From: an archaeon
GTDB taxonomy: Archaea > Iainarchaeota > Iainarchaeia > Iainarchaeales > Iainarchaeaceae
DNA: 26,144 bases
Direction: 5' to 3'
NCBI GenBank assembly: GCA_035289485.1
Contig: DATDXA010000013.1
Span: 1-26,144 of the forward strand
Shown here one piece after another: positions 1 through 26,144 of this stretch. A program made the translations under genes and the position numbers. Under the pieces are notes generated by a model. The model was given only the letters and a program-made list of their open reading frames with translations. It was not told the origin of the DNA and ran no database searches. Each line of letters begins with the position of its first letter. The first letter of the stretch is position 1.

Positions 1-116
1 GCTCCCGCGCCCTCGCGCGCAACCCTTAGAAGCTGCCCGGCATTCACGCCGAGTATTCCGGAAGCAAGCCGCGTGGGGTTCTTTAGCCGCACACCGCAAA
101 ATTCCGTTTCAAGCAT
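1..116 (-). CDS. pyrD: Dihydroorotate dehydrogenase, N-terminal part (truncated by window edge)
   Basis: Not in the ORF track. Manual translation from ATG at 116 gives MLETEFCGVRLKNPTRLASGILGVNAGQLLRVAREGAG, matching the family 1 PyrD N-terminus (LKNP..LASG). Lies downstream of pyrB-pyrI; SD-like GGAGTGAT upstream. Confidence 0.9.
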   Translation of the reverse strand, partial: MLETEFCGVRLKNPTRLASGILGVNAGQLLRVAREGAG

Positions 117-117
117 C

Positions 118-243
118 TCAATCACTCCCGAGCATGCTCCCCCTAAAGGGCCCTCGTGAGAGGGTCGGGAGGGAGCACCCCATCTTCGCCTTGTGGCTCG
201 ATGGGCTTGGCATTTCAATGTGGAGTGTCATTGTCAATCACTC
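118..243. repeat. Hairpin-rich 106-bp spacer (128-233) bracketed by a 10-bp direct repeat TCAATCACTC; contains a 37-codon mini-ORF (231->118, minus strand)
   Basis: TCAATCACTC occurs at 118-127 and 234-243. Stems: TGCTCC(135-140)/GGAGCA(172-177) enclosing CCC-TAAA-GGG and CCCTC-GTGA-GAGGG; CCCATC/GATGGG enclosing GCC-TTGT-GGC. Confidence 0.6.
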
Positions 244-689
244 TTTATCGATGAGATTATGTCCTGCTCGCCCATCCTTGTCTCGCAGTAGCGGCACTTG
301 GCCTCAAGAGGGCCTGTTTTAATGGAAAATTTCGTCGGGATTTTCTCCGCGTTAGTTATGCACTTTGGATTGATGCACTTCATTATGCCCTCGACGCTTT
401 TTGGGTACTCGAGCTGGGATTTATTTTTTATTTCAGAGTTCCTTATTGTGTTTATCGTCGCTCCCTTTCCTATAAGAGCAATCTTGCTCATCTCGCTCTC
501 AGTGAGTTCCTTGCCTTCGATAAAAATAATGTCTTTTTTGCCCATCTTCCTGCTCTCAACATTCATCCCCGCTGTCACGGCATACTCGTTGAGGCGGAGC
601 ACTTCAAGTATTTTGTATGCGGCTCCCGGCTGGAGATGGTCAATTGCGGTTCCGCTTCTTATCGGGTTAATCCTGATTTCCTTTTTCAC
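234..689 (-). CDS. pyrI: Aspartate carbamoyltransferase regulatory subunit
   Basis: I..GTAIDHL, GMNVES.KMGKKDII, Zn ligands CINPKC...CRYC; GTG start overlaps the pyrB stop (GTGA). Confidence 0.96.
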   Translation of the reverse strand: MKKEIRINPIRSGTAIDHLQPGAAYKILEVLRLNEYAVTAGMNVESRKMGKKDIIFIEGKELTESEMSKIALIGKGATINTIRNSEIKNKSQLEYPKSVEGIMKCINPKCITNAEKIPTKFSIKTGPLEAKCRYCETRMGEQDIISSIKSD

Positions 690-1654
690 TTCCTCACATC
701 CTTCATCATTGAAAGCAGGGCCTCGCGCACAGGAATCCCGTTTGCCGCCTGCTCGAAATAGAGCGCTGCTCCTGTCGCGTCAATTTCGGGCGCTATTTCA
801 TTCACGCGCGGGAGCGGGTGCATTATTTTCATTCCTTTTTTTGCCTTCGCAACAATCGCGTTATCAATTATGTAAGCGTTCTTCACCTTCTGGTATTCGA
901 TTTCGTCAGGGAATCTCTCCTTTTGTATTCTTGTAACATACAAAACATCCACTTCACTTAGGTACTTTTCGATTTGTTGTGTCTCGTAAATCCTGAGCTT
1001 TGATTTGTTATCGTCAATTATGTGCTTTGGCATTTTCAGGCTATCCGGGGAAATGAGATAGGCCGTTACGCCGTTGAATTTTGCAAGCGCGTACATGAGG
1101 CTGTGCACGGTCCGCCCGTACTTGAGATCCCCTAAAAGTGCGATTTTTATCCCGTCGATTTTTCCGAACTGCTTTTTTATTGTATAAAGGTCCAGAAGTG
1201 TCTGCGTCGGGTGCTGGTTTGCCCCATCGCCAGCGTTGATGACCGGCTTTTTGGAAATCTCGGCGGCCCTTCTCGCCGCGCCTTCCAGAAAATGCCTCAT
1301 CACTATGATATCTGCGTAATTTTCAACAATATGAATTGTGTCGCTTAGGGTTTCGCCCTTGCTTGTGCTGCTAACTCCCGCATCAGCAAACCCGACAACT
1401 CTTGCGCCAAGGTTCTGCGCCGCTGTCTCAAAGCTGAGCCTTGTGCGTGTGGATGGCTCGAAAAAAAGAGATGCAACAACCCTATTTCTGAGGATTTGCG
1501 CCTTTTTTTCGCGCGGCATTTTTTCCATACTTTCGGCCTGTTTTAGGACCACTTCTATATGGCCGCGAGAAAAATCGAGTATTGAAACAACGTCAGGCAG
1601 GAATTTTTCAGAATCAGTTTTTTGCCGTTTTTTTGAGTCCAAATAACCCTTCAT
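686..1654 (-). CDS. pyrB: Aspartate carbamoyltransferase catalytic subunit
   Basis: FFEPSTRTRLSFE, KGETLSDT, NAGDGANQHPTQ, RIQKER, MHPLPR. Start placed at ATG 1654 (ORF track extends to TTG 1711); the start is uncertain. Confidence 0.97.
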   Translation of the reverse strand: MKGYLDSKKRQKTDSEKFLPDVVSILDFSRGHIEVVLKQAESMEKMPREKKAQILRNRVVASLFFEPSTRTRLSFETAAQNLGARVVGFADAGVSSTSKGETLSDTIHIVENYADIIVMRHFLEGAARRAAEISKKPVINAGDGANQHPTQTLLDLYTIKKQFGKIDGIKIALLGDLKYGRTVHSLMYALAKFNGVTAYLISPDSLKMPKHIIDDNKSKLRIYETQQIEKYLSEVDVLYVTRIQKERFPDEIEYQKVKNAYIIDNAIVAKAKKGMKIMHPLPRVNEIAPEIDATGAALYFEQAANGIPVREALLSMMKDVRK

Positions 1655-1791
1655 ATTATCGGTATTGAAAGAATAAAAACCCTTCTTTTCGCGTCTCCTT
1701 TCCACGCCCAATAAGCCCTTTAAATGCCTAAAATCCCGCCAAAAACCCCAAAGAAACCTTTAAATTCCACAACGGGGCATTAACCTATTGA

Positions 1792-2745
1792 ATGGCAATA
1801 GATTACAACAAGATTCTTGGCAATACTTTCACTCTCTGGTATAAGGACCGCGAGACCCTGAAGTACCTGCTCGTATATTTCCTTGTAACTCTTGCTTTCA
1901 CACTTCTGTTTCTGGGCGCGCTCGCGTTTTTCTTCGGCGGCGCAGTCACAACTTACTTAAGCCTTGCAAATAACATGCAGGGCGGCGCTCTTGTTGTAAA
2001 TGAGGCCGATTCTGGCGTAATCACCTCTCTTATAGCAACCCTTGTTTCAAACATCATCCCGTTCATACTTATCATTGTCCCGCTATTTTTAATTTTCATA
2101 ATAGCCGCATCATACATACAAACGCTCCTCTACTGCAGGAGCCTTCAGGTTCTCGGGTTCAAAACCGCGCCATTTGATTTAATGAAACTCCTGCGCCTTT
2201 TCGTTCTTGAGATATGGGTTTCTGTTGCATCAATGATTTCATGGTACAATAAGAAATTCTTCATGGCATTCCTTGGCCTTATAGTGCTCTTTTTTGTTGC
2301 CGCTATTGCAACAATCATTTTAGGTCCAATTGGCGCCATTTTATTCATACTCTGGCTGCTGGTTTTCCTCGTTTATTTCTTAGTGGTGATTTACAACTCT
2401 TTGCGGCTCATGTTTTCAAGCCTCATATTTCTGGAAAAGGATCAGGGCATTGCGCAAACCACAAGGGATGCATGGGCATTTAGCGAAGGCAAGGTAGTTG
2501 ACATTCTCACTTCCTGGCTTGTTGTCATTATTGTTGTGGTAATTGCAAGTTTCGTGCTTTTCATACCAAGTTCCATAATACAGTTCGCGCTCGGATTTGC
2601 AAACCCGCTTCTTGGCATCGCGTTCAGCCAGCTTTATTCGATGATTATTTCGCCAATCCTCATGGCCTTCTCCGTTTACGGAATTGTGAGCATATACGCA
2701 GAGCTTTCAAAAACTGCGGCTCCCAAAGCCAAGGGCAGGGCGTAA
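1792..2745 (+). CDS. Polytopic membrane protein of unknown function
   Basis: About 6-7 hydrophobic segments and an EKDQGIAQTTRDAW motif of the 'E..G...A...SW' type; TATA-like CCTTTAAATT about 30 nt upstream. Confidence 0.8.
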   Translation: MAIDYNKILGNTFTLWYKDRETLKYLLVYFLVTLAFTLLFLGALAFFFGGAVTTYLSLANNMQGGALVVNEADSGVITSLIATLVSNIIPFILIIVPLFLIFIIAASYIQTLLYCRSLQVLGFKTAPFDLMKLLRLFVLEIWVSVASMISWYNKKFFMAFLGLIVLFFVAAIATIILGPIGAILFILWLLVFLVYFLVVIYNSLRLMFSSLIFLEKDQGIAQTTRDAWAFSEGKVVDILTSWLVVIIVVVIASFVLFIPSSIIQFALGFANPLLGIAFSQLYSMIISPILMAFSVYGIVSIYAELSKTAAPKAKGRA

Positions 2746-2832
2746 AATCGCCGCCATCGCCTGAAAACACCCTCTATTTTTCAATTCCCATTTCCCTGTC
2801 TGCTTTTTATATTTTCCCAATCCAACCTGTTT

Positions 2833-3456
2833 ATGCGCCACGAAGTTGTGAAAAAATACGTCGACAAGTACTCTCTTGGAGTGGTCGAAATCGAGAACTC
2901 CCTTGAATCCTACAACACATTTTTCCGCAATATGGGCTTTAAGGAAACCATCGAGCAGCTAGTTGAAAAGCGCCTTGAGGACCGTGTTTTCGTTCGCGTC
3001 CTTGACATCGGATGCGGGAACGGCGGCTTTCTTGCCGATTTGAAAAAGATTTTCACTGAAAACATCCACACAATCGGAATGGATCTGCTCGCGCCAGAAA
3101 AGCATCCGGACCAGGTGATTTTGGGGGACGCTCTTGAAGCGCAGTTCCCGATTGATGTTGATTTTGTTTTCTCGTTCCGCTCGCTGCACGAAATCGGAGA
3201 GCCTGAAAAAATGGTCGAGAAAATCCACAATTCACTCACAAAGGGTGGAAGGGCATTCCTATCATTTAGAACACTTGACCTTTACATGGACGGAAAGGGA
3301 ATCGGTGAAATCGGCGCGAAAGAAACCAAGGCATTGCAGAAAATGGTGCGCACAAGAAAGCTTGCCTCATTCAAAGTTGAGGGTTTTGAAGTTTCGGTAA
3401 ATGATGAGAAGGGCGCAAAGCACACTGCCGGCGTCAATATTTTTTTGGAGAAGTAG
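2833..3456 (+). CDS. Class I SAM-dependent methyltransferase
   Basis: Motif I VLDIGCGNG, acidic end of beta2 (IGMDL), DFVFS, LTKGG. Confidence 0.88.
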   Translation: MRHEVVKKYVDKYSLGVVEIENSLESYNTFFRNMGFKETIEQLVEKRLEDRVFVRVLDIGCGNGGFLADLKKIFTENIHTIGMDLLAPEKHPDQVILGDALEAQFPIDVDFVFSFRSLHEIGEPEKMVEKIHNSLTKGGRAFLSFRTLDLYMDGKGIGEIGAKETKALQKMVRTRKLASFKVEGFEVSVNDEKGAKHTAGVNIFLEK

Positions 3457-4045
3457 TTTGCCATGCCTTTCGAAATATTCGCAGTGATGGCGCTATCAAT
3501 TTTTTTGCTAGTGCCGGATTCTCTATTTTTGTCACTACACCTTTGTCAGAAATTGAAATCGTTCGTTTACCAACGCGCACTGCGGGTTTTCCCTTTGAAA
3601 TTACAATGCCCCTTCTGTGTGTATTTGCAGAAATCTTGTTCATGACGCTGCTATCTGTTGATTTCAATGCCAAATCGGCATGGCTCAGCTTCATGAGCTC
3701 TTCTGCCGTGATTCTTTCCCATCCGACATGCCCTAATTCAGTCCTTGTGAACATTGGCACAATAATTCCTTCATTAACCAGCCCAAGAATTGACTTGCCA
3801 TTAATTGGCCTTTCAACTATATCCCCATCCATAAGCGGCCTTGGGTCCCTTGAAGCGTCCATCCTTGTGACCCCTGGGACGATTTTTTTCTTGGATAAAA
3901 TGTCAAATACAACCATGTCCCACACTCCGCCTATTCCTATTCTGCTTCGCTGTGATGACACCGCTCTTTTAACTGCCGTCCGCATTTCCCGTAGTAAAGG
4001 TCTGCGTCTTGTGCCCCCCGGCCTTTGTGCAATTCCAACTGGCAT
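3434..4045 (-). CDS. Hypothetical basic protein
   Basis: 203-aa ORF with ATG start filling the gap between the methyltransferase and prs; Arg-rich N-terminus; 23-bp convergent overlap with the methyltransferase. Confidence 0.7.
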   Translation of the reverse strand: MPVGIAQRPGGTRRRPLLREMRTAVKRAVSSQRSRIGIGGVWDMVVFDILSKKKIVPGVTRMDASRDPRPLMDGDIVERPINGKSILGLVNEGIIVPMFTRTELGHVGWERITAEELMKLSHADLALKSTDSSVMNKISANTHRRGIVISKGKPAVRVGKRTISISDKGVVTKIENPALAKKLIAPSLRIFRKAWQTTSPKKY

Positions 4046-4100
4046 AATAAAATTACCCTTTTGTACTATTTAAGCCTTTAATTTGCGCAAATTTCCTGCC

Positions 4101-4985
4101 TCATTCCCCCTTCAATTCCTTTGCAATCATTCCAGAAAGGTCAATCCCGTTGCTCTTGTGCTCAATTGTGTTGCAGCTGACAATTGTTTTCACTCCGGCC
4201 TTTTTTATTTTTTCGAAAGCGCCTGATGCGAAAACCGGGTGTACGCAGATGCAGTGCACCGCCTTTGGCTTTCGCTTGCGTATTTCCTTTGTCGCCTCTA
4301 CCATGGTGTGCCCAGCGCTCACGATGTCATCTACAATTATCACTTCTTTCCCCTTCCAGTTCAGTTCGCGTGTCACGCTAACTTTCACATGATGCGAACT
4401 GAACCTCTCTTTTGTAAAAATCGCGGATTCGAAGCCGATTGAATCCGCAATCGTTTTCGCCCACTGGCTGCTCTCCATATCAGGCCCGGCAATCACCGCG
4501 GTGCGCGCGGAAAATTTCTTTTTTATAAAATTGGCAATTTCATTGTTTGCGGAAAGCTTTTTGCGCTCTATGTGAAAGAGCTCCGCCAAATCATGCACGC
4601 GGTGCAAGTGAGGGTCAATTGTAATAACCTTGTCAATGCTCTGATTCAGTAGGTGCGCAGCGATTCTGTTCGAGACGCACTCCCCCGCATGAAACCTCTT
4701 GTCCTGGCGCATGTATGCCATGTACGGGACAACCCCAATCACTTTGTGAGCGCCAAGATCGTGCGCAGTGCGCCCGGCAAAAACTAGCTGGAGCAGGGCA
4801 TCATTTGGATTTGGCTGCATGGACTGCACAAGCACAACGTCCGCTCCGCGCACATCATCTAAAAACTGCATGTGGAATTCGCCGTCGGGAAAGCGCGTGG
4901 TCTTAAGCTCTCCCACTTTCGCCCCGCACTTTTTGGCTATTGCAGCGCCAAGCTTTTTTCCGCTTTCCATTGGAAATACAATCAT
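4101..4985 (-). CDS. prs: Ribose-phosphate pyrophosphokinase
   Basis: FPDGE, PYMAYMRQDK, IDPHLH and the PRPP-binding loop VIIVDDIVSAGHT. Confidence 0.95.
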   Translation of the reverse strand: MIVFPMESGKKLGAAIAKKCGAKVGELKTTRFPDGEFHMQFLDDVRGADVVLVQSMQPNPNDALLQLVFAGRTAHDLGAHKVIGVVPYMAYMRQDKRFHAGECVSNRIAAHLLNQSIDKVITIDPHLHRVHDLAELFHIERKKLSANNEIANFIKKKFSARTAVIAGPDMESSQWAKTIADSIGFESAIFTKERFSSHHVKVSVTRELNWKGKEVIIVDDIVSAGHTMVEATKEIRKRKPKAVHCICVHPVFASGAFEKIKKAGVKTIVSCNTIEHKSNGIDLSGMIAKELKGE

Positions 4986-5032
4986 TGCAGAATAAGGAAA
5001 AGGTAGAATAAATTAGTATCTCCAGTGGGGCA

Positions 5033-5323
5033 TCATATTTTTTTCAGGTATTTTTCCATGTCCTTGTAGTCCCTTTTCCTTTCAAGCAGGCACGCGATTA
5101 TTATGTTGGGCTCCAAAACGACGTAAATGAGCCTCGTTTCCCTGCCTTGTATGCTCAGCCTTACCCTGAACACTTTCCTGAATCGTTGCGAGTGTATTTT
5201 CTTGAAGTGAAACGGGTTTTCTTCAATCAGCTTTATTTTTTCCCAAATAATCTTCTTGGATTTATCGTCCATGCTATTTAGTTGTTCCACCATCACAGGC
5301 GAGAGTTTTACTGCAAAAGTCAT
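5033..5323 (-). CDS. RelE/ParE-family toxin
   Basis: 96 aa, basic; KIKLIEENP, FRVRL...RLIY, ERKRDY pattern; ATGA overlap with the upstream antitoxin. Confidence 0.8.
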   Translation of the reverse strand: MTFAVKLSPVMVEQLNSMDDKSKKIIWEKIKLIEENPFHFKKIHSQRFRKVFRVRLSIQGRETRLIYVVLEPNIIIACLLERKRDYKDMEKYLKKI

Positions 5324-5574
5324 TCAAATTCCTTAAAGTAGTCTTTTGCATCAATTAGCTTTCCGCTTTTGACGCTCTTTTCAATTATCCTGTCAATAAG
5401 GCGTATTTCCTCCCCTGAAAAGGATTCGTCAAAATCACTCTTCTCGAAAATTTTTTCGCGCAAAGAGTCGGCTGCGAGTTCTTGCACGTTCCTGTACCCG
5501 TAGCTATCGGCAAAAGACTCGGCCGCGGTGTAAAGCCTATTGGAAAGTTTAAGGTTAACTTGTTTGGTTCCCAT
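5320..5574 (-). CDS. Ribbon-helix-helix antitoxin
   Basis: 84 aa; N-terminal beta-strand KQVNLKL followed by GYRNVQELAADSLR helices; acidic C-terminal half; coupled to the RelE-like gene. Confidence 0.78.
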   Translation of the reverse strand: MGTKQVNLKLSNRLYTAAESFADSYGYRNVQELAADSLREKIFEKSDFDESFSGEEIRLIDRIIEKSVKSGKLIDAKDYFKEFE

Positions 5575-5591
5575 AGCTATCTATAGGAACC
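5566..5591. promoter_or_regulatory. Palindromic operator over the antitoxin start codon
   Basis: GGTTCCCATAG-CTAT-CTATAGGAACC (10 of 11 positions in the arms match), downstream of a minus-strand TTAAATA box at about 5598-5604. Confidence 0.65.
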
Positions 5592-5831
5592 CGCCTTTAT
5601 TTAAGCTTATCTCCTTTTTTGTGAATTTCAAATTACTTTTTTGTCTTTCAAATCCTTCAAAGAATAAATAAGCTGCACAACTGGCTCAACTAAATATTTT
5701 CCCAAGTGCCAAAAACGCCCTTTAAATTGCTTCTGGAGTGTTTAGGCGGGAGAATGGTTTATATTCCTTTTATGGGGCTGTATACTTAAGAGTTAGGCGT
5801 TTATTTGCGCTTTTTAAGAAGGGGTGTTTGA

Positions 5832-6968
5832 ATGAAGAACATAGTTACCAAAGCCATAAAGCTGGCAAAAGAGGAGGCCGCAAGGCCCAAGGGCTCAGCG
5901 CAGCCTTCTGGCAAGAGAAAAATCGGCCAGAACGACGAGGAGCTTGCAACACTGCTTGAAGCAAGCAAGGCAAAGATTAGGGTTGTTGGATGCGGCGGAG
6001 GCGGCTGCAATACAATAAACCGGATGACAGAAGTTGGAATACTCGGGGCAGAAACCGTTGCAATCAACACGGACGCCCAGGACCTTTTGAAGGTCAAGGC
6101 AGACAAAAAACTGCTTATAGGAAAAAAACTCACAAGAGGGCTTGGAGCGGGTTCGGACCCATCAGTTGGAGAGGCTTCAGCGCAGGAATCCATGGACGAT
6201 TTATCAGAGCTTATCGGCGACTCCGATTTGGTTTTCATCACCTGCGGAATGGGCGGCGGAACCGGAACCGGTTCGGCCCCGATTGTTGCCGAAATAGTCA
6301 AGCAAAAGAAGGCGCTAACAATTGGCGTTGTCACTTTGCCCTTCAGCGTTGAGGGAAAGAAAAGGATAGAGAATGCAATGCACGGGCTTGCAAACCTACG
6401 CAAGAACGCAGACACTGTAATAGTGATTCCAAATGACAAAATTTTGGAAATCGCTCCCGACCTGCCGATAAATGCGGCATTCAAGGTCGCGGACGAAGTT
6501 CTCACAAACGCAGTTAAAGGAATTACTGAAATGATAACAAAGCCAGGGCTAATCAATCTTGACTTTGCAGACCTTCGCACAATACTTGAAAGAGGCGGCG
6601 CTGCAATGATAGGGCTTGGCGAGAGCACATCGCAGGGCGCGAATTCGGATTCAAGGGCGCTTGAGGCTGTTGAGAACGCGCTCACATCGCCGCTTCTCGA
6701 TGTAGATATCTCGAATGCGGGAAGGGCCCTCATAAATGTCACGGGCGGCTCTGATATGACGCTGCGTGAAGCCGAGATGATTGTCGAAGCTGTCGCTGCA
6801 AAAATTAGTTCGAATGCGCACATCATATGGGGCGCCATGATTGATGACTCCGTGCCTAAAAATCAGATTCAGGCAATGGTTGTCATCGCGGGCGGAAGGT
6901 TCCCATACCTTGATGATGACGGCAAGCCAACAGGGCCAATAGATCTTGGAATACAGTTCGCGGACTGA
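5832..6968 (+). CDS. ftsZ: Cell division protein FtsZ (FtsZ1-type gene context)
   Basis: VVGCGGGGCN, AINTD, tubulin signature GGGTGTG, INLDFAD; followed by secE-spt5-rpl11. Confidence 0.98.
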   Translation: MKNIVTKAIKLAKEEAARPKGSAQPSGKRKIGQNDEELATLLEASKAKIRVVGCGGGGCNTINRMTEVGILGAETVAINTDAQDLLKVKADKKLLIGKKLTRGLGAGSDPSVGEASAQESMDDLSELIGDSDLVFITCGMGGGTGTGSAPIVAEIVKQKKALTIGVVTLPFSVEGKKRIENAMHGLANLRKNADTVIVIPNDKILEIAPDLPINAAFKVADEVLTNAVKGITEMITKPGLINLDFADLRTILERGGAAMIGLGESTSQGANSDSRALEAVENALTSPLLDVDISNAGRALINVTGGSDMTLREAEMIVEAVAAKISSNAHIIWGAMIDDSVPKNQIQAMVVIAGGRFPYLDDDGKPTGPIDLGIQFAD

Positions 6969-7000
6969 ATTCCACTTTGAGTATTATTGCAACGAAAGAG

Positions 7001-7037
7001 GGGGGGGTGCTAGCCGCATCCCTTTATATGTTTTTTT
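7001..7037 (+). terminator. Hairpin plus T-run after ftsZ (overlaps the probable secE TATA box)
   Basis: GGGGTGC-TAGCC-GCATCCC followed by TTTATATG and T7. Confidence 0.4.
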
Positions 7038-7055
7038 CTATTCATAGGTCTTGTT

Positions 7056-7235
7056 ATGTTCGGTTTCGACTGGGGAGAATTTGTGCAGTCAAGCACGAGA
7101 ATATTCAATGTCTCACGAAAGCCAAACTGGACAGAATACAAGGTAATTGCGAAAGTCACGGGCATTGGAATAATTCTAATCGGCGTAATAGGGTTTACTG
7201 TGAAGCTTTTGATGGAAGGGTTCCTGAGGCTTTAG
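7056..7235 (+). CDS. secE: Protein translocase subunit SecE / Sec61 gamma
   Basis: 59 aa, below the ORF-track cutoff. Manual translation: MFGFDWGEFVQSSTRIFNVSRKPNWTEYKVIAKVTGIGIILIGVIGFTVKLLMEGFLRL; RKP..EY...AKVTG.G..LIG.IGF motif; canonical position between ftsZ and spt5. Confidence 0.95.
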   Translation: MFGFDWGEFVQSSTRIFNVSRKPNWTEYKVIAKVTGIGIILIGVIGFTVKLLMEGFLRL

Positions 7236-7328
7236 TTACCTTTTTAAAACATTTTCAATTGAGTTTAATCAGATTTGACTCATTCTAGGCGTCAATTCTC
7301 ATAATAATGCATTTTTGAGTGATTTAAG

Positions 7329-7769
7329 ATGATTTTTACGGTAAGAACTACTGTTGGGCAGGAAAGCCTAGTTGTCGACATACTTTCAAGCAAGATTAGA
7401 AAGGAGGAACTGAACATCTACTCGATTTCAGTGATTCCTGGCCTTAAGGGCTATATCCTGATTGAAGGAGACAACGAGGTTACAATCCGCAGAGGCCTTG
7501 CAAACACATCCCATGTAAAGGGAAGGGGAATTGTGGGCGGAGAAGTGAAAGTTGAGGAGCTCTCAGGGCTACTTGAAGCAAAGCCTCTTATGAAGAGCAT
7601 AAAAGAGGGCATGAAAGTTGAAATTATTGCAGGTCCTTTCAAGGGAGAGAGGGCAAAAGTTATGAGAGTAAATGACACCAAAGAAGAGGTTACAGTTGAG
7701 CTGCAGGAAGCGGCAGTCAAGATTCCAGTTACCCTGTCTGCAGAGCAGATAAGGATTGTAAACGAATAG
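7329..7769 (+). CDS. spt5: Transcription elongation factor Spt5 (NusG homolog)
   Basis: VRTTVGQE, LKGYILIE (NGN domain); KOW motif VEIIAGPFKGERAKV. Confidence 0.97.
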   Translation: MIFTVRTTVGQESLVVDILSSKIRKEELNIYSISVIPGLKGYILIEGDNEVTIRRGLANTSHVKGRGIVGGEVKVEELSGLLEAKPLMKSIKEGMKVEIIAGPFKGERAKVMRVNDTKEEVTVELQEAAVKIPVTLSAEQIRIVNE

Positions 7770-7780
7770 GTGGTTTGAAA

Positions 7781-8272
7781 ATGGCAGAAATCAGCGCACT
7801 TGTGGAAGGCGGAAAGGCAACAGCCGGAGCGCCGCTTGGGCCGGCACTTGGGCCACTTGGAGTGAACATAGGCAAAATAGTTGCCGAAATAAACGAGAAG
7901 ACTAAGGCATACGCCGGGATGAAGGTTCCTGTTACAATTGAAGTTGACAAATCCAAAAACATCAATATTACCGTGGGTTCGCCCCCAATGAGCGCTCTTA
8001 TTGTAAAGGAAATAAAGGCCGCAAAGGGCGGCGCAAACCAGAAAACCGACACAGTGGGAAATCTCACAATGGAGCAGGTAAAAAAGCTCGCGGAAATGAA
8101 GCTTGAATCTCTTGCATCAACTAACCTCTACTCCGCAGCGCGCGAAGTTGTGGGCACATGCAATTCAATGGCAGTTACAGTTGAAGGCAAGCGCGGAAAG
8201 GAGATGCAAAAAGAAATAGAGGAAGGCAAATGGGATTCTTTTTTCGGCACGGAGAAGAAGGCAAAGAAATAA
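7781..8272 (+). CDS. rpl11: 50S ribosomal protein L11 (uL11)
   Basis: VEGGKATAGAPLGPALGPLGVN, GMKVPV, GTCNSMAVTVEG; SD AGGTGG before ATG 7781. Confidence 0.97.
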   Translation: MAEISALVEGGKATAGAPLGPALGPLGVNIGKIVAEINEKTKAYAGMKVPVTIEVDKSKNINITVGSPPMSALIVKEIKAAKGGANQKTDTVGNLTMEQVKKLAEMKLESLASTNLYSAAREVVGTCNSMAVTVEGKRGKEMQKEIEEGKWDSFFGTEKKAKK

Positions 8273-8399
8273 ATCACGCTTTTTTCTAATCTTTTCTAGG
8301 GTAATCAAATCTGTCTTTTTCAGTAAACTCGCTTAATTTTCCTTTATAGACTCCAAAATAGCTTTTCTTGCGCTTCTTTTTCTCCATTCAAACTTGCCT

Positions 8400-8795
8400 T
8401 CATCCTATGTAAACTGTATTTTCACCTTTCATGTGGAAATCCTTGGTTACTAATTTGGCATTGCTTCTGCGTGAAACGGAAATTACTATTGCGTCAGCAA
8501 GGCTCGCATTTTTGAATTTTTTCCGAAGCTCGGCATGTATCCTTACCGCTTCAAAATATGTTTCACTGTCTTCATCAACCGGCGCTGAAAATGATTCAAT
8601 TATTTCCCTTGCCTGTTCAGGGTTGCCGCCACTTCTTATCGTTTTGCTGCAAATTTCTGCCATTACAATTCTTGGCGTGATTATTATGTTTCCCTCGCCT
8701 TCAAGTATCTGTGCGGCTTTTTTGCCTCCGGGAAGATTCTCGAGGTATTCAATCCATGCGCTGGAATCTATCACAAATCTAGAGCCTGCTCTCAA
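8400..8795 (-). CDS. vapC: PIN-domain toxin (VapC family)
   Basis: FVIDSSAWIEY, VMAEI, SLADAIV, LVTKDFH acidic PIN residues; TTG 8795 chosen as start because GGAGG precedes it. Confidence 0.9.
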   Translation of the reverse strand: MRAGSRFVIDSSAWIEYLENLPGGKKAAQILEGEGNIIITPRIVMAEICSKTIRSGGNPEQAREIIESFSAPVDEDSETYFEAVRIHAELRKKFKNASLADAIVISVSRRSNAKLVTKDFHMKGENTVYIG

Positions 8796-8979
8796 GCCTA
8801 TCTTCCTCCGTAAATTCCCCAATCTGGCCTTTCATTGCGCCCAAATAGCTTTTTTTCGGCTTCTTCAAATCCAGCTGTATCTCCTCATCTTCCCGAATAT
8901 TTAGCTGCTTTACAGCATCGCTTGGTATTCTTGCCATAAGCGAACCCCCGATTTTTTTCACCTTCACAACAACTATCAT
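8779..8979 (-). CDS. AbrB/MazE/SpoVT-family antitoxin
   Basis: KVKKIGGSLMARIPSDAVKQLNIREDEEI; overlaps the vapC start. Confidence 0.9.
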   Translation of the reverse strand: MIVVVKVKKIGGSLMARIPSDAVKQLNIREDEEIQLDLKKPKKSYLGAMKGQIGEFTEEDRLESRL

Positions 8980-9109
8980 TAAACCACCTGTTATACAAAT
9001 TAAACACGATGTTATATTTAATGGTTGTGCGGGGCTAAATTAATATTTGTTATGTCGAAGTTCATTAGATAGTTTAATATATCTTAGATGGCATATTAAA
9101 ATTGATAAA

Positions 9110-9673
9110 ATGGGCGAGTTTCAAAAAGGTTTATCCTTACTAAAAAATGTATATGCTTTTTTTGCTTTTTTTCTAATTCTTGTACTACTTGCGCAGTCAT
9201 TAGGGCTTTATCAACCATCTGCTTATGTGGAAACTTTTTATATTAACGCCATCTTTTTTGCAATTTTGCCGATGCTTGTTGCGTGTGCAATAGGCTACAA
9301 GACACGGTTTTCCATTCTCGTTATAACCGCTATTGCAGAGGTTCTTGTATTAGTAACGCTGTTATGGAATTTTTTTGGCAATAATTCATTCTTGGCATTC
9401 TCTAGTCTATTGAATATATTACTGACCATATTTTTGTTGTCCGGCACCTTGCTTTGCCTGTGGTATTTTAAGCAACTTAAAAAATTCACGGATACCAACA
9501 TAGCTAATACTAAAAAAATGGATGAAGTGGAAACTAAATTAAAAATAGGGGTAATTGTAGTTCTTCTTCCGGTGGTTATTTTTATTTTAGCCACCATAAT
9601 TGGAATACCCGTAAGCCAGGAGATAAACTCTTTAGTTTCTGGCATCCTTAGCGTTATCGGCGTATTGCCATAA
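9110..9673 (+). CDS. AT-rich membrane protein of unknown function
   Basis: About 5 hydrophobic segments; visibly more AT-rich than its neighbours; ATG 9110 lies about 30 nt after TTTAATATA. Confidence 0.7.
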   Translation: MGEFQKGLSLLKNVYAFFAFFLILVLLAQSLGLYQPSAYVETFYINAIFFAILPMLVACAIGYKTRFSILVITAIAEVLVLVTLLWNFFGNNSFLAFSSLLNILLTIFLLSGTLLCLWYFKQLKKFTDTNIANTKKMDEVETKLKIGVIVVLLPVVIFILATIIGIPVSQEINSLVSGILSVIGVLP

Positions 9674-9699
9674 GTCTTGCATTTGCCCTTGTCCAAGCA

Positions 9700-9801
9700 C
9701 CTTTTAAAAACCTTCTCAAGTGAGAATAGTTAGATTAAAGCCCTAATTTTAGGGCCGCGGCTTTCAGGAATTTTTCCTTAAAGCACCACCAACTAGTTGG
9801 T
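9700..9801 (+). promoter_or_regulatory. rpl1 promoter (TATA-like) and structured 5' leader
   Basis: CCTTTTAAAAACCTTCTCAA at 9700-9719; stems GCCCTA-ATTT-TAGGGC (9740-9755), GCTTTCAGG...CCTTAAAGC (9760-9784) and palindrome ACCAACTAGTTGGT (9788-9801). Confidence 0.5.
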
Positions 9802-9812
9802 AGGTCATCAAA

Positions 9813-10529
9813 ATGGACAGAACTGATATACAGCAGGCGCTAAAGTACGCCCGGGAACTTAGCAAGAAACGCAAGTTCGAGCAATCCGTTGAGTTCACAA
9901 TGAACTTCAAGGGAATCGACTTCAAAAAGGCAGAGAACAGAATCGAAGTCGATGTAAAGCTCCCGCACGCCACAGGAAAAAAGGCGGATATTAGAACACT
10001 TGTTTTTGTAACTGACTCAAACTTTGCCGAGGAAATAAAGAACAAGGTAAATAGGGTCATAATGGAAAATGAAATCGCGGGCCTCAAAAAGAAGGACGCG
10101 GACATTCTCATGAGAGATTATGATGTTTTCCTTGCCCAGGGGCCTTCAATTCTTGCTGTTGCAAAGCAGCTAGGGCAGCAGCTCGCGCCAAAGGGCAGAA
10201 TGCCAAGGCCGATTACTCCTTCTGTTTCAGCACTTGAACAGTCCCTTAAAAGCGTTAGCACTTACACAAAGGTTTCAAACAAGAAAGGAAAGTTCATGCC
10301 GGTAATTCATTTCCTTGCAGGAAAGGAAACTGCCAAGGATGATGCGATTGTTGAAAACATAATGGAAGTTTACAGCTCGGTTCTGAATGTTCTCCCGACA
10401 AGGGAAGGAAATGTCAAGTCGCTTTATGTGAAGCTTACAATGGGGCGCCCAATAAAGGTCGGTGAGAAGCTTGATGCTTCACACTCACAGTGGCACGCAC
10501 AAAAGCCTGACGCGAAGGTGAAACAATGA
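9813..10529 (+). CDS. rpl1: 50S ribosomal protein L1 (uL1)
   Basis: KRKFEQSVE, LPHATGK, LGQQLAPKGRMP, YVKLTMG. Confidence 0.97.
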   Translation: MDRTDIQQALKYARELSKKRKFEQSVEFTMNFKGIDFKKAENRIEVDVKLPHATGKKADIRTLVFVTDSNFAEEIKNKVNRVIMENEIAGLKKKDADILMRDYDVFLAQGPSILAVAKQLGQQLAPKGRMPRPITPSVSALEQSLKSVSTYTKVSNKKGKFMPVIHFLAGKETAKDDAIVENIMEVYSSVLNVLPTREGNVKSLYVKLTMGRPIKVGEKLDASHSQWHAQKPDAKVKQ

Positions 10530-11371
10530 CTTCGCACACACGAAAGTGGAAAGAATCGCAGCTCTCAGAGCTTAAAGAACTTGTTTCAAAGTACAATGTG
10601 ATTGCGGTAGCGGACATTAGGCTCTTTCCTGCTTCGCTTTTCATGCAGATAAGAAAGAAGCTGCACGGAAAAGCCGTGATTAAGGTTTCAAAAACCAAGG
10701 TCCTTAGAATGGCCCTCAAAGGCCACAACCACGCAGCGCAGCTCACTGATTTTGCGCAGGACAATTGCGCAGTGATATTTACAAACATGAACCCGTTCGA
10801 ACTCTTCGGGTTTCTCAAAAAGAACAAGGGAAAAGTCGCGGCAAAAGTGGGCGCAATTGCAGATGATGATATAATTATCCCTGCAGGAGATACAGGCCTC
10901 CCGCCAGGCCCGGCCCTAAGCGATTTGAAAGGCGCAGGCCTAAAGGTTGCAGTGCAGGGCGCAACTATTGCCATAATGGAAGATAAGGTCGTCACAAAGA
11001 AGGGCGAAGCGGTTTCCGCCCCGGTTGCAGGCACTCTTTCAAAACTGAATGTGATGCCATTCAAGGTCGGAATGAAACTTATCGCCGCAATTGAAGGCAG
11101 CCAGCTTTTCAGGGCGGAAATACTTGATATTGACACCGAGAAAATATTCGCCAATTTCATGGCGGCGCACAGGGGCGCATTCAACGTTGCTGTGCACGCG
11201 GGTGTCACAAACAAAGCGACAATCGAGCACCTTGTCTCAAAGGCTTTCAGCAACTCAAAAGCTGTTGCGCTTGAAGGAAATGTGCTCAATTCCGTGACCG
11301 CTGGCGATATACTCGCAAAAGCGGAGAGGGCGGCTAAGGAAATAAAGTCAAAGATAAAGGAGGACGCTTAG
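10526..11371 (+). CDS. rpl10: 50S ribosomal protein L10 / acidic P0 (uL10), lacking the C-terminal acidic tail
   Basis: [29 protein letters not shown] overlap with rpl1. Confidence 0.96.
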
Positions 11372-11400
11372 TTTTTTTCTACTTAAGCGAGGTGAAACAC

Positions 11401-11700
11401 ATGGAGTATGTATACGCAGCAATGCTCTTGCATTCGGCAAAGAAGGAAATAAACGAGGCCCACGTCAAGAAGGTTCTCGAAGCCACCGGCATAACAGTCG
11501 ATGATTCAAGAATCAAGGCACTCGTTGCTTCACTCAAGGACATAAACATTGACGAAGCAATCCAGAAGGCGGCAGTTGCGGCACCAGTTGCAGTCGCAGC
11601 GGCACCGGCAGCAGCAGAAGCCAAGAAGGAAACAAAGGAAGTTGACAACAAGAAGAGCGAGGAAGAAGCGGCAGCAGGACTTGGAAGCCTGTTCGGCTAA
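11401..11700 (+). CDS. rpl12: 50S ribosomal protein L12 / aP1
   Basis: [11 protein letters not shown], Ala-rich hinge, C-terminal [22 protein letters not shown]. Confidence 0.98.
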
Positions 11701-11725
11701 ATTCCAAATGCTTTCAGGTGCGAAC

Positions 11726-11773
11726 TCCCCGTTTCGGCGGGGAATAGCGCTTCTTTTTCTTTTTTTATTTTTT
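11726..11773 (+). terminator. Hairpin plus oligo-T terminator after rpl12
   Basis: TCCCCGT-TTCG-GCGGGGA followed by long T-runs; lies between convergent genes. Confidence 0.65.
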
Positions 11774-11801
11774 CCAAGAATTAGATTTTAATTTTTAAAA
11801 A

Positions 11802-14324
11802 TTAGCTGCTTTTTCGAGTTTTTGATTTCTTTTCATTCCTCAGCGCCGCTTTTGCGATGTCCCGGATTCCAGCGCCGCCCCTTTTCTTTTTGCCGCGAGT
11901 TGCAGCCCGGGGTTTCTGCACCGGCTTTTTCGTTTTTTGCGCCTTTGACTCTTGTTTTGCAATCACAGCAGGGAGCATCGCCTTTGCGCTTTTACCTTCA
12001 AACGCTTCCACATCAATTTTTGAAATCTCCTCAATCTCTGAATGAAGCGCATCCTTCATTTCCTGAACATTCGCAAGGTACTCTTTCGATTTTTTCGCGA
12101 ATTCATTGTCAGTTATTGCCCCTTCCTTAAGATGCCTTTTGAGATCGCGCATCTTCTCCTTGTATGTGGAAATCTCAGATGAGAAATTGTCCATCGCAAG
12201 GATATGCATCGCCTTTTTCTCCCTTTCAAGCTCCAAAAATGAGAGTTCCTGCGTGTACTTCTCCATAAGATTTGCATGGGCGCTGCCATCTATGCGGCCT
12301 TTCTTGAACTGCTCCTCTGTTTGCCTCAATTTGTTCTTTGCCGCGGCAATTTCTTTTAGTATGGATAATTTTCTGTGCCTGTTTGAGTGCACAATTCCAA
12401 GAAGCATTATTGCAAGCACAAGTATCAGCGCAATTAGAAGCAGCAAAATTGCGATTGAAGTGAAATTATTAGGCCCCTGTACTACAATGCTTGTTGCGCC
12501 CTTTCCGTTATCGTTATTTCCATTCTGCTTCGGAACCTGCGCAAGGCCCGCATAAACCGAATTCACTTCCTCTGCGGCGTTGAATAGATTTTCCGAGAAA
12601 AGCGCAAGGCTATAGCCGCTCTTTAGGTTATCTGCAGCTCCCACAGAACTGTTCTGGTCAGAATAGTAATCCGCGGCCTCTAGGTAATATTTTGCGTGGT
12701 CTAAATAGAGCTCTGCCCAGCCCGTGTGCACTTTCGAATCCGCCATGAGCTTTTCGACTTGGGTGATTTTGTCACGGAGCATATTCCTTAGCTGCTCTTC
12801 TGTTTTGCCCTCTATTTCTTTTTCAGAATCAAGCATTGCCCGGGCAGATGCCGCATCAAAATAAGACGCCTCAAACCATCCTGCAATCTTTTCGGATTTG
12901 GCGGCATCAATTCTGCGCCTTATGTCCTCAACAAGTCCGCGGTCCGTGATTGCGTTTATGTCCTTTTCCGCGCTTGCAATCATTGCATCCATTGCATTTG
13001 CAAAATCATTCGGCCTTTTCACATAAACTTCCTGCTGCCTTGAAATTTCATAGAAGTCCTTTGATATTCCAAGCCATTCAGCTGCAAATGCATAGTCCTG
13101 CATGCGCTCAAATGCCACCTGCATTTTTTCATCCTCTGTGCCGTCTACTACTATTGTGCGCTGGGTAGAGAGCCTCTCTACTGCGAGTTTTGCATAGGTG
13201 TAGCGCTGCTGTGCTGATGCGAGCCATTCAATCCCCTTTTTTGTTGGGTTTTCATCAAGGTCATTTCTGAAATTATCAAGCTCTTTTTTCAGCTCGAAAA
13301 CCTTCAAATCAAGTGCCGTTGAATCCTCCTCAATCAGATTTGGATTTGTGGAAACTTCCTTTACAACAGTTGCATCAACCCTTGCAAGGAATGCGAAATT
13401 TGCGGCGGAGTAGAGGTAGTTTTGCTCATTTAGGATTTCCGCCTTGTCAATTGTCCCTTCGGCGCTGTTTAGCACTTCAAGCAGCGAGTGCGTAATCGCT
13501 GGGTCTTCTAGTAGAGTTGAGGAAAGAGCGTTTCTTGCTTCCCCAGTTGCCTGCTTTGTCTCATTTATATAATTTGTAATCACTGCCTTGAATGTGCTAA
13601 GTTCAGGTTCAATCTGGATTTTTTGCGGCACAAAATCCGGGACTCCGTCAGGTCCTTGTGATGCAGCGGCATTGATGTCTTCAATCCTTGAATTCGCAAG
13701 CTTTAATGCCTCATCAATTGTTCCCGCCTCGGCGACCTTGAGTCCCCACGTCTTCGGAGCGTAATCAATAAGGTTCACGCTTTTGACGCCTTCAGGAAGC
13801 TTAACGGTTTGCACAGCCTCCCCTTTCGGAATCAAAAAAAGTTTTGTTCCGGTTTTGCTCGCTTCGCGTGCCTTTTCAAACACTCCGCCAACTGGCCCGA
13901 CGCTTCCATCCTCTCTGATTGTTCCAGTTATGCTCACATAATCAGGAACTGGTCTCTCAAGCAGCATTGAAACTGTAAGAAGCGTCATTGCCGCTCCCGC
14001 GCTAGGCCCATCAACTACGGATGCGGAGGAGTCAATTGTGTATTTGTAATCATGCAGCCCTGTGTTCGGATAAAATTTCTTTGCAACCTTTACTGCGTTC
14101 CTCTCAGCGTTCTGTGTCGAGGTGCCAACAAGTGGCGTTACTGCGCTCCAAATTGTTCCATTTCCCGGTTCGATTTCCAGGTGCAAAGTTGCAACAAGCC
14201 CTTCTCCATCAGTTGTCACTGCATAAATTTTCATTGCTCCGTTCTCGGTTACTGCAAAGGCGAATGCTGAAAACAGCAAAATCAGGGTAAAAATTAATGG
14301 AAAAAGGAGTTTTTTAGAGGTCAT
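11802..14324 (-). CDS. Exported, membrane-anchored Lon-like (S16-type) Ser-Lys protease with a cytoplasmic extension
   Basis: Signal peptide MTSKKLLFPLIFTLILLFSAFAFA; VDGPS108AG, ITGTI...G.VGPVGGVFEK151 (Ser-Lys 43 residues apart, as in Lon); no AAA motifs; single TM at about aa 625-648; Lys-rich tail. Confidence 0.88.
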   Translation of the reverse strand: MTSKKLLFPLIFTLILLFSAFAFAVTENGAMKIYAVTTDGEGLVATLHLEIEPGNGTIWSAVTPLVGTSTQNAERNAVKVAKKFYPNTGLHDYKYTIDSSASVVDGPSAGAAMTLLTVSMLLERPVPDYVSITGTIREDGSVGPVGGVFEKAREASKTGTKLFLIPKGEAVQTVKLPEGVKSVNLIDYAPKTWGLKVAEAGTIDEALKLANSRIEDINAAASQGPDGVPDFVPQKIQIEPELSTFKAVITNYINETKQATGEARNALSSTLLEDPAITHSLLEVLNSAEGTIDKAEILNEQNYLYSAANFAFLARVDATVVKEVSTNPNLIEEDSTALDLKVFELKKELDNFRNDLDENPTKKGIEWLASAQQRYTYAKLAVERLSTQRTIVVDGTEDEKMQVAFERMQDYAFAAEWLGISKDFYEISRQQEVYVKRPNDFANAMDAMIASAEKDINAITDRGLVEDIRRRIDAAKSEKIAGWFEASYFDAASARAMLDSEKEIEGKTEEQLRNMLRDKITQVEKLMADSKVHTGWAELYLDHAKYYLEAADYYSDQNSSVGAADNLKSGYSLALFSENLFNAAEEVNSVYAGLAQVPKQNGNNDNGKGATSIVVQGPNNFTSIAILLLLIALILVLAIMLLGIVHSNRHRKLSILKEIAAAKNKLRQTEEQFKKGRIDGSAHANLMEKYTQELSFLELEREKKAMHILAMDNFSSEISTYKEKMRDLKRHLKEGAITDNEFAKKSKEYLANVQEMKDALHSEIEEISKIDVEAFEGKSAKAMLPAVIAKQESKAQKTKKPVQKPRAATRGKKKRGGAGIRDIAKAALRNEKKSKTRKSS

Positions 14325-14395
14325 TTCAAATCACAAAGTGGTTTTTGCCTATACACTAATACTACTATTTGGCGCTTTAAATATGTTTTAGTGCG

Positions 14396-17300
14396 TTAAT
14401 CGGCTGGCTGCTCTTGTGCCTCTTGCGGCTCTTCCTGCCCCTGCGCAGCAGGCGCCTCATATGGCCCTTTTTTGAGCCGCAGGCCAATTACCGAACTCTT
14501 CTGCTTATTGAGCGCAACCCCGATTATCTGGTCGGCCTGATTGATCACCGCATCATTGTGGCTAATTGCAATGAATTGGCTTGCCATGCTCTGCTCTTTT
14601 ACCATGTTCCCAACCTTCACGGAGTTATCCTTGTCAAGCGCGGCATCAACTTCGTCGAAAATGTAAAATGGCGCGGGCTCGAATGACTGTATTGCAAAGA
14701 GGAATGCAAGCGCTGTGAGGCTCTTTTCCCCGCCGCTCATCGCGTCAATGCTTTTGAGAGTGTCCTCTTTGTACTTTGCCTGTATCAGCAATCCGCCCTC
14801 AAGCGGGTTTAGCTTGTCGCTCAAATCCAGAAGCCCAACTCCCCCGAAGAACTTGAAATAGAGCTCGGAAAATTTCTTCGCCACGTGGTTAAAGCATTCC
14901 ATGAACACGTTGAATTTCTTCACCTCGATTTTCTGTATCATTTCAACAACCGCAAGCCTTTCCTCATCAAGCTTGTTTGCCTTCTGCCTCACATCATCCA
15001 CTTCTTTTTTGAAAGCGTCAAAATTCTCAAGCGATTTCATATTGATTGCGCCGAGCTTTTCAATTTCCTTTTCGATTTCAGGCAGGCGCTTTTTGAGTTC
15101 ATTGAGGTTCGCCTCCTTGAAAGGCTCTATTGCGGAGTAATCCCTGAATTCTTCCTGCAAATCCTGCAAGCGCACCTCGTTTTTCGACATTTCAATGTTG
15201 AGTTCGTTCATTTCCTTCTCGCGCGACTCGATTTTGCGCGTGAGTTCCTCCCTTTTCTGCGAAATAGTGTCGATTTTTGCAGTGAGCCTGTTCTTCTCCT
15301 CTTCAAGCAGCCTGTTTGCGCGGTTCGCCTTCTCAAGCTCCGTTTCCATTTCAGCGAGCTTCTTTTGCGTGTGCTCTTTTTCCGTTTCCATTTCAGAAAT
15401 TTCCTTTTGAAGCGGAGATATTTCCTTCTCCGCTGCGCTCGTTTCGGAAGCTATGGCGCCTATGCGCGCGCTCAGGACTTTCTCTATTTCCATAGAAAGC
15501 CTTGTTGCTGTATTTTCCTTCTCGTTTTTCTCGCTATTTAGATGGTGCAGCCTTGAGAGCAGGGTATTCATTTCCGAGCCGCTTTCGCTGCCCTTTTGCT
15601 CCTTTAATTTCTCATGCGCAAGCGCCTTTTCCTTTTCAAGGCCTGCAATTGTTTTCTCAAGCTGCTTTCCTTCCCCTGCGCCCAAATTTTTCTCGGCGGA
15701 TATTTTTTCAGAATATTTTGCGATTTGCCCATCAAGCCGCGTGAGCTCTTCTTTAATCCCGTGAAATTCCCCAAGCGCCGCCGTGAGCTGCGAGAGTTCC
15801 CTGTCCTCTCGCGTGAGCTTTTCTTTTTCTTCTCCAATTCTTGCAATATCCTCCTGTATCTGCTTCATTCTCGCCTTTGCCGAGTTTATTTCAAAAACCC
15901 TCTTCCCCCTGATTTTTTCCTTTCTTTCCGCTTCAATGGGCTTTTCGCACACGGGGCACTCGGATTTTGTTTTGGAAATCGTTTCAAGTGATTCCTCAAT
16001 TCCGTGCACCCTTCCTCCAAGCTCGTGGAGTTCTGAGTGCATTTTCTGGAATTCCTCGTTTTTGGCCGCAAGTTTTGAAATCACTCCTTTTTTTTCAAGC
16101 ACGGAGATTTTCTTCTCAAGCTCTTCTTTCTCAAGGAGCCTTGCGTGGGCTTTTTTTCTCGCCCCATCAAGTTCATTTACTGCCTGCTGCGCAATCCGCG
16201 CTTCCCTTTCAGCGCCGTGCCTTTCAAGTTCAATATTGTGGAGCTTATCCTTTAGCGAAGAAATGTCATTTACTATTTCCGAAAGCCTGAGCTCTGCGCC
16301 CCTTATCTGCGCCGCATTCTTGTCAAAGCCAGGGCTTTTGGAATCAATTGATTTTCTCACGCTCAGAAGCTGCTCATCTGCCTTTTCAAGCTCTTTTTTT
16401 GCAAGCGAGAGCTGCTCTTCCTTTTCCGAAATTGACTTCTTGGTCTCTTTGAGTTCCTCTTTGAGGTCCGCTACCCTTTGCTTTCTTGCATGCAGCGCCT
16501 CTGATTTTGAGTTAATCCTTTCCGCAACAAGGTTTATGTGCCCGCGCTTTTGCTCAACTTCCTTTCCAAGCGAGGAATAGGTTTTTTCGCTGGCATCTAT
16601 CAGCTGCTTTGTTGCCTCATCGACCTTGCGCTCAAGCTCGCGCTCCTCATCCTGGAGCTTGTCCCTATCAGATCTTTTATCGCCGATTTCTTTTTGCATC
16701 CTCTCAAGCTTCTGCTTTCCTTCCTCAGAATCGCGAGTAATAATCTTGATTTCCTCGGCAAGAATTGTGGCCTTTGAGCGCTTTGTCTCTTCCTGCAGCG
16801 AGTTGTAGCGCAGCGCATTTTCACGGTCCTTTTCAAGCTGCTGCAAATACGCTTCGCGCTCATTAAGTATGAGGTGCGCATCCTTTACTTTCTGCTCAAC
16901 CTTCTCAAGTTTTTTCATTGCCTCGTCCTTTTTCTCCTCAAATTCCTGCAATCCGGCGGCCTCTTCAATAATTTGCCTGCGCTGCTTTGCATTCATTTCA
17001 ATTACGCGCGTGATGTCACCCTGCACAACTATGTTGTGGCCGTTTGGGTTGATTCCAAGCTCTAGCAGCAGCGATTGGATTTCATTGAGCGTTTTTCTTT
17101 TCCCATCAAGCTTGTATACCGATTTTCCGCTCCGGTCAACCATTCTTGTGATGTTGATTTCCTTTCCCGCCTTGTCTTTTATCACAAGCTCCACTTTCGC
17201 ATACCCTTCAGTGGCATCATGGTTTACAAGCTCTGTGAGCTTGGAAGCCCTCAAAAGCCGCAGTGAAGTTATTCCCATCGCAAAAAGCAGCGCATCAAGG

Positions 17301-17419
17301 ATGTTGCTCTTCCCGCTGGCATTCGCCCCCGCGATTGCGGTGAACCCGGGGGCGAAGGGAATGTCCGCCTTGCGAAACGACTTGAAGTTCTTTAGCTTTA
17401 TGCTTACAATAGTTGTCAA
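14396..17419 (-). CDS. smc: Smc-family ATPase with a zinc hook in place of the hinge
   Basis: NFKSF, Walker A GANASGKSN, LRASKLTELV loop, Q-loop VVQGDI, signature MSGGEKS, PAPFYIFDEVDAALD, ISHN; long coiled coils; central C488PVC491; TTG start. Confidence 0.92.
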   Translation of the reverse strand: MTTIVSIKLKNFKSFRKADIPFAPGFTAIAGANASGKSNILDALLFAMGITSLRLLRASKLTELVNHDATEGYAKVELVIKDKAGKEINITRMVDRSGKSVYKLDGKRKTLNEIQSLLLELGINPNGHNIVVQGDITRVIEMNAKQRRQIIEEAAGLQEFEEKKDEAMKKLEKVEQKVKDAHLILNEREAYLQQLEKDRENALRYNSLQEETKRSKATILAEEIKIITRDSEEGKQKLERMQKEIGDKRSDRDKLQDEERELERKVDEATKQLIDASEKTYSSLGKEVEQKRGHINLVAERINSKSEALHARKQRVADLKEELKETKKSISEKEEQLSLAKKELEKADEQLLSVRKSIDSKSPGFDKNAAQIRGAELRLSEIVNDISSLKDKLHNIELERHGAEREARIAQQAVNELDGARKKAHARLLEKEELEKKISVLEKKGVISKLAAKNEEFQKMHSELHELGGRVHGIEESLETISKTKSECPVCEKPIEAERKEKIRGKRVFEINSAKARMKQIQEDIARIGEEKEKLTREDRELSQLTAALGEFHGIKEELTRLDGQIAKYSEKISAEKNLGAGEGKQLEKTIAGLEKEKALAHEKLKEQKGSESGSEMNTLLSRLHHLNSEKNEKENTATRLSMEIEKVLSARIGAIASETSAAEKEISPLQKEISEMETEKEHTQKKLAEMETELEKANRANRLLEEEKNRLTAKIDTISQKREELTRKIESREKEMNELNIEMSKNEVRLQDLQEEFRDYSAIEPFKEANLNELKKRLPEIEKEIEKLGAINMKSLENFDAFKKEVDDVRQKANKLDEERLAVVEMIQKIEVKKFNVFMECFNHVAKKFSELYFKFFGGVGLLDLSDKLNPLEGGLLIQAKYKEDTLKSIDAMSGGEKSLTALAFLFAIQSFEPAPFYIFDEVDAALDKDNSVKVGNMVKEQSMASQFIAISHNDAVINQADQIIGVALNKQKSSVIGLRLKKGPYEAPAAQGQEEPQEAQEQPAD

Positions 17420-17498
17420 TCAAACCGCCCGTCTGCTCCAGAAATTTTGTCCCCTGATTTTCCGCTCCAAAATATTTTTCAGGTAAGGATTGCCTCTC

Positions 17499-18287
17499 TT
17501 AGGCCGCATCCGTGAAATATTTAATCAAAACAATGTTGTAGTACGCGGTTGAAAACGCGGAGCCCAGAACAAGCGCAATGATTGCTATTTCATCAACCGC
17601 TGTTGCATCAGATGCAAGCGAGAAAACTAGATTGATTGCCCCGCTAACAATTCCCACCGCCACAAAAAGCGCGATTACGCTCAGGAGCCGTTTTCCAGTC
17701 CACTTCCAGCTCTCTGCAAGCGCGGACTTGATGTTCTTTCTTTCAATTGCCATGAAAAGCGGCGTGAACGCGAACTTGAAGAATGAATAAATTCCGAAAA
17801 CAAGCCATGCAAGGAAGAGGATGAATGCAATTATGCCGATGTCCCCTAATGAAACCGTGCCGATGAAGAGCAGGAACGCAACGGTTGTGTATAGAAAAAA
17901 TCCGATGAATGTTGAAATCGTAAGGCCAAAAATTTCCGGCGCGCGCTTTGCCTGTGCAAGGACTTGGCTTAACACTCCGCGCCCTTTTTTCCCAACCAGA
18001 TCTGCGTATGTGTACAAAAGCCAGAGTGAAATGAAAAATGTCACGAATGCTGCCGCTGCCATTACAATCACATCCTGCCAGTATGCCGTGAAGAGGTAAT
18101 ATGGGAGCTCTGCGATGCTCACATCTGGCACTTCTCCTAGGAGGAAAACTCCAAAGAAGAAATTGAAATAATTGTCAATCGTGAAGAGCAGTACCAGGAC
18201 GTTTAGTGCCATCGCAATAAGCGCAGGAACGAAAAGAAGCGGCCTTTTTGCGAGTTCAATAAAGCCTGCGGCGAGTGCGCCAATCAT
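17499..18287 (-). CDS. Polytopic membrane protein of unknown function
   Basis: About 6 TM segments; ERKNIKSALAESWKWT motif resembling the 1792-2745 product. Confidence 0.8.
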   Translation of the reverse strand: MIGALAAGFIELAKRPLLFVPALIAMALNVLVLLFTIDNYFNFFFGVFLLGEVPDVSIAELPYYLFTAYWQDVIVMAAAAFVTFFISLWLLYTYADLVGKKGRGVLSQVLAQAKRAPEIFGLTISTFIGFFLYTTVAFLLFIGTVSLGDIGIIAFILFLAWLVFGIYSFFKFAFTPLFMAIERKNIKSALAESWKWTGKRLLSVIALFVAVGIVSGAINLVFSLASDATAVDEIAIIALVLGSAFSTAYYNIVLIKYFTDAA

Positions 18288-18381
18288 GGTAATGAAGACG
18301 CGATTTGTCTATTTAAGGGTTTGTGGGTCATACCGGTGCAAATTTAAAAGCCGGAAACCTAATCTATTTCAGGTATTTTTT

Positions 18382-18735
18382 ATGCCATCTTTGCCGTTTA
18401 ACAACAGGCCGCCAATGAAAGAACTCCACAGTGTTCCTGAATATGGCAGCATAGATTTCAAAGTTGCTGCTGAACGAGACGAAATTTCCAAATTCTTAGG
18501 GCGTTTTGCTGCCAAAGAATTGAAGGTTCTTGCAAGGGTATATGGCGAAAAACGATTTAATTATGTGCTTGCATGGGCATGGCAAAAGCCTGAACGCAGA
18601 GCCGATGCGGCTACCTTTATTTCACATGTAAAGCGGGAATTAACGCGCCTTAAGCCTGCAAAAAAGCGGGGCTTTAAACCAAGCGCTGTGCGCATTAGCA
18701 GGCTCGGTATCGCCAATAGGTCTAGGAAAGGATAA
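18382..18735 (+). CDS. Hypothetical basic protein (117 aa)
   Basis: In-frame ATG at 18382 within the 18172-18735 ORF, downstream of TTTAAAA; does not overlap neighbours; Arg/Lys-rich C-terminus. Confidence 0.65.
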   Translation: MPSLPFNNRPPMKELHSVPEYGSIDFKVAAERDEISKFLGRFAAKELKVLARVYGEKRFNYVLAWAWQKPERRADAATFISHVKRELTRLKPAKKRGFKPSAVRISRLGIANRSRKG

Positions 18736-18817
18736 CACTTTCCGGCAATCCTTTTTAAACCTTCTCAAAGCCTATTTTATTAGCAGAAAAAGTCTACACT
18801 CTTTTTGCGGTTTTTTT

Positions 18818-19105
18818 ATGCATATCCCAAAGGAACAGAGCATGTATTGCCCAAAGTGCAAGACGCACACCGAGCATAAGCTAAAGCAGTTTAAAGCCGG
18901 CCAAGCAAGGGCTCTTTCAATAGGAACAAGGGGAAACGTCCGAAAGCACAAGATGGGGTATGGCGGAAAGGCAAAATTCACGGCAACGGTAAAGAAGCAA
19001 ACCAAAAAGCCGACCTTTATTGCAGAATGTGTTGTTTGCAAAATGAAAGTTTACAAGGTCATTCCAAAGAGGATGAAGAAAGCGGAAATTATGGCCGCGG
19101 CGTAA
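18818..19105 (+). CDS. rpl44e: 50S ribosomal protein L44e (eL42)
   Basis: YCPKCKTHTEH, GYGG, KQTKK, CVVC zinc ribbon. Confidence 0.96.
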   Translation: MHIPKEQSMYCPKCKTHTEHKLKQFKAGQARALSIGTRGNVRKHKMGYGGKAKFTATVKKQTKKPTFIAECVVCKMKVYKVIPKRMKKAEIMAAA

Positions 19106-19188
19106 TTCTAAATAATCTACTTCCTGAATTACTCCAGTTTCAAATTCGGTGCTCAGCAAAGCCCGTGAAAGGTTTTTTATAGTAATTG

Positions 19189-19205
19189 ATGCATAGATAG
19201 TGCAT
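19189..19205. promoter_or_regulatory. Candidate antitoxin operator
   Basis: ATGCA-TAGATAG-TGCAT between a TTTTTATA box and the GGAGGT SD. Confidence 0.45.
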
Positions 19206-19221
19206 ATTGGGAGGTATTTGG

Positions 19222-19476
19222 ATGAGAACTACTTTGGAGTTTGAAGGCATTCCCGAAGTGATTTTGGACAAGGCGGTTGAACTAGGCCTTGCAAGGTCAA
19301 AAACAGAAGCCATAAGGATGGGCATTTTCGCCCTCAACAAGGAATACAACCTTGTAAAAGATCTTGAGTTGGAGCTGGTGGGGAGGAAAATAGCCAAGGA
19401 AAAGGCTGAAATGGAAAGGAAAGGGCAAAAATATTTGAGCGAAGATGAAGTGAAGAAAAAATATGGCTTCAAGTGA
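19222..19476 (+). CDS. Ribbon-helix-helix-type antitoxin
   Basis: MRTTLEF...VELGLARSKTEAIRMGI; C-terminal YLSEDEVKKKYG; GGAGGT SD before ATG 19222; upstream of a RelE-like gene. Confidence 0.78.
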   Translation: MRTTLEFEGIPEVILDKAVELGLARSKTEAIRMGIFALNKEYNLVKDLELELVGRKIAKEKAEMERKGQKYLSEDEVKKKYGFK

Positions 19477-19481
19477 ATTGA

Positions 19482-19745
19482 ATGTACGCGCTCGAATACA
19501 AACCGGAGTGGGATCGGCACTTCTCAAAAATGGACCACTTGGTTAAGCTGCAAATCTGGAAAAAAATACAAAAGCAGAAAGAGGAGACGCAAACCCGGCA
19601 TATGGGCTTCGGGCTTGAATATTATGTTGTTGAATCAGGGCAGTATCGCATTGCCCTGGCCATAGATGAAAAAGCAAAAACGAAGGCGATTTGGTTTGTG
19701 GGCGACCACAAGCAATATGAAAAATGGTACAAAGAGGAGGCGTGA
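19482..19745 (+). CDS. RelE/ParE-family toxin
   Basis: MYALEY...FSKMD...QIWKKI, GQYRI, FVGDHKQYEKWY. Confidence 0.8.
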   Translation: MYALEYKPEWDRHFSKMDHLVKLQIWKKIQKQKEETQTRHMGFGLEYYVVESGQYRIALAIDEKAKTKAIWFVGDHKQYEKWYKEEA

Positions 19746-19816
19746 ACCTAACTCTCATTATTGTCCAGCCTCCACATTAACATTCCTTTAAATTCCTTTT
19801 ACCTGTTAATTAATTG

Positions 19817-20638
19817 ATGACAACAAAAAATGCAATTTTGCTAATTGTTAAGCAAAACCCTGGGATTGATTACAATTCCCTGCTCACAAAATTCGCTTCT
19901 TCTTATTCAAATGCAAATTCCGCGCGTGCCGCTCTCTCGCGCTCCCTAAAAGATCTCACCACCTTTAGCCTTCTTGTAAAAAAGGAGAACAAATATTTTC
20001 TAATGGAAAAGGGCGAAGGGGAGATTTATTCGGAAATTAAAAACAAGCTCGTGCTCGCGCTCAATTCCCTTATGAACACCAAGCGCCCTGTTGATGAAAT
20101 TGATTCGGTTGTTGAGAAGCTCCAGATTTTAATAGAGCGCTCAAGGCAGGACCGCGACCTTTTGAAAACCTCGAAAAGCTCCCTCGATTTTTCCATTTCA
20201 GAGCTCCAAACAGTTGCGGGCGACCTTGAGAAGAAAACAAAGCACCTTGAATATATTTCCAAGGTTTTTTCAGAGCAAATAAATTCGCTTAAAGATATGG
20301 GCTTTAATGATTCTTTCAGCCGTGAATTCAGCCGCGATTCGCTTTCAAAGCTTGCCTCAATTTTTTCATCCCAGCCCGAAAACGAATTCATGTTCGAATC
20401 GCAAAACGTGGTGTTCCTAGAATCCCTTGCAGAGCACGCCAGTTCAAAGCCCAAGAACAATTCGCTTCTTGTGCAAAAGGATTCCCTCAAGGCTGTGCTT
20501 GAATTTGTCGAATCCGGAAAGCCAGAATTCTCTATTCAGCCGCTTAACATCTTCTCCTCTGTTTTGAAGGCGGAGCTGCTGCGTGAAAAAATAACGCTAT
20601 CGGGGCCATACAGCGAGGTTTCGAAATGGAAAGAATGA
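19817..20638 (+). CDS. Hypothetical protein with an N-terminal winged-helix domain and a central coiled coil
   Basis: ILLIVKQNPGIDYNSL...LSRSLKDL...LLVKKENKYFLMEKG is wHTH-like; CCTTTAAATT about 25 nt upstream. Confidence 0.7.
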   Translation: MTTKNAILLIVKQNPGIDYNSLLTKFASSYSNANSARAALSRSLKDLTTFSLLVKKENKYFLMEKGEGEIYSEIKNKLVLALNSLMNTKRPVDEIDSVVEKLQILIERSRQDRDLLKTSKSSLDFSISELQTVAGDLEKKTKHLEYISKVFSEQINSLKDMGFNDSFSREFSRDSLSKLASIFSSQPENEFMFESQNVVFLESLAEHASSKPKNNSLLVQKDSLKAVLEFVESGKPEFSIQPLNIFSSVLKAELLREKITLSGPYSEVSKWKE

Positions 20639-20659
20639 ATCTGGAATCGGGGTATTTCC

Positions 20660-21253
20660 ATGATTAAATCAATTGTTTTCGATTTCAACGGCGTTTTTGC
20701 AAAAGCCATTGAGCTGCGCCTAGTGGATCGCATATGTGCCATTAAAGGCTTTGGCAAATGGATTGCGCTCTCAAATTATTACCTCAACATCGCGCAGTTC
20801 GAGCTTGGCTTTTTTTCCCCGCAGGATTTCTGGAAAAAGATTTTTCCGTCTATTTCACGGGAGGAATACCTTGCCTATGTTGAAGGCGAGTATGAGAGGC
20901 GCTTTCCCCGCAACGAGGAGCTTTACACAATTTGTGCAGGGCTTTCAAAAAAATATGCGCTCTACTGCATTTCAAATTCCAATTTTCTGCAGGGAAAAGC
21001 CATGCGAAAACAAAAGCTTTATTCGCCTTTTCGGGAAGTTTTCCTCTCGCATGAAACGGGGAAGATAAAGCCATTTCCTGATGCATACCTGAATTTTCTT
21101 GAAAAAACCGGCCTGAAGGCGAACGAATGCATCTACGTTGACGATTCTTTGCGCAATGTGCTTCCTGCAATGGCGCTTGGCTTTGCGGGGATTAAATTTG
21201 AAAACAACGAGCAGCTCAAGGCCAAGTTCAAAGAGCTTGGAATTTCATTCTGA
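20660..21253 (+). CDS. HAD-superfamily hydrolase (subfamily IA, YihX-like)
   Basis: IVFDFNGV, CISNS, KPFPDAY, YVDDSLRNV. Confidence 0.9.
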   Translation: MIKSIVFDFNGVFAKAIELRLVDRICAIKGFGKWIALSNYYLNIAQFELGFFSPQDFWKKIFPSISREEYLAYVEGEYERRFPRNEELYTICAGLSKKYALYCISNSNFLQGKAMRKQKLYSPFREVFLSHETGKIKPFPDAYLNFLEKTGLKANECIYVDDSLRNVLPAMALGFAGIKFENNEQLKAKFKELGISF

Positions 21254-21288
21254 TTATTTCAATATTTTTTTCGGCAAGCGCTGCTAAC

Positions 21289-21855
21289 TTATTTCCTGTT
21301 TGTGCGCAGCATGAAAATCACCGATAACGCAATCAAAACAACAAAGATTGGGTGCACTTCGGGCACCTCAGTTGATTTTTTTTTCACAATGAAATATGTG
21401 GTGGCACGGTTGTCAAATGTGTAATTTATATCCGACGAAACAGTATACCATCCGCATGGGTTGGAAACGCTTGTCACAATTGCATTAACTGCGTAAGTTC
21501 CTGGTTGGAGTTCACTAACATTTATTGTTTTAGTGCCAGTTCCCCACGGGTCTGGGTTTGGCGGTTGATTCAACGGGACTGCTGAAGCCAGCGGAATAGG
21601 GGTTGGCGTAGTTTCAGAACCGAGTCTTATTCTTGACAAATCAACAGTTTCGCTTGACATGCACACATTGTTCATGGCTCGCCCTGTTACTGTAACGGTA
21701 ACTTGGCTATCAACGCCTATGGTGTATTCGTCCTTGTCGGTTATTACTGAAACACTAAATAGGTTACAATCAGTACAATTCTGGGATGCAAAAGCAGCCG
21801 GTATTATCAACACAAAAATTAGCAACGCCGCGAGTAATAATCCATTCAAGTTCAT
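21289..21855 (-). CDS. Secreted beta-rich surface protein with a C-terminal VPE-TM-basic anchor
   Basis: Signal peptide ending AAFA; TDKDEYTIG and LQPGTYAVNA (Ig-like); C-terminal VPEVHPIFVVLIALSVIFMLRTNRK. Confidence 0.8.
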   Translation of the reverse strand: MNLNGLLLAALLIFVLIIPAAFASQNCTDCNLFSVSVITDKDEYTIGVDSQVTVTVTGRAMNNVCMSSETVDLSRIRLGSETTPTPIPLASAVPLNQPPNPDPWGTGTKTINVSELQPGTYAVNAIVTSVSNPCGWYTVSSDINYTFDNRATTYFIVKKKSTEVPEVHPIFVVLIALSVIFMLRTNRK

Positions 21856-21916
21856 GCTCTACAATACTCTTTTTACCTTAATAAAGATTCGTGGGCGTAA
21901 AAGTAAAAGGCATTAT

Positions 21917-21996
21917 ATGCCCTCAAAAGAGGGCATGACATCCGCCCACTTCCGACCGATAGGTCCCCGCAGGGGAGGGGCTTCTCGGACGCGGAG
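21917..21996. mobile_element. Structured intergenic element resembling an orphan IS200/IS605-family end
   Basis: Minus strand reads GAAGCCCC...GGAAGTGGGCGGATGTCAT, followed by the hairpin ATGCCCTC-TTTT-GAGGGCAT; no tnpA or tnpB nearby. Confidence 0.45.
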
Positions 21997-22098
21997 GACG
22001 TAAGATACTACAATGAGTTCAAATCTGCGTTTTTATAGAAATGATAGAGCAAAGCTCATTTAAACGCCGCCCGTTAGCACTATTTGCTGCTCCAGTTT

Positions 22099-23280
22099 TT
22101 ACAACATCCCAATTGCAAACAGAGGTATTTTGTTTTCGCTTGTATCGAGCGTGTCGGTGACTATTATGTCGGCGCCTTGCTTGTTGCCTTTATTTTTTCC
22201 GCCTATTTCAAATGTCATGCCTTCATATTTGAAGTCAGGTGTTGGGCTGCCGCTTGTGCGGAAGTAGCAGCAGTCAATGTGGTTTACAAAGAATTCTTCC
22301 CTTAATGCGCCTATGTCGGGCTGTTTTCCAAGTGAAGTGCAAAGGGCGTGCCTGTAGGGGAATGGCAGGTAGTATTTTGCTTCCTTTCTGTGCTTTTTGG
22401 ATGCGGCTCCGCACGAATATACTTTCTTTATGGCTTCTGTTTTTTCAACATTGTAGAGGAACCTCATCACCCATACCTTGTTTTTTCCTACGGTTTCCCC
22501 TATTTTGGAATAGCTCAGTTCCAAGGGCTTTGAGGTTGCTATGATTTGGAGCAGCTTGAAAAAGTTCTCCTCGGTATCTTTGCCAATGCCTTTTGCGGTC
22601 GGCAAATCTTTGGCCGAAATTGTTTCTATTGTGGATGTGACCGTCTTGTAAAAATAGGTTTTTGCGCCATATAGCACCCCGCCGGTTGAATAGTATTCTT
22701 CCATGTGTTTGTTTATGTGGCCATATTCCTTTGCTATTTGTGCCTTGTTCTTGAGCAACTCCTTTAGGGTGAGCTTTGGAACCTCTATCCCCTTTTTGAT
22801 TGTGAGCCATTCCCTAAAGCCTGCGGGCCTTAGATGCTCAATCACTACCCTTCTTGAGAGGTCTGCCTTGAGGGTTTTGAGCTGTATTGCTGAGGAGCCT
22901 GAGAATGCTATGCTTGAAAGTTTTTCGTCAAAAATCGTTTTCAAGTCCCCGTCCCATTTTGCCTTTGCGTGTATTTCGTCAACAAAAAGTTTCTTATGTC
23001 CGGCTTCGGAGAGTGCTTTTACAATGTCATACAGGTCTACGCCGCGCAGTTCCCTGTCATCTGCCGAAAAGTAAACCCCTCTGGTCTCCTTGGCGAGTTG
23101 CAGGAGGAGCACTGTTTTGCCTATCCCGCGCAGGCCGGTTATTCCAAGGAAGTACTCGTTTTCCTTCACTACCTTGAGCAAGTTCTCATATGCGAACCTT
23201 TTCTTCTCGATTTTATCAATCCTTTGCATGCCTTCTGAATTTGCTTCAAGGACACGGCTCACAATCTTCTCTTTTTCCAT
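22099..23280 (-). CDS. AAA_14/DUF4143-type ATPase with a C-terminal PD-(D/E)xK-like module
   Basis: Walker A GLRGIGKT, Walker B LFVDEIH, FSGSS, DLSRR; HTH-like LSYSKIGETVGKNKVWV; TPDF...TFEIGGK. Confidence 0.88.
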   Translation of the reverse strand: MEKEKIVSRVLEANSEGMQRIDKIEKKRFAYENLLKVVKENEYFLGITGLRGIGKTVLLLQLAKETRGVYFSADDRELRGVDLYDIVKALSEAGHKKLFVDEIHAKAKWDGDLKTIFDEKLSSIAFSGSSAIQLKTLKADLSRRVVIEHLRPAGFREWLTIKKGIEVPKLTLKELLKNKAQIAKEYGHINKHMEEYYSTGGVLYGAKTYFYKTVTSTIETISAKDLPTAKGIGKDTEENFFKLLQIIATSKPLELSYSKIGETVGKNKVWVMRFLYNVEKTEAIKKVYSCGAASKKHRKEAKYYLPFPYRHALCTSLGKQPDIGALREEFFVNHIDCCYFRTSGSPTPDFKYEGMTFEIGGKNKGNKQGADIIVTDTLDTSENKIPLFAIGML

Positions 23281-23310
23281 GCATTAATGGTGCAAGCAAC
23301 AGTTTAAAAA

Positions 23311-23361
23311 TCGTTACATTTTTGTAACGAAAATGGCTTAGTTCGTTACACTTTTGTAACG
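23311..23361. promoter_or_regulatory. Tandem palindromic operators upstream of the ATPase
   Basis: TCGTTACA-TTTT-TGTAACGA (23311-23330) and TCGTTACA-CTTT-TGTAACG (23343-23361), abutting the minus-strand TTTTTAAA box at 23303-23310. Confidence 0.75.
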
Positions 23362-23460
23362 CTTGTATCTATTAAATGGATAATATATAAAACTGGCGAA
23401 TATATGCCTTTTATTGTCAAAATCATTATCATTATGGGCTGGAGAAGTTATGGCTCATCT

Positions 23461-24072
23461 TCAGCCAAATCGTCTCGTCAAAGTTGTCTTGAAGCCTCCA
23501 AGCCTCAACTTTGCCGCAGTAACTCCGGCACAGCCGGCGTGTGGCCCTCCAAATCCCTTCTGCATTGCCTTGAGAGACGAATAACTGCTGCTGTAATTGC
23601 GTGCACCCTGAGAAACATCTTCCGGAGTCAGTTTTCGGATTGCCCTTCTTCTGAGGTTTCGTCCTTCTTGCCATTTCATTTCTCCAAGTTCTCTTTGATT
23701 TCCTTCAAAAAACTTCATCCCTCCGACAATCACGTGTTTATCTTTTATGCCGAGACGATTTAGAAGTTTGAAGAAGTTGCTCCATCTCATGAGGGGTGTT
23801 GGGTCATGCACCGAAAATGCGGGCAGCCAGTAGGCCCGGTCCAGAAGGTGCGTGTTCTTTTCTACTGCACTTGCAAGGCTGGCGAGGTTCTCTTTGCCTT
23901 CAAGGAAAAAGAAAACATAGTTTTCATTGGCCTTGTGTGCCAAAAATTTTTCCAGATTAGAATTGCCACCCGAAAAAAACGGGTGAACAAGCACCATGAG
24001 CTTCTTTGGAGCGAGTGACTCTTTAAGTTTTGCAAATTCCGCATCGCCAAGCAAATCCAGTCTAGGGAGCAT
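23461..24072 (-). CDS. Hypothetical protein, possibly a divergent cysteine-hydrolase (isochorismatase-like) fold
   Basis: 203 aa; LMVLVHPFF, LGIKDKHVIVGG and GCAGVTAAKLRLGGFKTTL. Confidence 0.65.
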   Translation of the reverse strand: MLPRLDLLGDAEFAKLKESLAPKKLMVLVHPFFSGGNSNLEKFLAHKANENYVFFFLEGKENLASLASAVEKNTHLLDRAYWLPAFSVHDPTPLMRWSNFFKLLNRLGIKDKHVIVGGMKFFEGNQRELGEMKWQEGRNLRRRAIRKLTPEDVSQGARNYSSSYSSLKAMQKGFGGPHAGCAGVTAAKLRLGGFKTTLTRRFG

Positions 24073-24182
24073 ATTAGCTAATCAGCTTCCGAAAATAAAA
24101 GCGTTTGCTGGCAGATTAATGTGCGGTTGTATGCAGTCTTGACTTGCAAACAACCTTTTCTGATTTGAACCAGTTGTAGTAT

Positions 24183-24267
24183 CGCAGAGGGAGGGATTCG
24201 AACCCTCGTATCCTTTCGGATCCAGCTCTCGAGGCTGGTGTGTTTGACCGGGCTCCACCACCTCTGC
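24183..24267 (-). tRNA. tRNA-Ser(CGA), intronless, CCA not encoded
   Basis: Acceptor GCAGAGG/CCTCTGC plus discriminator G; anticodon arm CCAGC-CTCGAGA-GCTGG; long variable arm ATCC-GAAA-GGAT; T-arm GAGGG-TTCGAAT-CCCTC. Confidence 0.97.
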
Positions 24268-24409
24268 TTCAACCTTTTTCTTTCTCTTTGCAAGAGAAAG
24301 AAAAACGTTCACGAAAAAGAAAGAGAAAACATCCTGATTGAATCAGCCCTAAATACCGTTAAAAATGTTGGCAAATGGATGAAAAAAAGAAAATTAGGAA
24401 AACGCCAGT

Positions 24410-25093
24410 TTATGGCGTTTCCTTGAATACCTGTCCGAGCAGGGTGTAGCTTGTTACATTCGTTAGGAAACTGAGTATTCCAGCTGCAAGGAATGCTCCC
24501 AATACCGGTATTATCGAGAGAATTGCTGCAAGAATTCCCAAAACGAATGCGTATACTATGTACACTACCAGCGTTACAAGGTATGTCACTGTCAGCACTT
24601 TCTTGAGGATTGCGCCGAACTTGAATGCAGCTCCAAGAGAACCTTCCTTTATGTAGAAGAATATTCCCATTGAAGCCATTACTCCGCCAGCAACAGCGAG
24701 TACCAGGCCAAGCAGTGCGAATATTCCGCCAGTTCCTAATCCACCGAGTACTGCGGCGCTAAGTGCCTGTGAATTTCCTGCGGCGAGTGCGCCGAGTGCT
24801 CCGCCAGCCCCTACTATAAAGCCTGCGAGTGCTATTGCGAACAAAATGAGTGCCGGTATCATGTATACTAGTGTTATGATTAGCACGAACACTATGTCCT
24901 TTATGTATGTGACAATCTGGTTTGGGTCCCAAGCGGGCAGCTTATTGTCGCCCTTTATTGTGGCCCTTCCCACACCGACTGCGAATCCAAGATTCAGAAG
25001 GCTTATGACCGGAATCATTCCTAAGATTATTCCGATTATCAGCGTCTGTATGTCCTGGGTAGGTTTCTTAATCGCTCCAATATAATCTACCAT
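24410..25093 (-). CDS. DUF4013-like membrane protein
   Basis: AIKKP, IPVISLL..GF, KLPAW, GSLGAAFKF pattern; 4-5 TM segments; GGAGGTG SD. Confidence 0.8.
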   Translation of the reverse strand: MVDYIGAIKKPTQDIQTLIIGIILGMIPVISLLNLGFAVGVGRATIKGDNKLPAWDPNQIVTYIKDIVFVLIITLVYMIPALILFAIALAGFIVGAGGALGALAAGNSQALSAAVLGGLGTGGIFALLGLVLAVAGGVMASMGIFFYIKEGSLGAAFKFGAILKKVLTVTYLVTLVVYIVYAFVLGILAAILSIIPVLGAFLAAGILSFLTNVTSYTLLGQVFKETP

Positions 25094-25345
25094 TAATCCA
25101 CACCTCCAAAATTTCTTAATGGTTGAACCATTACTACAAATTTTTTCTTATAAACCTATCGTCATTGACCAAAACGCCTTTCGGCTGCCAATTCGGGTTT
25201 CTTTGGGGGTCAGCTCTGAACTTTTATTGGTTTTTTTGCTTTGAAAAACTCGGCTATTTCCTGCAAACGACGTAATAATCTTCGTCTTTAACCACAACCT
25301 TAATATACCGGATTTGTTAATCTGGCTCCAGGAGGTGCTACAAAA

Positions 25346-25720
25346 ATGGCATCACAACAACAAATGGGGAGTTATGCGTTCCTAGTCGGTGTCGCTATTG
25401 CGATAATCGTGGGCGCACTCTCGGCAGCAGGCCAGGCAAGCATGCTTGGGGCGGCAGCCGCATGGGTACCACTTGTACTTATCATTCTAGGTATAGTGGT
25501 AGGATTTCTCAACGTCAAGGATAAGGAAACAGACAAGTTCCTTATTGCCTCACTCGCCCTGCTCGCGGCTCCGGCTGCGGTACAGTGGCTCAACCTGATT
25601 CCTGGAGCGGGAATATACCTCTCCAGTATAGTCGGGAATGTGGCAGTGTTCGTCGCTCCGGCGGCGCTCATTGTGGCGTTGAAATCTATCCACGCCCTTG
25701 CCTCAGAGCAAGTGAATTAA
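25346..25720 (+). CDS. Small 4-TM membrane protein of unknown function
   Basis: GSYAFLVG...LGIVVGFLNVKDKETDKFLIA...VFVAPAALIVALK; strong SD GGAGGTG; own TATA-like box and terminator. Confidence 0.85.
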   Translation: MASQQQMGSYAFLVGVAIAIIVGALSAAGQASMLGAAAAWVPLVLIILGIVVGFLNVKDKETDKFLIASLALLAAPAAVQWLNLIPGAGIYLSSIVGNVAVFVAPAALIVALKSIHALASEQVN

Positions 25721-25738
25721 ACGCACAATCAAACACCC

Positions 25739-25783
25739 AAGGACCTGGGCTTCAAAGCCCTGGTTCCTTACCTTTCTTTTTTT
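25739..25783 (+). terminator. Hairpin plus oligo-T terminator
   Basis: AAGGACCTGGGCT-TCAA-AGCCCTGGTTCCTT followed by T-runs. Confidence 0.65.
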
Positions 25784-25883
25784 CAAAACATTCTCTTTTT
25801 CATCCAAATTCCTTTTTTCATTTAGCGCAAAGGCTCCCATATTAGTTACATTATTATATTCAGGGGCGCTTTCTATGCTCCGT

Positions 25884-26144
25884 ATGCCAAAGCTTGAATT
25901 AAGTTCATTTGTCGGGCAGCCTTGCAAATCAAGGATTGCATTCGAGTTTGTGCCCAAAAAAGACCACAACCTCGCGCTCGAAGAAGTAGCTTCCGTGCTG
26001 CGCAAAAATGAGGTTTTTGTCGAAATCGAAACCCCATACCTTCTGATGCTCAAAATCGGCGGGAAAGATGTTTCGCTTTTCAAGAGCGGGAAGATTATTG
26101 TAAAATCCACAAATCAGCAGTGGGTTGCAAAAGGGATTGCGGAG
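25884..26144 (+). CDS. Hypothetical protein with a TBP-like fold motif (truncated by window edge)
   Basis: Manual translation: MPKLELSSFVGQPCKSRIAFEFVPKKDHNLALEEVASVLRKNEVFVEIETPYLLMLKIGGKDVSLFKSGKIIVKSTNQQWVAKGIAE; open to the window end; alternative ATG at 25875. Confidence 0.7.
   Translation, partial: MPKLELSSFVGQPCKSRIAFEFVPKKDHNLALEEVASVLRKNEVFVEIETPYLLMLKIGGKDVSLFKSGKIIVKSTNQQWVAKGIAE

Follow-up and report, generated by a model that had tools for sequence, protein, structure and literature searches.

A natural archaeal Smc protein with a Rad50-hook-like apex in place of the hinge

Introduction

The hinge is regarded as a defining feature of SMC proteins, and it is a proposed DNA-binding site and entry gate. 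Does a natural Smc exist that has exchanged it for the zinc hook of Rad50? The question is raised by one gene in the window, the whole 26,144-nucleotide stretch of archaeal DNA analysed here, whose product a sequence-only reading had taken for a chimera of Smc heads and a Rad50 hook. Dispensability of the hinge has been shown only through an engineered B. subtilis chimera (PMC5344682), and our search of the literature for a natural Smc with a Rad50 hook found engineered chimeras only. According to its methods, the survey in PMC5344682 was seeded with a hinge alignment, and such surveys would miss a hook Smc.

Results

The smc Gene and Its Product

The smc gene starts with TTG and encodes a protein of 1007 aa. 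Its split SMC-type ABC ATPase head is complete, with Walker A, Q-loop, signature, Walker B and H-loop present once each. The parts of the gene lie as follows.

14396..17419, minus strand: smc, with the stop codon at 14396-14398; sole Smc-type gene of the genome
16910..17419, minus strand: N-terminal half of the ATPase head, about residues 1-170 (5xei alignment, residues 4-241; AF2)
17306-17329, minus strand: Walker A GANASGKS, N-terminal head half
17225-17254, minus strand: R-loop LRASKLTELV, N-terminal head half
17012-17029, minus strand: Q-loop VVQGDI, N-terminal head half
15971..16909, minus strand: N-terminal (ascending) coiled-coil arm, about residues 171-483 (AF2 helices 158-360, 368-443 and 446-483)
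15761..16144, minus strand: apex segment, residues 426-553, with Rad50-zinc-hook-like sequence; basis of profile A3
15932..15970, minus strand: apex loop, residues 484-496, with the CPVC hook (C488, P489, C491); interhelical in both AF2 models
15050..15931, minus strand: C-terminal (descending) coiled-coil arm, about residues 497-790 (AF2 helices 497-550, 555-577, 581-608 and 615-761)
14465..15049, minus strand: C-terminal half of the ATPase head, about residues 791-985 (5xei alignment, residues 730-986)
within 14690-14737, minus strand: signature SGGEKS, C-terminal head half
within 14633-14677, minus strand: Walker B FYIFDEVD, C-terminal head half
14552-14566, minus strand: H-loop ISHND, C-terminal head half
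14399..14464, minus strand: acidic Gln/Glu/Pro-rich C-terminal tail, residues 986-1007, model-disordered and unconserved

The motifs LRASKLTELV (residues 56-65) and VVQGDI (131-136) occur in one copy each, as do SGGEKSLTALAFLFAI (895-910), PAPFYIFDEVDAALD (915-929) and KSECPVCEKPIEAERKEKI (485-503). AF2 strands and helices of the N-terminal head half span residues 3-155. At the other end of the protein, residues 984-1007 have pLDDT below 50 (AF2), and the alignment ends are variable among relatives. The whole protein has three cysteines, at 488, 491 and 842; the first two belong to CPVC (residues 488-491, nt 15947-15958), exactly where the sequence-only reading had placed its CxxC.

The Heads Are Those of an Smc

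The protein scored 555.9 bits (E 1.8e-166) with TIGR02169, 428.8 with TIGR02168, 136.1 with the ASRP model NF045487 (cut-off 300), at most 119.3 with the Rad50 models (cut-offs 700-1087) and 44.7 with RecN. Pfam SMC_N matched residues 4-974 (1.6e-47). The TIGR02169 score is under the curated equivalog cut-off of 729.4 bits, and the shortfall fits the apparent absence of the hinge part: the match breaks off and starts again at profile position 694, its second stretch covering positions 694-1165 (Smc residues 510-982). The best PDB match was a Pyrococcus Smc head (2.3e-96), compared with about 1e-11 for Rad50. Walker B reads FDEVDAALD, and the genome's own Rad50 has LDEPTHNLD.

A head tree (quick search, no bootstraps) places the CPxC Smc family inside a clade of DPANN Smc proteins (SH-aLRT 99) that are otherwise hinge-bearing, with moderate support at the class node (SH-aLRT 85) and the order node (90). 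In this tree the genome's own Rad50 has a branch length of 8.86 changes per column. Both the scores (556 bits against 136 and 119) and this position inside archaeal Smc bear out the earlier claim that the heads are of Smc rather than of Rad50, ClsN or Sph type.

A hook at the apex is also found in Rad50 and ASRP, and NCBI gives relatives the name ‘AAA family ATPase’; both would suit a repair or compaction paralog of the Rad50/SbcC or ASRP (ClsN/Sph) kind, as opposed to an Smc ortholog. We regard such a paralog as very improbable, because the Rad50 and ASRP scores stay under their cut-offs while TIGR02169 scores high, Walker B has FDEVD and no DEPT, Rad50 is encoded by another gene of the genome and Mre11 has a candidate, that Rad50 branches far away in the tree, and the genome has no other Smc to pair with the conserved ScpA and ScpB. 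This candidate was rejected on the Smc model score, the Walker B and the head tree position.

The Hinge Is Missing

Pfam SMC_hinge (PF06470) has no match in the 1007-aa protein and none at E ≤ 1 in a six-frame translation of the genome. A local hinge HMM, built from 32 hinge-bearing Smc rows, matched neither the protein nor any of its 120 best homologs. In the AF2 monomer (mean pLDDT 79.6), helices 158-483 and 497-761 are unbroken and are linked only by loop 484-496, so that a 13-residue loop stands where a globular middle domain was looked for. Alignment with hinge-bearing Smc proteins of sister orders leaves a single clean gap, about 165-180 residues long, precisely where the hinge lies in those proteins. 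The absence of a hinge that had been read from the letters was therefore confirmed by Pfam, the local HMM and the AF2 model.

Among the relatives, the 1084-aa forms (family f5) were pointed to SMC_hinge clusters by an Atlas feature search (0.94, 26 of 30 matches), which is a lead only. No hinge was found in these forms by Pfam (E ≤ 0.1), the local HMM (E ≤ 10) or BLASTP against a hinged relative.

The Apex Resembles the Zinc Hook of Rad50

Exactly one CxxC, always CP[VTILF]C, is present in 110 of the 120 best homologs, near residue 488 where there is no intein. When 16 apex sequences of 15-31% identity were aligned, the only columns without variation were C, P and C, which upholds the expectation that the CxxC is conserved in orthologs; the three are also invariant in alignment A1, but its 95 rows were selected for CPxC.

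Profile A3 of the apex matched the P. furiosus Rad50 zinc hook 1l8d_A (E 2.6e-14, covering 101 positions) and 6zff_A (1.1e-13), and the next-best match after the Rad50 hooks was at E 0.012. Among the 20 matches listed when A3 was searched against 5.8 billion proteins, five belong to the CPxC Smc family, and all nine tested of the other 15 are Rad50-type; this search took in longer proteins, and its 20 matches stop short of hook-bearing Smc proteins of other phyla. Likeness to Rad50 hooks goes beyond the cysteines, with K-x-CP-x-C-[DE/G]-x-x-L followed by basic residues. By its profile, the apex is Rad50-hook-like, in agreement with the proposed combination of Smc heads and Rad50 hook.

Part of the A3 score against 1L8D is coiled-coil composition.

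Pfam and structure searches gave lower scores. Rad50_zn_hook (PF04423) on residues 474-506 gave 17.4 bits and did not reach the gathering score of 24.3. At E ≤ 0.01 it matched 28 of 48 family members and not the other 20, the scan covering 48 rows (A2) of the 95 in A1. AF2 models the apex as a helical hairpin (pLDDT 91.1), for which Foldseek ranked 1l8d_A and 1l8d_B first and second in the PDB, with E only 0.02; nothing was found there at E ≤ 0.001, and helical hairpins are generic. Prediction of an apex dimer (two copies of residues 400-580 plus Zn) scored 0.04 and has no weight either way.

Most likely the hook came from a Rad50 gene. It could instead be convergent, the cysteines having arisen at a new hairpin tip after deletion of the hinge with no rad50 donor, in which case the function would be unchanged. 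The motif is short, coiled-coil flanks inflate profile scores, and no donor was identified (hhalign of the apex with the genome's own Rad50 hook gave a probability of 92.3 with only 51 columns aligned), but the match to the P. furiosus hook is far better than that to any other coiled coil, the K-x-CP-x-C-[DE/G]-x-x-L motif and basic residues are shared, and Rad50 with a hook was found in all 55 sampled genomes of the order. Convergence is therefore unlikely in our view.

Genome Context and Assembly

The genome is metagenome-type, 90% complete and in 64 contigs, so a second smc may be missed. The search suggested by the sequence-only reading turned up all the partners it had named: ScpB (119.8 bits; TIGR00281 99.5, cut-off 89.2), ScpA as an N-terminal part that lies at the end of a contig (30.7 bits, above cut-off), a separate Rad50 of 683 aa and an Mre11 candidate. 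No second Smc was found in this genome; the only other SMC_N match above the cut-off is Rad50, and nothing exceeds the NF045487 cut-off for ASRP.

Metagenome-type assembly into 64 contigs could in principle join two half-genes at the apex, as could binning. Single contigs from three of four other public runs, however, run across the CPVC codons without a difference or a joint, and the same hook architecture occurs in more than 100 independent clusters and in the one-contig genomes G014 and G001. The probability of an artefact is negligible, and the assembly chimera that the sequence-only reading had listed as a risk was rejected on the contigs of the other runs and the one-contig genomes. Contigs of the remaining run (X5) end at 15911/15913, short of the CPVC codons, and give no evidence either way.

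Distribution in the Lineage

A hinge was detected in two of 182 sampled genomes of the window's order, compared with 17 of 19 in sister orders. One of the two hinges is on a stray contig of 1633 nt, with an ORF about 25-28% identical to any compared Smc. Sampled genomes of the order have ScpB (117 of 121) and ScpA (55 of 55). The hook form is lineage-wide at the level of the order.

In a whole-library search, the best 150 representatives were almost all hinge-bearing below about E 1e-127. This search yielded 130 new ids: 96 with a hinge, 17 with a hook and 17 with neither or fragments. NCBI sources label the relatives only ‘AAA family ATPase’; this naming and the sub-cut-off TIGR02169 score make the hook Smc a practical point for annotation.

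Arm Length and Relatives Without the Cysteine Pair

Of 108 hook forms, 103 have 632-639 residues between the N and C anchors, with distal arms merely 22-36% identical. From the N anchor to the Cys there are 333-335 residues in 96 of the 108, and from the Cys to the C anchor 301-302 in 100 of them, so arm lengths are constant within about 3 residues. Hinged relatives measure 739-817 residues from anchor to anchor, hinge included. Some relatives are short-armed and form a second, shorter length class; the classes are full-length, about 95 residues shorter per arm, and about 30-40 shorter.

Relatives of about 900-960 aa with neither CxxC nor hinge are nested among the hook forms. At least six hook/none changes are required on the head tree, and monophyly of the 10 CxxC-less rows was rejected (p-AU 0.00018) in a test on a reduced 44-row set of the 71 rows under LG+G4, with the group chosen after the tree was seen. 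One CxxC-less family (f4) keeps ScpA and ScpB, each search finding its target in 8 of 8. The hook form P0028 and P0048, which has no hook, are 58-60% identical in heads and proximal arms, with nothing alignable between. As to the idea of one module spread by recombination, the CxxC-less mid-regions scored 34-42 bits with each other in all-against-all BLAST and similarly with hook forms.

Because these relatives are nested, the Cys pair is dispensable in some lineages, and it may not be the sole element holding the dimer. This qualifies the sequence-only reading, in that the hook is not indispensable to the family. The same relatives could be taken to mean that CPxC is a turn-stabilising or redox motif on a monomeric hairpin, with the chains joined by arm contacts, head engagement and ScpA alone; the six or more changes, retention of ScpA and ScpB in f4, and the hinge-less SMC without CXXC described for marine Actinobacteria (PMC12153180) are in line with this. 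It nevertheless appears quite improbable, given that the Cys pair is invariant at 15-31% surrounding identity and that the apex is specifically Rad50-hook-like across about 100 residues. The same motif in Rad50 is an intermolecular Zn site (1L8D, ‘Rad50 coiled-coil Zn hook’), and two cysteines per chain are insufficient for tetrahedral Zn within one chain.

Tentatively, one order of very small DPANN archaea may hold an apex series that runs from the hinge to a Rad50-derived hook to no recognisable module, in which the hook would have been lost several times with ScpA, ScpB and quantised arms kept; we put this at less than an even chance. If true, Smc-ScpAB needs no dedicated apex dimerisation domain, and the arm, not the hinge, is the constrained mechanical element. 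Models of loop extrusion and DNA loading could then be tested on a natural set of Smc complexes with a hinge, a hook or a bare tip.

Discussion

We are fairly confident that in its heads and full-length arms the window's protein is an ortholog of other archaeal Smc proteins, that the hinge has been swapped for a hook loop, and that the protein is the single Smc of an Smc-ScpA-ScpB complex, with dimerisation through Zn as the predicted mode. It is the natural counterpart of a domain swap for which reports so far describe engineered constructs only.

In our reading, a hinge of about 165-180 residues has been exchanged for a short loop with an invariant Cys-Pro-x-Cys in a Rad50-hook-like coiled coil. 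Most likely, one Zn2+ would be held by four cysteines, two from each hook, and would thereby link a pair of Smc chains through the tips of their arms. The heads would be connected by ScpA, to which ScpB would attach. The result would be a closed Smc-kleisin ring or rod that loads on and moves along DNA, working like the engineered B. subtilis Smc(Zh) chimera. In this picture Zn is predicted to bind, the apex to dimerise, and the complex to load on DNA or extrude loops.

A whole archaeal order that runs its sole Smc-ScpAB on a Rad50-type hook would mean that the swap is evolutionarily stable. Native hook Smc proteins are material for biochemistry and single-molecule work. Strict arm length and distinct shorter classes allow the ‘tuned arms’ idea to be tested independently on natural proteins, and the CxxC-less relatives raise the question whether any apex dimerisation module is needed.

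The window's protein resembles prokaryotic/archaeal Smc (TIGR02169; Pyrococcus 5xei and 4i99) in head motifs, antiparallel arms, ScpA/ScpB, single copy and tree position. Unlike archaeal Smc, it has a CPxC loop and no hinge, and it is about 130-200 aa shorter than its hinged relatives (1122-1232 aa). With Rad50/SbcC (PF04423; 1L8D, 6ZFF) it shares an antiparallel coiled coil tipped by CPxC and profile similarity over about 100 residues, but it has no DEPT Walker B, low Rad50 scores and no Mre11 linkage. Its arms have roughly twice the length of those in the 683-aa Rad50 from the same genome.

ASRP proteins (ClsN/coalescin, Sph1/2) have a zinc hook motif in place of the hinge (Yoshinaga et al., 2022, PMC9389158). 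Both they and the window's protein are archaeal members of the SMC superfamily with a hook, but ASRP is a separate family, and its members are not Smc orthologs (NF045487 gives the window's protein 136 bits, under 300). The SMC of marine Actinobacteria is natural, hinge-less, without CXXC and bacterial (Sussfeld et al., 2025, PMC12153180), and from that description it is closer to the CxxC-less relatives than to the window's Smc. In the opposite direction, the reverse swap was functional in fission yeast Rad50, according to PMC6969161.

The closest likeness in design is the engineered B. subtilis Smc(Zh), which carries the zinc hook of P. furiosus Rad50 where the hinge had been (Burmann et al., 2017, PMC5344682). 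For this chimera, arm length is reported still to matter to function, with a bimodal dependence (PMC5344682), and the natural family too has a tight length and a second, shorter class. Both combine Smc heads and arms with a Rad50-type hook, but the window's Smc is natural, archaeal and lineage-wide, has junctions chosen by evolution, and is of predicted function.

The smc gene and its protein

The smc gene of the window encodes a protein of 1007 aa, as the sequence-only reading proposed, and it lies on the minus strand. Each motif named in that reading occurs exactly once, and the CPVC was placed correctly.

14396..17419, minus strand: smc ORF, TTG start, 1007 aa
17306-17329, minus strand: Walker A, GANASGKS, from the sequence
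15947-15958, minus strand: CPVC, residues 488-491, from the sequence

The protein has three cysteines only, at residues 488, 491 and 842. Walker A is GANASGKS in the window's genus and family, GSNGSGKS in most hook-bearing relatives, and GPNGSGKS in hinged Smc.

The heads had been read as Smc-type rather than Rad50-type, and profile comparisons agree. Pfam SMC_N covers residues 4-974 (1.6e-47), and the archaeal Smc model TIGR02169 (NCBIfam) scores 555.9 bits (E 1.8e-166), which is below its curated cut-off of 729.4 and far ahead of the other models (ASRP 136 bits, best Rad50 119, RecN 45). Among PDB sequences, 5xei, a Pyrococcus Smc head, matches best (2.3e-96); Rad50 heads reach about 1e-11. 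TIGR02169 matches in two stretches, the second aligning residues 510-982 to profile positions 694-1165. Pfam detects no SMC_hinge in the protein, and Rad50_zn_hook is sub-threshold at residues 474-506 (17.4 bits, cut-off 24.3). An AlphaFold2 monomer computed from a 95-row Smc alignment (mean pLDDT 79.6) predicts helices at 158-360, 368-443, and 446-483, a loop at 484-496 containing CPVC, and helices at 497-550, 555-577, 581-608, and 615-761. It has no globular middle, in keeping with the proposed absence of a hinge. We are highly confident that this protein is an Smc with a Rad50-type hook.

Conservation of the hook and its likeness to Rad50

Orthologs retain the cysteine motif. Of 8000 candidates scored in a word-indexed homolog search, 2835 proteins reached E<=0.001, and the best 120 were examined. 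Exactly one CxxC, always CP[VTILF]C, is present in 110 of them, at about residue 488 in homologs without an intein. PF06470 is absent from the precomputed domains of these 120, PF04423 is present in four, and none is matched by a local HMM trained on 32 rows of hinge-bearing Smc. Diapherotrites or ainarchaeum records that name these proteins call them "AAA family ATPase" or "chromosome segregation protein". C488, P489, and C491 are invariant in the 95-row alignment. Its rows were selected to be 975-1045 aa long and to have a CPxC, so that the selection accounts for the motif being there but not for its in-register alignment. In a Pfam scan of 48 of these rows, Rad50_zn_hook was found in 28 at E<=0.01 (best 4.9e-6), and SMC_hinge was not among the matches listed (25 of 27 families).

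The apex resembles the zinc hook of Rad50 at the profile level. An alignment of 16 apex segments, taken from DNA references of different families and 15-31% identical to the window's segment, has C, P, and C as its sole invariant columns. Against the PDB, its profile matched the P. furiosus Rad50 zinc hook 1l8d_A (E 2.6e-14, 56.6 bits, 101 positions) and then 6zff_A, also a P. furiosus Rad50 zinc hook (1.1e-13); the next match was a GCN4/tropomyosin coiled coil at 0.012, with human RAD50 5gox at 0.038. Searched against the longer proteins of a 5.8-billion-protein collection, the profile brought up 20 proteins, of which five (P0252, P0001, P0139, P0126, and P0032) are Smc of the window's family; nine of the remaining 15 were tested, and all nine scored best on Rad50 models. 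An hhalign comparison with the genome's own Rad50 paired one CPVC region with the other over 51 columns (probability 92.3). Modelled alone, the apex is predicted to be a helical hairpin (pLDDT 91.1). A Foldseek search of 350,542 PDB chains ranked 1l8d_A and 1l8d_B first and second (TM 0.78 on target, rmsd 3.2 A, E 0.02), a likeness that is only suggestive. The description of the protein that these searches followed up is confirmed, and its interpretation as an Smc-head/Rad50-hook chimera is supported.

Distribution and phylogeny

Hinge-bearing Smc was surveyed in 201 sampled genomes of the phylum, the window's own included (182 from its order and 19 from other orders of the same class). SMC_hinge was detected in 19 of the 201: 17 of the 19 genomes from other orders (ORFs of 1009-1182 aa, one of 1787 aa) and two of the 182 from the window's order. 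One of these two (G151) has a true hinge-bearing relative. In the other (G193), the match lies on a 1633-nt contig in an ORF about 25-28% identical to any compared Smc, and an ORF like P0001 is on a different contig. P0001-like Smc was found at E<=1e-20 in 188 of 201 genomes. When hook forms are aligned with hinged Smc from sister orders, a single block of about 165-180 residues is missing from the hook forms, and its position is exactly that of the hinge. In an exhaustive 50%-representative library, hook forms and forms without CxxC extend down to about E 1e-127, below which nearly all proteins are hinged; the 130 new entries from this library comprise 96 with a hinge, 17 with a hook, and 17 with neither or fragmentary.

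A head tree, restricted to heads and head-proximal arms (P0001 residues 1-300 and 690-985), has 72 rows and 595 columns and was computed in IQ-TREE with LG+C20 PMSF, quick search, and SH-aLRT. It omits the intein-bearing L026, L041, L051, and L054 and the broken L076 and L086, and its outgroup is the genome's own Rad50, whose branch measures 8.86 changes per column. Every Smc of the class groups with hinged Micrarchaeota Smc and one Methanothrix row in a single clade (SH-aLRT 99), again placing the heads with Smc; support is 85 for the class and 90 for the window's order. A hinged row (family f25), a hook row (f19), and the f5 and f22 rows branch near the order's base in an order that the tree leaves unresolved; the other rows fall into a 34-row core (SH-aLRT 96) that mixes hook forms with forms lacking CxxC. 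The tree is compatible with the hinge having given way to the hook once, close to the order's base, but does not prove it.

Relatives without the cysteine pair

Ten of the best 120 homologs, one of them intein-bearing, have neither hinge nor CxxC. Families f4, f24, and f27 of the order consist wholly of such proteins, with lengths of about 900-960 aa and anchor-to-anchor distances of 507-575 residues.

Smc without CxxC, about 900-960 aa: P0035, P0043, P0048-50, P0053, P0056, P0072, P0116; L031:2338-5133, L032:2274-5057, L033, L055

On the head tree these forms are interspersed with hook forms. The 34-row core requires a minimum of six hook/none changes, and the 71 rows counted require a minimum of nine when hinge, hook, and none are treated as three states. 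Monophyly of the 10 core rows without CxxC was rejected (log-likelihood difference 151.5, p-AU 0.00018) in an AU test on a reduced 44-row set under LG+G4, the group having been named after the tree was inspected. The scatter may reflect repeated loss or exchange of distal-arm modules. Genomes with these forms retain ScpA and ScpB (eight of eight f4 genomes in both searches). Because forms without CxxC are nested among hook forms and keep both partners, the cysteine pair is not indispensable, and their recurrence keeps alive the alternative that the apex link is not essential.

Other divergent relatives were also found. Family f5 has a 1084-aa Smc (L036:717-3968, minus strand; L037:974-4225, minus strand; P0187) that lacks CxxC and in which neither Pfam (E<=0.1) nor the local hinge HMM detects a hinge. 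An Atlas feature search with its residues 430-680 returned SMC_hinge clusters (0.94), and this region may be a strongly diverged hinge. Family f22 (genomes G101 and G103; L038, L039) has a very divergent Smc of 938-1013 aa with neither hinge nor CxxC, and ScpB was found in neither genome (0/2). Archaeal Smc complexes without ScpB are reportedly the subject of one published study. In further relatives of about 1510-1790 aa, an intein or LAGLIDADG homing endonuclease (PF14528, PF14890) is inserted in the Smc head directly after the GK of Walker A; L041, for example, reads GANASGKC and then the insert.

Intein-bearing relatives: P0004, P0010, P0033, P0034, P0040, P0044, P0046; L041, L051, L054, L026

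Partners, neighbourhood, and assembly

The window's genome (1.16 Mb, 64 contigs, the window being contig 13) is 90% complete. The second, hinge-bearing smc that was sought was not found in it: a six-frame search gave no SMC_hinge at E<=1. SMC_N exceeds its cut-off only in smc and in a 683-aa ORF on contig 5. Judging from its sequence, this ORF is Rad50: Rad50 models score best (216 bits), though under their cut-offs, and it has its own CPVC hook and the Walker B LDEPTHNLD. It is short compared with the 780-815 aa of Rad50 in many other families of the order.

L028:5299-7350, contig 5: Rad50, 683 aa, by Rad50 models
L144:913-2133, contig 62: Mre11 candidate, 406 aa, all best families being Mre11 models, each below cut-off

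Of the separate rad50-mre11 locus that was sought, rad50 and a sole Mre11 candidate were found, on different contigs and not adjoining. The genome has no ASRP-level match. ScpB is above both Pfam and NCBIfam cut-offs, and ScpA is represented by its N-terminal part, at the end of a contig. Across the order, ScpB was found in 117 of the 121 genomes with a completeness of 85% or more, and ScpA in 55 of the 55 with 90% or more. Rad50-like ORFs of about 680-815 aa are present in 55/55 genomes at E<=1e-10, a count in which the sole match of one genome (5.8e-11) may be its Smc.

The neighbourhood of smc is housekeeping, and the gene adjoins an ftsZ - Spt5/NusG - L11 - L1 - L10 - P1 cluster.

5832-11700, plus strand, opposite to smc: ftsZ, small ORF, Spt5/NusG, L11, two unassigned ORFs, L1, L10, acidic P1/L12
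11802-14324, minus strand, directly downstream of smc: 840-aa ORF whose only domain, close to the N-terminus (residues 72-182, 1.8e-13), is the C-terminal proteolytic domain of Lon protease; no Pfam family matched its remaining ~650 residues

The hook architecture is not an assembly artefact. Contigs of other public sequencing runs cover smc without joints, single contigs of three of four runs (X2, X3, and X4) bridge the CPVC codons with zero differences, and the architecture recurs in independent assemblies, one-contig genomes included.

Mechanism and comparison with known systems

These archaea have an orthologous Smc with full-length arms in which a conserved Rad50-like CPxC hook replaces the hinge, and the kleisin and kite genes are kept. 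By analogy with solved Rad50 hooks and an engineered chimera, two hooks would share one Zn through four cysteines and form a constitutive apex dimer. The ring would be closed at the heads by ScpA, and ATP-driven head engagement would be transmitted through rigid arms. We consider dimerisation through the zinc hook likely.

No description of a natural hook-bearing Smc was found in the full-text literature searched, which takes in few subscription journals. In the passages concerned, DPANN Smc are classed as "canonical aSMC" and the hinge is not remarked on (PMC8665677). Related architectures appear in parts of other papers: an engineered Rad50-MukB-hinge chimera (PMC6969161), ASRP as a hook-bearing, non-Smc family (PMC9389158), an actinobacterial SMC without hinge and without CXXC (PMC12153180), and Smc(Zh), an engineered B. 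subtilis Smc with its hinge swapped for the P. furiosus Rad50 zinc hook (PMC5344682). PMC11344861 offered nothing on the subject.

Arm length was measured between two regular-expression anchors (end of the N-head and start of the C-head) in the 108 sequences having both and a CPxC between them. The N anchor lies 333-335 residues from the cysteine in 96, the cysteine lies 301-302 residues from the C anchor in 100, and the total is 632-639 residues in 103; among the outliers in total length, two forms measure 440-450 and two measure 618. Arm length stays constant even though identity between families is only 22-36% in the distal arms. In short-armed hook forms, each arm is about 91-104 residues shorter (P0075 has 804 aa), and L053 has a mid-region of 210 residues, compared with 389-393.

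Short-armed hook Smc, CPxC kept: L052:1177-3576 (800 aa), L053:2090-4582 (831 aa), P0075, P0129, P0137, P0139

Both the natural constancy of arm length and the short-armed hook forms parallel what Burmann et al. report for engineered Smc (PMC5344682), and the natural short-armed hook Smc recall the engineered Mini-Smc(Zh).
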